A DNA stretch of 64,000 nucleotides. Origin: Flavobacteriales bacterium (GTDB lineage: Bacteria; Bacteroidota; Bacteroidia; Palsa-965). Positions 1 to 64,000 of the stretch are shown here, one piece after another. The position numbers were made by a program, and so were the translations under genes. Where the stretch lies: positions 64,001-128,000 of the forward strand of contig JBEIPA010000010.1 in the NCBI GenBank assembly GCA_040377305.1. The letters run 5' to 3'. Under the pieces are notes generated by a model that saw nothing but the letters and a program-made list of their open reading frames with translations, searched no databases and was not told the DNA's origin. Positions within the stretch are counted from its first letter, which is position 1. Each line of letters starts with the position of its first letter.

Positions 1-3000
1 CTGAACCTGCTGTTGCCTGTGAAGGAAAATCATGACGCGTAATTACAACGGTATCTGCAAGAGACGGGCAAGTTCCATTCGATGTTGTCCACACAAATTC
101 GTTCACGCCTACTCCTAGCTGAGTAACCGGAGTGACTGGTGAATTTGGATTTGCAATAACACCGCTGCCGGAAATCAAGGTCCAAAGTCCTGAACCAATT
201 ACTGGTGTATTCCCATTCAACGTATCTGTTGGCGAACAACGGGAATGATCGACACCGGCGTTCGGAATTGTTGCAGTAGGATCGACTACAAAAATGACCA
301 GATCGTTTGACGAAGGACAAACTCCGTTTGAAGTTGTCCATTGAAAAATATTTACGCCAACCGGAATGCCCGTTACATTGCTCGTAGGCAAAGTAGGATT
401 CGTGATAACACCCGTACCTGCAATTACAGACCAGAGGCCCGTTCCAACTAACGGCGTATTTCCATTGAGTTGCTGCGTGGAAGAGCAGATCGTTAAATCA
501 GATCCTGCATCGGCTGTTGTTGGATTCTCATCTACTGTGATCGTAACCTGATCTGTTGACGAAGGACATGTACCATTGGAAATTGTCCACTGGAAAATAT
601 TGTTTCCTATGCCCAGAGAATTTACGCTGGTATTATCGGATGCAGGTGACACGATATTTCCACTTCCCGTAACGAGTGTCCACACACCGGTTCCGGTTGC
701 CGGATTGTTCGCATTTAAAAACGCAGAAGCAGAACACAAGGTCTGGTCACTTCCGGCAACTGAAGTACTCGGCATTGCATCAACGGTAATCGTTACCTGA
801 TCGTTAGATGATGGACAAGTGCCGTTTGAAATTGTCCATTCGAAAATATTATTGCCAACTCCAAGCGCAGTAACAGCAGAATTTTCGGATGCTGGATTCG
901 CAATCGTTCCTGAACCCGAGATGAGTGTCCACATTCCTGATCCCGAAACAGCTGCATTTCCATTCAGTGTTGCATTCGAACTGCAAATGGTTTGATCAGC
1001 TCCCGCAACAGAGATAGTCGGCACAGAATCAACCGTAATTGTGACCTGATCAGAGGAAGACGGACAAACTCCATTAGAGATTGTCCATTGAAAAACATTC
1101 ACTCCAACTCCAAGAGAATTTACGGTGGTATTTTCGTTGGTAGGATTTGTAATTGTTCCGATACCTGAAACAAGTGTCCACAATCCAGTTCCGGTGATCA
1201 CATTGTTTGCATTCAGAAATGCACTGCTGTTACACAACGTCTGATCACTTCCCGCTGCAGCGGTATTCGGTGCTGCATCACGCGTAATTGTTACCTGGTC
1301 TGAAGATGAAGGACAGGTTCCATTGGAAATGGTCCATTCGAAAACATTGTTACCAACACCGAGTCCGGTTACACCTGAATTCTCTAAAGAAGGATTTGAC
1401 ACTGTTCCTGTTCCGGAAACAAGTGTCCACGAACCTGTACCGATTGTAGGAACATTTCCGTTCAGGGTTGCACTCGAACTGCAAATCGTTTGATCAACTC
1501 CGGCAACAGAGGTAGTCGGCATTGCATCAACTGTAATCGTCACCTGATCTGTTGATGAAGGACATGTTCCGTTTGAAACCGTCCATTGAAAAACGTTCGC
1601 ACCTACACCGAGTGAATTCACAGTCGTGTTGTCGCTGTTTGGAGTTACAATGGTGCCGGTACCTGTCACGAGCGTCCACAAACCTGTACCCACTGTAGGA
1701 TTGATCGCATTCAAAAATGCCGTCGAACTGCACAAGGTTTGATTGCTTCCTGCAAAAGCTGTACTCGGATTTGCATCACGCGTAATCGTAACCTGATCAC
1801 TTGACGATGGACATGTACCACTGGAGATTGTCCACTGAAAAACATTGTTACCCACTGCTAAACCGGTGATTCCTGAACTTGCCGAATTCGGAGTAGTGAT
1901 TGTTCCTGAACCCGATATCAATGTCCATGTTCCGGTGCCCGTAGTTGGAACATTTCCATTCAACGTTGCGGTTGATGCGCAAACGTTTTGATTCGCTCCC
2001 GCATTCGCAGTAGTTGGAAACGGATCAACTGTAATCGTCACCTGATCTGTTGATGAAGGGCATGTACCGTTTGAAACCGTCCACTGAAAAACATTCGCAC
2101 CTACACCAAGTGAATTCACAGTCGTGTTGTCGCTGGTTGGAGTTACAATGGTGCCTGTACCTGTTACGAGCGTCCAGAAACCCGTACCAACTGTAGGATT
2201 GATCGCATTCAAAAATGCCGTCGAACTGCACAACGTTTGATTTGATCCTGCATTGGCCGTTGTAGGATTTGCATCACGAGTAATTGTCACCTGATCACTT
2301 GATGATGGACATGTTCCGTTGGTGATGGTCCACTGAAAAACATTCGGACCAATTCCAAGTCCGGTAATATTGGAGCTCGGTGATGACGGTGTTGTAATCG
2401 TTCCGTTTCCTGAAACAAGTGTCCACGTCCCGATTCCAATCGCTGGCGTATTCCCGGATAGTGTTACAGTTGAGCTGCACAACGTTTGATCGGCGCCTGC
2501 GTTTGCTGTTGTAGGTACTGCGTGTTGTGTAATTGTCACCTGATCTGTCGAAGATGGACAAACACCGTTCGTAATCGTCCATTGGAAAACATTAGGTCCT
2601 ACTCCAAGCAGCGTGACACCTGAATTCGCAGCTCCCGGTGTAGTGATTGTTCCCGTACCTGAAATCAAGGTCCATATTCCTGTTCCAACCGCAGGTACGT
2701 TACCAGCGAGTGTTGCATTTGGACTACACAATGTTTGATCACCTCCTGCAGCGGCTGTTGTGGGTGAAGCATCGCGTGTGATGGTGACCTCATCAAAACT
2801 CACACATCCTCCATTGGTAATTGTCCAACGAAAAACATTTGCTCCGATCCCTAATGCAGTGACACCGGAATTTTGCGAAGATGGAGTTGTAATGTTTCCT
2901 GCTCCGGAAATTAATGTCCATAATCCGGAGCCGCTCGATGGTGTGTTTCCATTCAGCGTCGCAGTCGATGCACACACCGTTTGGTCTATTCCTGCATTTG

Positions 3001-4423
3001 AAACAGTAACACCACACAATATTTTTGCAATGAAAATATCTTCACTGCTTGCAGATAGCGATGGTGTTGCGCCGAATGTTGTGTTGTTTGATTTGAAATA
3101 ACCGGTTACATAAACCGCATTCGGATACGAAGCTGAGATTCCATATCCTATTTCATCATCTGTACCCGTTGCACGCAACCCGCTAACAAAAACACCAGCA
3201 GAGTTGTAAGTTGACACAAATACATCCTCTGAGCTCGAGGTTACTGCAGGGCCTGAACCAAATGGCAAGGTGCCGTTCCAGGAGCCCGTTGCATATACAT
3301 TTCCAAAAGGTGAACAACTGATTTCATAAACATGATCGTCGCCTTGTCCGTTTTCAGAAACAGCCCATCCGTAATTTCCGGTTGTTGCGTCGTATTTAAT
3401 AATGCATCCATCATGATTGTTTGCTGTCGTAATAGTTGCCACAACTGTAACGCCCGAATTATAAAGGTTCATTGTGTTGTCAAAGAACCCACCTACATAA
3501 ACCGCATTGCCACCTATCGTCAAACAATTGCCTTCATCGTTAGCACTGCTCCCCGCTCTGCGTTGCCACAATCCGGTTGTTCCGGTGAGATTGTACTTTA
3601 CAACGAAAATGTCCGTTCCACCAATTGAAGCAAGTGAACCCACCTGATTCTGAAACGTGATAGTTGCATTCGTATAAAAGCCACTAACATATACTCCCGA
3701 AGCATCAACAGCAATTCCGTCTCCCCTGTCGTTTCCTGATGAACCACCTTTCAGTGCCCATTGTTCAGTTCCGTTTGCGCAGGAGTATGCTGCAATGAAA
3801 ACATCTTCACCACCCGATGATGTGAGCGGCGTTAAAGCACCAAATGTTGCAGTACCCGAAAAATAACCGGTTACAAAAACGTTTGTGCCATTCGTACAAA
3901 CAGACAACGCCTCATCTGCATTCGAACACGCAACATGTTTAGCCCACAATACCTGTCCCGCGGAATTGTATTTGGCTATAAATGCGTCTTTGTTACCTGC
4001 TGCGTTAAGAACAATATTGCTACTCCCATAAAAAGTTGTAGAACTCTCCATTGAACCACACACGTAGCTATTTCCTGCTGCATCGGTTGTAATTCCAAAA
4101 CCCCGTTGTTCTCCGGTACCTGCAATTTTTACTGCCCAGATTCCGTTTCCATTCGAATCATATTTTGTAACGTAGGCATCATCATTCCCGGACGAAGTCA
4201 GACTATTTGCATCGAAATCGGGTGAACCTTTGAAGAATCCGGTGGACAGAGAATTTCCACTGGCATCTGTCGCAATCGACATTCCGCGCTGATCACTGCC
4301 ACCCACCACACCTTCTGACCAGGTCCAGCTTGGTTGCGCATAAAGCATAGCCGGCAATAGAAAAACCATTGCAATTAATCCCCACTTTGAGGAGTGTTTT
4401 CCACAAAACAACAACCTACGCAT
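1..4423 (-). CDS. Large secreted adhesin-like protein (partial, runs off window start): signal peptide, SBBP-type beta-propeller repeats, then about 12 tandem 83-aa Ig/PKD-like repeats; probable T9SS cargo
   Basis: Not in the ORF track because it has no stop in the window. Manual translation from ATG at 4423 gives MRRLLFCGKHSSKWGLIAMVFLLPAMLYAQPSWTW...SIATDASGNS. Repeats such as ANAGADQTLCS...GTGTWTLVSG...NVFQWTISNGTCPSSTDQVTIT recur every 249 bp. Frame not checked codon by codon over the whole length. Confidence 0.85.
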   Translation of the reverse strand, partial: MRRLLFCGKHSSKWGLIAMVFLLPAMLYAQPSWTWSEGVVGGSDQRGMSIATDASGNSLSTGFFKGSPDFDANSLTSSGNDDAYVTKYDSNGNGIWAVKIAGTGEQRGFGITTDAAGNSYVCGSMESSTTFYGSSNIVLNAAGNKDAFIAKYNSAGQVLWAKHVACSNADEALSVCTNGTNVFVTGYFSGTATFGALTPLTSSGGEDVFIAAYSCANGTEQWALKGGSSGNDRGDGIAVDASGVYVSGFYTNATITFQNQVGSLASIGGTDIFVVKYNLTGTTGLWQRRAGSSANDEGNCLTIGGNAVYVGGFFDNTMNLYNSGVTVVATITTANNHDGCIIKYDATTGNYGWAVSENGQGDDHVYEISCSPFGNVYATGSWNGTLPFGSGPAVTSSSEDVFVSTYNSAGVFVSGLRATGTDDEIGYGISASYPNAVYVTGYFKSNNTTFGATPSLSASSEDIFIAKILCGVTVSNAGIDQTVCASTATLNGNTPSSGSGLWTLISGAGNITTPSSQNSGVTALGIGANVFRWTITNGGCVSFDEVTITRDASPTTAAAGGDQTLCSPNATLAGNVPAVGTGIWTLISGTGTITTPGAANSGVTLLGVGPNVFQWTITNGVCPSSTDQVTITQHAVPTTANAGADQTLCSSTVTLSGNTPAIGIGTWTLVSGNGTITTPSSPSSNITGLGIGPNVFQWTITNGTCPSSSDQVTITRDANPTTANAGSNQTLCSSTAFLNAINPTVGTGFWTLVTGTGTIVTPTSDNTTVNSLGVGANVFQWTVSNGTCPSSTDQVTITVDPFPTTANAGANQNVCASTATLNGNVPTTGTGTWTLISGSGTITTPNSASSGITGLAVGNNVFQWTISSGTCPSSSDQVTITRDANPSTAFAGSNQTLCSSTAFLNAINPTVGTGLWTLVTGTGTIVTPNSDNTTVNSLGVGANVFQWTVSNGTCPSSTDQVTITVDAMPTTSVAGVDQTICSSSATLNGNVPTIGTGSWTLVSGTGTVSNPSLENSGVTGLGVGNNVFEWTISNGTCPSSSDQVTITRDAAPNTAAAGSDQTLCNSSAFLNANNVITGTGLWTLVSGIGTITNPTNENTTVNSLGVGVNVFQWTISNGVCPSSSDQVTITVDSVPTISVAGADQTICSSNATLNGNAAVSGSGMWTLISGSGTIANPASENSAVTALGVGNNIFEWTISNGTCPSSNDQVTITVDAMPSTSVAGSDQTLCSASAFLNANNPATGTGVWTLVTGSGNIVSPASDNTSVNSLGIGNNIFQWTISNGTCPSSTDQVTITVDENPTTADAGSDLTICSSTQQLNGNTPLVGTGLWSVIAGTGVITNPTLPTSNVTGIPVGVNIFQWTTSNGVCPSSNDLVIFVVDPTATIPNAGVDHSRCSPTDTLNGNTPVIGSGLWTLISGSGVIANPNSPVTPVTQLGVGVNEFVWTTSNGTCPSLADTVVITRHDFPSQATAGS
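30..3000 (-). repeat. Intragenic tandem repeats, 249-bp period
   Basis: An ACCTGATC-like motif followed by GTCCA(C/T)TG(G/A)AAAA recurs near 546, 795, 1043, 1293, 1541, 1790, 2040, 2289 and 2538. Confidence 0.9.
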
Positions 4424-4675
4424 CAGGCTGTAAGTATCAGTTTATCCCATCTTACACTATTGCGGTTATCACAATTTTCAACTTCTCTGTATACACTGAT
4501 TCAATTAAGATGCCATCGAAATCCGCAGAGTAATCATCGCCAAAAAACTTGCGCATCGTAAGAATGACCTATCAGATACCACCAAGCGTCGAGTTCTTCC
4601 AGATGAATTAAAACGCACCGATAAATTTGTCGCAGATGTAGCTTTCGCACATCACAACGATAAAACGCAAACGTT

Positions 4676-4984
4676 ATGAAACTGGCTCAACTCATTGAAC
4701 TCGACAAAGGATTCCAGGGTTATCTCGACCACGATCACTTCACGATCATTGCACCGGAAGGATCAGGAGCATTCGACGAATTTGTTCGCGAAGCAAAAAA
4801 TGAAACTGAAAATGCGGAAGAACCCGTCCTCGCCAACAAAGAGCGTGTGATGGAGATCATCCAAAACAAGTACATCGGAATGCCACTCACCATCTATTGG
4901 GTCACCAAACACTTCGGCGGCGGACTGCAGTTTAAGTCGCTGCAGGAGTATATTGAGCCGGGGAAGTATAGGCAGAGTGCGTAA
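4676..4984 (+). CDS. Hypothetical protein (102 aa)
   Basis: ATG-started ORF alone in an intergenic gap, globular-looking composition. Confidence 0.6.
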   Translation: MKLAQLIELDKGFQGYLDHDHFTIIAPEGSGAFDEFVREAKNETENAEEPVLANKERVMEIIQNKYIGMPLTIYWVTKHFGGGLQFKSLQEYIEPGKYRQSA

Positions 4985-5082
4985 TTGTCACTCTACAAGG
5001 GTTGCTTTAAGGGAGAATCGATATTAAAAGCGGTTCATTCTCAGCCTACAGCAGAAAATTATTGAAAATCAGCGTTTTTTCG

Positions 5083-5112
5083 TTTGCAAAATTGAAAAAA
5101 CGTGTATTTTTG
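5083..5112 (+). promoter_or_regulatory. Bacteroidota sigma-A promoter for tRNA-Asp
   Basis: TTTG at about 5083 and TATTTTTG at 5105-5112, upstream of the tRNA. Confidence 0.6.
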
Positions 5113-5151
5113 CGACCCCAAGCGGGTAAAACTGCAAAGGAATGACCTTAA

Positions 5152-5225
5152 GGATCGGTAGTTCAGCTGGTTAGAATATCGCCCTGTCACGGCGGAGGTC
5201 GCGGGTTCGAGTCCCGTCCGGTCCG
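5152..5225 (+). tRNA. tRNA-Asp(GTC), CCA not encoded
   Basis: GGATCGG/CCGGTCC acceptor stem, TAGTTCAGCTGGTTAGAA D arm, CTGTCAC anticodon loop, GGTTCGAGTCCC T arm. Confidence 0.97.
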
Positions 5226-5229
5226 CAAG

Positions 5230-5258
5230 AAGCTCTCAGAAATGAGGGCTTTTTTGTT
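5230..5258 (+). terminator. Rho-independent terminator after tRNA
   Basis: AGCTCTCA-GAAA-TGAGGGCT followed by a T run. Confidence 0.75.
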
Positions 5259-6341
5259 TTACCGCCCTCCCGCATTTATAAACCTCCGCAACTCGTCTTT
5301 GTTACCCGTAAAGCTCAACTTGTCGACCAGTTGGTAGTAGTTCTGCTTATCAGGACACTTTGCATAACAGTGTTTGAAAATTACCATTTTCTCTTCGTCG
5401 AACGAGAACTCGTCAGCGAATGCTTTCAGTTGCTCCACATTAAAGCAGCGGTCATTCGACATAGACTTAATTAGGAGAACCTGATCATCATCAAAACTCT
5501 TCGCCTTCACTTGTTGCAATAGTCCACTGAATGCCTGTGCGGAAACCACACATGGTGGTGTGAGATAAGCCACGCAGAAATTATTCCACTCATCTTTTTT
5601 CGCAGGAACAGCAAACATAGCGCCTGCATACGAATAATGTTCCTGATCGTACACGCGTGCAAATCCATTCTTCATGACACGCATGCGATTGTCTTCGTTC
5701 GTCAGCAAGCTTGCAAGCTTCATGTGTTGTGTAAGACTCATGCAGTTTGCAGTCATCGCGTTTTCGATGGCAACAATTTTAGATTCCTCTGTGGGCTGCC
5801 GAAAAACATTATTCGAAATGGTGCCGAACTGTTGCTCGGTAATCACCGGACCTGCACAACCTTTCGATCCTGTGGTGCGCACTGTATCCGGATAGAACCA
5901 GGTTGGATAAGTTGGGCTTTGCGCAGAGGACGGAGGCGGCGGTGGTGGTGTTACAATAACTGTATTTGTATTCACCGGACCGACTGGCTTGTAGTGCTCA
6001 ACGTGATCGTACAACCGCAATGCGTACGAGAATGTTGTAAACGCATCATACACCACGAAGAATGATGAGGTGTCTGTCACTTTTGGATATGCTCTTTCAC
6101 AAACGATGAGTCGGATAGAATCGGATGTGAACAATTGCGCAAGTGTTTTGAGCTGCTGTGAGCTCACACAATTTGCAGTTACAAACTGTTCGGCCTTCAC
6201 CTGCTTGCTTACATCTCCTCTGAGAATAGCAATCTGGTTAAAGTTCTGCTGAAATGTTTCGTTGGACACAGGCATACGGCATCGCTGTGCAGTAAGCATT
6301 CCGGAAGCGCAAATGAATGCGAGGAGTAGTATTTTCTTCAT
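5259..6341 (-). CDS. Secreted DUF4476-domain protein (three helical repeats)
   Basis: Signal peptide; three repeats of the type ...FDDDQVLLIK...CFNVEQLK...FSFDEEKM...YAKCPDKQNYY; Pro-rich linker. Confidence 0.8.
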   Translation of the reverse strand: MKKILLLAFICASGMLTAQRCRMPVSNETFQQNFNQIAILRGDVSKQVKAEQFVTANCVSSQQLKTLAQLFTSDSIRLIVCERAYPKVTDTSSFFVVYDAFTTFSYALRLYDHVEHYKPVGPVNTNTVIVTPPPPPPSSAQSPTYPTWFYPDTVRTTGSKGCAGPVITEQQFGTISNNVFRQPTEESKIVAIENAMTANCMSLTQHMKLASLLTNEDNRMRVMKNGFARVYDQEHYSYAGAMFAVPAKKDEWNNFCVAYLTPPCVVSAQAFSGLLQQVKAKSFDDDQVLLIKSMSNDRCFNVEQLKAFADEFSFDEEKMVIFKHCYAKCPDKQNYYQLVDKLSFTGNKDELRRFINAGGR

Positions 6342-6383
6342 AAGATGTGATTAGCTGCATGCAATTTACAACTCCCGTGCCAT

Positions 6384-7025
6384 TCACAGCTTCTTCTTGT
6401 CGGGATAGCGACAAATAGCAAACAGGCCGCATACTTCACATTTCGGATTACGTGCAAGACAAACATAACGTCCATGCAGAATAAGCCAATGATGTGCAGT
6501 TGCAATTCTGTTTTCCGGAATATGCTTCACGAGCTGCTGTTCGGTTTGCAGCGGATTCTTCGCGCCACGCGTTAATCCTAAGCGCGCACTCACACGAAAT
6601 ACATGCGTATCAACAGCCATCGCAGGTTTATCGTAAACTACAGATGCGATAACGTTCGCAGTTTTTCTGCCAACACCCGGAAGTTTTACGAGCTCATCAA
6701 TTTCAGATGGAACTACATTCTTAAAATCACTGACCAGCATCTTCGCCATACCCACAAGATGTTTCGCTTTGTTGTTGGGATATGAAATGCTCCTGATGTA
6801 CTGAAACACTTCGTCGGATGTTGCAGCTGCCAATGATTCTGCTTCCGGAAAACGTCTGAACAATTCCGGTGTTACCAGATTCACACGTTTGTCTGTACAC
6901 TGCGCAGATAAAATCACAGCAACCAGAAGCTCATACGGATTCGTGTACTGCAATTCCGTTTCAGCCACGGGCATGTTGGTCTCAAAGTAATTGACCACGT
7001 ATTCGAATCGTTCTTTGAGTTTCAT
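6384..7025 (-). CDS. nth: Endonuclease III
   Basis: ILSAQCTD, HhH motif LPGVGRKTANV, AVDTHVFRV, [4Fe-4S] motif CLARNPKCEVCGLFAIC. Confidence 0.97.
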   Translation of the reverse strand: MKLKERFEYVVNYFETNMPVAETELQYTNPYELLVAVILSAQCTDKRVNLVTPELFRRFPEAESLAAATSDEVFQYIRSISYPNNKAKHLVGMAKMLVSDFKNVVPSEIDELVKLPGVGRKTANVIASVVYDKPAMAVDTHVFRVSARLGLTRGAKNPLQTEQQLVKHIPENRIATAHHWLILHGRYVCLARNPKCEVCGLFAICRYPDKKKL

Positions 7026-7116
7026 TTACTTGTCACTTGAACATTGACCGTTGTGCGTTGAACATTTATCTAACAACATCAGTGCAAAGTAAAGGAACAA
7101 TGTTCAACGCACAATG

Positions 7117-7138
7117 CTTGTCCTGAGCTTGTCGAAGG
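7117..7138. repeat. REP-like palindromic element
   Basis: CTTGTCCTGAGCTTGTCGAAGG, related to copies at 21976, 22604, 23158 and 23356. Confidence 0.65.
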
Positions 7139-7163
7139 GTTCAAGTGTCAATTAGGACAAACG

Positions 7164-7200
7164 AAAAAGTCCCGACGATCTGACGATGTCGGGACTTTCT
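7164..7200 (-). terminator. Rho-independent terminator of the MORN-repeat gene
   Basis: AAAGTCCCGAC...GTCGGGACTTT hairpin. Confidence 0.7.
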
Positions 7201-7251
7201 CTATTGTGTTCTGACGATCAATAGATCTCAGAACACGCTGTGCTGATGTGC

Positions 7252-7779
7252 TTAGTGATTTTCGGTGCCGATGCTGTTTCCTTGCGCATCGTAGAATTTC
7301 CACTGACCAGTTTTGTTTCCATTGCTGTCGAAGGAACCTTCGTAATTCAGTTGACCATTTTCGTGATAGCCTTTCCAAACGCCGGTATGCTGCATTTCAG
7401 TGTTGATGTGACCTTCTTCAGCTTTCTGCCCATTCTGATGATAGAATACTGCAGTACCTGTTGTAAAGTTCATCTCCGTAGAAAGAACTCCGCTGTTGGT
7501 CCACGTTTTCCAAACACCAGTGCGAACACCGCTCATGGTGTAATATTCTTCTGCAATGAGAACACCAGACTCGGTCCAGTATTTCCATACTCCAACTTTA
7601 GCAACACCTGCAAGCTTCGTTGCTTTGGTCTCTTTGCTGTCGTTAGCGTCCAGACCAGGATTGGTGTTGTACTGACCTTGAACTGTTGTATTGCCGTTAG
7701 TTGCTGTCTCCGTGTAATTGTACTGCGCGAATGCAGTTGCGGACAACATTAAAGCGAAGCCTAAGAAGAGGTTTTTCAT
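7252..7779 (-). CDS. Secreted MORN-variant repeat protein (YwqK-like)
   Basis: Start reassigned to MKNLFLGFALMLSATAFAQ (signal peptide); repeats GVWKYWTESG, GVWKGYHENG, GQWKFYDAQG. Confidence 0.85.
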   Translation of the reverse strand: MKNLFLGFALMLSATAFAQYNYTETATNGNTTVQGQYNTNPGLDANDSKETKATKLAGVAKVGVWKYWTESGVLIAEEYYTMSGVRTGVWKTWTNSGVLSTEMNFTTGTAVFYHQNGQKAEEGHINTEMQHTGVWKGYHENGQLNYEGSFDSNGNKTGQWKFYDAQGNSIGTENH

Positions 7780-7924
7780 ATTACGTGTTTGCTTAATAAC
7801 AAAACTAAGAAATTGTGACCTCAAAAGCAACAAGATTTGTGCCTGTTTTTCAACTGAATACAACGACATTGTTGCGAATCGGTCAGTCACGATGACCCGT
7901 GTTCAAGGTGCGTGCGTACCCGAC

Positions 7925-7963
7925 AAAAAAAGGGTTCGATTGCCGCAGCAGACCGAACCCTTT
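7925..7963 (-). terminator. Rho-independent terminator of the PKD gene
   Basis: AAAAAAAGGGTTCG...CGAACCCTTT hairpin. Confidence 0.7.
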
Positions 7964-7984
7964 CTCAAAACCAAAAACCAAAAA

Positions 7985-10900
7985 TTATCTGATCAGTGAA
8001 ACGTGACCGATGTACTTGTGTCGCTTATCGAACACGTCAGTAATTGCCACTTTCCACACGTATGTATCAATCTGGCAGAGATCGCCGCCTTTTCCTTGTA
8101 CAGTTCCATCCCAGGTCGTGTTGATATCGGTACAAGTAAAGATCAGGTTGCCCCAACGATCGAAGATCCACATTTCATACTTCGCAATGCCGATTCCGGT
8201 ACCAAAGAACACATCGTTGATTCCGTCACCATTCGGAGTGAATGCATTCGGAATGTAGAATGTAAACTCAGGTTGTACTTCGATCGTGAGTGTAGTGTCA
8301 TCAATACATCCATACACGTTCTCGACCTGCAGGTTAACCTGATAGAACGATCCGTACTCCTGCGTGTAATCGTAGAACGAGTGTTGAGTTGTTGCAGTGT
8401 CACCAAGTGTCGCACCGTCACCGAAATCCCAGAACCACGAAACAGGACTGCCTTGCGACTGATCTGTAAATTCAACGTGTGTTTGTGATACAGTAGTTAC
8501 CATCGGCGTTGCAGTGAAGATTGCAGTTGGCGTCGGATACACTTCAATCATATTCGGGAACACCTGCGTCTGTACACAACCCTGATTAGAAGTGGTAGTC
8601 AACGTTACTGTGTAAATTCCGGTAAGTGCATAACAGTGACTCGGGTTCTGCGTGAAGCTTTGCGGTGAACCATCACCGAAATCCCACGTCCAGCCTGTGA
8701 TCGATCCGCTTGCAATTGTAGTCTGATCCTGGAAGTTCACACACAGTACAGGACATCCTGCGAAATCATCAGCTGTGAAAAGAACTACAGGTTGCGGAGC
8801 AGTTACTGCCTGAAGTATAATCGTATCAAGACAACCATTCGAGTTCTGCACGACCAACGTTACGTTGTATGTAGAATCGTTAGTGTATGTATGCGTAGGG
8901 TTCTGCCCCACTCCAAACGGAGATCCGTCGCCGTAGTCCCAGCCCCATACAGTAAGGTTACCTGAACCAGCCACAGACATATCTGTGAATGTGGTCGGGC
9001 TTCCGATACAAACAGTATTCGCAGTGAAATTCGCCGTTGGATTTGCATTGACAGTTACGTTATTAGTCAACGTTGAAGTACATCCATTGTTTGATGTAAC
9101 TGTCATCGTAACTACATACGCACCTGCGAGCGGATAAGTAAACGTCGGGTTCTGCAGGTCAGAAGTATCTGCTGTTGATGCAGCAATACCGAAGTCCCAC
9201 GACCAGTTGGTAATGTTACCGCTCGAAATCACAGACTGATCAGTGAATGAAGTAACCGCGCCTTCGCATACCGTAGTTGAAATGAATGCTGGTGCAGGTC
9301 CCGGTGCTACGGTTACAATAACTTGCGCCGTATCGAAACAGTTCGATGTTGGTTCTGCCGTCAACGTTACAGTATAGGTGCCTGGATTCAGGTACGTATA
9401 CGTAGGATTCTGCAGCAAACTTGTATCTCCCAATGTCGAAGGATCACCGAAGTTCCAGAAATAGTTCGCAGAATTCTGTGAGTTGTTGGTGAACGCCATT
9501 GGTGTATTCGTACAAACCGTTGTTGCAGAGAATGCCGCCACCGGTGAAGGTCCAACGTTGATAATCTGTGTGGTTGTGTGCGGACATCCGAACGTTGAGT
9601 TCGTAACCAACGTAACCGTGTACTGACCTGACGTAGTGAACGTGTGCGATGGATTCAGCAACGTCGAGGTGTTGTTACCACCCGATGCAGGATCACCGAA
9701 ATTCCAGGCGTACGACGAAATAGTATCCGTTGAACCAATAGTTGATGTTGCCGTGAAATTCACCGTTTGTCCACCGCATATCTGGTTATAGATAAACGAT
9801 GAAGTCGGTACAGCATGTACAGTAACCGTTGTACTGAATGTTGACGGACATGGTGATGTACCTGCAGTTAATAATACCGTATATGTACCCGCATTCGGAT
9901 ATGTATACGTTGGGTTCTGCACGTTGCTCGAGTCATTCGTCACACTTGGATCACCGAAATGCCACGACCATGTAGACGGGTTGATTGTGGTATCCGTAAA
10001 TACCATAGGACTACCTACGCACACATCATTTTGCGTGAATCCTGCAAGTCCACCGTTGCCGGGGTTAACGACTGCCGAGGCGGAATCGCGGCAGCCACCC
10101 TGGGTGACGACGTATAGCCAGACTGTATAAGGTCCAGGTGGCGTGTACGTGTAACTCGGCGACGTGAGTATGGATGTGTCGCCTGGTATGGCGGGATCAC
10201 CGAAGTCCCAGAAATACGTCATGGTTCCGCTCGAGACCGTACTCGTATTATTAAAGGTGTAGTTTGGACTACAAGGCGGGAAGGTTGGATTGAATGAAGC
10301 AATTGGTTGCGGATACGCTCCGATGTTAACGTTCAGATACGTTGTACATCCAGTTACCGAGATCATCTCTACATAATAGTTACCGGGAGTATTGACGACT
10401 AATGAATCGGCTGTACCTAACGAGGAGGCTGGCGGAACACCGAGTGTCCAGTTATAACTCGATGCACCCGGAGGAGCATTAATGGTAACAGAATTACCTG
10501 CACACAGAGAATCGCTCAGCGCCAATGTGAACGGTAAGCAGGAGCAATCGACATACGCATAGCCATAGTGACCGGCATAAATACAACCGGCAACTGTAAA
10601 GCGAATAGTTACGTTCGCCGCGACGAAAGTACTCAGGTCAATATTGACAGTCGTCCAAGGTTTATAGAACGTACCAACTCCGCAAGGCTGGAAACCTGCA
10701 ATTGATCCACCCGCTTCAACATAATATTGAGAGCATGGAACAAGGTTACCCGACTGATCGAACATTTCAATTTTGAAATACGGTTGTTCACCAGCTGAGT
10801 GTCCACCATCGTTCAAGACTACTGCATACTGATAAGTAAATGAAGTGTTGCCCGGAGCAACTGTGAATGTCTGCTCAAGAATTTCTCCCTGATAATTTGC

Positions 10901-11491
10901 GGTTGTTCCACCAAGACGAACGGAGTAGTTACCACCCGGAGCAACCATCGGGAATAATCCGCAAGGATCATTACCGGAAGCCGCACTCACAATGGTGTGT
11001 CGTGCATTCATATCGCTGAGCAGTGCGTCCATCGTAGTGCTCTGAAATCCCGGAACGATATTCTGAAGCGGGCCTGATGAACTTAAAGTGTTATCACCAG
11101 TTGAACCAGTCCAACCTGTAAAGTTTCCTGTTTCAAAATCCATGTTCGTGCATGGAGCCTGAGGTGTTGGATTTTGTGGTCCGAGTCGCTGAGTGCTTTG
11201 ATTAGCGACTTGCTGCTGGCGTGACTGATAAGCGCCCGGATAATAAGTGCGCTTAATATGATTCACTTTCGCTTGCTCAACGAATTTTTCAATTTCGAAT
11301 GGAGTCAATCCTTTGTCTTGCGCGCGAGTGCGAACAAGTGCTTCATTGAATCCTGCAAGAGAATCATTTGCGTGGGTTACACCGTGCGCGTGATCGTGAC
11401 CTTGGTGTGCTTGTGCAATTACGTGAGAGTAATTACAAAGCAACAGACACAATACTAAAACGGTGGTTGCAAGTGTACAGTTATGTTTCAT
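7985..11491 (-). CDS. PKD-repeat surface protein with gliding-motility (T9SS type B) C-terminal domain
   Basis: Signal peptide, eight W(D/N/H)FGD-type PKD motifs, C-terminal YIPNAFTPNGDGINDVF...IFDRWG...GHVSLIR. Confidence 0.93.
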   Translation of the reverse strand: MKHNCTLATTVLVLCLLLCNYSHVIAQAHQGHDHAHGVTHANDSLAGFNEALVRTRAQDKGLTPFEIEKFVEQAKVNHIKRTYYPGAYQSRQQQVANQSTQRLGPQNPTPQAPCTNMDFETGNFTGWTGSTGDNTLSSSGPLQNIVPGFQSTTMDALLSDMNARHTIVSAASGNDPCGLFPMVAPGGNYSVRLGGTTANYQGEILEQTFTVAPGNTSFTYQYAVVLNDGGHSAGEQPYFKIEMFDQSGNLVPCSQYYVEAGGSIAGFQPCGVGTFYKPWTTVNIDLSTFVAANVTIRFTVAGCIYAGHYGYAYVDCSCLPFTLALSDSLCAGNSVTINAPPGASSYNWTLGVPPASSLGTADSLVVNTPGNYYVEMISVTGCTTYLNVNIGAYPQPIASFNPTFPPCSPNYTFNNTSTVSSGTMTYFWDFGDPAIPGDTSILTSPSYTYTPPGPYTVWLYVVTQGGCRDSASAVVNPGNGGLAGFTQNDVCVGSPMVFTDTTINPSTWSWHFGDPSVTNDSSNVQNPTYTYPNAGTYTVLLTAGTSPCPSTFSTTVTVHAVPTSSFIYNQICGGQTVNFTATSTIGSTDTISSYAWNFGDPASGGNNTSTLLNPSHTFTTSGQYTVTLVTNSTFGCPHTTTQIINVGPSPVAAFSATTVCTNTPMAFTNNSQNSANYFWNFGDPSTLGDTSLLQNPTYTYLNPGTYTVTLTAEPTSNCFDTAQVIVTVAPGPAPAFISTTVCEGAVTSFTDQSVISSGNITNWSWDFGIAASTADTSDLQNPTFTYPLAGAYVVTMTVTSNNGCTSTLTNNVTVNANPTANFTANTVCIGSPTTFTDMSVAGSGNLTVWGWDYGDGSPFGVGQNPTHTYTNDSTYNVTLVVQNSNGCLDTIILQAVTAPQPVVLFTADDFAGCPVLCVNFQDQTTIASGSITGWTWDFGDGSPQSFTQNPSHCYALTGIYTVTLTTTSNQGCVQTQVFPNMIEVYPTPTAIFTATPMVTTVSQTHVEFTDQSQGSPVSWFWDFGDGATLGDTATTQHSFYDYTQEYGSFYQVNLQVENVYGCIDDTTLTIEVQPEFTFYIPNAFTPNGDGINDVFFGTGIGIAKYEMWIFDRWGNLIFTCTDINTTWDGTVQGKGGDLCQIDTYVWKVAITDVFDKRHKYIGHVSLIR

Positions 11492-11721
11492 GTTTTGCGG
11501 TTGAAAGTGATGGGGTCACTCACGTGCTATCGTGATTGCAATATACTTCAGTCTCAACACAAAACCAACAGGTGCATCGATTCGACGAAGCCTGACTTTT
11601 TATAGACAAAAAATATTTTGGGAATTTTATGGAATTCCAAATGTCGATAACCCAATGATTATCAGCCAATTGCAAAAAGTCTTAAAATTCTGATTTCCAG
11701 TCTTTTGTTGAAAAAAAGATA

Positions 11722-12603
11722 CTACCAATCGATATTTTTTCTCAACAAACCGAGGGTTCGGGCTTCAGCACTGTCAGGATTCGGTCTGAAGTCGTATTTC
11801 CAGGAGGCAACTTCGGGAAGACTCATGAGAATTGATTCAATTCTTCCGCCTGTATCGAGGCCAAATTTTGTTCCCTTGTCGTATACAAGATTGAATTCTA
11901 CATACCGTCCGCGACGAATCAACTGCCATTGTTTTTCATTTTCTCCGAATGGCAGCGCCTTACTCTTTTTCATCAACGCAGTATATGCAGGTGCGAATGT
12001 TTCACCGACTTCCATGACGAAAGAAAAAATTTCTTCCTTCGGTTTTTCGTTCAGGCGATCGAAGAAAATTCCACCGATGCCACGCGTTTCATTTCTGTGT
12101 GTGATGAAAAAATAATCGTCGGCCCACTTTTTGAATTTCGCGTAATACGATGAGTCGTGTTTATTGCAGGTGTTTCGGAGAGCTGCGTGAAAATATTTTG
12201 CGTCTTCGTCGTTGATGTAATGCGGTGTGAGATCAATTCCTCCACCAAACCACCATTCACCGTTTCCTAATTCGAAATAGCGAACGTTCATGTGAATGAT
12301 CGGAACCATTGGAGAATTCGGATGCATGACAATTGAAACTCCTGTTGCGAAGAAATTATTCTCGGAAACCTTTAGAGCACGAACTATGTTGTCGGGAAGT
12401 ATTCCGTGAACTGCGGAGAAATTCACTCCTGCCTTTTCGAGGACAGTTCCATGCTGAAGAACGCGTGTGATTCCACCTCCGCCTTCTGCTCTACTCCATT
12501 CTTCGCGCGCGAATGTCCCGGAACCATCTTCTGCTTCAACCGCCGCACATATTTTCTCCTGCAACGTTTGAAATGATGCAGCAATCGACTCTTTCGTAAT
12601 CAT
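11722..12603 (-). CDS. hemF: Oxygen-dependent coproporphyrinogen III oxidase
   Basis: EKAGVNFS, WWFGGGIDLTP, RGIGGIFFD, RRGRYVEFNLVYDKGTKFGL. Confidence 0.97.
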   Translation of the reverse strand: MITKESIAASFQTLQEKICAAVEAEDGSGTFAREEWSRAEGGGGITRVLQHGTVLEKAGVNFSAVHGILPDNIVRALKVSENNFFATGVSIVMHPNSPMVPIIHMNVRYFELGNGEWWFGGGIDLTPHYINDEDAKYFHAALRNTCNKHDSSYYAKFKKWADDYFFITHRNETRGIGGIFFDRLNEKPKEEIFSFVMEVGETFAPAYTALMKKSKALPFGENEKQWQLIRRGRYVEFNLVYDKGTKFGLDTGGRIESILMSLPEVASWKYDFRPNPDSAEARTLGLLRKNIDW

Positions 12604-12615
12604 AATCGGGAAAAA

Positions 12616-14307
12616 TTATTTCTTTGGCTTCGGATTCTCAAATCCAAACGGAACGAGCTCGTAATCGCTGAAGTGAACTATGCGTAGACCTACATTCTCG
12701 TATCCGCTTTCTGCATCAGAGCGAATGAAAGCGAACGACTGTTGAATTCCTTCACCTTTCTGCTCTGTGATGCCCGGCATAAAACCTGTTCCGGTAAAAC
12801 GCAATTGTTGCAGAAAGAACATGGTCACGTCATATCCTGCGAAAGAGAATGTTGTTGGGTCGCCGCCAAACACATTGCGATAACGCAGAACGAATTTCTT
12901 CGTTGGAATCGAATCGTAGTCCACGAAAAACGGTGATGCAAAATGGAAATGCAAGGCTTCGAGATATTCGAAATCAAGGTTGTCGTAATCGGTCCATGCC
13001 GGCATTCCGTAAACGGTAATCTGATACTTCTCTGCGAGTCCATACAGATTACGCACGAGATCTGTTACGAATGCCTGCGAGGTAGATGGAACCACCAGCA
13101 CGTTCATTCTGTCTTTCACCAGGCGTGCTTCAATGCCCGAGAAGCCTTGGTTAACTTTCACGGAATCTTTCCCTTGTGCAATTCGCAAGCGATTAATTTC
13201 ATCGCGGAATGAACTACATGTCTTTTGCTCTTTCAGCAATCCGCTGGTGATCATGATTACGTTATCATCCTTGCGTGCAGTTGCAACGTGCTGAGCGAGT
13301 TGTTCCATTTGCGTGCCGCTTGAAGGAACTGTTTTCACAGCCATTGGATTATTGAGCAACACTTTGTTCGCGGCCGAAACCGGAGAAACAATTCCAATGT
13401 TGTGCGCGTTTGCGAAGTCCGCAACATCTTCGAATGGTCCGGGAGAAAATGGTCCGATGATAAGATCCATTGTTGCGAATTCTGCTTTTGCAAGAATGCC
13501 GGCGGTTTTACCTGAGTCGAGATCATCTACATCGTAAGTCCACACGTTCACTTTCATGCCGGCACGACGCATGGAATCGATCGCTAGCAATGCACCTTCG
13601 TAAAACTCCACAGCCGCTTTTGGTCTAGCCGGAAATTCTGCTTTCGGATTTACATCGGGCACAATCAGGTCCGGATCGATGTTGTTTACATTCCACAGCT
13701 GAAACGGAGCCATGATTGCAATGTTGTACACTTCTTTGAGAATGGAAACAACAGTATCTCTTTTGCTTGTATCGGGGTTCGTAACGTTCGTAGTCACGAC
13801 TGCAGCCGCTTGGGGAATCTTCAGTTCTTGCCCAATCTTTAAACCAAATCTTGCATCGGGGTTTGCATCGTAAATCTGCAACTCGGTTACATTGTACTTT
13901 TTCGCAATGCTGTAAACCGTTTGCTGAGGCTCTACTTTGTGAATGATGAATTTCTTCCCAGTATCAGGCGGCGTAATAACGACTGTTGTGATAGATGCTT
14001 TCTTGTCGAATGGAATACGCAAGTTTTGGCCCGGCTTGATTCCGTTCATTGCATCCGGATTCTCCAGCAAAATATCGTTTACCGTGAGGTCGTACGCTCT
14101 TGCAATTGCGTATAAGGTCTGGCCCTTCTCTACCGTATGGATGTAGTACTTCTTTCCTTCAACGACTTCTGTCTTTTTGGATTTTTTAATTCCGTCCTGA
14201 GCAAAACCAGTTGCAGCCAGCAGTAGCAGCGGCAGTAAAAAAGCAACGCGTAACAAACGCAGCGTTACAGAAAATTTATATGACAGCAGTTTACTCACTA
14301 TTCCCAT
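12616..14307 (-). CDS. LysM-domain protein with C-terminal periplasmic-binding-protein-like domain
   Basis: Two LysM motifs ([32 protein letters not shown]), then [12 protein letters not shown] and DLIIGP. Exact start uncertain. Confidence 0.88.
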
Positions 14308-15830
14308 TCAATTGTTGCCGGTGGTTTCGAACTGATGTCGTAAACAACACGATTAATACCTTTCACTCTATTGATAATTTCACTCGACATCTTTCCGAGG
14401 AATTCGTGCGGCAAGTGACAAAAGTCTGCCGTCATTCCGTCTGTTGAAGTCACCGCGCGCAATGCGACACAGTTTTCATACGTGCGTTCATCGCCCATTA
14501 CACCCACGCTCTGCACAGGAAGAAGCATTACTCCAGCCTGCCAAACTTCGCGATATAAATTATGCTTTTTCAGACCCTCGATGAAGATATCATCTGCCTC
14601 TTGCAATATGCGTACCTTTTCTGCTGTCACCTCTCCTAAAATGCGGATTCCCAAGCCTGGACCCGGGAACGGGTGACGATGTAAGATACTGTGATCCAGA
14701 CCCAAAGCATCGCCAACACGACGAACTTCGTCTTTGAAAAGAAGTCGTAAAGGTTCAACAATCTGCAGCTTCATGTAGTCTGGAAGGCCTCCCACGTTAT
14801 GGTGCGACTTGATAGTTGCAGATGGTCCGCCTGTTGCAGAAACTGACTCAATCACATCCGGATAAATTGTTCCTTGTCCGAGCCACTTCACATCGGAAAG
14901 CAAATGCGATTCTTTGTCGAACACTTCGATAAACACGCGACCAATTGCTTTGCGTTTTGCTTCCGGATCTGTTACACCTGCAAGTGCAGCATAAAATTGC
15001 TCAGAGGCATTTACGCCTTTCACATTCAATCCCATGTGCTTGTAGGATTCCAACACTTTGGAGAATTCATCCTTGCGCAACAAACCGTTATCAACGAAAA
15101 TGCAATAGAGATTTTTCCCGATTGCTTTGTGTAACAACATGGCAGCAACTGAAGAATCTACTCCGCCGGATAAACCGAGAACAACATTGTCGTTGCCTAA
15201 TTTCTTTTTGAGGTCGGCAACCGTTTCTTCGACGAAGGAAGCCGGAGTCCAATCCATTTTGCAGCCACAAATGTTGGCCACGAAATTCTTCAGGAGTTTT
15301 GTGCCTTCCACAGAGTGATAAACTTCGGGGTGAAACTGAATACCCCAGGTTTTTTCACTGTCAATATGATATGCAGCAACTTTTACGTCGTGCGTACTGG
15401 CAACAATTTTGTAATTCGCAGGAATCGCAGTGATCGTGTCGGCATGCGACATCCATACCTCTGAATTCTTACTGAGTCCTTCGAAAAGTTCATCTGTGCT
15501 TTCTAATACATCGAGATGTGCGCGTCCGTACTCGCGGTGATTCGACTGCTTCACTTCGCCACCATACATCTGCGACATTAATTGTGCACCGTAACAAACG
15601 CCAAGCGTTGGAATTTTTCCTTTGAATGAAGACAGATCCGGTCGTGGTGAAGAAGCATCGCGTACAGAATATGGACTGCCGGAGAGAATTACGCCTTTGA
15701 TATTGGGTGTAATTTCCGGGCACTTGTTGTACGGATGAATTTCACAATAAACATTCAGCTCGCGAACCCTTCTTGCGATCAATTGTGTGTATTGCGAGCC
15801 AAAATCGAGGATCAGAATCATTTCATGCAT
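14298..15830 (-). CDS. guaA: GMP synthase (glutamine-hydrolysing)
   Basis: [46 protein letters not shown]. Confidence 0.98.
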
Positions 15831-15936
15831 GGGCGCAAAAGTACAAATTTAGGGCGGAGGGAGGAGAGTGGAGTTCGGAGGTAATTAACACGAATCTCAC
15901 AATGAAACTCCCTCCACTCTCCTCCCTCCCAGCTAA

Positions 15937-17436
15937 TTACTCTTCCGGAGCTGCAAACCACTTCCGGTACATCCATTTATATACTGTTTCTATGAGTACC
16001 AGAAGTATCAGAAACCCAAACAATTCCGAAAGCCAATAGTGCATGTTCATTGTGTCGCGGTAGTCCTGATAACTTTGATCGTAGCCACCATAATCATAGA
16101 TGTAATCGGCGTAATAGTCATCGTTTGCATAATACCAGACTACGCCGAGGAACGGAAGAAATGGTGTACAAACCACGGCCAGATTCAAGGCAATTCCGGT
16201 AAAAACAGAACGGACTTTCCAGTTTACTGTGCTGATTGCGAATACGAAGAAGAAGGCGAAATACACAAAAGCTGAAGCGAGAAAGCCATCTTCGCGCCAC
16301 TCGAAGAACGCGCCCAGGATGCCCGTGATAATTGCGAGTATAATTCCCGCCAGCACACTCAGGAAGAATGTTCGCCTGGTTGAGTGACGGAAGACAAACA
16401 GACACAGACCCAGAAACATTCCGATGTAATAGATCACATGATACGTGATGACGATTTCCTCCTCCTCCCAGCGATAATAACGTTCCAGGATATTCGATAA
16501 ACCGGAATTTACCTGACCGACTTTGTACCGTGATGAAATAACCGAATACGAATCGGTGTTGTAGTTCCAGTAGTAATCATCTTCGTTGTGCGGATCGCGA
16601 TACTTCTGAGACACTTCGTAAAATTTGCGCTCCAGCATCTGAATATCGTTCACGGAACCCGATTTGTAAACGCGGTTATAAATTTCAAAACTCGTGAGCG
16701 GTTTTACATCTTCGTCTGCATCCGCATCGTAGTGCGAAAGGAATGTAAGACCCGTTACCTGGAAACGAATGAGCTTGTCGGTGTTGAGCCACACCACACT
16801 GTCCTGCTCAGACAAAGTCCATTTCAGTTCTTCACGCGTCATGTAAACAGGACCTTTTGTATACGCGCCGAGTGAGTCATTCCACGTATACGAACCGTTA
16901 TTCGCAGCATACGGAACTCCGCCGGCACCTACGACATAGATTGTGTCAACTGTTACTTCCGCCGGATATTCTTCCTTCGTCAAGCGCGCGAGAAGGATGT
17001 TCATTTCATCCATGTCTTCTACTATCTGAGCAGGAGAATAGTGGATCATTGTTTTGTATGTTTCAACTACCGGCGGAATGAAAACGGTTCCGATCATCAG
17101 GATAATCGCAAGGAAGAACGAGAAGTACGTTTTGAGCCTGTCGCCGCCGTATGTAATTCCGTAGCTCTTGAATGTGTTGAAACGAACGAGATACACCACC
17201 CACAGAATAATGGCAACAATTACAAGCACTGATTGCGACGTAATCCAGTATCCGGTGAATGAAGTGCGCAGCGGGTTATCCGGAATTACAAAACACAGAA
17301 TGGACAATCCGATAGCGTACAACAAGGTGTAATAAATCACAAGATGCACACGTGTTGTCCATGTGTCGGGACGATTCTTTAGAAGATAATCGTCGAGTTT
17401 TGTGATGAAGCGCGGGGCTAAAGGTCTTTTCGGCAT
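15937..17436 (-). CDS. Multi-pass membrane protein, probable ABC permease partner
   Basis: Several hydrophobic segments around a large soluble loop; directly downstream of an ABC ATPase gene. Confidence 0.7.
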   Translation of the reverse strand: MPKRPLAPRFITKLDDYLLKNRPDTWTTRVHLVIYYTLLYAIGLSILCFVIPDNPLRTSFTGYWITSQSVLVIVAIILWVVYLVRFNTFKSYGITYGGDRLKTYFSFFLAIILMIGTVFIPPVVETYKTMIHYSPAQIVEDMDEMNILLARLTKEEYPAEVTVDTIYVVGAGGVPYAANNGSYTWNDSLGAYTKGPVYMTREELKWTLSEQDSVVWLNTDKLIRFQVTGLTFLSHYDADADEDVKPLTSFEIYNRVYKSGSVNDIQMLERKFYEVSQKYRDPHNEDDYYWNYNTDSYSVISSRYKVGQVNSGLSNILERYYRWEEEEIVITYHVIYYIGMFLGLCLFVFRHSTRRTFFLSVLAGIILAIITGILGAFFEWREDGFLASAFVYFAFFFVFAISTVNWKVRSVFTGIALNLAVVCTPFLPFLGVVWYYANDDYYADYIYDYGGYDQSYQDYRDTMNMHYWLSELFGFLILLVLIETVYKWMYRKWFAAPEE

Positions 17437-17512
17437 ATTTCAGTAGGCAGTAGGCAGTTGTGCATTTGGCAGTAAACGTCCGGAAGGCGATCGGAAGTGC
17501 AATTGACGGTCA

Positions 17513-18658
17513 TTAGAATAGTCGCTTTGTGGACGTCGTGATGTCCCGATAGTAGCGCACATAAATTCCGCTGTTGATTATCGCTTTCAGCAGTTCAGGC
17601 ACGGGATGGACCGGAGAAGTAATGGTGTAGTTACCTCCATTGTACGTGAGTTGGTACTGAAACCCTTGAAGTGCAAACACAATTGCTTCGCGGGAATCTC
17701 CAATTTCAAGCTCGAGGGCAAAACCAAGTTGAGCCTGAATCTGATCGCCGGTTCTGTACACACAATTTCCGTCGCGAATGAGCAATACGTTGTCTGCAAT
17801 TTTCTCCACCTCATGCAATTGTTGCGAAGTGAGAATAACACCCATGGGATTGTAGGAAGACTTCGTCAGAAATTTTAAATCGGTGAGCAGCGTTTGTTGT
17901 GCATTGATATCGAGATTCGCGAGTGGCTCATCCAGAATCAAAACTTTCGGACGTTTGAGAAGTATGCGTGCGATTTCAAATCGGGTACGATATCCGCTGC
18001 TGATTTGATTCCAGGAAAGATGTGCGTATTGAGTTAAACCAAATCGCTCGAGCATGAAATCCACGAGCAGATCATTCCACTCTCCGTGAATTCCCACGAG
18101 CGCAGCAGAAAAATGCAGATTATCTTTCAGCTGACCGAACCAGCGCGGAATTCTTTGCGGCACAAATACAACGTGATTCTTGATGGTGTAGTTATCCGGT
18201 TTATTGAGGAGCGTGTATTGAATTACTCCTTGATCCATAGAAAGCTCACCGGCGAGACAACGCAACAAAGTAGTTTTTCCGTTGCCGTTCTCTCCTACTA
18301 CACCAATGATTTGCCCGCAGTGAATATCGAGGCTCAATGGTTTAAGGCTGAAATTGCCTTTTGCGTATCGCTTTGAAATTGCATTTGCCTGTACAAGAAC
18401 GCCAAGGTGCATGGGTTTTGCCGCTTCTTTCTCGACGAGCTTGGAGAGCAAATCGTTGCAGCCCGCTTCGAGTTCCGGTGCGAGATACGGATTGCCTTCG
18501 AACATTCCAGCAGCGCGAAATGCCTTCGACAGATTGATCGCTTCCCGAATCAGTATAGGATCGTTTGTATCGAGACTGTAATCCAGCAGGCGACGAATCC
18601 CGAGCACGTAATCGTGGTTATCGAGATACGATTTAATTTCTTCTAAGGGTGACGGCAT
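17513..18658 (-). CDS. ABC transporter ATP-binding protein with N-terminal helical extension
   Basis: Walker A GENGNGKTT, Walker B LILDEP, signature ISSGY. Start taken at MPSPLEE. Confidence 0.88.
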   Translation of the reverse strand: MPSPLEEIKSYLDNHDYVLGIRRLLDYSLDTNDPILIREAINLSKAFRAAGMFEGNPYLAPELEAGCNDLLSKLVEKEAAKPMHLGVLVQANAISKRYAKGNFSLKPLSLDIHCGQIIGVVGENGNGKTTLLRCLAGELSMDQGVIQYTLLNKPDNYTIKNHVVFVPQRIPRWFGQLKDNLHFSAALVGIHGEWNDLLVDFMLERFGLTQYAHLSWNQISSGYRTRFEIARILLKRPKVLILDEPLANLDINAQQTLLTDLKFLTKSSYNPMGVILTSQQLHEVEKIADNVLLIRDGNCVYRTGDQIQAQLGFALELEIGDSREAIVFALQGFQYQLTYNGGNYTITSPVHPVPELLKAIINSGIYVRYYRDITTSTKRLF

Positions 18659-18823
18659 AATTTCGATGTGCCGATATGCCAATTTCCGATATGCCGATTA
18701 AAAGTCATGTGTAATCGGTATTCGAAATTCATATCCGGATTTGGCATAAACGTACAACAGAAGGATGTATTATCTGGGTCTTTTGAATAAGTGTTGGGAA
18801 ATATATTTCTTAAAAAATCCCAA

Positions 18824-21301
18824 TCAATGGTGAACAACAAGTCGTGTTGAATTGACGCCGCATTTTATTAAGTAGACACCGTCTGCAAATTCAGAAGTGC
18901 TGATCACATTGGTTCCTTCGCGCAAAATCTGTGCACGCATCACTGCTCCGTTTATCGAGAGTATCTCCATCACATCTCCGTTCTTGCCGTTGATTGTGAA
19001 GGATTCACTTGCAGGATTCGGATAAATCGCAATGTTCTCACTGCTGAAGTCAGGAATCCCAGAGAAAACATCCCCCACCTTAATTCCGTTTCCGAAACTG
19101 GTAACCCACATTTCATTGGTGGACCATGGATTAAAGAATACTCGCTCCGGTTGACGGAAGGGATAAGATGTGGCCAATGCCCATGTTGGTACCGGGTTAT
19201 TTACATCTGTGCTGTACCAAAGTCCTTGTGTTTCTGTTGTTACGTACATCCAATTGGGAATGCCAGGATTAAACGTACAGGAGGTGACACGATCCAATGT
19301 TGTTCCGGTAATACGAGTCCATGTCACGCCACGATTGGTTGTTTTATAAAGTCCACCCAATCCGTTTGGAGGTCCGCCCCAACCACTGAATACACCAACG
19401 TACCATGTGTTCTGCGATGGATCATTCGGATCGATCACCACATCTTTGGTCCAGTAATACATTCCCGGATCAGAAACATCAGTCCAGTTGCCACTTGACG
19501 GATTATATGTGAACACACCTGAACTTGCGGTGAATGCATTGCTGGCGCGACGGCCTGAGTATGTTGCAACGAGTGTTCCATCATCAAGCACTTCAAGACA
19601 TGCAGGATGTTTTTCAGTACGCGGAGGATCGCTAAGTTGCGTCCATGTAGATGCAGCCAGATTATTCAGATCATCGCATCGATAAACGCCACCCGTTCCA
19701 CCCGTGTAGTCAATGACGCTGGCGTACGCGCGGTTCGGATTGTTCGGATCGATTTCTATCCAAAACACAGGATGACCGAATGCGTGTAGCAGTGTCCACG
19801 ATGCACCATTGTCTGTAGAATAACGCAAAGTTCCTGCAGCATCATTCGCATCAAGAATAGCGTCTGTGAGCCGTGTGCTTTGATACATGTCGTGAATGCC
19901 GGAGCAAGCCATGATCATCGTTCCATTTGTCATTTCCGCCATACGGTAGGATGTGTTCGCGGTATGACCGGAATAGTTGAACGACCACAAATATCCACCA
20001 TCTGTGCTTCGTATTCCACGTATGTCTGAGAAACAAGCCCACAAGTTCAGGTTGTCTGACCAATGTACCTGCCAGCATGTTGTATTCTCAATTCCAAGAC
20101 TGTTGTAAGACGAACCCTGAGGCGTGTTTGATCCGGCGTTGTGCTGAAAGAAAGGATCTGTGTATCCCTGCAGCCATGTGTTGCCCGCATTGGTTGTGTA
20201 GTGTACGAACCCGAAATCGCTGAAAATTACATAAGCGGAATTGCTTGCACACACATCAAATCCGAAAGCGCATTCACCATAACTCCAACCGCGGTCTCCT
20301 CCATCACCACTCCAGCCGGTAAAGATATTCGCGTTGGTACTCGTGAGAAATGAGTGCGACCAGTTGCCTCCTGCATTGGTTGTTTTCATCACAATGGGCT
20401 CAGACACATCGTTGCTTCCGCTTACATAAACGGTGTTGATGTCGTTCTCTGCCATATCGATGAACATGGGAAAATCGGTGCCTTGCGTAATTCCGTTGGA
20501 TGCAGCAGTCCAGTTGTTCACTCCATAATCGCAGGTGTACACATTGCGAAAAAATCCCCAGTAGTCGGATCCTTGCAAGCCGACATACACATCATTCGGA
20601 TCACCGGTCAAACAAAAGAAGCGGGTGGTGTTACCTGATTTCGCTGCACAAAAACTCCAAATTACTTCGTTGGAAGGAATACCGCTGATCGTTGCAATAT
20701 TCCATGTTCCACCACCATCAGTTGAAACAAGTACGCCATCATTTGTTCCGATGTAAATGTTTTGACCATCAAAGAAAACGCCGCCAACAACATTTCCTGA
20801 ACCGGTTGAAGCGGTGTGAATCTGCGTAAACGAAGTTCCGGAGTTCGAAGAATAGAAAATTGCACCGTACTGCGAGATGATGATGCGTTGCGGATTTACA
20901 AAATCAGAATGAATTGTATAGACTTCTTCGTTCGGATCAGGATTTCCGCTGATGGGGCTCCATGTGTTACCTGCGTCGGCAGAAACTACAGGTGTTCCGA
21001 TCTCGTTGATGTAGCTGATGGAATACCGGATTCCCGACAAGGAAGTGTAACATACTTTTGAATTGTGCCCGCCGATGAATTCATTGAAGTGAATCTGATT
21101 GCACGCACCGAACGACATCGCGCCTGTGAATAGTTCAGACATGTCGCAAGACACAAAAAACTGTCCAGGACTACCTGGATCTATGCTTGGAGAGAACAAA
21201 GCACCTCCTCCGCCAACGCCTCGTGAGGCCCAGGAAGAAGGATATTGTGCGAAGAGCGAAAATGAAAGCAATACTGCCGTTAGGGTAGCGAGTTTGTTCA
21301 T
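18824..21301 (-). CDS. Secreted Asp-box/BNR beta-propeller protein with T9SS type A C-terminal domain
   Basis: Repeated S/T-x-D/N-x-G-x-T-W motifs (STDGGGTW, TTNAGGNW, STDNGASW, TTNRGVTW); C-terminal IYPNPASE...GVYLIK. Confidence 0.88.
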   Translation of the reverse strand: MNKLATLTAVLLSFSLFAQYPSSWASRGVGGGGALFSPSIDPGSPGQFFVSCDMSELFTGAMSFGACNQIHFNEFIGGHNSKVCYTSLSGIRYSISYINEIGTPVVSADAGNTWSPISGNPDPNEEVYTIHSDFVNPQRIIISQYGAIFYSSNSGTSFTQIHTASTGSGNVVGGVFFDGQNIYIGTNDGVLVSTDGGGTWNIATISGIPSNEVIWSFCAAKSGNTTRFFCLTGDPNDVYVGLQGSDYWGFFRNVYTCDYGVNNWTAASNGITQGTDFPMFIDMAENDINTVYVSGSNDVSEPIVMKTTNAGGNWSHSFLTSTNANIFTGWSGDGGDRGWSYGECAFGFDVCASNSAYVIFSDFGFVHYTTNAGNTWLQGYTDPFFQHNAGSNTPQGSSYNSLGIENTTCWQVHWSDNLNLWACFSDIRGIRSTDGGYLWSFNYSGHTANTSYRMAEMTNGTMIMACSGIHDMYQSTRLTDAILDANDAAGTLRYSTDNGASWTLLHAFGHPVFWIEIDPNNPNRAYASVIDYTGGTGGVYRCDDLNNLAASTWTQLSDPPRTEKHPACLEVLDDGTLVATYSGRRASNAFTASSGVFTYNPSSGNWTDVSDPGMYYWTKDVVIDPNDPSQNTWYVGVFSGWGGPPNGLGGLYKTTNRGVTWTRITGTTLDRVTSCTFNPGIPNWMYVTTETQGLWYSTDVNNPVPTWALATSYPFRQPERVFFNPWSTNEMWVTSFGNGIKVGDVFSGIPDFSSENIAIYPNPASESFTINGKNGDVMEILSINGAVMRAQILREGTNVISTSEFADGVYLIKCGVNSTRLVVHH

Positions 21302-21402
21302 GGGTTGGGTTTGAGTTGCTAAATTAAGCGCAATCCCATGACAATCCTATTGGCACAATCAGACTGAATCCAACTTCTTCTCTTGTGGTTTTCCCTCACT
21401 TT

Positions 21403-21705
21403 TCAGTGCTTCGTTCCTGGAATCGGAACCGATTGAATGATGCGAAATAACCCTTCGTTATTTGCAGATTCATATTTATACACTTTGCCGTTGGGGGCCT
21501 TAAATTTCAACTGTCTGCAAATTGCAGACAGTTCAACACCCTCACTTTCAAGTACTCTACGTTTTAGATCATACCAATAGTTCCTTGGCTTCGAGCTATC
21601 TGTCAAAAATTCAATCACATCCTGAACCACAAACCACCACTGGTCTTCATCTTCGTTCCATTTAGCCCGAACATTCGAGCCATCAAAAATCTTTAGCTCA
21701 CTCAT
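21403..21705 (-). pseudogene. Truncated BRO-N (phage antirepressor-like) protein
   Basis: VRAKWNEDEDQWWFVVQDVI...PRNYWYDLKRR...ICRQLKFKAPNGK...LFRIIQS resembles BRO-N family proteins, but the ORF stops shortly after IIQSVP. Confidence 0.7.
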
Positions 21706-21761
21706 ACATATAGTTTTAAAATATAAATCCTGACAATACGCGATATAAATGCCTGATCGAA

Positions 21762-21956
21762 TTATAGAATTCCCAGTTTCTGCAACAACGGATATTTCCT
21801 CTTCGGTTGCGGATCAACAGTCTCATTTGAAACCGTGCTCTTACCGAAAGTTTCGTAAGTAAGAATTGCATCGAGCGAACTGAGGTATTCCGCGTCTTCA
21901 ATCGTGTTGAGTTTTTCGCGGATACTTTCTTTGAGTTGGGTGGTGTAGAGATTCAT
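21762..21956 (-). CDS. Small hypothetical protein (64 aa)
   Basis: ATG ORF between the XRE gene and BRO-N gene; amphipathic helix LKESIREKLNTIEDAEYL. Confidence 0.5.
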   Translation of the reverse strand: MNLYTTQLKESIREKLNTIEDAEYLSSLDAILTYETFGKSTVSNETVDPQPKRKYPLLQKLGIL

Positions 21957-21975
21957 GGGTCTTCGCTTTTGTCAA

Positions 21976-21998
21976 CCTTCGACTCCGCTCAGTCTGAC
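21976..21998. repeat. REP-like palindromic element (intergenic)
   Basis: CCTTCGACTCCGCTCAGTCTGAC, a reverse-orientation relative of the copy at 22604. Confidence 0.7.
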
Positions 21999-22048
21999 AA
22001 AGGTTTCGATCGAAACACGTTGTCCTGATGAACGCAGCGCGGGTCTGA

Positions 22049-22837
22049 TTATTTATACTTCATTTTTCGTTCGAGATCGAGTAGACGCTGTTCAAGTTGC
22101 GAGAATTTTTCGCCCTTGTCATCCTGAGCAGTTTCGCGTGATGCAGGTGCAGGAAGCTCTCGCGTAATGCGCGATTCAGCCTTCCATACTTGTGCAATAT
22201 CTTCTGCTTTCACAGCATAAGCTTCGTACACGGTGTTATCCGACTTCAGCTCGTAAGAATCGTTACCGAGGAAAGTCACTCGTTTTGCAACGATGCTTCC
22301 GTCGTGCGTGACAACGATGTAAACATTTCCGCTCTTGATATCAGTGAGGGACTCAACATATGAGCCTACAATCATATCACCGGAAACAATTCCCGGCAGC
22401 ATACTATCTCCGCTGATTTCAAACGCACGAAATGTTTTTCCGCGATATCCGGGCAAACGAAAAGCTGGAAGGTTCGCAATGAATTCCGGATCCTGCTGAT
22501 GCTGTAAGTAACCAGCAGCCGCTTTCTTGTCGACCATCACAATGTTTTCTTCTTCGTCGGAACCAACTTGCACAACGAGTGGAAGTACGTTCCGGGACCG
22601 TTTGTCATCCTGAGCGGAGTCGAAGGAGACAAACATGGTTCCAACACCATCCATCAACCACATCGCTTCGACTTTGAATTCGTTTACGATGGACTTGTAT
22701 ACATCATAGGAGATTCCATTCTTTTCACCTTCAATTTGAGAGAGAGAAGTCTGTGTAATTCCTATGCGTTGTGCGAACTCTGTCTGATTAAGTCCGAGTT
22801 CTTTCCGTAGATTTTTAATGCGCTGAGCCAGTGTCAT
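22049..22837 (-). CDS. XRE-family HTH / peptidase S24 (LexA/CI-like) repressor
   Basis: HTH RIKNLRKELGLNQTEFAQRIGITQTSLSQIE; Ala-Gly cleavage site AAAG; catalytic GDSM and VAKRV. Confidence 0.92.
   Translation of the reverse strand: MTLAQRIKNLRKELGLNQTEFAQRIGITQTSLSQIEGEKNGISYDVYKSIVNEFKVEAMWLMDGVGTMFVSFDSAQDDKRSRNVLPLVVQVGSDEEENIVMVDKKAAAGYLQHQQDPEFIANLPAFRLPGYRGKTFRAFEISGDSMLPGIVSGDMIVGSYVESLTDIKSGNVYIVVTHDGSIVAKRVTFLGNDSYELKSDNTVYEAYAVKAEDIAQVWKAESRITRELPAPASRETAQDDKGEKFSQLEQRLLDLERKMKYK
22604..22627. repeat. REP-like element inside the XRE/S24 gene
   Basis: GTCATCCTGAGCGGAGTCGAAGGA, translated in frame as SFDSAQDD. Confidence 0.7.
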
Positions 22838-22917
22838 TTGGAATAATTTATAGGCAAATATAATAATTTTACTTGACTTTTATTAATCTAGACTATATTT
22901 TTGACAAATAATTAAAC

Positions 22918-23223
22918 ATGACAACGGCATTTATATCAGCATACTTAATAAATCAAAAACATCTGGAGGAATTGATTATGAACCAATTACGCACTAATGA
23001 AACGAAAAGAGTCGGTGATCTGATCAGTTCCGCACTCCTAAATGCTGTAGACCAAAACTACACACCTCCAAAACACAAGAACACATTTAAGATGAAAGTC
23101 GAGGGGGGTGACCCCGTAAGGTCAACGGAGCGCGTGCCGTACTCCTCCTCGCACCAATTCCTCGACTCCGCCCGGAATGACAAATCCCAAAACGGAAGCG
23201 ATATTAAAGTTGCAGCCGCTTAA
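22918..23223 (+). CDS. Hypothetical protein divergent from the repressor (start may be ATG at 22978)
   Basis: ORF follows a TATTTTTG box at about 22896 and is followed by a hairpin at 23316-23348. Confidence 0.5.
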   Translation: MTTAFISAYLINQKHLEELIMNQLRTNETKRVGDLISSALLNAVDQNYTPPKHKNTFKMKVEGGDPVRSTERVPYSSSHQFLDSARNDKSQNGSDIKVAAA

Positions 23224-23315
23224 CACGGTTTGAAGTTGTCGTGTAGTTCAGTTGCCTCCTGCTCTGCTCGATTTGTGTGAGTGATTTCCCATTTCACTTT
23301 GCGCTGTAACAATCT

Positions 23316-23350
23316 AATGTTCTGATCTCTCTTGAGGTCAGAACATTTTT
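23316..23350 (+). terminator. Hairpin terminator
   Basis: AATGTTCTGATCTC-TCTT-GAGGTCAGAACATTTTT. Confidence 0.65.
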
Positions 23351-23355
23351 GTTTT

Positions 23356-23379
23356 GTCATACTGAGCGTAGCCGAAGTA
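23356..23379. repeat. REP-like element (intergenic)
   Basis: GTCATACTGAGCGTAGCCGAAGTA, flanked by ACATTTTTGTTT/AAACAAAAATGT inverted arms. Confidence 0.65.
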
Positions 23380-23389
23380 AACAAAAATG

Positions 23390-23938
23390 TCAAGCTGGAA
23401 GCAATCTCGCTTTTCTCTTGCGCATTATCACGTGCAGAAAAAATAACTGAAGAATATTGATGGAGAAAAGGACAATGCAGATCGTCACTCCACTTCCGTA
23501 GTGAACAGTTAAGTCACTTGTAGCTCCGTCGCTGTTGCAGATAACACCGCTCACATACACGCTCATCCAATACGGAAAAAACAGAAGTAGCGCAGTTTGA
23601 AACCAGGTAATTCCGATCGCACGCACGCGATTCATTTCCGCAAAGCAGTTTACAACGCTGAGAAAAATTCCGATCAGGATGAATGCGAATTGCAACAACA
23701 TTCCAATCAGAATGGGCGTGAACGATAAATCTTTTCCGGTGATTGCTCCGCCGTAGATGTAAATATCAGGAACTTGGGGACCGTAGTAGGCAATTCCGAG
23801 TGGACCGATTTCCATCCAGACAATTGGAAGAAACAACAAGATGATTCCGCAGAAAGCTGAGAGCCCGGAAGCGATGCGAAATACAGTATGAGAAGTCAGG
23901 GTCATGCGTGCTGCTGTAAAACGCATACACGTTCTCAA
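23390..23938 (-). CDS. Hypothetical membrane protein (about 4 TM segments); true start probably at MTLTSH
   Basis: Four hydrophobic stretches and a basic C-terminus. Confidence 0.65.
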   Translation of the reverse strand: MRTCMRFTAARMTLTSHTVFRIASGLSAFCGIILLFLPIVWMEIGPLGIAYYGPQVPDIYIYGGAITGKDLSFTPILIGMLLQFAFILIGIFLSVVNCFAEMNRVRAIGITWFQTALLLFFPYWMSVYVSGVICNSDGATSDLTVHYGSGVTICIVLFSINILQLFFLHVIMRKRKARLLPA

Positions 23939-23995
23939 AATTGCACTGCCTGATTATGAAAAAAGATGAACCCTGAGAAATTTGAATTTGCCTAC

Positions 23996-26056
23996 CTACT
24001 TCGATACAATCTCAAAAACCGTTCTGCGGTTCATCGACCGTCCATCTTCGTTGCCGTTGTCTCCAATCGGTTGTGTTTCTCCGTGACCGTATGCGCCCGT
24101 GATTTGCGCTTTCGGAACTCCGAATTTTGTAGTCAACGCTTCGAACACTGCAAACGCACGTTCATTTGACAGATCCATATTGCGTGAATCATCGCCGACA
24201 TTATCTGTGTGACCATGAATCGCGATTTTCATTTTCGGATTCTGCTTGAGATAATTCGCGAATTCCTCTAACACGGACATCGATTCTGGAGCAAGCACTG
24301 CCGAGTTTGAACTAAAGTTGATATCGTTGATGCGATACATTGTGCCTTGCTCAACCGGTTTAATTTCCATTGGCTTCAATTCTGTTTTCGTTGGAGCGAA
24401 TGCAGTAGTACCGGAAATAACCTGTGATGTAAATGCTGCCCCGTCCTTCTTCACGGTAAGCACATAATCATCATTGTTCGTCACTTTAATTGCTGCTGCG
24501 TAACTACCGGTCGCAGTATCAACGACGGCCAGTGATTTCTCTTTGGTGCGTACATTTTTCAGTTCAACTGTCGCCGGACCTGTTGCCGGATTTCCAGCAG
24601 GATCCTTCACTACTCCGGTTACGATTACAACTTTCTCAGGTCGTGCTTCCTTGTAGAGCTCGAACTGAAATACATCGTAACCACCCACAAATCCGGGAAG
24701 CTGCGCATTCGAACAGAAGAAACCTGTTGCACCATCTGTGCTCACGAAGAAACCAACGTCATCGCCTTGTGTGTTGATTGGTTTTCCGAGATTGACCGGG
24801 CTCTTCCATCCACCGTTTGCTTTGGCATCGCCGCGTGCATAGAAAATATCATAACCTCCGATACCAGGATGTCCGTTCGAAGAGAAATACAAAGTCTGAC
24901 TATCGGAGTGAATGAACGGCGACTTCTCGTCATACTGCGTATTGATAGAATCACCAAGGTTTACCGGTGCGCCCCATTCTCCACTCAGCATCTTCTCTGT
25001 TTTGTAAATGTCGATGCCACCTTTTCCACCCGGACGATTGCTTGCGAAGTACAGCGTTTTTCCGTCCGCAGAAATACTCGGCTGAGAATCCCACCACACC
25101 GGATCATTCACGCGTTCGCCGAGACTGCGAATTTCAGTCCATGAATCGTCAACAAGATCTGAAGTGTATAAATCTGTATTGTTTCCTTCCGGACCTGGTT
25201 TAGTAATGGTATAAAACAAATGTTTGTTGTCGATGGTCATTGTTGCGCCACCTTCGTTCGGGTTCTTGTTGTATGGATCTGGCATTGAACTGCCTTTGTC
25301 GAATTGTCCGCCAGTTCCGCGCTGTGAACCCATGAACACTTCGGTTGTTTCATTCGTTCCCCACACACGATCCATCTGACTTACAGGAACACGACGAATG
25401 AAAAGCGCTTGTGTATTATCTGGTGTGATGATCGCGAGATATTCATCCTGCGCAGTTGAAATCCCCGGAACCGGAGAAGGTGCAAACGGATGTACGTTCT
25501 TGTCAATACTCTCGTAAAACTTCGCCCAGCGCAACATTTCCAAGGCATTTAACGAACGGAATTCATAATCCTTTCCGAGCTTGTTCGGATCATCTGTATC
25601 GAACTTGATGTATGATTCGAGATACGGAATACATCCCGCGAAATCTTCGTCCATATACAATTGCTGACCGAGCAAATAGTACGGTTCAGCGCTAATGGTA
25701 GGACAGCTCGTAATTGCCGTCTTCAGAAATTTCTTTGCCGCGGGATAAGATTCGGGATGATCGTCGGCATCTGCTTTTTTGATGTGCATGTTTGCCATCA
25801 ACAAATTAGCATCTGCCCAATCAGGTTCAAGGGTAAGTGCTTCGTTGAGAAAGCCCATGCGTTCGTTGAAGTCGTACTTCTTCTTGTCCTGGGCTTTTTC
25901 GTAAAGCTTGACAGCTTCCTTGTTGTCGGGCTCACCGCAACCACCACCTCCGGAAGAGGCCGGTGAATCTTCATCATCCTGCGCGTAAACACCAACGCTC
26001 AATACAGCGCAAGCGAGTACGGAAAGCAGTGTTTTATGTAAAAAAGAAAAGTTCAT
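23996..26056 (-). CDS. OmpA-family protein with TPR, PD40 beta-propeller and carboxypeptidase-regulatory-like domains (PorE-like architecture)
   Basis: PD40 motifs QPSISADGKTLYFASNRPGG and SPFIHSDSQTLYFSSNGHPG; OmpA C-terminus IHGHTDNVG...NMDLSNERA...NRRTVF. Confidence 0.92.
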   Translation of the reverse strand: MNFSFLHKTLLSVLACAVLSVGVYAQDDEDSPASSGGGGCGEPDNKEAVKLYEKAQDKKKYDFNERMGFLNEALTLEPDWADANLLMANMHIKKADADDHPESYPAAKKFLKTAITSCPTISAEPYYLLGQQLYMDEDFAGCIPYLESYIKFDTDDPNKLGKDYEFRSLNALEMLRWAKFYESIDKNVHPFAPSPVPGISTAQDEYLAIITPDNTQALFIRRVPVSQMDRVWGTNETTEVFMGSQRGTGGQFDKGSSMPDPYNKNPNEGGATMTIDNKHLFYTITKPGPEGNNTDLYTSDLVDDSWTEIRSLGERVNDPVWWDSQPSISADGKTLYFASNRPGGKGGIDIYKTEKMLSGEWGAPVNLGDSINTQYDEKSPFIHSDSQTLYFSSNGHPGIGGYDIFYARGDAKANGGWKSPVNLGKPINTQGDDVGFFVSTDGATGFFCSNAQLPGFVGGYDVFQFELYKEARPEKVVIVTGVVKDPAGNPATGPATVELKNVRTKEKSLAVVDTATGSYAAAIKVTNNDDYVLTVKKDGAAFTSQVISGTTAFAPTKTELKPMEIKPVEQGTMYRINDINFSSNSAVLAPESMSVLEEFANYLKQNPKMKIAIHGHTDNVGDDSRNMDLSNERAFAVFEALTTKFGVPKAQITGAYGHGETQPIGDNGNEDGRSMNRRTVFEIVSK

Positions 26057-26182
26057 AAGGCCTGGTTACAGTTGTATAACGAAAACTGTGCCGATTTGGT
26101 ACACCAACAAATGTGCTAATTTGCTAATAGGATAATGTGCTAACCAGCGTCAGACTTTCAACAATCACCAGTTATTCAGCAA

Positions 26183-26214
26183 ATCGCCGGTCTTTGCTCA
26201 ACAAAACCGGCGAT
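26183..26214. terminator. Hairpin, probable terminator of the AsmA-family gene
   Basis: ATCGCCGGT...ACCGGCGAT. Confidence 0.5.
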
Positions 26215-26251
26215 CTGTATTAGCACATTAGCACATTAACTCTTTAGCATA

Positions 26252-29071
26252 TTATTTACAGGTCGCGTCAACTTTCGACTGCGCCGCTGAAATCGAGTTC
26301 TTTTCTGCTGCGTCTGCGTTAGATTTAGCCGTCTTATTTGCGTCGTCCGCTTTCTTGCGCAATGCATCTGCCGCAGCTTTCTTGGCAGCTTTCTCTAAAG
26401 GATTCTTAAAGCTCTTCTCTACTTTATCGGCTTCTGCATAAGCTGCAGTCTTGGCATCATCAGCAAGTTTATATGCCGAAACTTTAGCATTCGCTGCATT
26501 GGTTTTCGCCGCATCAAGTTGCTTTCTAGCTTCTTCACATCCTTTGTCCGTCACAACCGTAACAACGCTGTCTTTAGCCTTATCAACAATCGCAGTTACC
26601 TGATCCTGGAGATTTACGCCCGCTTCTTTCAGGTTAACTGAAACTTTAGGATCTGTAACTGTGTTGGTAAAGAGAGCCTGAACGTTCACCATATCCCCAA
26701 GTGTAAATGGAATTCCTTTCGCCTGAACTCCGGAAACCATTCCGTTGAGCGCTGCGTTTGCCGGACCGAATTCAGTACGCGGAATAGAAATGTCCATAAC
26801 GTAATTGATTGTCTGATCGACTTTCGTAGTTCCACCCATTTTCCCTGCGGCTTTCCCAACGGTGAAATCAAAAGGCTCAGTTGTTACAGCACCATTTACA
26901 ATCTGGAAGCTCATTGCTTTGATATCCTGGAAAGTCACCTTGCTGAATTTATTCATCTTCAAAGCTTCGTCGAGCTTCTTCATTGCAGGAAAACCATCCA
27001 CGACTACAGATGAAGTGCTCAGAGTTCCACCCCCGTTCATCGTTTCAACAATTGGAGTCATATCCGGGCCAAGGTCACTCGTGTAATTCATCGAGGTCGA
27101 GAATCGTCCTGTTGTGTATTGTCCCACAGGAGCGATTGACTGCAACGTGTTGAACGTCTTGAATGTTTGCTGCACATCAAAGTTCGAAATGTCCATTTTG
27201 AAATTCACTTTCGGAACCATTACATTTTGTGTGCTGTAATAACCATTCACAACCATGTTCCCACCCATGAGATTCATCTTAAGGTTGGAAAGATCAACCA
27301 TGCTGTTTCGAACCGTTACTGTTCCTGAAACTGCATCCATGTTGATATCATCGTAAATCAATTTCGTGATTGTAGAGTTCAATACAAAGTCGATGTTGGC
27401 AGGAACCGGAATAACTTCCATTGCGGCTGAATCTTGTGCAGTTGGAGCTGCGCTTGATTCTTCTTCGCTGGCGAAAACATTCAGGTCCATCATTGCAGAA
27501 TTGAAATTGAATCTGCCGGTGAGCATGCTGTCTTTGAAGAGCCACTGCATCACATTTTCAACGCGACCATTTGCATGCACGTCGTTCTTGCCCAACATTG
27601 CGTCGAGTTTGCTGAGATCGACAAACTGCGGAGAAAAAGTCATGTTCATGGCAGAGACGTTCGTTGCATACGGATCTGCTTTGGCTTTGTACATCAAATT
27701 GCTCACGTCGAGTTTACCGGCACACTGGAACTCATCGTACTTCTCCTGTTCAATCTGAGACATGCGCCCTTTCATCTTCACGTCTGCATCAACAATTCCT
27801 GTGAGTTGGTCTTCTTTATCAAGCGGCATGATGTCTTTCACTGAAGCGAGATCAAGCTTGCCTTTCACCCAACCGTCGAGACTTGCATCTGAAACAGGAG
27901 TTGCAACATGAAGCGCAGCGTCGATCGGATTGCCTCCAAAGTCCATGTGGAATGTATTGATATCGATCTTCGTATCATCCGGAACTCCGGAAGCGTCATC
28001 AATTTTACAATCGATGTTGATTGCTGAAACCGCTTTCGGAACAGAAGGATACTGAAACATTCCGTCTTTGATCTGCAGGTTCAATCCGAAACCAGGAGAA
28101 GTTCCGAGAGCTTCGCTGTACTTTCCTTTGAGATAACCGTCGAATGCAAGTGTACCAGCAGTTTTTACATCTGCGAAATCAGCAGTATACGCTCCCGGAA
28201 TCAAAGACAGGAAGCTTTTGAACTCCGCTTGTTTAGCCGCAAACTTCATATCCATATCATAGTTGTCTCCCGGCATTGCGAAGAAACCATCCAGACCAAA
28301 TCCAAGTTCATTCAACGAAAATTCATTCTCTTTGAAAGTGAATTTCCAATTGATCATGTCCATAGCAAGATCCGCTTTCGCAGTCGTTTTCACGTTGATG
28401 AGATAAGGCACACCATCGTAATCGCAAGTAAAGCGTTCGATCGTAGTCATCGTTTCCATGTCGAACAAATCCTGCGTGAAATCGCCATTCAGAGTATGGG
28501 TGAAATCGTCGAGCGTAACTTTCATTGGCAAAGTCATGTCGTCGTAAACAATGTATGCATGATCTATTTCAAGACTCTTGAGCGACATTTTGAATGGTGT
28601 TGCGTCCGCGGTTGGTGCAGCTGCAGCTGTATCCGTTGATGGTTTCGCGATATCGTAGCTCGCAGTACCATCGGGAAGAACTTTCACGAAGATGCGTGCG
28701 TTCTCGAGTTCAATCGAATTGATTTCGTAGTTGTCGCCACTGATTACACTCATCAGATCAAGGTCCAGCTTTAATGCCGGAATAGAACATAGTGTATCAC
28801 CATCAAATTGCCCTTGCCCAACAACTTTCAGATCGCTGATTGAAAAGCGGAAATCGGGGAAACTGCTGAAGAGTGACAAATCGAAATCGCCGAACGTAAC
28901 GGTAGCGTTCACGTTGTTGTTGATTTCAGCTTTCGCCATCTCAACAATCTTTCCTTTGAAGAGGAAAGGCAGTGCAACAATGGTAATGATCAGAAGAAGA
29001 AGTGTGATTCCCGACCATTTCAGGATTCGACGTGCAAGGCTCTTTTTCTTTTTCGGTGTAGTGTCGCTCAT
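26252..29071 (-). CDS. AsmA-family protein
   Basis: N-terminal TM anchor, LSLFSSFPDF, beta-rich body, AsmA-like C-terminal region. Confidence 0.85.
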   Translation of the reverse strand: MSDTTPKKKKSLARRILKWSGITLLLLIITIVALPFLFKGKIVEMAKAEINNNVNATVTFGDFDLSLFSSFPDFRFSISDLKVVGQGQFDGDTLCSIPALKLDLDLMSVISGDNYEINSIELENARIFVKVLPDGTASYDIAKPSTDTAAAAPTADATPFKMSLKSLEIDHAYIVYDDMTLPMKVTLDDFTHTLNGDFTQDLFDMETMTTIERFTCDYDGVPYLINVKTTAKADLAMDMINWKFTFKENEFSLNELGFGLDGFFAMPGDNYDMDMKFAAKQAEFKSFLSLIPGAYTADFADVKTAGTLAFDGYLKGKYSEALGTSPGFGLNLQIKDGMFQYPSVPKAVSAINIDCKIDDASGVPDDTKIDINTFHMDFGGNPIDAALHVATPVSDASLDGWVKGKLDLASVKDIMPLDKEDQLTGIVDADVKMKGRMSQIEQEKYDEFQCAGKLDVSNLMYKAKADPYATNVSAMNMTFSPQFVDLSKLDAMLGKNDVHANGRVENVMQWLFKDSMLTGRFNFNSAMMDLNVFASEEESSAAPTAQDSAAMEVIPVPANIDFVLNSTITKLIYDDINMDAVSGTVTVRNSMVDLSNLKMNLMGGNMVVNGYYSTQNVMVPKVNFKMDISNFDVQQTFKTFNTLQSIAPVGQYTTGRFSTSMNYTSDLGPDMTPIVETMNGGGTLSTSSVVVDGFPAMKKLDEALKMNKFSKVTFQDIKAMSFQIVNGAVTTEPFDFTVGKAAGKMGGTTKVDQTINYVMDISIPRTEFGPANAALNGMVSGVQAKGIPFTLGDMVNVQALFTNTVTDPKVSVNLKEAGVNLQDQVTAIVDKAKDSVVTVVTDKGCEEARKQLDAAKTNAANAKVSAYKLADDAKTAAYAEADKVEKSFKNPLEKAAKKAAADALRKKADDANKTAKSNADAAEKNSISAAQSKVDATCK

Positions 29072-29238
29072 AGTTGTAAAATTGTATTCAAAGATCGCGT
29101 AAAAAGGTTTCCGGTTCCCTGTTTCCCGGTTTCCTGTTTAAAAGTTTTAACGTACGTATTTCAGGTTAGGAATCGACGAATAGATGGCACGATCGCCTTG
29201 TTTCCACAAGGGATGCACTGAAAATCGGGAACAGGGAA

Positions 29239-30321
29239 CTATTGAGAAGATTGGTGACGAAGCAGATGATCAGCTATCACCATTGCAGCCATAGCTTCCA
29301 CAACCGCAACCGCACGCGGAACAACACAAGGATCGTGGCGTCCTTTGCCCATCATTTCAACAGGCTGACCTTTTTTATTGACGGTCATTTGTTTCTGAAT
29401 GATTGTAGCTACAGGTTTGAATGCAACACGGAAATAAATGTCTTCGCCGTTGGAGATTCCGCCTTGTATTCCGCCAGAATGATTGGTGCGGGTGGCAACT
29501 TTTCTGTCGTTTTCAGCAGGAACAAATGCATCATTATGCGTTGATCCATTCATTCCCGGAGCATCAAAGCCACTTCCGTAGTCGAAGCCTTTAACTGCGT
29601 TGATACTGAGCATTCCTTTGCCAAGATCGGCATGTAATTTGTCGAAAACGGGTTCGCCCAATCCCGGTTTTACACCCTGGATGAGAGCACTAACGACTCC
29701 GCCTACAGTATCTCCGTCTTTGCGCGTCGATTCGATTAAGGAAATCATTTCTTTCGCTGCAACGGGATCAGGACAACGTACCATGTTGCCTTCCGTCAGC
29801 GATAAATTCAGCATGCGGTAATCTTTCGAAATGGAAATTGTTCCAACCTGAGAAACCCAGGCCTGAATTTTCACGTTGTGTTTGGCAAGAATCATTTTGG
29901 CAATGGCTCCACCAACAACACGACAAGCTGTTTCACGTGCAGATGACCTTCCTCCTCCACGATGATCGCGAAAACCGTATTTGACATCGTAAGTATAGTC
30001 GGCGTGGGAAGGACGATATACTTCCTTCAATGCATCGTAATCCGAAGAGCGTTGGTCGCTGTTGCGAATGATAAATCCGATTGGTGCCCCAGTCGTTTTG
30101 TTCTCGAATATTCCGGAGAGAAATTCTACTTCGTCGGCTTCTTTTCGCTGTGTTACGATCTTCGATTGACCGGGTTTTCGTCGACGCATATCATCGCGCA
30201 CAAGCTCGAAGTCGAAATCAATTCCTGCAGGACAACCGTCTACCACGCCTCCAATAGCCACGCCATGCGATTCGCCAAAAGTGGTTAAGCGGAAGAGGGT
30301 TCCAAAGGAGTTGCCGGCCAT
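29239..30321 (-). CDS. aroC: Chorismate synthase
   Basis: [42 protein letters not shown]. Confidence 0.98.
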
Positions 30322-30415
30322 GAGTCAAAAGTAGTAAATAGGCGATAGTAAATAGGCGATAGTGGATCGACACTCCACTATTGCCTATCGCCTATGGTCT
30401 ATTGCCTACTACCGG

Positions 30416-31252
30416 CTAACGCCAATGACGACGATAAACGCCATTCGCTGCAGCAAAAATGCCAAGCCCGTTGTTTACGTTCGTGTAAATCAACGTTGGT
30501 TCAGCGAAAGGATTGTCTCCCGAGTAATTCTCAATTGACTTGTGGAAGGAATAATAATCGTAATTCCCGTGCATCAGGTAAACATCAATCGCTAGTATCG
30601 AATCTCCATTGTACACATAGTAATACGAAGTGAAGTTTCTGCTGATTCTAGTACCGTCGGCATTATCATCGGTGTATAATTCCCATCCTACCCGCTGGAA
30701 ACTTGTGTCAATGCTCCACTGCGCATACGACACATGGTACGGAACGAAGCGATAAAAATCCTGTTGACCTGCCGGATCATCGAATGAATAGGTGATGCGC
30801 GCTTGTCCCTCATAACCCGACGGATCCTGATTGGTAATAGTGTCATTCATTGTGCTCGTAAAATTTACCGGAGCACTGGGAACGATTGTGTACGCATCAG
30901 CATTCAATCCAGACGGAATGCTAACTACAATGTGATATTCATTACCTCCCAGAATGGGAAAAGTACTTGCCGCTGCTTCATAACTGTCAGTGTTTGCATT
31001 GTATGTGAGCAAAACTGAGGAGCTGTTGCCATACAGTGTAACTGTTGCGTCTGTAAGAGGACCATTATTTATTGTTGATCCAAATACGGGTTGACTCAAG
31101 GAAATCTTCGCGCGAATAATAGAATCCTGAGGGGTGATGAAACAATTAATCACCAATTCAGGATCAACTTCAGGAACATCAACGTTTGCATCTTGTTCAC
31201 AGGCAGTGAAAGCGAGAAAAAACAGCGGAAGGAAATAGAGTATCTTCTTCAT
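30416..31252 (-). CDS. DUF4249-family lipoprotein
   Basis: Lipobox FTAC; C-terminal NPFAEPTLIYTNVNNGLGIF; follows a TonB-dependent receptor. Confidence 0.85.
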   Translation of the reverse strand: MKKILYFLPLFFLAFTACEQDANVDVPEVDPELVINCFITPQDSIIRAKISLSQPVFGSTINNGPLTDATVTLYGNSSSVLLTYNANTDSYEAAASTFPILGGNEYHIVVSIPSGLNADAYTIVPSAPVNFTSTMNDTITNQDPSGYEGQARITYSFDDPAGQQDFYRFVPYHVSYAQWSIDTSFQRVGWELYTDDNADGTRISRNFTSYYYVYNGDSILAIDVYLMHGNYDYYSFHKSIENYSGDNPFAEPTLIYTNVNNGLGIFAAANGVYRRHWR

Positions 31253-31256
31253 CGCG

Positions 31257-33599
31257 TTAAAATTTGATTGTCCATGATACGGAAGGAATGATCGGGAAGA
31301 GCGAAACCTGTTTCAGCCTGCGTTCTGTTCCGGAATTATTATAACCTATGTAATAGAAGAACGGATTCTTGTGGTTATACAAATTGTAGAAGCTCACTTC
31401 GAATGTGCGTTCCCAATGTTTCATCTGCTTTCTGAACTGAACGCCCACGTCCATCCGATGATATGCTTCCATCCGGAAACTATTTTTCTCTCCGTAATCA
31501 CTTACAAACCATTGCCAGTTATTCTGAGGCAAGACCTGCTGACCCGAAGCCGGATCATGATCAACAACTGAATACTCAGCTTGCGGAAGCGTGATTGCAG
31601 CGCCGGTTCCAAATACCCAGGTTGCAGAAATCGTGATGTTATCGCTCAGGTTGTAAATTCCCACAACGGAAATATCATTCCTCCGATCCTGACGAGCGTA
31701 ATACTTCTTGCCAAAGTTGATTGAATCAAACTGCAGCCACGTCCATGACAACGTATATCCAACCCAACCGGTGAACTTCCCGACTTTACGCTGAACCAGC
31801 AATTCGAATCCGTAGCTCTCTCCTGTACCGGAAGTGACATTCTTTTCCCAGGAAATTTCAGAACCTTCTTCGAAATCACCAACCAACAAGAAACTCGCTC
31901 CGTCTTTGTAACCGAGTACATCAGACGATTGCTTGTAGTATGCTTCCGCAGTTACCATCAATTTATACTTCGGAATATCGCGAGCATAACCCATCGCCAC
32001 TTGCCATGATTGTTGTGGTGCGACGTTAGCCGTTGCAGGAACCCATAAATCTGTTGGAAGGCCAACTCCGGTATTCGACAACAGGTGCAAATACTGATTC
32101 ATGATGGTGAAACATGCTTTGAGTGAGGAATTTTCATCGAGCATGAAACGTGCGGCCACGCGAGGCTCAGGACGGAAATAATGTTTCTTCTGCGTGTTGA
32201 AGTGACTCAAACGGAAACCTAAATTAATTTTCAAGCGATCGGTGAGTCGCCAGTCGTCTTCAATGTAAATTCCGCTTTCATACGCTTCCAGAATTTTCTG
32301 CTTCAACATATTGTCTGGCGCATACGAACTGCGAACAACAATGGCACTCGGATTAAAACGATGATACGTTGAAACCACACCGAACTTAATGAAGTGATCA
32401 GGACTTGGGGCAAAATCGAAATCATGCTTGAGACTGAAGTCGCGAATGCCCGACGAATACTTTAACGTGAAGTCGTCATTCTGATAATGCTCTTCGTAAC
32501 CGATACCCAGTGTATAATTCGTAAAAATGAAAGACGTATTCGAGAAAAGCTTATCCGTCCATAAGTGATTCCAACGCAAAGTTGCAGTCGCATTTCCCCA
32601 ATCCATTGAAGCTTTATCGGAAGCACCGCCTGGCCCGCCATTAAACTTTGCATAGAATTTATCTTTCCCGAAATATCCGCTCAGGTACAAACGGTTATTT
32701 TCATTCACATCGTAATTGACTTTCGCATTGAAGTCGTGAAAAAAGTAACCGAACTTTTGATCTGGCGGCAGGAAAGGATATATCAATGCATCGATGTATG
32801 TTCTTCTTCCTGATACGAGAAAAGACGATTTGCCTTTGATAATCGGACCTTCCAGCGTTAATCGCGATGAAATAATTCCGATGCCTGCTTCGCCATGAAA
32901 CTCTTGTTTGTTTCCCTCTTTCATCTGCATCTCGAGAACGGAAGAAAGTCGCCCGCCGTAACGCGCAGGAAATCCACCTTTCGTGAGCTCAACCGATTTG
33001 AGTGCATCACCATTGAAAACAGAAAAGAAACCGAACAAGTGATACGCATTATACACTGTGGCGTCATCGAGAATGATTAAGTTCTGATCTGCACCGCCGC
33101 CGCGCACATAAAATCCACTACTTCCTTCGTTGCCCGCGTGTACTCCAGGCATGAGCTGGACCACTTTCAAAACATCTTTTTCACCAAGCAGCGCAGGAAT
33201 AGCTTTGATCTGTTCAATGGGAATTGAAACCGTACTCATTTGAGTTCCGTCACTCACGCGTTCTGTCTGCTCATCCGTAATTACAACCGTATTCAATTCT
33301 ACAACCCCGAGTTCAATCGTAATTGTTGTGTCTTTGGTTAGAACAAACTTTGCTTTGTAAGGCTGGTAACCCACGTAGGTCACAAACAAATCAATAGAGT
33401 CTGCCGGAATCGTCAATGAATAGAATCCGTAATTGTTCGTTACTGTTCCGCTCTTGGTTTTGAGATTGACCACGGCAACACCAGGTAGAGATTCCTGCGA
33501 ACTTTTTTCACGTACATAACCGCTTATGGTGTATTTGGTTTGTGCTGAAAGAGTTATTGCAGACAGCAACAGGATCAACGAGGATAAGATTCTACTCAT
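31257..33599 (-). CDS. TonB-dependent receptor
   Basis: TISGYV...TNNYGFYSLT, plug GEKDVLK...VRGGGADQNLIILD, KGGFPARYGGRLSSV, terminal Phe. Confidence 0.94.
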   Translation of the reverse strand: MSRILSSLILLLSAITLSAQTKYTISGYVREKSSQESLPGVAVVNLKTKSGTVTNNYGFYSLTIPADSIDLFVTYVGYQPYKAKFVLTKDTTITIELGVVELNTVVITDEQTERVSDGTQMSTVSIPIEQIKAIPALLGEKDVLKVVQLMPGVHAGNEGSSGFYVRGGGADQNLIILDDATVYNAYHLFGFFSVFNGDALKSVELTKGGFPARYGGRLSSVLEMQMKEGNKQEFHGEAGIGIISSRLTLEGPIIKGKSSFLVSGRRTYIDALIYPFLPPDQKFGYFFHDFNAKVNYDVNENNRLYLSGYFGKDKFYAKFNGGPGGASDKASMDWGNATATLRWNHLWTDKLFSNTSFIFTNYTLGIGYEEHYQNDDFTLKYSSGIRDFSLKHDFDFAPSPDHFIKFGVVSTYHRFNPSAIVVRSSYAPDNMLKQKILEAYESGIYIEDDWRLTDRLKINLGFRLSHFNTQKKHYFRPEPRVAARFMLDENSSLKACFTIMNQYLHLLSNTGVGLPTDLWVPATANVAPQQSWQVAMGYARDIPKYKLMVTAEAYYKQSSDVLGYKDGASFLLVGDFEEGSEISWEKNVTSGTGESYGFELLVQRKVGKFTGWVGYTLSWTWLQFDSINFGKKYYARQDRRNDISVVGIYNLSDNITISATWVFGTGAAITLPQAEYSVVDHDPASGQQVLPQNNWQWFVSDYGEKNSFRMEAYHRMDVGVQFRKQMKHWERTFEVSFYNLYNHKNPFFYYIGYNNSGTERRLKQVSLFPIIPSVSWTIKF

Positions 33600-33794
33600 A
33601 GGGCAAAATTCGGACTATTTTCTACTAGAAAGACGTGATTTTCACAACTGGTTGCTTTACAAGAGGCAGTTTGGCAGTAGTGCAGTTGGCCGTCAGGCAC
33701 TAAGACTATTTGAATAGGCGAATTGTTACATTTTTATCAGTTCGACTGCCTCCTGCCCGACTGCTTACTGCCTACTGTAGTATATTTGCGACCT

Positions 33795-35057
33795 ATGTCC
33801 CGCATCCTCATCAAAAACATCCGTCAGCTGATTCAGGTCCGCGAAAATGCACCAGAACGAGTGTCGGGAAAAGCAATGAATGAGCTTCCGGTTCTGGAAG
33901 ATGCATGGCTTGCTATCGACAACGGAATCATTGCCGATTACGGTTCGATGAGCGACTTCCCTGGAATTTCAGATTGGAATGAACTGGAGGTGATTGATGC
34001 CAACGAAGGTTTGGTGATGCCGACTTTCGTGGATTCGCATACACATATCGTATATGCGGGCTCACGAGAAGGAGAGTTTGTGGATCGCATTAACGGTTTG
34101 AGCTACGAAGAAGTAGCTGCACGCGGAGGCGGAATTCTTAACTCAGCAAAGAAGCTTCGCGCAACGAATGAAGATGAACTTTACGAACAAGCCGCTGCCC
34201 GATTGAAAGAGGTAATGCATCTCGGCACGGGCGCAATCGAAATCAAAAGCGGTTACGGACTCGATTTCGAGAGTGAAATGAAGATGTTACGCGTAATACT
34301 CCGATTAAAAACAAATTTCCCTGTCGCAATCAAAGCGACTTTTCTGGGAGCGCATGCCGTTCCATCAGAATACAAAGACGACAAAGCAGGTTACATCAAA
34401 CAGATTGTTAACATCATGATTCCTGCAATTGCTCGTGAAGGGATTGCCGATTACTGCGATGTATTCTGTGAACGCAATTATTTCACCGAAGAAGAAACAA
34501 TTGAAATTCTTGAAGCCGGAAAACGTCACGGACTCAAGCCACGCATTCACGCAAACCAATTAAGTGCATCCGGAGGTGTTCAGGCCGGAGTAAAAGTTGG
34601 CGCGTTGAGTGTCGATCACCTGGAATATGTTGGAGATGCAGAAATTGCGGCACTGCAAAACAGCAATGTTATGCCTACGCTACTTCCGGGTGCGGCATTC
34701 TTTCTTGGATTGCCGTGGCCGCCTGCGCGAAAAATGATTGATGCAGGATTACCAGTTGCTGTTGCAAGCGACTTCAACCCGGGAAGTTCACCTAGCGGAA
34801 ACATGATGCAGATGCTAAGTTTGGTTTGCATCACACACAAAATGACTCCTGAAGAAGCGATAAATGCAGTAACGATTAACACTGCTGCAGCTATAGAATT
34901 GAGCGAAACCCATGGAACAATTACACGAGGGAAAGTTGGATCGGTTATAATTACGAAACCTGTTCCATCGGTTGCGTTTTTGCCTTATTATTTCGGTAGC
35001 GATTTGATCAATCACGTCATTGTGAATGGCAAAGTGATTCGCTCCATTGAAAACTGA
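33795..35057 (+). CDS. hutI: Imidazolonepropionase
   Basis: DSHTH, EIKSGYGL, FLGAHA, HANQL, SVDHLE, ASDFNPGSSP. Start reassigned to MSRILIK. Confidence 0.96.
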   Translation: MSRILIKNIRQLIQVRENAPERVSGKAMNELPVLEDAWLAIDNGIIADYGSMSDFPGISDWNELEVIDANEGLVMPTFVDSHTHIVYAGSREGEFVDRINGLSYEEVAARGGGILNSAKKLRATNEDELYEQAAARLKEVMHLGTGAIEIKSGYGLDFESEMKMLRVILRLKTNFPVAIKATFLGAHAVPSEYKDDKAGYIKQIVNIMIPAIAREGIADYCDVFCERNYFTEEETIEILEAGKRHGLKPRIHANQLSASGGVQAGVKVGALSVDHLEYVGDAEIAALQNSNVMPTLLPGAAFFLGLPWPPARKMIDAGLPVAVASDFNPGSSPSGNMMQMLSLVCITHKMTPEEAINAVTINTAAAIELSETHGTITRGKVGSVIITKPVPSVAFLPYYFGSDLINHVIVNGKVIRSIEN

Positions 35058-35074
35058 AAATTGAAAATCATTAT

Positions 35075-36730
35075 ATGAAACAATTGATCGAATGCGTCCC
35101 TAACTTCTCAGAAGGGCGCGACATGAATATCATCAAGCAAATCACCGACGCCATTGAATCAGTTGAAGGTGTGCGTTTGCTTAACGTTGATCCGGGCAAA
35201 GCAACGAATCGCACTGTCGTGACTTTTGTAGGAGAACCTGCCGCTGTTGTTGAAGCTGCAGTACGCGGAATCAAAACTGCCGGTGAGCTCATCGACATGA
35301 GCAAACACAAAGGTGAGCATCCTCGCATGGGCGCTACTGATGTTTGTCCGTTGATTCCAATTGCAGGAATTTCCATGGAAGAAACCGCGAAGTATGCTCA
35401 ACAACTCGGCAATCGCGTTGGAAAAGAGCTAGGTATTCCGGTTTACTTCTACGAAGCGGCTCAACCGAAAAAAGAACGCAATAATCTTTCGGTGATTCGC
35501 GCTGGCGAGTACGAAGGTTTCTTCAAAAAAATTAAGCTCGCGGAATGGGCTCCTGATGCTGGTCCTGCAGAGTTCGATGCAAAGCGTGGTGCAACTGTAA
35601 TTGGTGCCCGCGACTTTCTCGTTGCATACAATGTAAACCTCAATACAACTTCAACTCGTCGCGCGAATGCCATTGCGTTTGATGTGCGCGAAGCTGGTCG
35701 TACCGAGAAAGACGCAAAAGGAACTATCATCAAGCAAACGCCGGGAACATTGAAATCGGTGAAAGCCATTGGATGGTTCATCGAAGAATATGGCGTTGCT
35801 CAGATTTCAATGAACCTCACGAACATCAATATCACTCCGGTGCATGTTGCGTTTGATGAAGTTTGTCGCAGTGCACAGTCGCGCGGAATTCGTGTGACCG
35901 GCTCTGAGCTTGTAGGCTTGATTCCATTGAACGCTATGCTTGAAGCTGGAAAGTATTTCCTTCGGAAGCAGCAACGTTCTGTCGGTGTTTCAGAGAAAGA
36001 GTTGATCAAAATTGCGATCAAATCGCTCGGACTCGATGAGCTTGGGCCATTCAAACCGGAAGAACGGATCATCGAGTATCTGCTCAAAGACAAAGCCGAC
36101 GCGAAACTAGTGAGCATGACGCTGACCGAATTCGTTGATGAGACAGCAAGTGAAAGTCCGGCTCCTGGTGGTGGATCGATATCTGCTTACATGGGCGCTA
36201 TGGGCGCAGCACTCGGTACAATGGTAGCCAATCTTTCTTCGCACAAACGCGGATGGGACGATCGTTGGGAAGAATTTTCAGTTTGGGCTGAGAAAGGACA
36301 GAAGTACCAGACCGAACTCATTCGTCTTGTGGATGAAGACACGAAAGCGTTCAACGTGATCATGTCGGCATTCGGATTACCAAAAGGTACAGACGAAGAA
36401 AAAGCTGCACGCACAAAAGCGATTCAGGATGCAACCAGATACGCGACGGAGATTCCTTTCCGAGTGATGGAGTCGTGTTTAAACTGCATGGACGTTGCGA
36501 AAGCAATGGCTGAGATCGGTAACCCAAATTCCGTTTCGGATGCTGGTGTTGGTGCGCTCGCTGCACGTTCAGGAGTGATGGGTGCTTATCTTAACGTTAA
36601 GATTAATGCAGCCGGGTTAAGCGACAAGACTTTTGCAGCAGAGATTGTTGCCAAAGGAAAGTCGATTCAGGATAAAGCGATTGCTCTGGAAGCGGAGATT
36701 CTTTCGATCGTAAACCAGAAGATCGGATAA
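35075..36730 (+). CDS. ftcD: Bifunctional glutamate formimidoyltransferase / cyclodeaminase
   Basis: IECVPNFSEGR, GEHPRMGATDVCP, C-terminal SESPAPGGGS cyclodeaminase domain. Confidence 0.95.
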   Translation: MKQLIECVPNFSEGRDMNIIKQITDAIESVEGVRLLNVDPGKATNRTVVTFVGEPAAVVEAAVRGIKTAGELIDMSKHKGEHPRMGATDVCPLIPIAGISMEETAKYAQQLGNRVGKELGIPVYFYEAAQPKKERNNLSVIRAGEYEGFFKKIKLAEWAPDAGPAEFDAKRGATVIGARDFLVAYNVNLNTTSTRRANAIAFDVREAGRTEKDAKGTIIKQTPGTLKSVKAIGWFIEEYGVAQISMNLTNINITPVHVAFDEVCRSAQSRGIRVTGSELVGLIPLNAMLEAGKYFLRKQQRSVGVSEKELIKIAIKSLGLDELGPFKPEERIIEYLLKDKADAKLVSMTLTEFVDETASESPAPGGGSISAYMGAMGAALGTMVANLSSHKRGWDDRWEEFSVWAEKGQKYQTELIRLVDEDTKAFNVIMSAFGLPKGTDEEKAARTKAIQDATRYATEIPFRVMESCLNCMDVAKAMAEIGNPNSVSDAGVGALAARSGVMGAYLNVKINAAGLSDKTFAAEIVAKGKSIQDKAIALEAEILSIVNQKIG

Positions 36731-36792
36731 TAGATCTCCCATCTGTGCCAAGCACAAAACATTTACACGCGGTTCGCCGTTAAACAAAGTAT

Positions 36793-39108
36793 ATGGCGAG
36801 CATCCGGACATTTATAATGAATCATCCTTGGTTGGGAAGGATCGTATTCTTTTTTCCGGTTCAGCTTATACTTGTTCAATTCAAAAAGAACCCGATACTC
36901 ATCATCTTCTGGTTGTTGCTCACCGGTTTCGTCACGGGAAAGATTGCTGCGAAGTATGGAATCTCACTACTTTTTGTTGATCCTGAATATCTGGGTGAAG
37001 TTGGATTTCTGTCCTTCCTCATTGTAGGATTCGCCTGCGGCGGATTCATCATGGCATACCAGATTTCATGTTACATCCACAACGCTTACCGGTTTCCGTT
37101 TCTCGCGACTGTTAGCCGACCTTTCGTGAAGTTTTGCATGAACAACATGATCATTCCCGGTGTGTTCATTCTTATTTATGGCTGGAACATCATCGATTTC
37201 CTGCGAACGGAACCAATTAGTGCCGGACAAGTAGTTTGGAACCTGACTGGTTTCGTAATGGGCAATCTGTTCTTCATTGTAATCTCTTTATTGTATTTCT
37301 TTCGAGCTGGAAAGGATCTTACTCAGATGTTCGGTATTCACGCAGCCTTCCGTGAAAAGAAAGTGAAGCGCATGATCATGTTCCGCGACCCAAAACTTAA
37401 GCAGTTGACGTGGAAAACAATTCAGATCGGCCAAGAAGCACGCGACTGGCATGTTGAAACCTATTTTATCTCCTTCTTCCGGATACGAAGAGCGCGTCCG
37501 TTCGGTCACTATGATAAAGAGCTGCTTAATCGGGTATTCAAACAGAATCATGGTCGCGCTGTGTTGTTTCAGATTGTAGTAATCATCACCTTGTTGCTAT
37601 TCGGACTGATTCGTGATAGTGAGTACGCCATGATTCCGGCGGCGGCAAGTGTCATGCTTCTCTTCACGCTGTATCTCATGTTCACGGGAATTCTCAATAC
37701 GTGGTTTCGCGGCTGGTCTACACTCGTAACAATACTACTGCTGGTCTTCTTCAACTGGATTGTGCAGTTCGGATTCTTCGGCAACGAAACAAAAGCATAC
37801 GGACTCGATTACACCAAACCTAAGGTTGAGTACTCGATCCACACACTTTCAATTCTTGGTGGCGATACAGCAGCAATCCGCAGAGATTCTCTTGCGACCA
37901 TACAGATGCTTGAAAACTGGTATGCCAAGAATGCAACAGTCGGAAATCCCAAACCGAAGATGACGATTGTATCCTGCAGCGGCGGCGGTTTACGTTCGTC
38001 TTTGTGGACATTCTACACCATGCGTTATCTCGACAGCATTTCCGGAAATCGCATGATGGACAACACGCCGCTCATTTGCGGTTCATCCGGAGGAATGCTT
38101 GGCGCTGCATTTTACCGCGAGTTGTATTACCGCGATGAACAAAACGGAACAATGAATCGTTTCGACCAGAAATACATTGAGGCGGTGAGTACCGACTTGT
38201 TGAATCCTATGGCTTTTTCTGTTGCCGTAAACGACTGGTTCCTTCCACTGCGCAGCTTTAAATATGACAGTGTTTCCTACGGAATGAACCGTGCGTATGC
38301 GTTTGAAGATGCCGTACTAAGAAACACAGAGGGAATTCTCGAGAAACCAATTTCTGAATACCGCGCTCCCGAAGCAAATGCTGAAATTCCCATGATGATT
38401 CTCGCTCCTACGATTGTAAACGATGGACGTAAACTGCTCATCAGTTCGCAAGGCATTTCTTATCTCACAGCCGGACCAAGCAATTTATCAGCAGAGTTTA
38501 ACTACACGCCGGATGGAGTAGAGTTTTGCCGATTGTTTGCGGGCAGACATCCTGAAAACCTGCGCTTCACTTCTGCTTTAAGGATGAGCGCGACGTTTCC
38601 GTATATCACACCGTTAACTGAACTTCCAACGTCGCCATCAATTGAAGTCTTTGATGCGGGCATGCGGGATAACATAGGGACAGACAACGTTGTTCGCTTC
38701 CTGCAGATTTTCAACGACTGGCTTTCGGTTCATACTTCGGGAGTTATCATTGTACAAACCCGTGATAAACGAAAAGTGCGCGAGCCCGAAAAGAGTACAA
38801 CGAACACCATGGTGAATTCACTGTCTCGACCGTTAAACAGTTTCTACAGCAATTTGTTCGGTGTTCAGGATTACAATCACGATCGCGAATTGATGACCGT
38901 AGGCGAATGGTTGAAAGTTCCGTTGGATGTAATTGACTTCGAGCTAAAGAATCAGGAACCCGATGTGATCTCACTGAGCTGGCACTTGACAGAGCGGGAA
39001 AAACTGAGAACAACCAACTGTATGAATATGGAGTTCAACCGGAATAATGTTCAACGTTATCTTCAGCTAACGGCTCGCGGTCGTGTTGAACTGTCGGAAG
39101 CTTATTGA
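36793..39108 (+). CDS. Membrane-anchored patatin-like phospholipase
   Basis: N-terminal TM segments, then SGGGLRS, GSSGG and DAG motifs. Confidence 0.8.
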   Translation: MASIRTFIMNHPWLGRIVFFFPVQLILVQFKKNPILIIFWLLLTGFVTGKIAAKYGISLLFVDPEYLGEVGFLSFLIVGFACGGFIMAYQISCYIHNAYRFPFLATVSRPFVKFCMNNMIIPGVFILIYGWNIIDFLRTEPISAGQVVWNLTGFVMGNLFFIVISLLYFFRAGKDLTQMFGIHAAFREKKVKRMIMFRDPKLKQLTWKTIQIGQEARDWHVETYFISFFRIRRARPFGHYDKELLNRVFKQNHGRAVLFQIVVIITLLLFGLIRDSEYAMIPAAASVMLLFTLYLMFTGILNTWFRGWSTLVTILLLVFFNWIVQFGFFGNETKAYGLDYTKPKVEYSIHTLSILGGDTAAIRRDSLATIQMLENWYAKNATVGNPKPKMTIVSCSGGGLRSSLWTFYTMRYLDSISGNRMMDNTPLICGSSGGMLGAAFYRELYYRDEQNGTMNRFDQKYIEAVSTDLLNPMAFSVAVNDWFLPLRSFKYDSVSYGMNRAYAFEDAVLRNTEGILEKPISEYRAPEANAEIPMMILAPTIVNDGRKLLISSQGISYLTAGPSNLSAEFNYTPDGVEFCRLFAGRHPENLRFTSALRMSATFPYITPLTELPTSPSIEVFDAGMRDNIGTDNVVRFLQIFNDWLSVHTSGVIIVQTRDKRKVREPEKSTTNTMVNSLSRPLNSFYSNLFGVQDYNHDRELMTVGEWLKVPLDVIDFELKNQEPDVISLSWHLTEREKLRTTNCMNMEFNRNNVQRYLQLTARGRVELSEAY

Positions 39109-40826
39109 AGCTTCACCAGATACATTCGTTCCAGACGTTCATCACGGGTTTCCGGATTCAGGAATGGAAACGACAGAAACTGCACCGGAAATCGTTTGTA
39201 TTCCTTCACAGTAGCCAGGTTATACTTCGATTTGAGAATGTCCTGATATCCCGGTTCATCAGTGTAGATCCACATTGCTCCATACTTCTGGATTGTAGTG
39301 TCTACGTCTGTTGAATCGAGGTAAGTGTATCCAACTGCGCTCCGTGAATAGAAGTCGAGCGAGTGCTGAAAGATATCATGGTACATCCTGAATGCTTTCG
39401 GTGGAACATTATTATCAATAACCTCGCGCCCAACTTCATTTGAAACCTGGTACTTGAGCAGTTCGGGATAGAACTGGGAGAAACCTGTGTAGTAAAATGC
39501 GAGGAGAGCAACCAACAACGGAAGCATTATTCTTTCCGCAATTGTTTTTCGGGCAATAAAAAATGCAACACATGCGAAACATAAAAGAAGTACAACAAGC
39601 ATGGTGAGCATTCCTGCACCGGGAAAAATAACGAGCAGGATAAGAAACACCACTGTGAAAAGTGCCACGGCAAAAAACAAACTGAATCCGACCGCAAATC
39701 GTGCCCAGAACTTTCGCAGCGGTTGCAATAAATCGGCCACGAGGAAACGTGCGGCTATTATTGCGGCGAGCGGAAAAGTGATGTAGATATAATGCGGCAA
39801 CTTGTACTTCGAAGCTGAAAGCGCGAGGAAAATCAGAATGAATCCACCAGTTGCAAGCATTTCGTTCAGGTAGCCTGGTTTGAATCTGGATTTGACTAGT
39901 ACAAACAGGTTCTTAAACAGTCCAAGCACAGTGAGAATGCTCCACGGAAAGAATGCCCACATGAATGTATGCGTGAAGAAGAAATTCGTTGCTCCGTTGT
40001 CGAATTTCGTTCCCCAGTCACTATCACCGGTGATGCGACCAAAACTTTGTGTCCAGAAATAGAATTCTATTCCTGACACTCCGGTTTGCCCATTGATGGT
40101 TTTCTCCGGATGCAAATCGTACTGGTTATACAAACCAATGCACATAGGCGTGAGTACGATGGCAACAACGGCGAGTCCGACAATCCACTGCCAGCGAAGA
40201 AAATTCACCCATTGTCGTTTGTAAGCGAATTCACAACTCAATGCAAAAACAGGCATCACCAGTCCAAGCGGACCTTTCGCTAACATCGCAATTCCGATTC
40301 CGGTAAAACCAAGAACAAGCGCCCGCCACGATTTCGTTTTCACGTACAACATCAATTGCCACAATGAAAATGCAAACGCACCCATAAGTAAAGTGTCTGT
40401 CCGCACATCATTCATCATAATGAAGAAGCCAAGACAAGATGCAACCATCAATCCGGCAAGTAAAGCTGTAATACGATTGTAGATAAGCTCCGTCAACTTG
40501 ATAGTAGACCAAACTGCAAGCACTCCGAACAAAAACGAAGGCAATTTGTAAGCGAAATTCGAAATGCCCATGACCCACATGCTCATCGATGAGAGCCAGA
40601 ATAACAAGGGTGGCTTATCGAGATAATCGTTGTAGCGATTGTGGAGTTCCATCCAGTTTCCGGTTTCCACCATTTCGCGAGACATTGAAGCATATTGCGC
40701 CGCGTCCACATCCATGACATCAACGAGCAATCCCGGAATGTAGATGATGAAGAATACAATGGTGAATAGGGCAAGAATACCCGGGCTGATCGTAAAACCA
40801 GAATCGTTTTGTTCTTCGATTGTCAT
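39102..40826 (-). CDS. ArnT/PMT-like membrane glycosyltransferase
   Basis: DAAQYASMSREM, YLDKPPLLFW, AMLAKGP, SKYKLPHY; multi-pass. Confidence 0.9.
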   Translation of the reverse strand: MTIEEQNDSGFTISPGILALFTIVFFIIYIPGLLVDVMDVDAAQYASMSREMVETGNWMELHNRYNDYLDKPPLLFWLSSMSMWVMGISNFAYKLPSFLFGVLAVWSTIKLTELIYNRITALLAGLMVASCLGFFIMMNDVRTDTLLMGAFAFSLWQLMLYVKTKSWRALVLGFTGIGIAMLAKGPLGLVMPVFALSCEFAYKRQWVNFLRWQWIVGLAVVAIVLTPMCIGLYNQYDLHPEKTINGQTGVSGIEFYFWTQSFGRITGDSDWGTKFDNGATNFFFTHTFMWAFFPWSILTVLGLFKNLFVLVKSRFKPGYLNEMLATGGFILIFLALSASKYKLPHYIYITFPLAAIIAARFLVADLLQPLRKFWARFAVGFSLFFAVALFTVVFLILLVIFPGAGMLTMLVVLLLCFACVAFFIARKTIAERIMLPLLVALLAFYYTGFSQFYPELLKYQVSNEVGREVIDNNVPPKAFRMYHDIFQHSLDFYSRSAVGYTYLDSTDVDTTIQKYGAMWIYTDEPGYQDILKSKYNLATVKEYKRFPVQFLSFPFLNPETRDERLERMYLVKLQ

Positions 40827-40829
40827 CGT

Positions 40830-42827
40830 TTAATACTTGTGAAGCTCCAACAGCTTCTGTTCAAAACGTGATACGGGCAGGAAGTTCTGTTCGAGTTCAG
40901 CCGCAAAAGGAATTGGTGTATCGAGAGAAGCCACGCGCACTACCGGAGCGTCGAGTGACTCGAAACAATTTTCATTAATCAATGAACTGATTTCTCCTCC
41001 AATTCCTCCTGTTAGTGTGTCTTCATGCAACACAATTACCTTACCTGTTTTGCGAACACTGTTGAAAATAGTTTCAGTATCAAGCGGCAACAAAGTACGC
41101 AAGTCTACAATCTCTCCTTTGATTTGCGGGTGCTTCGCAAGTATGTCTTTCGCCCAATGCACACCGTAACCGTACGTGATGATGGAAACATCGCTTCCCT
41201 CCTGCACCACTGCTGCTTTGCCGATTTCAACATTATAATATCCGTCAGGAATTTCTTCGCTGATACTTCTGTACAAAGCTTTGTGCTCGAAGAACATCAC
41301 CGGATTCGGATCTTCAAATGCGGCAATCAACAATCCCTTCGCGTCATACGGATTTGAAGGGTACACAACTTTCAATCCGGGAGTGTGAAAAAACCACGCT
41401 TCGTTGGATTGTGAGTGGAACGGCCCTGCAGCAACTCCTGCACCTGTAGGCATACGGATTACCACATCGGCATTCTGTCCCCAACGCCAGTGAATCTTCG
41501 CGAGGTTATTTATGATCTGATTAAATCCTTCCGTTACGAAATCGGCAAACTGCATTTCCATCATGGCCTTCATGCCGTTGATAGAAAGACCGAGTGCAGC
41601 TCCTACAATTGCAGATTCACACAACGGTGTATTACGTACGCGTTCCTTTCCGAATTCCTTCACAAATCCATCTGTGATTTTGAAAACTCCACCGTATTCT
41701 GCAATGTCTTGTCCCATAAGAACAAGATTGGAGTGTTTCATCATCGATTGGCGCAAACCATCGGAGATTGCATCAATCAATCGCTTATCCGATTTACGGT
41801 CACTTGGTTCTGCTTGCACAAAAGTGTGAGGAGCAAACAAATCTTTTACTTCCGAATCTGTATCTGCAACCGGACGTGCTTCTGCAAATGCTTTTTCAAG
41901 TCCGGTATCAATTTCGTTTTTAATTTTTGCGCGTGTTGCTTCAACAAATGGTGCATCGATAATTCCCGCTTGCAGCAAGAAGTTTTCGAAATTGGATACA
42001 GGATCCTTCACCGACCATTTGTCCTGAAGTCCTTCCGGATAATATTTTGTTCCGGAAGCCTCTTCGTGCCCGCGCATACGGAACGTTACACATTCCAGCA
42101 GGAATGGACGCGGACGCACACGTTGCTGACGCGTGATATCCTGAACTGCGTGATACACTTCGAGAATGTTGTTCCCATCAACCTGCATGGTTTCCATTCC
42201 GTAGCCAATTCCCTTATCGATAAATTGTTTGCAACGGAATTGTTCGGTTGAAGGTGTCGAAAGTCCCCACTGATTGTTTTCCACAGCGAAAATCACCGGA
42301 AGTTCCCACACAGCAGCCACATTAAGTGCTTCGTGAAAATCTCCTTCACTTGCGCCACCATCGCCGGTGAATACGAGTGTAGACTTCGCCTGTTTCTTCA
42401 GAAGATTTCCGAGCGCAATTCCATCAGCGATTCCGAGCTGCGGACCCAGGTGAGAAATCATTCCCACAATTTTATGTTCCTGTGTCCCGAAGTGAAAAGA
42501 ACGATCGCGTCCTTTTGTAAATCCGTTTGGCTTTCCCTGAAATTGAGAAAACAATTTGTGCAGCGGAATATTTCTCGAAGTAAAAACACCCAGGTTACGA
42601 TGCATTGGAAGAATGTATTCATCCTTATGCATAGCGAGTGCAGAACCTACTGAAGTTCCTTCCTGACCGAATCCGGAAAACCATTTTGAAATTCTTCCCT
42701 GGCGAAGGAGCACGAGCATTTTTTCTTCGATCATTCGGGGGCGAAGAATGTGCACGTAAATATTTTTCAGTTCGTCGTCCGCAAGTTTTTTACGGTCGAA
42801 TTTGATAGTAGTTTCTGCAGTGATCAT
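40830..42827 (-). CDS. Fused alpha/beta E1 of a 2-oxoacid (probably branched-chain) dehydrogenase
   Basis: TPP motif GDGGASEG...ENN, RMRGHEE, NTPLCESAI, GPFHSQS. Start reassigned to MITAETT. Confidence 0.93.
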   Translation of the reverse strand: MITAETTIKFDRKKLADDELKNIYVHILRPRMIEEKMLVLLRQGRISKWFSGFGQEGTSVGSALAMHKDEYILPMHRNLGVFTSRNIPLHKLFSQFQGKPNGFTKGRDRSFHFGTQEHKIVGMISHLGPQLGIADGIALGNLLKKQAKSTLVFTGDGGASEGDFHEALNVAAVWELPVIFAVENNQWGLSTPSTEQFRCKQFIDKGIGYGMETMQVDGNNILEVYHAVQDITRQQRVRPRPFLLECVTFRMRGHEEASGTKYYPEGLQDKWSVKDPVSNFENFLLQAGIIDAPFVEATRAKIKNEIDTGLEKAFAEARPVADTDSEVKDLFAPHTFVQAEPSDRKSDKRLIDAISDGLRQSMMKHSNLVLMGQDIAEYGGVFKITDGFVKEFGKERVRNTPLCESAIVGAALGLSINGMKAMMEMQFADFVTEGFNQIINNLAKIHWRWGQNADVVIRMPTGAGVAAGPFHSQSNEAWFFHTPGLKVVYPSNPYDAKGLLIAAFEDPNPVMFFEHKALYRSISEEIPDGYYNVEIGKAAVVQEGSDVSIITYGYGVHWAKDILAKHPQIKGEIVDLRTLLPLDTETIFNSVRKTGKVIVLHEDTLTGGIGGEISSLINENCFESLDAPVVRVASLDTPIPFAAELEQNFLPVSRFEQKLLELHKY

Positions 42828-42958
42828 TGTTGTGGCAAAAGTAACACTTCGGTTCGGGAATGGAGAATGTGCGATGAGGAATGAAGGAAGTGGGGATTGG
42901 TAAAAGTTTGCAGCTAATATTATGATCGCATCCCTTACCACATGCTACAGTTACACGC

Positions 42959-42993
42959 AAAAAAAAAGAGAACGCAATCCGTTCTCTTTTTTT
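42959..42993 (-). terminator. Rho-independent terminator
   Basis: AAAAAAAAAGAGAACG-CAATC-CGTTCTCTTTTTTT. Confidence 0.7.
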
Positions 42994-43019
42994 ACTGTTA
43001 AAGGTTATCCTTCTTCAGA

Positions 43020-43280
43020 TTACTTGATCAGTTTCTTAGCAACTGAATCAGCGTGATTTGCAGCAGCAGTTGAATCAGCAGCCATTTTAGCTGTTGCTTC
43101 AAGAGCAGCGATAGAATCAGCCGCGCGAGTTGAGTCAGCAGCAGCCATAATTTGCAAATTCATAATTGAGTCAGCAGCAGCGATTGAATCCTGCATTTTC
43201 TTTGCAAGGTCTTCAGCGTTTCCGCAGCCAGTAAGAACTGCCATTCCAGCAACGGCAGCTACAGCGAATACTTTTTTCAT
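43020..43280 (-). CDS. Small Ala-rich lipoprotein with ADS repeats
   Basis: Lipobox LTGC; six D-S-(I/T/V) motifs; own promoter box and terminator. Confidence 0.8.
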   Translation of the reverse strand: MKKVFAVAAVAGMAVLTGCGNAEDLAKKMQDSIAAADSIMNLQIMAAADSTRAADSIAALEATAKMAADSTAAANHADSVAKKLIK

Positions 43281-43382
43281 TTGAGTTGTTGGTCTTTTGG
43301 TTAAAACTTGCGCAAAGATATGTTAAGAAAGCATTGAGCTACATACTTTTCCACTTTTTTTTAACATGATATTGACAAAAGC

Positions 43383-43418
43383 AACAAAGCCCCGAACGTT
43401 AGTTCGAGGCTTTGTTTT
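43383..43418 (-). terminator. Rho-independent terminator
   Basis: AACAAAGCCCCGAAC...GTTCGAGGCTTTGTT. Confidence 0.7.
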
Positions 43419-43435
43419 TAACCTAAATCCGACGA

Positions 43436-43765
43436 TTATTTCGCGCCAGGACGTGTTCCACCAACTTTCGGTGTTTCAGGGTTTTTAGGAGCCTTAGGCT
43501 TAGTTCCGCCTTTTCCTTTGTTCGCAGCCTCTGTAGAGTCAGCGATACGAGTTGAGTCAGCTACCCACTTAACACGAACTGCTGCCATTGAGTCAGCCAT
43601 ACGAGTTGAGTCAGCCTGAGCTTTTGCTGCCATTTCGATAGCCGCGATAGAATCAGCAGCACGAGTTGAATCAGCGATACGCTTTGCTTCAGCTTCTGCG
43701 TCCGGGCCGCAAGAAACGAGAGCTACCATTGCAGATACTGCAACGAATGAGAAGATTTTTTTCAT
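43436..43765 (-). CDS. Small Ala-rich lipoprotein with ADS repeats (paralog of 43020-43280)
   Basis: Start MKKIFSF, lipobox LVSC; six D-S-(I/T/M) motifs; Lys/Pro-rich tail. Confidence 0.8.
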   Translation of the reverse strand: MKKIFSFVAVSAMVALVSCGPDAEAEAKRIADSTRAADSIAAIEMAAKAQADSTRMADSMAAVRVKWVADSTRIADSTEAANKGKGGTKPKAPKNPETPKVGGTRPGAK

Positions 43766-43905
43766 TTTGTAATTAGAGTTTTGGTTAACCGGCGGCAAAG
43801 GTATAAGAAATTACCGAACTGCAAAAACTTTTTGATATTGAGTTGCGATAACGTACATTTGCACGGCTTTTGTAACGATAACCCAAAACAACCAAAAACT
43901 ATAAC

Positions 43906-44574
43906 ATGAAAAAACAAATTCTTGCACTCGCATCTATCGCTTTGATTGGTGGAGCTATTTCTTTCACTTCTTGTAAGCAGGACGACATCACAGCTCCTGT
44001 AATCACTGTAACTGGTGGAAATACACAATCTCAGAACCTTCCTAACACTGCAGGAGCTGGTACTTGGACTAACCCAACTGTAACTGCAACTGATGACGAG
44101 GATGGAGATGTTTCTGGTAGCGTAACTGTAACTGGAACTGTTGATCCTAACACAGCTGGTTCTTACACTTTGACTTATACAGTGTCTGATGCTGCTGGTA
44201 ACACTGCAACTGAAACAGTAACAGTAGCAGTCGTTAACTCTGCTGATTTTCTTGAGTCTAATTCTTTCGGTAACTGTCGCGATACTTGTCAGGTTACAGC
44301 TCCTTTCAACTATGATGCTGGCGTAACTGCAAGCAACACAGTAAACGGAAACTTCGTAATCAACAATTTCGGTGGTTTCGGAACTTCAATCAACGTTAAC
44401 GCTGCATTGAGCGGATCTAACATCTCTGTTGGAGCGTCTCAGTCACTTGGTGGTAGCGCTTCAATCGTTGCTTGCAGCGGTGCAGTAACTAGCACTTCAC
44501 CTGCTCAGTTTGGTCTTACTTACACTTGGACTGACGGTTCTTCAAGCGAGGTTTGTATCTCATTGTATCGTTAA
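43906..44574 (+). CDS. Lipoprotein with DUF5011/bacterial Ig-like domain
   Basis: Lipobox FTSC; DITAPVITVTG...TATDDEDGDVS...GSYTLTYTVSDAAGN. Confidence 0.88.
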   Translation: MKKQILALASIALIGGAISFTSCKQDDITAPVITVTGGNTQSQNLPNTAGAGTWTNPTVTATDDEDGDVSGSVTVTGTVDPNTAGSYTLTYTVSDAAGNTATETVTVAVVNSADFLESNSFGNCRDTCQVTAPFNYDAGVTASNTVNGNFVINNFGGFGTSINVNAALSGSNISVGASQSLGGSASIVACSGAVTSTSPAQFGLTYTWTDGSSSEVCISLYR

Positions 44575-44592
44575 TTCATAACTGATATATTA

Positions 44593-44624
44593 AAGCCCGC
44601 TCCTGATTCAGGAGCGGGCTTTTT
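44593..44624 (+). terminator. Rho-independent terminator
   Basis: AAAGCCCGCTCCTG-ATT-CAGGAGCGGGCTTTT. Confidence 0.8.
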
Positions 44625-44639
44625 CATACTGAAATTTGA

Positions 44640-44975
44640 ATGAAAAAAAAGCATACCCATTCCGGGCTCGTTTATTCTACCAATCGCGACTTCCGTCCCG
44701 ACGAAGAAGAAACCACGCAGAAGTCCATAAGCCCAAACCAGCAGAATCTTAAGGTTTTTCTCGATAGATTGCCTGGCAATAAACTCGTAACGCGCATTAA
44801 CGGTTTCCGTGGTCCTGAATCGGAACTCGATGCTTTGGGCAAGAAACTCAAACAACAATGCGGAACCGGCGGTTCGGTAAAGGAAGGTGAGATTTTATTA
44901 CAGGGCGACAAGCGCGATCAAGTGCTCATGTTGCTTCAAAAGGCAGATTACAAAGCAAAGAAAGCCGGCGGATGA
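44640..44975 (+). CDS. yciH: SUI1/YciH-family translation initiation factor
   Basis: GLVYSTN, LGKKLKQQCGTGGSVKEGEILLQGD. Confidence 0.9.
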   Translation: MKKKHTHSGLVYSTNRDFRPDEEETTQKSISPNQQNLKVFLDRLPGNKLVTRINGFRGPESELDALGKKLKQQCGTGGSVKEGEILLQGDKRDQVLMLLQKADYKAKKAGG

Positions 44976-46039
44976 ACCAATTTACGTCCTTCAATGGAGT
45001 AATTGTTGTTGAGTTGGCTTCCGTATTGGCCGGACCATCAGTAGGTAGCTTCTTCGCGGAAATGGGTGCAACCGTTATCAAAGTTGAAAATCCAAAAACG
45101 CAAGGTGATACCACCCGGAAATGGAAGACTCCAAACGAGGATCCGGATGCACCGGTTTCATCATATTATGCGAGCGCAAACTGGAAAAAGCAGGTCGTTT
45201 ATCTGGACCTGACTCAATCTCGCGACATCGAGAAATTACATGATTACCTGAAGGACGCAACGATTCTTCTGGAGAACTTTAAACCCGGAGACGATATTAA
45301 ATTCGGACTCGACTATCAGTCGCTTAAATCGCTGTATCCCAAATTAATAGTTGGGCACATACAAGGCTTTCCAGACAACGATCGCCCGGCATTCGATGTA
45401 GTGCTTCAGGCAGAATCCGGTTACATTTCCCTGAACGGAAATGGGGGCGAAAATTTCAAATGGCCTCTGCCGATTGTTGACATTCTTGCCGCACATCAGC
45501 TTAAAGAAGGACTATTACTCGCGCTTATTCAGAAGCAGGAAACTCATGAGGGCTGCTTTGTAAGTGTTTCACTTTTTGATGCGGCCATTTCGGCGCTGCA
45601 TAACATCGCTGGAAATGTGCTGATGGGCAATTCCAATCCCACTTCACTAGGCCGATTGCACCCAAACATTGCGCCTTATGGAGAAACCATAACCTCGTCT
45701 GACGGAATAACCCTGGTACTTGCGGTCGGAACTGACAAGCAGTTTACCGAGTTGTGTGTTGTCTTATGTTTATCAATCGATTACCAGAACAAATACTCAA
45801 CAAATACTCAACGTGTTTCAGACCGGACTTCCATGGAGATTGAGCTTCGAAGTAAAGCTTCGGCAATATCTTTTGACGTGTTACAACAAGAGTTGATAGC
45901 TCGTAAAATACCTTTTGGTCGTGTTAAAACGGTGAAGGAAGTATTGGATTCATTACCCGAAGATGCATTTCTTTGCGAGACCATCGAAGGTGTCGATACA
46001 GTGAGAATGAGAACTGGGATTTTCAAAATCGCCCGTTAA
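44972..46039 (+). CDS. CaiB/BaiF family III CoA-transferase
   Basis: VVELASVLAGP, GATVIKVENP, ENFKPG, FDVVLQAESG, HPNIAPY. Confidence 0.92.
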   Translation: MNQFTSFNGVIVVELASVLAGPSVGSFFAEMGATVIKVENPKTQGDTTRKWKTPNEDPDAPVSSYYASANWKKQVVYLDLTQSRDIEKLHDYLKDATILLENFKPGDDIKFGLDYQSLKSLYPKLIVGHIQGFPDNDRPAFDVVLQAESGYISLNGNGGENFKWPLPIVDILAAHQLKEGLLLALIQKQETHEGCFVSVSLFDAAISALHNIAGNVLMGNSNPTSLGRLHPNIAPYGETITSSDGITLVLAVGTDKQFTELCVVLCLSIDYQNKYSTNTQRVSDRTSMEIELRSKASAISFDVLQQELIARKIPFGRVKTVKEVLDSLPEDAFLCETIEGVDTVRMRTGIFKIAR

Positions 46040-46078
46040 TTCCTACTTTTGTAATAACCTCTGCACCCAATAAAGCTG

Positions 46079-46999
46079 ATGGCAAAAAGGCTTTTACTTA
46101 TATTCTTATTAATTCTGCCTTTAATGGCTTTCTCGCAGCGCAATAAGCGTTACAAGTGGGAAGCATGTGTGGGCTTGGGTGCATCAAACTTTCTGGGCGA
46201 TTTAGGAGGAGCAGATCAGATTGGGACGAACGGATTGAAGGATCTTGAGTTCACACTTACCAAGCCTGGGATTTCCGTAAATGCCCGCTACCGTAAAGGT
46301 CGCTACTGGGCTTACAAAGGTGGTTTCTATTGGGGAACTGTAAGTGGCTACGATTATCTCACCACAGAACGCTACCGACACAATCGCAACCTGCATTTCA
46401 AATCAAATATTTTCGAGTTCTCGGTAATGGGCGAATTTTATTTGACCAAAGAACGACCGGGACACGTTTATCGTTACAAGAAGCTGAAAGGGTGGAAACA
46501 CATAGACATGCAGGTTTACCTCATGGCTGGAATTGGTGGATTCTATTATAATCCTAAAGCTGTTTGGGGAGGAAAGTATATTCCCTTGCAACCACTTGGG
46601 ACAGAAGGACAAGGAATTAAACCCGGCACTAAGAAGTACAGCCGTGTGAGTATTTGTGTGCCTATTGGAATTGGATTTAAGTACGCACTTGATCGTCGCT
46701 GGAGCATTGGACTGGAAATTGGAATGCGCAAAACATTCACAGATTACATTGATGATGTGAGTACTGTTTATTACGATCCAATTGAAATCGGTAACGCGAA
46801 CGGAACCATGGGTGCAGCAGCAGTATACCTTGCAAACCCTACGAACAACGAAGTAAATGCTGCGAACAATGGCGGTGTTAGTCCAACTGCAGTGGGACAG
46901 CAACGCGGAGATGCAAGTGATAATGACTCCTACATGTTCGTACACGTGACCGTGAATTACAAAATCGGGAAGTTCCGTAAGACCAAGTCGAAGTTCTAA
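46079..46999 (+). CDS. Outer-membrane beta-barrel protein (DUF6089 / PorG-like)
   Basis: GASNFLGDLGG, RNLHFKS, PLGTEGQG, RKTFTDYIDDVS, QRGD..NDSYMF. Confidence 0.8.
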   Translation: MAKRLLLIFLLILPLMAFSQRNKRYKWEACVGLGASNFLGDLGGADQIGTNGLKDLEFTLTKPGISVNARYRKGRYWAYKGGFYWGTVSGYDYLTTERYRHNRNLHFKSNIFEFSVMGEFYLTKERPGHVYRYKKLKGWKHIDMQVYLMAGIGGFYYNPKAVWGGKYIPLQPLGTEGQGIKPGTKKYSRVSICVPIGIGFKYALDRRWSIGLEIGMRKTFTDYIDDVSTVYYDPIEIGNANGTMGAAAVYLANPTNNEVNAANNGGVSPTAVGQQRGDASDNDSYMFVHVTVNYKIGKFRKTKSKF

Positions 47000-47005
47000 G
47001 ACTTG

Positions 47006-47443
47006 ATGTTTACTGTCATACAACCTTCTTCACCACAACAACTCGAAAAGATTTTCGCTTTACGCTTCACCGTTTTACGGGCACCGTGGAATCAGGCCAA
47101 AGGAAGCGAGAGAGATGATGTAGAACATTCCTCGATTCATGCGTTGATTGAAGACCCGGCCGGAAATTGTATAGCAACCGGACGTTTGCAGTTCAACAAT
47201 GAAAACGAAGCTCAGATCCGCTTCATGGCCGTAGATGAAAATTATCGCGGAAAAAAGTTAGGGAAACTGATCCTGGAATTTCTCGAGAAGAAGGCGGTGG
47301 AAAATAATCGCTGGAAGATGATCCTTCAAGCCAGACAGAATGCTGTCGATTTCTACGTTGCGAATGGATATGGTATTGAAGAAAAAACGTTCCTACTCTT
47401 CGACTCTATCCAGCATTACCGAATGAGTAAAAAGCTGAAGTAA
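47006..47443 (+). CDS. GNAT-family acetyltransferase
   Basis: LRFTVLRAP, AQIRFMAVDENYRGKKLG, ARQNAVDFY. Confidence 0.9.
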   Translation: MFTVIQPSSPQQLEKIFALRFTVLRAPWNQAKGSERDDVEHSSIHALIEDPAGNCIATGRLQFNNENEAQIRFMAVDENYRGKKLGKLILEFLEKKAVENNRWKMILQARQNAVDFYVANGYGIEEKTFLLFDSIQHYRMSKKLK

Positions 47444-48043
47444 CTATTCGTCTTCCTTTTTCCAGCTTTCTTCTTTCTGACTACGCTTACTCAGCTTCGC
47501 TTCCACTTCCACAAATTCCCCAATCACTTCAATCAGCTTACTGCGTTCGGATTTCTCCAGTTGAAATCCCAAACTGATTTCCCGCTCTTCGTAATTGAAC
47601 CGGATTGAATCACAATCGGTATTCCAAAAATCGCCGCCAATATTTCTGAGCCAGTTTGGACTTTCGGTATCTGAACTGCGAAGCTTCTTAATCTTGTTGA
47701 TCTGGTAATCCTGTACCCATCCTCTGCCCTTCACATCCTTCTTATATTTCAATACTCCGTCAGCTATCTTAACTACTTCGTGGCCAAACTGTTTCCAGCG
47801 ATACAAACGAAACAGGACGTAGAAGAAATACAACCAGAACGCGAGCCAGATTAACACGATGATTTTAGTTTTATCGAGCTCTATCTCGGAGAAATTCCAG
47901 ATCATGAACAAGCCGCCAACAACCCACAACAAAAGAATCGCAAGCACAGTCCTGCTCTTCTTTCGGTCTACGACTGAAGAAATCACAATGCTGGTTCCTG
48001 CATCGCTTTGCACCACTGAAATACGATCGCTAAGGATTTCCAT
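47444..48043 (-). CDS. Hypothetical membrane protein (2 TM segments)
   Basis: Two hydrophobic segments; start overlaps the ndh stop. Confidence 0.7.
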   Translation of the reverse strand: MEILSDRISVVQSDAGTSIVISSVVDRKKSRTVLAILLLWVVGGLFMIWNFSEIELDKTKIIVLIWLAFWLYFFYVLFRLYRWKQFGHEVVKIADGVLKYKKDVKGRGWVQDYQINKIKKLRSSDTESPNWLRNIGGDFWNTDCDSIRFNYEEREISLGFQLEKSERSKLIEVIGEFVEVEAKLSKRSQKEESWKKEDE

Positions 48044-49316
48044 TGATATTCTTTCTGAATGGACGAATGATTAACCGCATGCCGCGATCATAATTGATAT
48101 AGCTCACTATCCAGTTGAACAAAACGACAACACGGTTTCGGAATCCAACTAATGCCATGAGGTGAACGAACATCCACGCCAGCCATGCAATCAGTCCGCT
48201 ACCTTTAATCCACGATGCTTCCATGATCGCACGATTTCTTCCGATCGTTGCCATCGAACCTTTATCCCTGTACCGGAAATTCTTTTGCTGACCGGACTTC
48301 AGGCTGCGCACCAGATTTTTTCCGATTACACTTCCCTGCTGAATTGCCACTTGCGCCACTTGCGGATGTCCTTTCGGATATTCCGGATCACCTTCCATTT
48401 GTGAAGCATCGCCGGCGACAAAAATATTTTCGTAACCGTTCACTTTACAGGTTCGGTCGGTGAGTATTCTGCCCGCTGGCGTAATCACCTGAGGATTCAA
48501 ACCATTAACAGGAACTCCTTTGACACCTGCAGCCCAGATCAATGTCTTTGCATACAAAGTTCGGCCGGCGTTTGTCGTGATTTTAAATCCGTCGTAATCT
48601 GTAACCCGCGTGTTCACCCAGACATCAACGCCCATTTCCTTCAGGTACTCCAAAGCTTTACGCGATGATGTTTCACTGAACGAAGAAAGTACACGCGGAC
48701 TACCATCAATCAGGTGAATCTGCATGCGCTCAAAATCCAGTTCCGGATAATCATTCGGCAATACATGCTTCTTTAACTCAGCCAGTGCGCCTGCAAGTTC
48801 AACACCCGTTGGTCCGGCTCCGGCGATTACGTAATCGAGCAAAGCTTCTTTCTCCGGACCTTCATCGGTTGTAAGTGCTTGTTCGAAGTTCTGGAGAATG
48901 TAGCTGCGCATATCCAACGCTTCACGCACTGATTTCATCTGCAATGTGAGCGCGCGCAGTTTCTCATTTCCGAAAAATGAAGTGTCTGTTCCGGTTGCCA
49001 GTACGAGATAATCGTAATGCAGTTCGCCGATCGTGGTTGTGATTTTGTTCTCTTCAGGATGAAGGTTTGTTACTTCCGCCATCCGGAAATAAAAGTCTTC
49101 GAATCCTTTGAATATTTTACGCAGCGGAAAAACAATAGAATCTGCTTCAATTCCTGCCGTAGCAACCTGATAAAGCAAAGGCTGAAACGTGTGAAAGTTG
49201 TTCTTGTCGATAAGTACGATCTGGAACTTATCGCTGAGCTGCCGAACAATTTCTATTCCGGCAAATCCGCCACCAATGACAACTACACGTTTCTTATTTG
49301 ACTTTGGAACATCCAC
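48030..49316 (-). CDS. ndh: Type II NADH dehydrogenase
   Basis: VVIGGGFAG, FQPLLYQVAT, GAGPTGVELAG, AQVAIQQG, YRDKGSMATIGR. Confidence 0.93.
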   Translation of the reverse strand: MDVPKSNKKRVVVIGGGFAGIEIVRQLSDKFQIVLIDKNNFHTFQPLLYQVATAGIEADSIVFPLRKIFKGFEDFYFRMAEVTNLHPEENKITTTIGELHYDYLVLATGTDTSFFGNEKLRALTLQMKSVREALDMRSYILQNFEQALTTDEGPEKEALLDYVIAGAGPTGVELAGALAELKKHVLPNDYPELDFERMQIHLIDGSPRVLSSFSETSSRKALEYLKEMGVDVWVNTRVTDYDGFKITTNAGRTLYAKTLIWAAGVKGVPVNGLNPQVITPAGRILTDRTCKVNGYENIFVAGDASQMEGDPEYPKGHPQVAQVAIQQGSVIGKNLVRSLKSGQQKNFRYRDKGSMATIGRNRAIMEASWIKGSGLIAWLAWMFVHLMALVGFRNRVVVLFNWIVSYINYDRGMRLIIRPFRKNINGNP

Positions 49317-49750
49317 TATAAATTCGATTGAAGCGTGTAAATCAATGCATGCAAAGCAAGACGATAGCTATTCAAACCGAATCCACCTATCGTGCCAACT
49401 GCCTTGGGCGCTACATACGACACATGACGAAACTCTTCGCGTGCCATAACATTCGAGATGTGAACTTCGATTACCGGCGTTTTGATACCCGCTACCGCAT
49501 CGCCAATTGCAACCGATGTGTGCGTGTAACCTCCGGGATTGAAGATGATACCGTCGTGTGTGAATCCCACTTCATGCAGCTTGTCGATGAGTTCTCCTTC
49601 AATGTTGCTTTGGAAATATTCCAGCCCCATTGTGGGATACTCCGCCTGAAGCTGCGCGAAATAATCTTCGAAGCTTTCCGTTCCATATACTTCAGGCTCC
49701 CGCTTTCCGAGAAGGTTGAGATTGGGTCCGTTGAGAATGAGAATTTTCAC
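49316..49750 (-). CDS. aroQ: Type II 3-dehydroquinate dehydratase
   Basis: LNGPNLNLLGKREPEVYG, QSNIEG, NPGGYTHTS, EVHISN. GTG start at 49750. Confidence 0.97.
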   Translation of the reverse strand: MKILILNGPNLNLLGKREPEVYGTESFEDYFAQLQAEYPTMGLEYFQSNIEGELIDKLHEVGFTHDGIIFNPGGYTHTSVAIGDAVAGIKTPVIEVHISNVMAREEFRHVSYVAPKAVGTIGGFGLNSYRLALHALIYTLQSNL

Positions 49751-49833
49751 GGTGTAAAGGTACAGAATTAGGGATTGAGGAATGAGGTATGTGGAATGAG
49801 GGAAATGGAACATTGGATTCGTAAATTCACCGT

Positions 49834-50742
49834 GTGAGTTGGAAAGCAGACATAGCGGGATTCAAGAACTACCTGCGACTCGAAAAATCTCTTTCGGGTA
49901 ATAGCGTGGAGGCTTATCTGCACGATGTGGAGAAACTATGTCAATATTTAGAGTTCAATAAGATTACAACTTCATCAACCGAACTTAAAGTTTCGGAGAT
50001 ACGTGGTTTTCTGAACTGGATCGGTGAACTCGGAATGACAGCTACTTCGCAGGCGAGAATTCTTTCTGGACTTCGCGCATTCTACAAGTACTTGTTGCAT
50101 GAAAACATGATCAACAACGATCCAACAGAGTTGATCGATGCACCGAAGATCGGACGGCAATTACCTGACACGCTTGACGTAGAGGAAGTAGATCGTTTGC
50201 TAAATGCAGTTGACCGCAGCACACCTGAAGGCGAACGTAATCGCGCGATGCTGGAAGTACTTTATGGGTGCGGATTGCGTGTTTCAGAATTGGTTGAGTT
50301 GCGCATATCCCGCATTCACGCGTCTGAATCGTTCATCAGTGTTGTGGGAAAAGGCAACAAGGAACGATTGATTCCGATTGGAAAAACTGCGTTGAATCAC
50401 ATCGAGTTGTATCGCAATTCAATTCGGGTTCATGCTGAAGCGCAGAAAGGTGAAGAGGATATTCTGTTTCTCAACAATCGTGGAAGAAGATTATCGCGGG
50501 TGATGGTTTTTATGATCATCAAGCAACTCGCAGTGCTGGCGCAAATCAAGAAATCGATTTCTCCGCACACGTTTCGTCATTCATTCGCCACTCACCTTGT
50601 TGAAGGCGGAGCGGATTTACGGGCAGTGCAGGAAATGTTAGGCCATGCTTCGATCACGACTACGGAGATTTATACGCATGTTGATCGGAGGTTTTTGAAG
50701 GAGCAGGTGTTGATGTATCATCCGAGGAGTTCTAAGTCCTAA
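49834..50742 (+). CDS. xerD: Site-specific tyrosine recombinase XerD
   Basis: RNRAMLEVLYGCGLRVSEL, GKGNKERLIP, SPHTFRHSFATHLVEGGADLRAVQEMLGHASITTTEIYTH. Confidence 0.92.
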   Translation: MSWKADIAGFKNYLRLEKSLSGNSVEAYLHDVEKLCQYLEFNKITTSSTELKVSEIRGFLNWIGELGMTATSQARILSGLRAFYKYLLHENMINNDPTELIDAPKIGRQLPDTLDVEEVDRLLNAVDRSTPEGERNRAMLEVLYGCGLRVSELVELRISRIHASESFISVVGKGNKERLIPIGKTALNHIELYRNSIRVHAEAQKGEEDILFLNNRGRRLSRVMVFMIIKQLAVLAQIKKSISPHTFRHSFATHLVEGGADLRAVQEMLGHASITTTEIYTHVDRRFLKEQVLMYHPRSSKS

Positions 50743-50765
50743 GTTCCAGATTTCTATTAAGTGCC

Positions 50766-51233
50766 ATGTGGAGAATTGGTTTTCTGGCGTCATACTCAAA
50801 ACGATGCTGGATGATTCGCTATTGTACTATATTTTTCCTGCTGATTTTCAATGGCGTAAGCAACGCTGTGTCTTGCCGACTCGTTGACACATCCGAAGCT
50901 TGTGACACGATTATCATCTCAATTGATCAGAAATTAATCCGAACCGTTTCAATTCCCGCGAGCGGGCAATATGATTCGACTACAACTGAGGTAAGAGTGA
51001 TTGTTCAGATCAAGAACGAATGCAACATCCGCATTCAAGTCTGGTACAATTCTCTGTATTATGAATTGACTTTACCTTCGGATTTGCGCGCCTACGGACG
51101 TGTAATTCACTTGAGCATATATACGTCAAAGGTCAAGAAGAGCACACCATCTGTATGCAGTTACGGTGCGCAGGCCGGGCAGCTTGGAGTTTGCGGATAT
51201 GGAATCGTCATGAAATGCGAGCCCAATGAATAA
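50766..51233 (+). CDS. Hypothetical Cys-containing, possibly secreted protein
   Basis: Fills the gap between xerD and the transporter; start uncertain (perhaps 50811). Confidence 0.45.
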   Translation: MWRIGFLASYSKRCWMIRYCTIFFLLIFNGVSNAVSCRLVDTSEACDTIIISIDQKLIRTVSIPASGQYDSTTTEVRVIVQIKNECNIRIQVWYNSLYYELTLPSDLRAYGRVIHLSIYTSKVKKSTPSVCSYGAQAGQLGVCGYGIVMKCEPNE

Positions 51234-51938
51234 CTACTCCGAAACCTTTTCCGCCGCTTCCTCCAGCAAATGCGCCTTCTCATCTCCCAGATATTTCTCC
51301 ACGATCCAGTGGAAGAGATAAATGAGCGGAGTCAATCCAATTGCGATCATTAGTTTGAAAATGTAATTGGTTGCGCCGGTGCTCATCCATTGCGATATCG
51401 TGAAGATTCCGGGAACAACGAATCCGATGAACAAGACAATGAACGTATCGATGAGCTGAGAGATGACCGTTGATCCGGTAGCGCGCAACCAAATGTACTT
51501 CCCTCCAGTTCTCTTCTTGAAATACCAGAATACGAATGAGTCAACGAGTTGTCCGACGAAGAACGCGGTGATACTACCTGCGATAATCCACATCGATTGC
51601 CCGAAGACCGCGTTGAATTGTTCGTCGTTCACAACACCCGGAACAACAAACGCCTTGGGTTGCATGGCGAGGTAGACGATCAGAAATGTGATGGCGATCA
51701 TTACGGATGTGATGACCGAAACCATTCTCAGAATTTTTCTCCCGTAATATTCGTTGATGATGTCGGTTGTAAGAAATACAATCGGCCAAGGCAGAATACC
51801 GACTATAGAAACGTAAGTTCCCATGCTACCGAGATCAATCTGGAACAACTTGGAACTGATCAACTCCGCCGTCACCGCGCAGGTAATGAACACTGCGATG
51901 AGCACTATGAGCAGACGTGTAGGTTTGTTGAGTTTCAT
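51234..51938 (-). CDS. yhhQ: Queuosine precursor transporter (VUT/YhhQ family)
   Basis: WPIVFLTTDIINEYYG, GSITAFFVGQLVD, WLRATGSTVISQLIDT. Start reassigned to MKLNKPT. Confidence 0.9.
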   Translation of the reverse strand: MKLNKPTRLLIVLIAVFITCAVTAELISSKLFQIDLGSMGTYVSIVGILPWPIVFLTTDIINEYYGRKILRMVSVITSVMIAITFLIVYLAMQPKAFVVPGVVNDEQFNAVFGQSMWIIAGSITAFFVGQLVDSFVFWYFKKRTGGKYIWLRATGSTVISQLIDTFIVLFIGFVVPGIFTISQWMSTGATNYIFKLMIAIGLTPLIYLFHWIVEKYLGDEKAHLLEEAAEKVSE

Positions 51939-51961
51939 CTGAAGTAAATATAAGCACAGAT

Positions 51962-52280
51962 AATCTTGAGGTGCCAAATTGGTACTTCAAGTTGCTGTTG
52001 GGCAGTGCTTTTCCAGTGAAATCTTGAGGTGCCAAATTGGTACCTCAAGTTGTTGTTGGGCAGTGATTTTCCAGTGAAATCTTGAGGTGCCAACTTGGTA
52101 CCTCAAGTTGCATTTTGGTGGTGTTTTACCACTGAAATCTTGAGGTGCCAATTTGGTACCTCAAGTCGCAGGTTGCGGTGTTGTACCATGAAATCTTGAG
52201 GTGCCAATTTGGTACCTCAAGTCGCAGGTTGCGGTGTTGTAACATGAAATCTTGAGGTGCCAATTTGGTACCTCAAGTTG
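51962..52280. repeat. Array of six 27-bp near-palindromes with related 29-31-bp spacers
   Basis: Core CTTGAGGTGCCAA(A/C/T)TTGGTAC(C/T)TCAAG starts at 51965, 52023, 52081, 52139, 52195 and 52251 (periods 58, 58, 58, 56, 56). Confidence 0.97.
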
Positions 52281-52304
52281 ACACAGGATTTAATCAATAC
52301 TTTA

Positions 52305-52312
52305 TATATTTG
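52305..52312 (+). promoter_or_regulatory. -7 promoter box of the ORF6N gene
   Basis: TATATTTG, 27 bp after the last array repeat. Confidence 0.6.
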
Positions 52313-52354
52313 CACATATAATTCACTATTTATCCATCTATATACCAATTTAAT

Positions 52355-52930
52355 ATGAAAGCGACAAAAAGATCAGCAATACCGAATGAAAGAATCATGA
52401 ATCGGATTTATTTCATTCGGGGACAAAAAGTGTTGATCGACAAAGATCTGGCATCACTCTACGCCGTTGAAACCAAAACATTGAATCGTGCTGTTCAACG
52501 TAACATCAAAAGGTTCCCGGCCGACTTTATGTTCCAACTCACTCCTGAAGAGACTGAAAACTTGAGGTACCAAATTGGCACCTCAAGCTGGGGCGGTAAC
52601 AGAAGAATGCCACATGTATTCACCGAGCAAGGTGTTGCCATGCTTTCAGGTGTTCTAAATAGTGAGCGGGCAATAATGGTGAACATTCAGATCATGCGCG
52701 TCTTTACGGAAGTCCGCAAAATGTTATTCGATAACTCCGAACTCCGCCTTGCTATTGAGCAAATCAGAAAGAAGACAGAAAACAACACGAAAAATATTGA
52801 AGTGGTTTTCCGGTATTTCGACGACTTTCTCGCGGCAAAAGAAAAAGAGAAACGCAAAGCAAGGAAATCTCCAATTGGATTTAAGCTCCCGAACACGACA
52901 CGAAAAAAAGTGGTTCGCAGAAAATCATGA
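52355..52930 (+). CDS. ORF6N-domain (KilA-N-related) DNA-binding protein
   Basis: RIYFIRGQKVLIDKDLASLYAVETKTLNRAVQRNIKRFPADFMFQLT...FTEQGVAMLSGVLNSERAIMVNIQIMRVF; C-terminal PIGFK. Confidence 0.93.
   Translation: MKATKRSAIPNERIMNRIYFIRGQKVLIDKDLASLYAVETKTLNRAVQRNIKRFPADFMFQLTPEETENLRYQIGTSSWGGNRRMPHVFTEQGVAMLSGVLNSERAIMVNIQIMRVFTEVRKMLFDNSELRLAIEQIRKKTENNTKNIEVVFRYFDDFLAAKEKEKRKARKSPIGFKLPNTTRKKVVRRKS
52561..52587. repeat. Intragenic copy of the array palindrome
   Basis: CTTGAGGTACCAAATTGGCACCTCAAG is the exact reverse complement of array repeats 4-6. Confidence 0.97.
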
Positions 52931-52948
52931 GTGCTGTTCTAACTGAAT

Positions 52949-52975
52949 CTTGAGGTACCAATTTGGCACCTCAAG
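52949..52975. repeat. Downstream copy of the array palindrome, overlapping the bioA stop codon
   Basis: CTTGAGGTACCAATTTGGCACCTCAAG is the exact reverse complement of array repeat 2. Confidence 0.97.
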
Positions 52976-54242
52976 ATTGTTTTGCACTCAGAAATTCCTG
53001 AATACTATTAAACACTTTCCGGAGTTGCTCGCTGGAAATGCAATACGGCGGTATCACATAAATCACATTACCAAGTGGCCGGATGATTATTCCGCGTTCG
53101 TGAAAAAATGGCGCGACCTTCTCTCCTACTGCTGCGAGATAACCGTGCTCTTGCGATTTCAACTCAACGGCCAATATGGTTCCACATGCCCGTGCATCTT
53201 TTACAAGAGGGTTTCCCAGAAACCATTCAGCTGCTTCGCGCATTGATTCAATCAGTCCTTGTATCTCGTTCCTGGTCTTCGGCAATTCAAGCAATTCTAA
53301 ACTAGCTACACTTGCTGCGCATGCCAACGGATTGGCGGTGTACGAATGCCCATGAAAGAATGTCTTCGTTCGATCTGCGGTTTCGTATGCAGAATAAATT
53401 TCCTTCGTACACAATGTTGCACCCAGCGGCATGAATCCACCCGTCAATCCTTTTGACAAACAAATGATATCCGGTTTGTGTTTGCAGCCGTCTGTCGCGA
53501 ACATTTTTCCTGTGCGACCGAATCCAGTCATGACTTCATCGGCGATGGTTATCACGCCGTGTTGCTTACACACTGCAATTAAGTTGTCAAGTGCGGCGTG
53601 CGAGTACATGATCATTCCAGCAGCACCTTGCACGATGGGTTCGAAAATGAATGCAGCCGAATTGGCATCGAGGGTTTTCTTAAGCGCGGTTATTGATTCC
53701 TCTTCTCTTCCTGGTACAGGAACCGGGATGTGAATCACTTCAAACAAAAATGGACTGAACGCGTTGCTGAAAACATTTCTTGCACCAACGGACATACTTC
53801 CGAACGTATCTCCGTGGTATGCGTTTTCAAATGCAATTACTTTTGTGCGTGGAGTTACTTTGTTGTGCCAGTATTGGAAGGCCATTTTCAGTGCGACTTC
53901 TACTGAAGTTGAGCCATCGTCACTGTAAAACACCTTGTCCATGTAAGGCAACTGTGATTTCAGTTTTTCGGCGAGAGCTACTGCAGGTTCATGTGTGTAT
54001 CCCGAAAACAACACATGCTCCATCTGATCGAGCTGCTGTTTGATTGCTTTCGTGATATGCGGATTGCAATGGCCGTGAATGTTCACCCACCAGGATGAAA
54101 TGGCATCGATATAGGTGTTGTTGTTTTCATCGAACAACAGTGCTCCTTTGCCACGAACCATGGCAACATTAGGTTCGGTGCCAATTTGTGGTGTGAACGG
54201 ATGCCAGATGTGTTGCTTGTCGCGATCGGAAAGAGAACTCAC
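52971..54242 (-). CDS. bioA: Adenosylmethionine-8-amino-7-oxononanoate aminotransferase
   Basis: HIWHPFT, DAISSWWVNIHGH, SDDGSTSVEVALK, ADEVMTGFGRTG, SKGLTGG, HGHSYTANP. Confidence 0.97.
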   Translation of the reverse strand: MSSLSDRDKQHIWHPFTPQIGTEPNVAMVRGKGALLFDENNNTYIDAISSWWVNIHGHCNPHITKAIKQQLDQMEHVLFSGYTHEPAVALAEKLKSQLPYMDKVFYSDDGSTSVEVALKMAFQYWHNKVTPRTKVIAFENAYHGDTFGSMSVGARNVFSNAFSPFLFEVIHIPVPVPGREEESITALKKTLDANSAAFIFEPIVQGAAGMIMYSHAALDNLIAVCKQHGVITIADEVMTGFGRTGKMFATDGCKHKPDIICLSKGLTGGFMPLGATLCTKEIYSAYETADRTKTFFHGHSYTANPLACAASVASLELLELPKTRNEIQGLIESMREAAEWFLGNPLVKDARACGTILAVELKSQEHGYLAAVGEKVAPFFHERGIIIRPLGNVIYVIPPYCISSEQLRKVFNSIQEFLSAKQS

Positions 54243-54856
54243 TTGAGACCGGGCCGGAAAAGCTCAGCGTACTTCGTGATCACATCGCGATTGATGATCG
54301 CTTCTTTCTGAATGTGGCCTAAACATTTCAGTCCGCTGTAGCTGAGAATGATGTCTTCTGAAAGTTTATGTGGAGGTCCATTGAAGATAATTCCCATTAC
54401 AGGAATATTGCGAAACTTCAACGAGTCTATTGAAAGAATGGAGTGGTTAATGCTTCCGAGATAATTCTGAATCACCAACACAACTTCCGCCTTGCACTTA
54501 ATGATAAGATCGACGATGAATTCGCGATCATTCAGCGGAACCATAATTCCACCGGCTCCTTCGATAACGAGAACATTGTCTGTGTTCGGCACTTCAATGG
54601 AATCGAGTGTGATTTGCTTTCCTTCGAGTTCTGCTGCTGCATGCGGTGACATATACTGACGAAGCACATAAGATTCAGGGTGAATTTTTGTGCGCTCGTT
54701 CGTAATGTACTTCTTCAGTTTATCAGAATCGGTTGAGAAGTAACTGCCGGTTTGTACAGGCTTCCAGTAATCGGCTTGCAAAGCTTCGCAGATAATTGCC
54801 GAAGCAACTGTCTTGCCTACATCTGTTCCGATTCCCGTCACGAAAATCCTCTTCAT
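54239..54856 (-). CDS. bioD: Dethiobiotin synthetase
   Basis: FVTGIGTDVGKT, YWKPVQTG, SPHAAA, IEGAGG, YLGSINH. Confidence 0.97.
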   Translation of the reverse strand: MKRIFVTGIGTDVGKTVASAIICEALQADYWKPVQTGSYFSTDSDKLKKYITNERTKIHPESYVLRQYMSPHAAAELEGKQITLDSIEVPNTDNVLVIEGAGGIMVPLNDREFIVDLIIKCKAEVVLVIQNYLGSINHSILSIDSLKFRNIPVMGIIFNGPPHKLSEDIILSYSGLKCLGHIQKEAIINRDVITKYAELFRPGLK

Positions 54857-54934
54857 ACTGGTAAAGCGCTAGGTAGTTAGGTTGTCAAAAATGGCTTATT
54901 TATCTGAAAAAAGTAAGCGTTTAGGTAAATAATT

Positions 54935-56104
54935 TCAGGATTTATCGACAAGTGACTGAGAAATGGCAGCGATCAGACGATCAATCTCAGCAGTCGTATT
55001 GTAAGAATGCAATATGATACGGAGACGTTCGCTGCCAGCTTTAACTGTCGGAGAAAGAACAGGCCGAACATCCAAACCGGCAGACTGACAAACCTCGGCA
55101 ACATTCCGAACATCGCTATTGCCCGGAACTATGATTCCCTGAATCGGAGAATCGGAGCGAATGAGCTTAGGCTTAAGCATTGATGCAGACACGGCAGTCT
55201 GAAAATAATCCAGAAGTCGTTTCAGGTCAACTCTTGCCTGTTCCGCTTCTTCTGCAAACTTCAGGCTGCAGCGAATTGCAGATAGATCGTGCATGGGCAA
55301 CGCCGTTGAGTAAATAAACGGACGTGCGAAGTTGATGAGATAATTGATCAATGTATGACTTCCGCAAACAGCTGCTCCGTGCACACCAAATGCTTTGCCG
55401 AAAGTAAACAGGCGGGCGAAAACCCGTTTCTCCAATCCTTGTTGCACGCACATTCCTGAACCGTGATCGCCATACACACCACCGCTGTGCGCTTCATCAA
55501 GAATCAGGGCTGCGTTGTAATACTCACAGAGTTCAACCAGTTTTTTCAGATCAGGACTGTCGCCATCCATGGAGTAAATCGTTTCTGCAACAACCCATTT
55601 TTCACCTTCTGATTTTACAAGCAGATCTTCGAGGTGATTCAAATCGTTGTGACGAAATGACCATGCGCGGCAACCCGACATGCGGATTCCATCTCGTACA
55701 GAAGCGTGAATGAGGTCGTCGTATATCACCGTTCCGCTTCGCGATGGCAAAGCACTGAACAATGCAAGGTTCGCGGTATAGCCTGAGTTGAATACGAGCG
55801 AAGAATCGCTGCTGAAAAATTCCGCGATTACTTCTTCGAGATAGTGTGCGTAGGTTGAATCTCCAGAGAGTAAACGTGAACCTCCTGAGCCAATGAATCG
55901 TGCTTCTCCGTTCGATTGCATGCGTACCCATGCATCGTGGCATAAATCAGCAAGCTTACCGGAACGCGCGAAACCGAGGTAATCGTTTGAGGAAAAATCA
56001 GCTTTGGAAAAATCTGCGGGACGAAGTGTACGGAATGAATTCTCGTTGAATCTTTTCCTGAGCCTTTGAGAAAGAATTTCCTCTGGTCCGATATTCGATG
56101 TCAT
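54935..56104 (-). CDS. bioF: 8-amino-7-oxononanoate synthase
   Basis: DFSSNDYLG, GSGGSRLLSG, HASVRDG, SMDGD, DEAH, TFGKAFG, RPFIYSTA. Confidence 0.95.
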   Translation of the reverse strand: MTSNIGPEEILSQRLRKRFNENSFRTLRPADFSKADFSSNDYLGFARSGKLADLCHDAWVRMQSNGEARFIGSGGSRLLSGDSTYAHYLEEVIAEFFSSDSSLVFNSGYTANLALFSALPSRSGTVIYDDLIHASVRDGIRMSGCRAWSFRHNDLNHLEDLLVKSEGEKWVVAETIYSMDGDSPDLKKLVELCEYYNAALILDEAHSGGVYGDHGSGMCVQQGLEKRVFARLFTFGKAFGVHGAAVCGSHTLINYLINFARPFIYSTALPMHDLSAIRCSLKFAEEAEQARVDLKRLLDYFQTAVSASMLKPKLIRSDSPIQGIIVPGNSDVRNVAEVCQSAGLDVRPVLSPTVKAGSERLRIILHSYNTTAEIDRLIAAISQSLVDKS

Positions 56105-56143
56105 TCAGTCAGCAAGTATTTAAGTAGGTACTTCCGGAAGAAT

Positions 56144-56881
56144 CTACTTGAGTTCATCAACTACGGATGGATCGTAACGAAGTCCGATCATCAGCGAGTA
56201 CGTTAGAATATTGTGCTTTACAACTCCGCCGGGCGAATCAACCGCCTGATTCTTGAAATACTTAAACTCGCAAGCCGGACGAAGGAAAAGATAGACGCCT
56301 GGAAATATAGCGATGTCTGCAATAGGACTCAGATTGACGAACGTACTGTTTGCGAGTGCGTCAGATCCGAAAAGATTGATTCTATCTACGTTGTTGAAAC
56401 TGAAGAAACCGAGATTCATGTTCGCGCTGAGTGAATACTTAGAACGTGCTTCGGGCCAGAAGGGAACTTCCATCTGCATGTAGATCTTGTCGAAACGGAA
56501 ACTTTCATCAAAAATGATTCCGCTTCCACCGGTCTGGCTCATCTGATTCTGAAGAACAATTTGTGTGAGAAAGAATTTTTCGAAATTCATGCCCAACCCG
56601 AATCGCAAATTGCCTGCGGGAAAGAGTACACCGAGATCGTAAAACTGGCTTGAATTTTTTGCGCGAAACTTTGAATCGCCGTTCGTAATTGCAGAACCGT
56701 TCTGATCGTAGATTGAAGTTTGGGTAAGCTCGGAAAACCAGTGTGCATTCCCCATTCCGTACGCCACATAAACCAGGTACTTTTCGTTATTCTGTTTCGG
56801 AACTGAATACCATTTCTGTGCAGTAGCCTGCGAACAGAAAATCAGAACGAAAAGTGCGAGTATGTGTAGGCCTTTTTTCAA
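56144..56881 (-). CDS. Putative outer-membrane beta-barrel protein inside the bio cluster
   Basis: TTG start, signal peptide, alternating beta-strand pattern, near-terminal YSLMIGLRY. Confidence 0.7.
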   Translation of the reverse strand: MKKGLHILALFVLIFCSQATAQKWYSVPKQNNEKYLVYVAYGMGNAHWFSELTQTSIYDQNGSAITNGDSKFRAKNSSQFYDLGVLFPAGNLRFGLGMNFEKFFLTQIVLQNQMSQTGGSGIIFDESFRFDKIYMQMEVPFWPEARSKYSLSANMNLGFFSFNNVDRINLFGSDALANSTFVNLSPIADIAIFPGVYLFLRPACEFKYFKNQAVDSPGGVVKHNILTYSLMIGLRYDPSVVDELK

Positions 56882-56883
56882 GA

Positions 56884-57888
56884 TTACGTCAGTTCAGGTA
56901 GTGGTAGTCCCGTCGATTCTTTCTTCGCGTATTTAAACGGCTCACGCGAACGTAATCCGAGGATTGAAAACAATTCCATGTCTTGGTTGAATGCCGGATT
57001 CGGAGTAGTAAGCAGTTTATCGCCGGCGAAAATTGAATTTGCTCCAGCCATGAAACAAAGTGCCTGTGCTTCATTCGACATTTCCAGACGACCAGCAGAT
57101 AAACGCACTACAGTTTTAGGCATAACAATTCGCGTAACTGCAATCATGCGTACAATATCCCACGTTGGAACTTTAGGCTGATTCTCCAACGGAGTTCCTG
57201 CTACAGCCACAAGCGAGTTTATAGGAACTGACTCGGGATGCGGTGCAAGTCCGCTCAGCGTTTTGAGCATTCCTAAACGATCTGCAGTGGTCTCACCCAT
57301 TCCGATGATTCCACCCGAACAGATTGTCATTCCTGCTTTTCGCACGTTCTTCAGTGTATCGAGACGATCCTGGTAATTACGTGTGGTAATCACTTCTCCG
57401 TAAAACTCTTCGGATGAATCGAGGTTGTGATTGTATGCATAAACTCCGGCAGCCGAAAGCTTCTGAGCTTGTTCTTCGGTAAGCATTCCCAACGTGCAAC
57501 AAACTTCCATTTCGTGTTTGTTGATGGTCTTCACCATGTCGAGAACGCGATCGAAATCAGAATTGTCGCGCACTTCACGCCACGCAGCGCCTAAGCACAT
57601 GCGCGATGCTCCACCCGCTTTCGCATTAGAAGCTGCTTCTTCAACTTCCGTAACGGAGAGAAGTTTCTGCACTTTCACATTCGTATGGTAACGCGCAGCC
57701 TGCGGACAATACCCGCAGTCCTCAGAACATCCCCCGGTTTTGATAGAAAGTAGCGAGCTCACCTGAACTTCTTGCGGATCGAAGTTTTGGCGGTGAACTG
57801 TAGCTGCTTTGTAAATAAGGTCAAGTAATGGAAGGTCGTAAAGACCAGTCAACTGCTCAAGTGTCCAATTGTGACGGATTTCGCTCAT
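56884..57888 (-). CDS. bioB: Biotin synthase
   Basis: [16 protein letters not shown] radical-SAM motif, [32 protein letters not shown]. Confidence 0.98.
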
Positions 57889-58039
57889 AATCAATAATCC
57901 AAAGATAGAAATTTAGCCCTCTTTTACAAGGAATTCGCGTGCGAAGATAAACGTCAGATCGATTCCGAAATTCAGGATTCTGTCATTCAGAAAACTTATC
58001 GAATCGCGAAATTCGGAATTCCGGAATTACATTTGCCGC

Positions 58040-58714
58040 ATGCGCATTGATATCATCACAGTTTTACCCGAGTTGATCAAAGGATCTTTCGAGCATTCCA
58101 TCATGAAAAGAGCTCAGAATAAGGGTTTGGCAGAGATAAATCTGATCCAACTGCGTGATTATGCCACGGATAAGCACAATTCTGTGGATGATTATGCCTT
58201 TGGTGGAGGTGCCGGAATGGTGATGAAGATTGAACCGATTGCTGCCTGTATTGCCGATCTTAAATCGAAACGCGAATACGATGAAGTTATTTATATGAGT
58301 CCGGATGGAGAATTGTTCGATCAACCTATGGCAAATAAGTTATCCACGTTGAAAAATTTAATCATCCTTTGCGGACATTACAAAGGTGTAGATGATCGCG
58401 TGCGCCAGCATTTGATAACGCGTGAAATTTCAATCGGAGATTATGTGTTGTCGGGCGGTGAACTTGCGGCTGCCGTTGTTGCCGATGGAATTATTCGTCT
58501 GCTTCCGGGAGTATTGAATGATGAAACATCGGCATTGAGTGATTCCTTCCAGGATAATTTATTGGCTCCACCTGTGTATACACGTCCGGCGGAATTCAAT
58601 GGATGGAAAGTTCCCGATATTCTTCTGAGCGGCCACGAAGTAAAAATAAATGAATGGCGTCACGAACAAAGTGTTAAGCGCACGAAAGAACGTCGTCCTG
58701 GTCTTCAGGATTGA
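58040..58714 (+). CDS. trmD: tRNA (guanine-37-N1)-methyltransferase
   Basis: [40 protein letters not shown]. Confidence 0.98.
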
Positions 58715-59292
58715 GGTTGTTGTGTTGCATGTTCAGATGCTTTTTGATTTGCGTCTGCTAGTGCGACGAGAATTTCATCGCGTTCCTTTTTCGAAACAAC
58801 AACTGTGTCTGTAAAACGATCGTGCCAACCTCTATCGCTGAAACACGAGAACGCTTCGAACGGAATAAAGCGAATAAGCGAGCGAGTCAATGCAGTTTGC
58901 GGATCGGGTGGAGTTCCTTTTTTCATCATGACTACTCTGCCGAAAATCATTTTGCCCGGTGTAGAAGCAAATTTCCATTCGAAGAAAGAATAAAAAGCAA
59001 ATGCAATTAACCAACCTGTTGGAGTTATCGTATACGCCAACGCCATTGTGACACTGTAGGACTCATGCACGCCCGAAGCAGAAATAATCGGAAGAACCAT
59101 GCCTATGCCGCTGTTCAGTACGGACAAGATCAGTGCATCAACAAAGAAATGCGAGAACCGTTCGAATCCAGTAATCACTTTCACAGGACGAACGCCCCAA
59201 TAGTCTTCTTTCGTTCGCACACGTTTTCCGGTCGCATCTTTTACTTCTCGCGTCCTCGTTCTTCGCTGTGGAATATTTGTAATGTCGAACAC
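58705..59292 (-). CDS. RDD-family membrane protein
   Basis: [40 protein letters not shown]. Confidence 0.88.
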
Positions 59293-59876
59293 TAAATCTG
59301 CGGACCCTGTTGAGCGCGATACTGCTCTGCATTTCTCTGCGTTTCTTCTACTTCCATTTTTGTGATTGCATCAAAGAGCTTATCAGCTTCGTCTTTGTTT
59401 ACCACAAAAGTTTTTGACCATTGGTCGTGCCAGCCACGCGGCCACAAGCAGGAAATGGCTTCGAATGGAACCCACCGGCAAATTGTGCGCAAGAGAATGC
59501 GCGGAAAATCGGGGCGCTCACCATGTTCATCAATTACCACACGACCGAGTAGCATCTTCCCAGGAGTAGATCCGAAAAATCCTTCGAACCCGGCGTAGTA
59601 AATGAAATTATATAACAACGCCAGTGCAATGAGCTTGAGCTGAAGAGCAATAAGTTCATTTGGCTGCATGCTATACATGTCGGGATTCTTGAAGGCAAAG
59701 GCGAGATTGATGAGATAGCTTACGCCTTGCAACACGAGATAATCCAAAATGTAATGTCCGAATCGTGCCCATCCACGAACCACATTCACCTCACGGTAAG
59801 TGTAATACGGCTCGCCCGTGATTTTGTACTTGATTTCAACGATTTCCGTGATTTTATGTCTCCGAAAGTTCTCCAC
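59292..59876 (-). CDS. RDD-family membrane protein (paralog)
   Basis: ARFGHYILD, STPGKMLLG, RTICRWVPFEAIS, GWHDQWSKT. Confidence 0.88.
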   Translation of the reverse strand: MENFRRHKITEIVEIKYKITGEPYYTYREVNVVRGWARFGHYILDYLVLQGVSYLINLAFAFKNPDMYSMQPNELIALQLKLIALALLYNFIYYAGFEGFFGSTPGKMLLGRVVIDEHGERPDFPRILLRTICRWVPFEAISCLWPRGWHDQWSKTFVVNKDEADKLFDAITKMEVEETQRNAEQYRAQQGPQI

Positions 59877-59983
59877 CTGATTTTAAGTCGTTAGATTTTC
59901 AAAGAAAGCAAGATTTCTTGCTCTTTTAAGCGAAAACCGTATATTTGCACTCCATTTCGGAAAAATACTAATACAAAGTCGTC

Positions 59984-60352
59984 ATGAACCTGCTTCAATT
60001 TGCTGAATCACAGCTAGTTAATAAGTCAAACCACCCGGGATTCCGCGCTGGTGACACAGTGAATATTCACTACAAAATCAAAGAAGGTGAAAAAGAACGC
60101 GTTCAGCAGTTCACAGGTGTTGTTCTTCAGCGCCGCGGACACAATGCTGTAGCATCTTTCACTGTTCGTAAAATGTCGAACGGAATTGGTGTTGAGCGTA
60201 TTTTTCCTTTGCACTCACCTTTCATTGAGAAAATCGAAGTGAAGAAAAAAGGTGTTGTACGTCGTGCACGTATTTTCTACCTGCGCAACCTTACAGGAAA
60301 GGCTGCACGTATCACGGAGAAAATCCAAACGTCAGAAACTGCAGAAGCTTAA
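59984..60352 (+). CDS. rplS: 50S ribosomal protein L19
   Basis: [46 protein letters not shown]. Confidence 0.98.
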
Positions 60353-60375
60353 GCTACTGTATTCAAATACTTGCA

Positions 60376-60408
60376 GACCCTGCCAAATGGCGGGGTTTGT
60401 TATTTTTA
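60376..60408 (+). terminator. Terminator after rplS
   Basis: AGACCCTGCC-AAAT-GGCGGGGTTT followed by a T-rich tail. Confidence 0.7.
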
Positions 60409-60528
60409 GGGTTCGCCATTTGTTCATATTTCGTTAATCCCCAATACGCATTGAGGATTTAACTTTACAACAACAGGTGAACATCCTATAGGCTTACGCC
60501 GTAACCACTTGTGCAATTGTTGTTCATC

Positions 60529-61848
60529 ATGCACAAGTACGTCCAACTGCTTCTATTACTTTTCTCACTGGAAGGATTTTCTCAGTCGTCCTTCACAGTA
60601 ATCGGAACGCCGTACACACAGGATTTCAATTCGCTTCCGAACGTAACGGACGGTGCAGATCTCGCAACGTGGACCAACAACAGCACGTTATTAGGATGGT
60701 ACATCGATGAAAATGGTTCAGGGGGCGCAACTTGCAACGCTACATCATGTAACGATCGACCATCCATTGAAGCCACGTACACTACAATGAATAATTCGGG
60801 GAATGCATACATCTATGCATCCGGCGCCGATCGAAGTCTCGGTTCCAGAGCTGCGGGATCAACAGCAACCATTTTCTACGGAGTACGGATACAGAACAAC
60901 ACGGGACAGGCGATTACGTCATTATATGTCGACTACTACGGCGAACAGTGGTCGATTGCAGAAAACGGAGCGAACGTAAATACAAATGCATTTTCATATC
61001 AGGTTGGAACAACTGTTACAAGTTTGTCGGCAGGCAGTTGGACAAATGTACCTGCGCTTGACTTCACGCAAGTGTGGACTAGTTCACAAAGTGCAGGTCT
61101 GGGTGGAAGTGCGTGCGGTGGTTCAAGCACCCAATGCCTGGCGTTGGATGGAAACAATGCAGCGAACCGAAGGCGAATTCAAGGTTGCATAACCGTGTCG
61201 ATTCCCATTGGAGATGAAATAATGCTGCGCTGGAGCGACGTTGACAATGGTGCGAACGATCATCATTTACAGATTGATGATGTGTTTGTTTATCCGTTTG
61301 ATGTTTCGTGTGCTACAGTGCTGCCCGTTGATTGGCTTTCATTCACCGCCGAAAGAGCCGGAGAAACTGCTTTGTTGAAGTGGGCAACCTCGTCGGAAGA
61401 GGATAACGACTATTTCTCCATTGAACGACTTAACGAAAACGGATATTTTGTCAGCATCGGAACCATGAGCGGAAATGGTACCACTTCACAGCCGCATGAA
61501 TATAGTTTCGTCGATGAGACTCCTTTCATGGGAGTGAACTATTATCGGATCCGGCAGGTTGACTTTAACGGTCAATCTACTTTTACAGGTGTGCAACCCG
61601 TTGAATTCGGCGAATCGCCTGCGTTCAGCGCATACGTGTATTACGATGGTGAATTACATTTCCAGCAAGCGAATAACTATGGCAACACCACCATTACTGT
61701 TTTTGCCGACGACGGCCGGGTCTTATCCCGGATTGAGAGTGCTTCTGAAAATGGTGTGCTCGAGCGTCCTTTTGCGAGTGGTGTCTACTTCATTCGCTTC
61801 GAAAACAGGGAGGGAGTAATTATCGTGAAGCAGTTGATTATTCTTTAG
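60529..61848 (+). CDS. Secreted protein with T9SS type A C-terminal domain
   Basis: Signal peptide, YTQDFNSL, LPVDWLSFTA, WATSSEEDNDYFSIER, YYRIRQVDFNG, SGVYFIRF. Confidence 0.87.
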   Translation: MHKYVQLLLLLFSLEGFSQSSFTVIGTPYTQDFNSLPNVTDGADLATWTNNSTLLGWYIDENGSGGATCNATSCNDRPSIEATYTTMNNSGNAYIYASGADRSLGSRAAGSTATIFYGVRIQNNTGQAITSLYVDYYGEQWSIAENGANVNTNAFSYQVGTTVTSLSAGSWTNVPALDFTQVWTSSQSAGLGGSACGGSSTQCLALDGNNAANRRRIQGCITVSIPIGDEIMLRWSDVDNGANDHHLQIDDVFVYPFDVSCATVLPVDWLSFTAERAGETALLKWATSSEEDNDYFSIERLNENGYFVSIGTMSGNGTTSQPHEYSFVDETPFMGVNYYRIRQVDFNGQSTFTGVQPVEFGESPAFSAYVYYDGELHFQQANNYGNTTITVFADDGRVLSRIESASENGVLERPFASGVYFIRFENREGVIIVKQLIIL

Positions 61849-63385
61849 GAATCGTCAGCACTTTGACACCGCTCACTGGGAATAATTCTGACTTAAGAAG
61901 ATCTTGTACTGTAATTCCGGTAGAGATCGATAGCGATAGAAAATTCTCTACACGTTCCTGCAGCGTATTATCCGGGAGAGTTTTGTCGCGTAATTTTTTA
62001 AACTGTGTCGCAAAAACTTCTTCGCGCTGTTTGATCGCACGCATCATCCGCACTTCAACAACCTTCAGCGCATCGCCGGCCTTCTTCATTTCCGCTTCAG
62101 CGAATGCACGCAATGTTGCATCGGCGCGCGAAGCTTTTTCTGCGACGGTTGAACGAAGCAGCGTTAGAATTTCCTGTTCATTCTCCAATGAAAGCTCCTC
62201 TCCTGCCCGATCTGCCAATTTCCTTTTGAGTGCTTCATCGAAATCGGAAGTGAGCTCCTGAACGGTTACGCGATTCTTATGCATCCATTCGAAATCCTTC
62301 TGCGCAATCTGCATTCCGAAAAAACGTGGCTGCAAAACAGGGAACGCAACACGGTAATGCTCGAACATCTTCTTGTACTGAAGCCAGTAAACCAGTTCGC
62401 CCGGTCCACCAACATACGCCACATTCGGTAATATGACTTGCTGGTACAAAGGACGCAAAACTACATTCGGACTAAATTTTTCGGGATTCGTTTTTGCTTC
62501 CTGAATCAGTTCATCTGTTGCAGTATCAATTCGCTTACGGGAAGTTCCTTCGAGGTGAAACAGATTTATTGCACGGGGCTTCACCTGAAGCTCATAACGT
62601 TTGTTCGAAAGAAAAGAGGAAGTTTCCTGCACGCATTTTTCAGCGTTATGATTGACGAGATCATCGTAGAAAATTCCGGCAACAGCTTTTTTAAGCTCAG
62701 CGTCGTCGGGATCAATACAAATGATTGCATCACCAAACAACCAGTGCACGAACTCACGTGTTGCAGCAGCGATTGTTTTTCCCGGCGCGTAAATTTTCTT
62801 GAGCACTGCCGACATTTCCAACGCTTGCGGAGATGACCCTAACAAGCCAGCCATCTCTTCAATGAAGGCTCCAATGTCATTTGTATTTAGACGACCTACA
62901 GCACCTTCCTGCGTAGTATTCCAGGAAATCTTCTTGCCGAACATGGTCACAGAACGAACTTCTTCAACATCGTGGTCTTCTGTTGCCATCCAATACACAG
63001 GAACAACCGTTGCGTTGTACATTTTCGACAACTTATCGGCTAGCTGGATAACGGATGCAATTTTGTACACAAAATAAGACGGACCTCCAGCAATACACAA
63101 TTGATGTCCGGTTGTAACTGTACTGGAATTATTCAGCGAAAGTCTATCGAGCAGAGCCTTTGGCAACAGTTCAGGGTTCGCCTGATATTGTTGCGTTATT
63201 GTATTTACTAAATGGATTCGGTTAATGCCGCTACCTTGTGCCCGGCGAATTGCATAGTCATATCCCTTTTGATCAGGACGAAAATCATAAAGCGTTTCCA
63301 GCTCAGGCAGTCCGTTTACGTAGTCGAGAAACAGACGGGAAAATCCAGTCAGTTGATTAAACGGTAATTCTGAAGCTGTAATCAT
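61838..63385 (-). CDS. bshC: Bacillithiol biosynthesis cysteine-adding enzyme
   Basis: VTTGHQL, YFVYKI, PVYWMATEDHD, FSPNVVLRPLYQ, YVGGPGELVYW, LQERVENF. Start taken at MITASEL. Confidence 0.93.
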   Translation of the reverse strand: MITASELPFNQLTGFSRLFLDYVNGLPELETLYDFRPDQKGYDYAIRRAQGSGINRIHLVNTITQQYQANPELLPKALLDRLSLNNSSTVTTGHQLCIAGGPSYFVYKIASVIQLADKLSKMYNATVVPVYWMATEDHDVEEVRSVTMFGKKISWNTTQEGAVGRLNTNDIGAFIEEMAGLLGSSPQALEMSAVLKKIYAPGKTIAAATREFVHWLFGDAIICIDPDDAELKKAVAGIFYDDLVNHNAEKCVQETSSFLSNKRYELQVKPRAINLFHLEGTSRKRIDTATDELIQEAKTNPEKFSPNVVLRPLYQQVILPNVAYVGGPGELVYWLQYKKMFEHYRVAFPVLQPRFFGMQIAQKDFEWMHKNRVTVQELTSDFDEALKRKLADRAGEELSLENEQEILTLLRSTVAEKASRADATLRAFAEAEMKKAGDALKVVEVRMMRAIKQREEVFATQFKKLRDKTLPDNTLQERVENFLSLSISTGITVQDLLKSELFPVSGVKVLTIPKE

Positions 63386-63555
63386 GCAGGTCAAAATTAA
63401 GGATAATGATCGGGCTCGGAATTAACAACTTACACTATTGTTGCGCACAATAATAGAATTTGCAGGATGGGTTAGCGGTATTTACACTATTGAAGTTGAA
63501 CTGCCTGAAGTAACGAGGCCTGCGCGACTGAACGTTCAGTAATCCGGCACCTATT

Positions 63556-63593
63556 AAAAAATCCTGCTTCAGTGAGTGAAGCAGGATTTTTTT
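63556..63593. terminator. Bidirectional rho-independent terminator
   Basis: AAAAAATCCTGCTTCA...TGAAGCAGGATTTTTTT. Confidence 0.8.
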
Positions 63594-63605
63594 GAAGTGT
63601 AGTCC

Positions 63606-64000
63606 TTAGTTTGCCGTTATCGTAAACTCCACTCTTCGGTTCATCGCCCGTCCGGCATCATTTTCATTGCTGTCAACAGGATTACTTTCTCCGTATCCTT
63701 TTGAGCTTACTCTATTCATGGCTATTCCGTGATTCACGAGATATGTACGTACTGCTGCTGCTCGATCTTCCGACAAACGTTGATTGTCTGCATCGGTACC
63801 AACATTATCGGTATGTCCGGATATTTCTATAGACATAGACGGATTTTCATTCATCATTTTTACCACCCGATCGAGTTCAGGAAAGGATTCTGATTTTAGT
63901 TCAGCTTTGCCCGTTTCGAAAAATATATTGTTTAGTCGCACCACCTGGCCTTTTTCGATAGGGACGAGATAAAGGTCACGTGTAATTTCCTGGTACCCGG
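63606..64000 (-). CDS. OmpA-family protein, C-terminal part (partial)
   Basis: LNNIFFETGKA, IEISGHTDNVG, LSEDRAAAV, GYGESNP, NRRVEF; frame stays open to the window end. Confidence 0.92.
   Translation of the reverse strand, partial: GYQEITRDLYLVPIEKGQVVRLNNIFFETGKAELKSESFPELDRVVKMMNENPSMSIEISGHTDNVGTDADNQRLSEDRAAAVRTYLVNHGIAMNRVSSKGYGESNPVDSNENDAGRAMNRRVEFTITAN

Follow-up and report, generated by a model that had tools for sequence, protein, structure and literature searches.

Some DNA-binding proteins have their recognition site in or beside their own gene. The parS site is located inside the spo0J/parB gene, and the lambda O iterons lie inside gene O. The locus described here, which consists of an ORF6N-domain gene with near-palindromes in and around it, resembles these systems in this placement, but it has no partner ATPase, origin or distant sites, and its site rewrites the protein sequence. 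As in ParB and Noc, specificity would be set by a few interface residues; in the comparison reported for those proteins, however, the switch in specificity separates deep subfamilies, whereas it separates close orthologues here (PMC7383237). A further related system is BstA, which is also encoded by a solitary gene, has an N-terminal DNA-binding domain of the Bro-network type and is accompanied by a cognate element, aba, at its own locus, with BstA variants pairing with their own aba elements (Owen et al. 2021, PMC8585504). In contrast to the sites described here, aba has 63 bp, contains direct repeats and extends across the start of the gene, that report mentions no palindrome, and BstA is prophage-borne with a shown function in abortive infection (PMC8585504). 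The gene described here is chromosomal.

The antirepressor domains of the Bro network were reportedly treated by Iyer et al. in 2002. ORF6N, Bro-N, KilA-N, ANT, and Rha are named as phage antirepressor domains of this network (PMC10111431). The protein described here resembles these antirepressors in its membership in the Pfam family ORF6N (PF10543; E 4.7e-35, 120.2 bits against a curated cut-off of 27.8, residues 16-100) and in its matches to PHROG anti-repressor families through this domain (E 5.2e-29), but it stands alone, with no recognised antirepressor C-terminal domain and no prophage. Palindromes whose two arms both encode protein have been described for mitochondria of Nematomorpha; they are long and numerous and, according to the abstract, not tied to a binding protein (PMC6649704), whereas the palindrome described here has 27 bp, occupies one fixed place and is tied to a helix residue. 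The literature searched, with Iyer et al. 2002 and the supplements of the PADLOC preprint outside its coverage, yielded no description of a DNA target of ORF6N or of an in-gene palindrome. New here are an explicit table of residues and sites with out-of-sample tests, a comparison with empty sites, and a pair of orthologues that differ in both helix and sites.

The window, which is the whole stretch of 64,000 nucleotides that was analysed, contains eight copies of a 27-bp near-palindrome starting at positions 51965, 52023, 52081, 52139, 52195, 52251, 52561, and 52949. Seven of these copies fit the pattern exactly and copy 1 (51965..51991) has one mismatch (51986); any match to the 27-mer was found in 0 of 100 shuffled sequences. 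Six copies, which are predicted sites of an R45-class protein (see below), form an array (51965..52277) with periods of 58, 58, 58, 56, and 56 bp. The seventh (52561..52587, plus strand) lies within the 191-aa ORF6N reading frame (52355..52930, plus strand), where it encodes LRYQIGTS, and copy 8 (52949..52975) is found downstream of the gene. The ORF6N promoter has its likely -7 box, TATATTTG (52305..52312, plus strand), 27 nt beyond copy 6, and TATATTTA (51945..51952, minus strand), the likely -7 box of the divergent yhhQ gene, begins at 51952, 12 nt from copy 1. All of this agrees with the earlier note on this DNA, which had described the distribution of the eight copies, the periods of 56 and 58 bp, the coding of LRYQIGTS by the intragenic copy, the end of the last repeat 27 bp short of the ORF6N promoter box and the position of the first repeat just upstream of the yhhQ box. 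The -7 assignments at both promoters and the -33 assignment at yhhQ follow the promoter consensus of Bacteroidota. Boxes resembling TATATTTA were also seen by eye upstream of yhhQ in three relatives with an empty site (L273, L277, and L278). Copy 1 would overlap the putative -33 region of yhhQ, as it has TTTG in its centre, 22 nt upstream of the -7-like box.

In each of the eight copies, a GGTGCCA arm is combined with a GGTACCA arm. The in-gene and downstream copies share one orientation and the six of the array have the opposite one; when inverted, copies 4-6 are identical to the in-gene 27-mer. Within the array, the palindromes are 25-27/27 identical, while identity of the spacers goes down to 19/31, and units 1-2 and 4-5 are nearly identical. 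In our reading, this difference points to local tandem duplication during which the sites were held constant. A CRISPR array was rejected because the spacers are not unique; they are duplicates of one another (19-29 matches of 29-31). A search for known RNA families returned 22 Rfam matches at E up to 1, all of them miRNA hairpin models far below gathering.

The ORF6N gene is a solitary chromosomal insertion without phage neighbours and is not located in a prophage. It is flanked on the left by yhhQ (51234..51938, minus strand), encoding a queuosine precursor transporter, and on the right by a gene for a bioA-type class III aminotransferase (52971..54242, minus strand), named from its Pfam match Aminotran_3 and from neighbouring bio-like ORFs. 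The stop codon of this convergent bioA gene (52971-52973) falls within copy 8. Comparison of 26 yhhQ loci from the genus, which after omission of the unpublished genome G012 left 23 loci beside this genome (G000) and G015, revealed an ORF6N gene beside yhhQ in G000 and G015 only. Of the 23 other loci, 21 include bioA, the end of which is no more than about 20 nt away from the start of yhhQ in the three closest relatives. As bioA lies directly upstream of yhhQ in relatives without ORF6N, the cassette is an insertion that starts and ends at palindromes, and it is bounded by palindromes at both ends in G000 as well as in G015. The syntenic gene of G015 is 75% identical and has two upstream, one internal and one downstream copy. 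It encodes K45 instead of R45, and its four sites are all K-type (GTTCC).

The encoded protein is predicted to consist of a winged-helix-like N-terminal domain (residues ~11-104), long helices (104-169), and a basic tail. Its AlphaFold model is confident for residues 11-70, and the helix formed by residues 40-49 holds the covarying residues described below. The nearest folds are the winged helices of Dachshund/Ski, with a Foldseek probability of 0.97 at a modest E value of 0.11, and a VIA structural comparison with them gave Z 5.6-6.2 (Z 6.1 at rmsd 3.0 with 82 aligned); the winged-helix-like assignment of the model is thus a modest match. Homodimer prediction for residues 8-172 with the family alignment reached a score of 0.26, which is under the mark of 0.42 and amounts to no answer from the method. 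Pfam matches to KilA-N and to transposase or recombinase domains were sought in the protein and were not found, no effector domain was seen, NCBIfam returned no family, and a PDB sequence search returned nothing significant.

To place these sites in the context of the family, 270 loci with 298 ORF6N frames were collected, of which 260 had both anchors and 218 were distinct. Genomes contributed 99 of these genes, metagenomes 74 and virus records 45. INPHARED phages yielded just 5 records, all unannotated. At the same in-gene place, 207 of the 218 genes have a palindrome in which 9 or more of 11 pairs are formed, as compared with 143 of 4360 synonymous recodings (3%) and 3 of 218 control stretches. 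The variable positions k4 and k5 carry 1.5-1.7 bits, yet they are paired in 92% of cases where 33-41% would be expected.

These variable positions covary with the protein. In 125 single-site genes of less than 80% identity, the top protein columns for k4 and k5 are residue 45 (z 53 and 45) and residue 42 (z 23 and 26), followed by 46 or 44, while k7 covaries most with residue 41 (z 35). Residues 82-84 covary with k8, k10, and k13, but this signal was set aside because these residues adjoin the palindrome-coded segment and misalignment is possible. The residues that track the site (41, 42, 45, 46, and 49) belong to a predicted recognition helix encoded about 75-100 nt upstream of the palindrome; at the locus described here, this helix corresponds to codons 41-46 (KTLNRA, 52475..52492, plus strand), with R45 at 52487-52489 as the putative specificity residue, from which a GC step in the site is expected. 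The relation comes close to a one-residue code. In the 123 genes with a readable helix, and with either arm of the palindrome accepted in the in-gene test, Q45 goes with CA in 40/41, K45 with TC in 22/23, E45 with CG in 23/23, and L45 with TT or TG in 3/3 genes; R45 goes with GC in 30/33, where the class was widened to GC or AC after this locus and L121 had been inspected. Five related genes have no R49, and all five also lack the C that is invariant at k3 in the others.

Several observations suggest that this covariation reflects recognition of DNA by the protein. Linkage between helix and palindrome is not seen in the intervening sequence, as the maximum z in 104 genes of canonical spacing is 3.4 for residues 48-69 and 3.8 for synonymous sites, compared with 53 for residue 45. 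The code also holds where contacts with a palindrome-coded peptide are impossible: the palindrome is read in another frame in four genes, all of which fit the code, and among 208 genes the seven that lack an on-code internal site each have a flank copy that obeys the code. This is further supported by 27 newly fetched regions with 23 readable genes, of which 22 fit the code (17 in the gene and 5 via a flank copy); the remaining gene has a new residue, T45, together with a new step. Among sister tips, 26 differ in both helix and site, 16 in neither and 0 in one only, in a tree of 92 columns that was built without helix and palindrome and has weak support; its labelled rows come from 16 named phyla. 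For the starred branches, the 4-6 independent pairs per class point in the same direction or are tied, with none opposite and none significant.

The earlier note had proposed that the protein may bind the palindrome that encodes part of it, with site and protein changing in step. This core idea has gained strong comparative support from the conserved palindrome, the covariation and the code, with the refinement that the residues which track the site are those of the helix. The peptide LRYQIGTS appears to be a by-product of the site, since the palindrome is read in another frame in the four genes mentioned above and the peptide is absent or off-code in seven genes with a flank copy that fits the helix. 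Accordance of the code with other frames, flank copies, and new genes, as well as the K45 residue and K-type sites of G015, make it most likely that the protein binds its own gene via the helix rather than via the palindrome-coded peptide.

Copies outside the genes have a more limited distribution. A near flank copy was found in 43 of the 218 genes and none in the other 175. The density of non-coding copies per 10 kb is 9.0 in the 250 nt upstream of the genes, 2.5 downstream and about 0.2 (0.22) at a distance, which corresponds to an approximately 40-fold enrichment just upstream, and the upstream copies cluster around two positions relative to the start codon, -25 to -31 and -50 to -57. In an unbiased scan of the 150 nt upstream, 27 of the 36 strong palindromes had the family core. 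Flank copies fit the helix code of their own gene in 22 of 40 genes, compared with 11.4 after shuffling (p 0.0004), and are off-code in the other 18; off-code copies are possibly lagging relics or sites of a paralogue. According to the earlier note, flank copies should track the intragenic variant of their gene. They do so in part: the mean distance of 5.5 is smaller than the shuffled value of 6.6 (p 0.0004), but flank and in-gene variants are within 2 differences in only 11 of 37 genes.

The ORF6N protein likely binds the eight palindromes in and around its gene and likely uses them for self-repression. For the two parts of this reading, confidence differs: going by the comparative data, the protein very probably binds the sites of its own gene, while self-repression is its main role with a lower probability, somewhat better than even. 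Two protomers, probably held together by the long C-terminal helices, would read the two arms of each site. Occupancy by the promoter (copy 6), in the gene and just after it would keep expression low by occlusion, roadblock, or looping, and occupancy of copy 1 would also touch the yhhQ promoter. A dyad site adjoins the protein's own likely promoter, but promoter occlusion by copy 6 is not obvious because this copy ends 27 nt upstream of the -7-like box. The six-copy array would have arisen by local tandem expansion, with the sites kept intact while the spacers drifted. With only about 100 nt between the site and the codons of the helix, the protein would be inherited together with its target. 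The predicted target is the gene's own locus, given that no on-code site and no distant regulon were found elsewhere in G000 or G015 and that 6 of 7 sites in five virus records lie within ORF6N matches; the seventh, G045:10022, is an extra site without explanation. This reading leaves the near-perfect symmetry at every position unexplained, which exceeds the usual need of a dimeric operator. A preference for cruciforms could add to it. Template switching is a process that perfects quasi-palindromes, and template-switch repair could contribute in the same way.

Alternatively, the protein could bind the sites mainly for the purpose of defence or exclusion, either as a harmful protein with the sites as a self-immunity sink similar to BstA/aba, in which the array acts as a sponge, or by silencing ORF6N genes of the same class that arrive with phages and mobile elements. 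Although we regard this as rather unlikely, the HMM of the PADLOC defence candidate PDC-S05 covers the whole protein (E 4.7e-63), and one PDC-S05 member lowered the plating of T7 and T5 about 1000-fold (PMC12881386). The assayed member, however, is described as a Virulence_RhuM-domain protein and not as an ORF6N protein, the candidate label was predicted from embedding in defence operons, and neither ORF6N nor sites are mentioned in the relevant passages of the two reports (Payne et al., bioRxiv 2024.01.29.577857; PMC12881386). BstA has a domain similar to KilA-N, and its cognate DNA elements are functional in multiple copies (PMC8585504). ORF6N genes of virus records have the same site classes as other family members, and specificity class shows little tree signal (62 changes compared with 67 after shuffling), as would be expected in an arms race. 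Against this, ORF6N genes are equally at home between gyrB and gyrA, between pheS and pheT, and in other housekeeping operons, the protein has no visible effector domain, and paralogues of the same genome are not over-dispersed in class (12 of 58 pairs of the same class compared with 14.2, p 0.32). A broader reading, to which we give a low probability, is that ORF6N genes are self-addressed protein-site modules, each of which encodes a reader and, some 100 bases apart in one coding sequence, the site for it, with a nearly one-residue code that switches between close relatives. The classes would act as exclusion groups, with a chromosomal copy silencing or blocking incoming phages and mobile elements of the same class.

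REP elements with RAYT transposases are short palindromes dispersed in the genome. They resemble the copies described here in that short palindromes are inverted on either side of a gene, with one at a stop codon, and form local tandem arrays; the copies described here differ in that they are not dispersed, have no transposase and include one within a coding sequence. The earlier note had considered that the 27-mer might be a genome-wide REP. In the 5.18-Mb genome, just these eight copies match at up to 4 mismatches, and all are located at one locus; G015 has four copies, also at one locus. A REP/RAYT element was thus rejected, also since no HUH (Y1) transposase is encoded by the gene or its two neighbours and only one Y1_Tnp match was found among 143 neighbour proteins. 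A loose pattern searched across the genus was too degenerate to tell signal from control. More generally, the palindromes could delimit a small mobile cassette (REP-, attC- or IS200/605-like), serving as its hairpin or recombination ends and being bound by ORF6N or another enzyme. This is improbable, although the palindromes bound the insertion in both G000 and G015, the neighbours of family genes, some of which lie between hsdM and hsdS, are not conserved (no constant partner family among 143 proteins scanned of 163 listed), the common asymmetry of all eight copies suggests one copied source, and flank copies retain their own symmetry where they deviate from the in-gene copy (101 compensated compared with 72 other differences). 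Neither the protein nor a conserved neighbour has a transposase or recombinase domain, dispersed copies are missing in G000, G015, and 4 of 5 virus records, flank copies are absent from most genes, the loop has just 1-3 nt, and a hairpin does not account for the residue-45 code.

Least probable is an RNA hairpin or mutationally self-perfecting palindrome, with the link to residue 45 due to intra-protein contacts or shared ancestry. In favour of it, the copies can fold at -7 to -18 kcal/mol, symmetry is maintained copy by copy, and template switching perfects quasi-palindromes. Against it, arm mismatches on the coding strand (G-T 22, A-C 64, other 132) are the opposite of what an mRNA stem would prefer, the code is valid for non-coding copies and other frames while the intervening codons show no linkage, and no Rfam match comes near the gathering score. 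Symmetry of the individual copies as a sign of a hairpin had also been considered and was dropped after the covariation and the residue-45 code were found.

If sites and proteins are related as proposed, each member of ORF6N, a widespread domain of the Bro network, would have a target that is predictable from its own gene, and the conserved LxxQxxTS motif of the family would largely be a translated DNA signal. The explicit code (Q-CA, R-GC, K-TC, and E-CG) could be tested by a few swaps. Changes in specificity could be studied on the many matched protein-operator pairs that the family would provide by nature, and orthogonal repressors might be obtained from it; if the notion of self-addressed modules is true, thousands of natural pairs would make a protein-DNA recognition code readable from gene sequences. 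The locus described here could serve as a test case, with eight sites of one class and a syntenic orthologue that has another helix residue and four sites of another class.

The six-copy array is exceptional within the family sample. With seven non-genic copies, six of them in the array, this locus has the largest number of sites, and the next largest counts are 3. Another study provided a second run (X2), whose contigs include 51701-52218 with copies 1-4 and nearly all of copy 5 as well as 52921-53217 with copy 8. The longer upstream piece has two differences from the assembly, both within yhhQ. None of the listed X2 pieces extends from one end of the array to the other, so that the count of 56-bp units is that of the assembly. 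Genome G000 encodes three ORF6N paralogues, which belong to the R, Q, and E class and each have a matching site.

At least one palindrome that fits the predicted recognition helix of its own protein (an on-code site) is usually kept in ORF6N genes with multiple copies. The E45 paralogue L323 of the genome under study (G000:C24, about 77190-77300), named for residue 45 of the predicted helix, carries three palindromes in frame, two of the E type and one of the Q type, and locus L306 has four. In the E45 gene of locus L301 (G024:C33), which has no internal site, three E-like palindromes spaced 74-75 nt apart lie upstream, and this trio is a second small array. ORF6N paralogues also occur in tandem, with up to three consecutive genes and an own site in each (L085 on G002:C39, L088, L101, L108 and L188).

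An on-code site is likewise retained in those longer ORF6N forms of 280-320 amino acids whose DNA was examined. Such forms are found at loci L232, L255 and L257 and among the proteins P0006, P0007 and P0087, and some of them are fused to Phage_pRha. In the KYLKR clade (L084, L239, L240, L244 and L251), the near-invariant recognition-helix residue R49 is missing, and the central half-site position k3 of the palindromes is A, not C.

At L001, L003, L005, L006, L008, L014, L112, L113 and L115, the TTG at the center of the upstream palindrome is followed, at a distance of 17-20 nt, by a TA-rich box that resembles a -7 or -10 element, as judged by eye. Because of this spacing, the upstream palindrome may itself provide the -33/-35 element.

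In some relatives (L276, L283 and L288), the bioA-yhhQ junction, into which the ORF6N gene is inserted, holds different inserts of 0.3-1.1 kb that lack ORF6N, and the junction may therefore be an insertion hot spot. An ORF of 155 amino acids between xerD and yhhQ (window 50766-51233), which has no Pfam match, is present only in the genome under study among the 26 yhhQ loci.

Further palindrome families are dispersed over many contigs of this genome. The AAACCTT..AAGGTTT type is present in about 19 copies, palindromes with an ATGGC..GCCAT core number about 10, and the AACCCTGC type is represented by three. By their appearance, they are either genuine REP-like families or palindromes within the coding sequences of other small genes. 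Similar palindrome-coded motifs may occur in Bro-N, RhuM, KilA-N, Rha, and DUF1016 genes, which are candidates outside the window. A related palindrome with a different center is present in a provirus (G045:C1:10022-10046), outside the fetched ORF6N locus.
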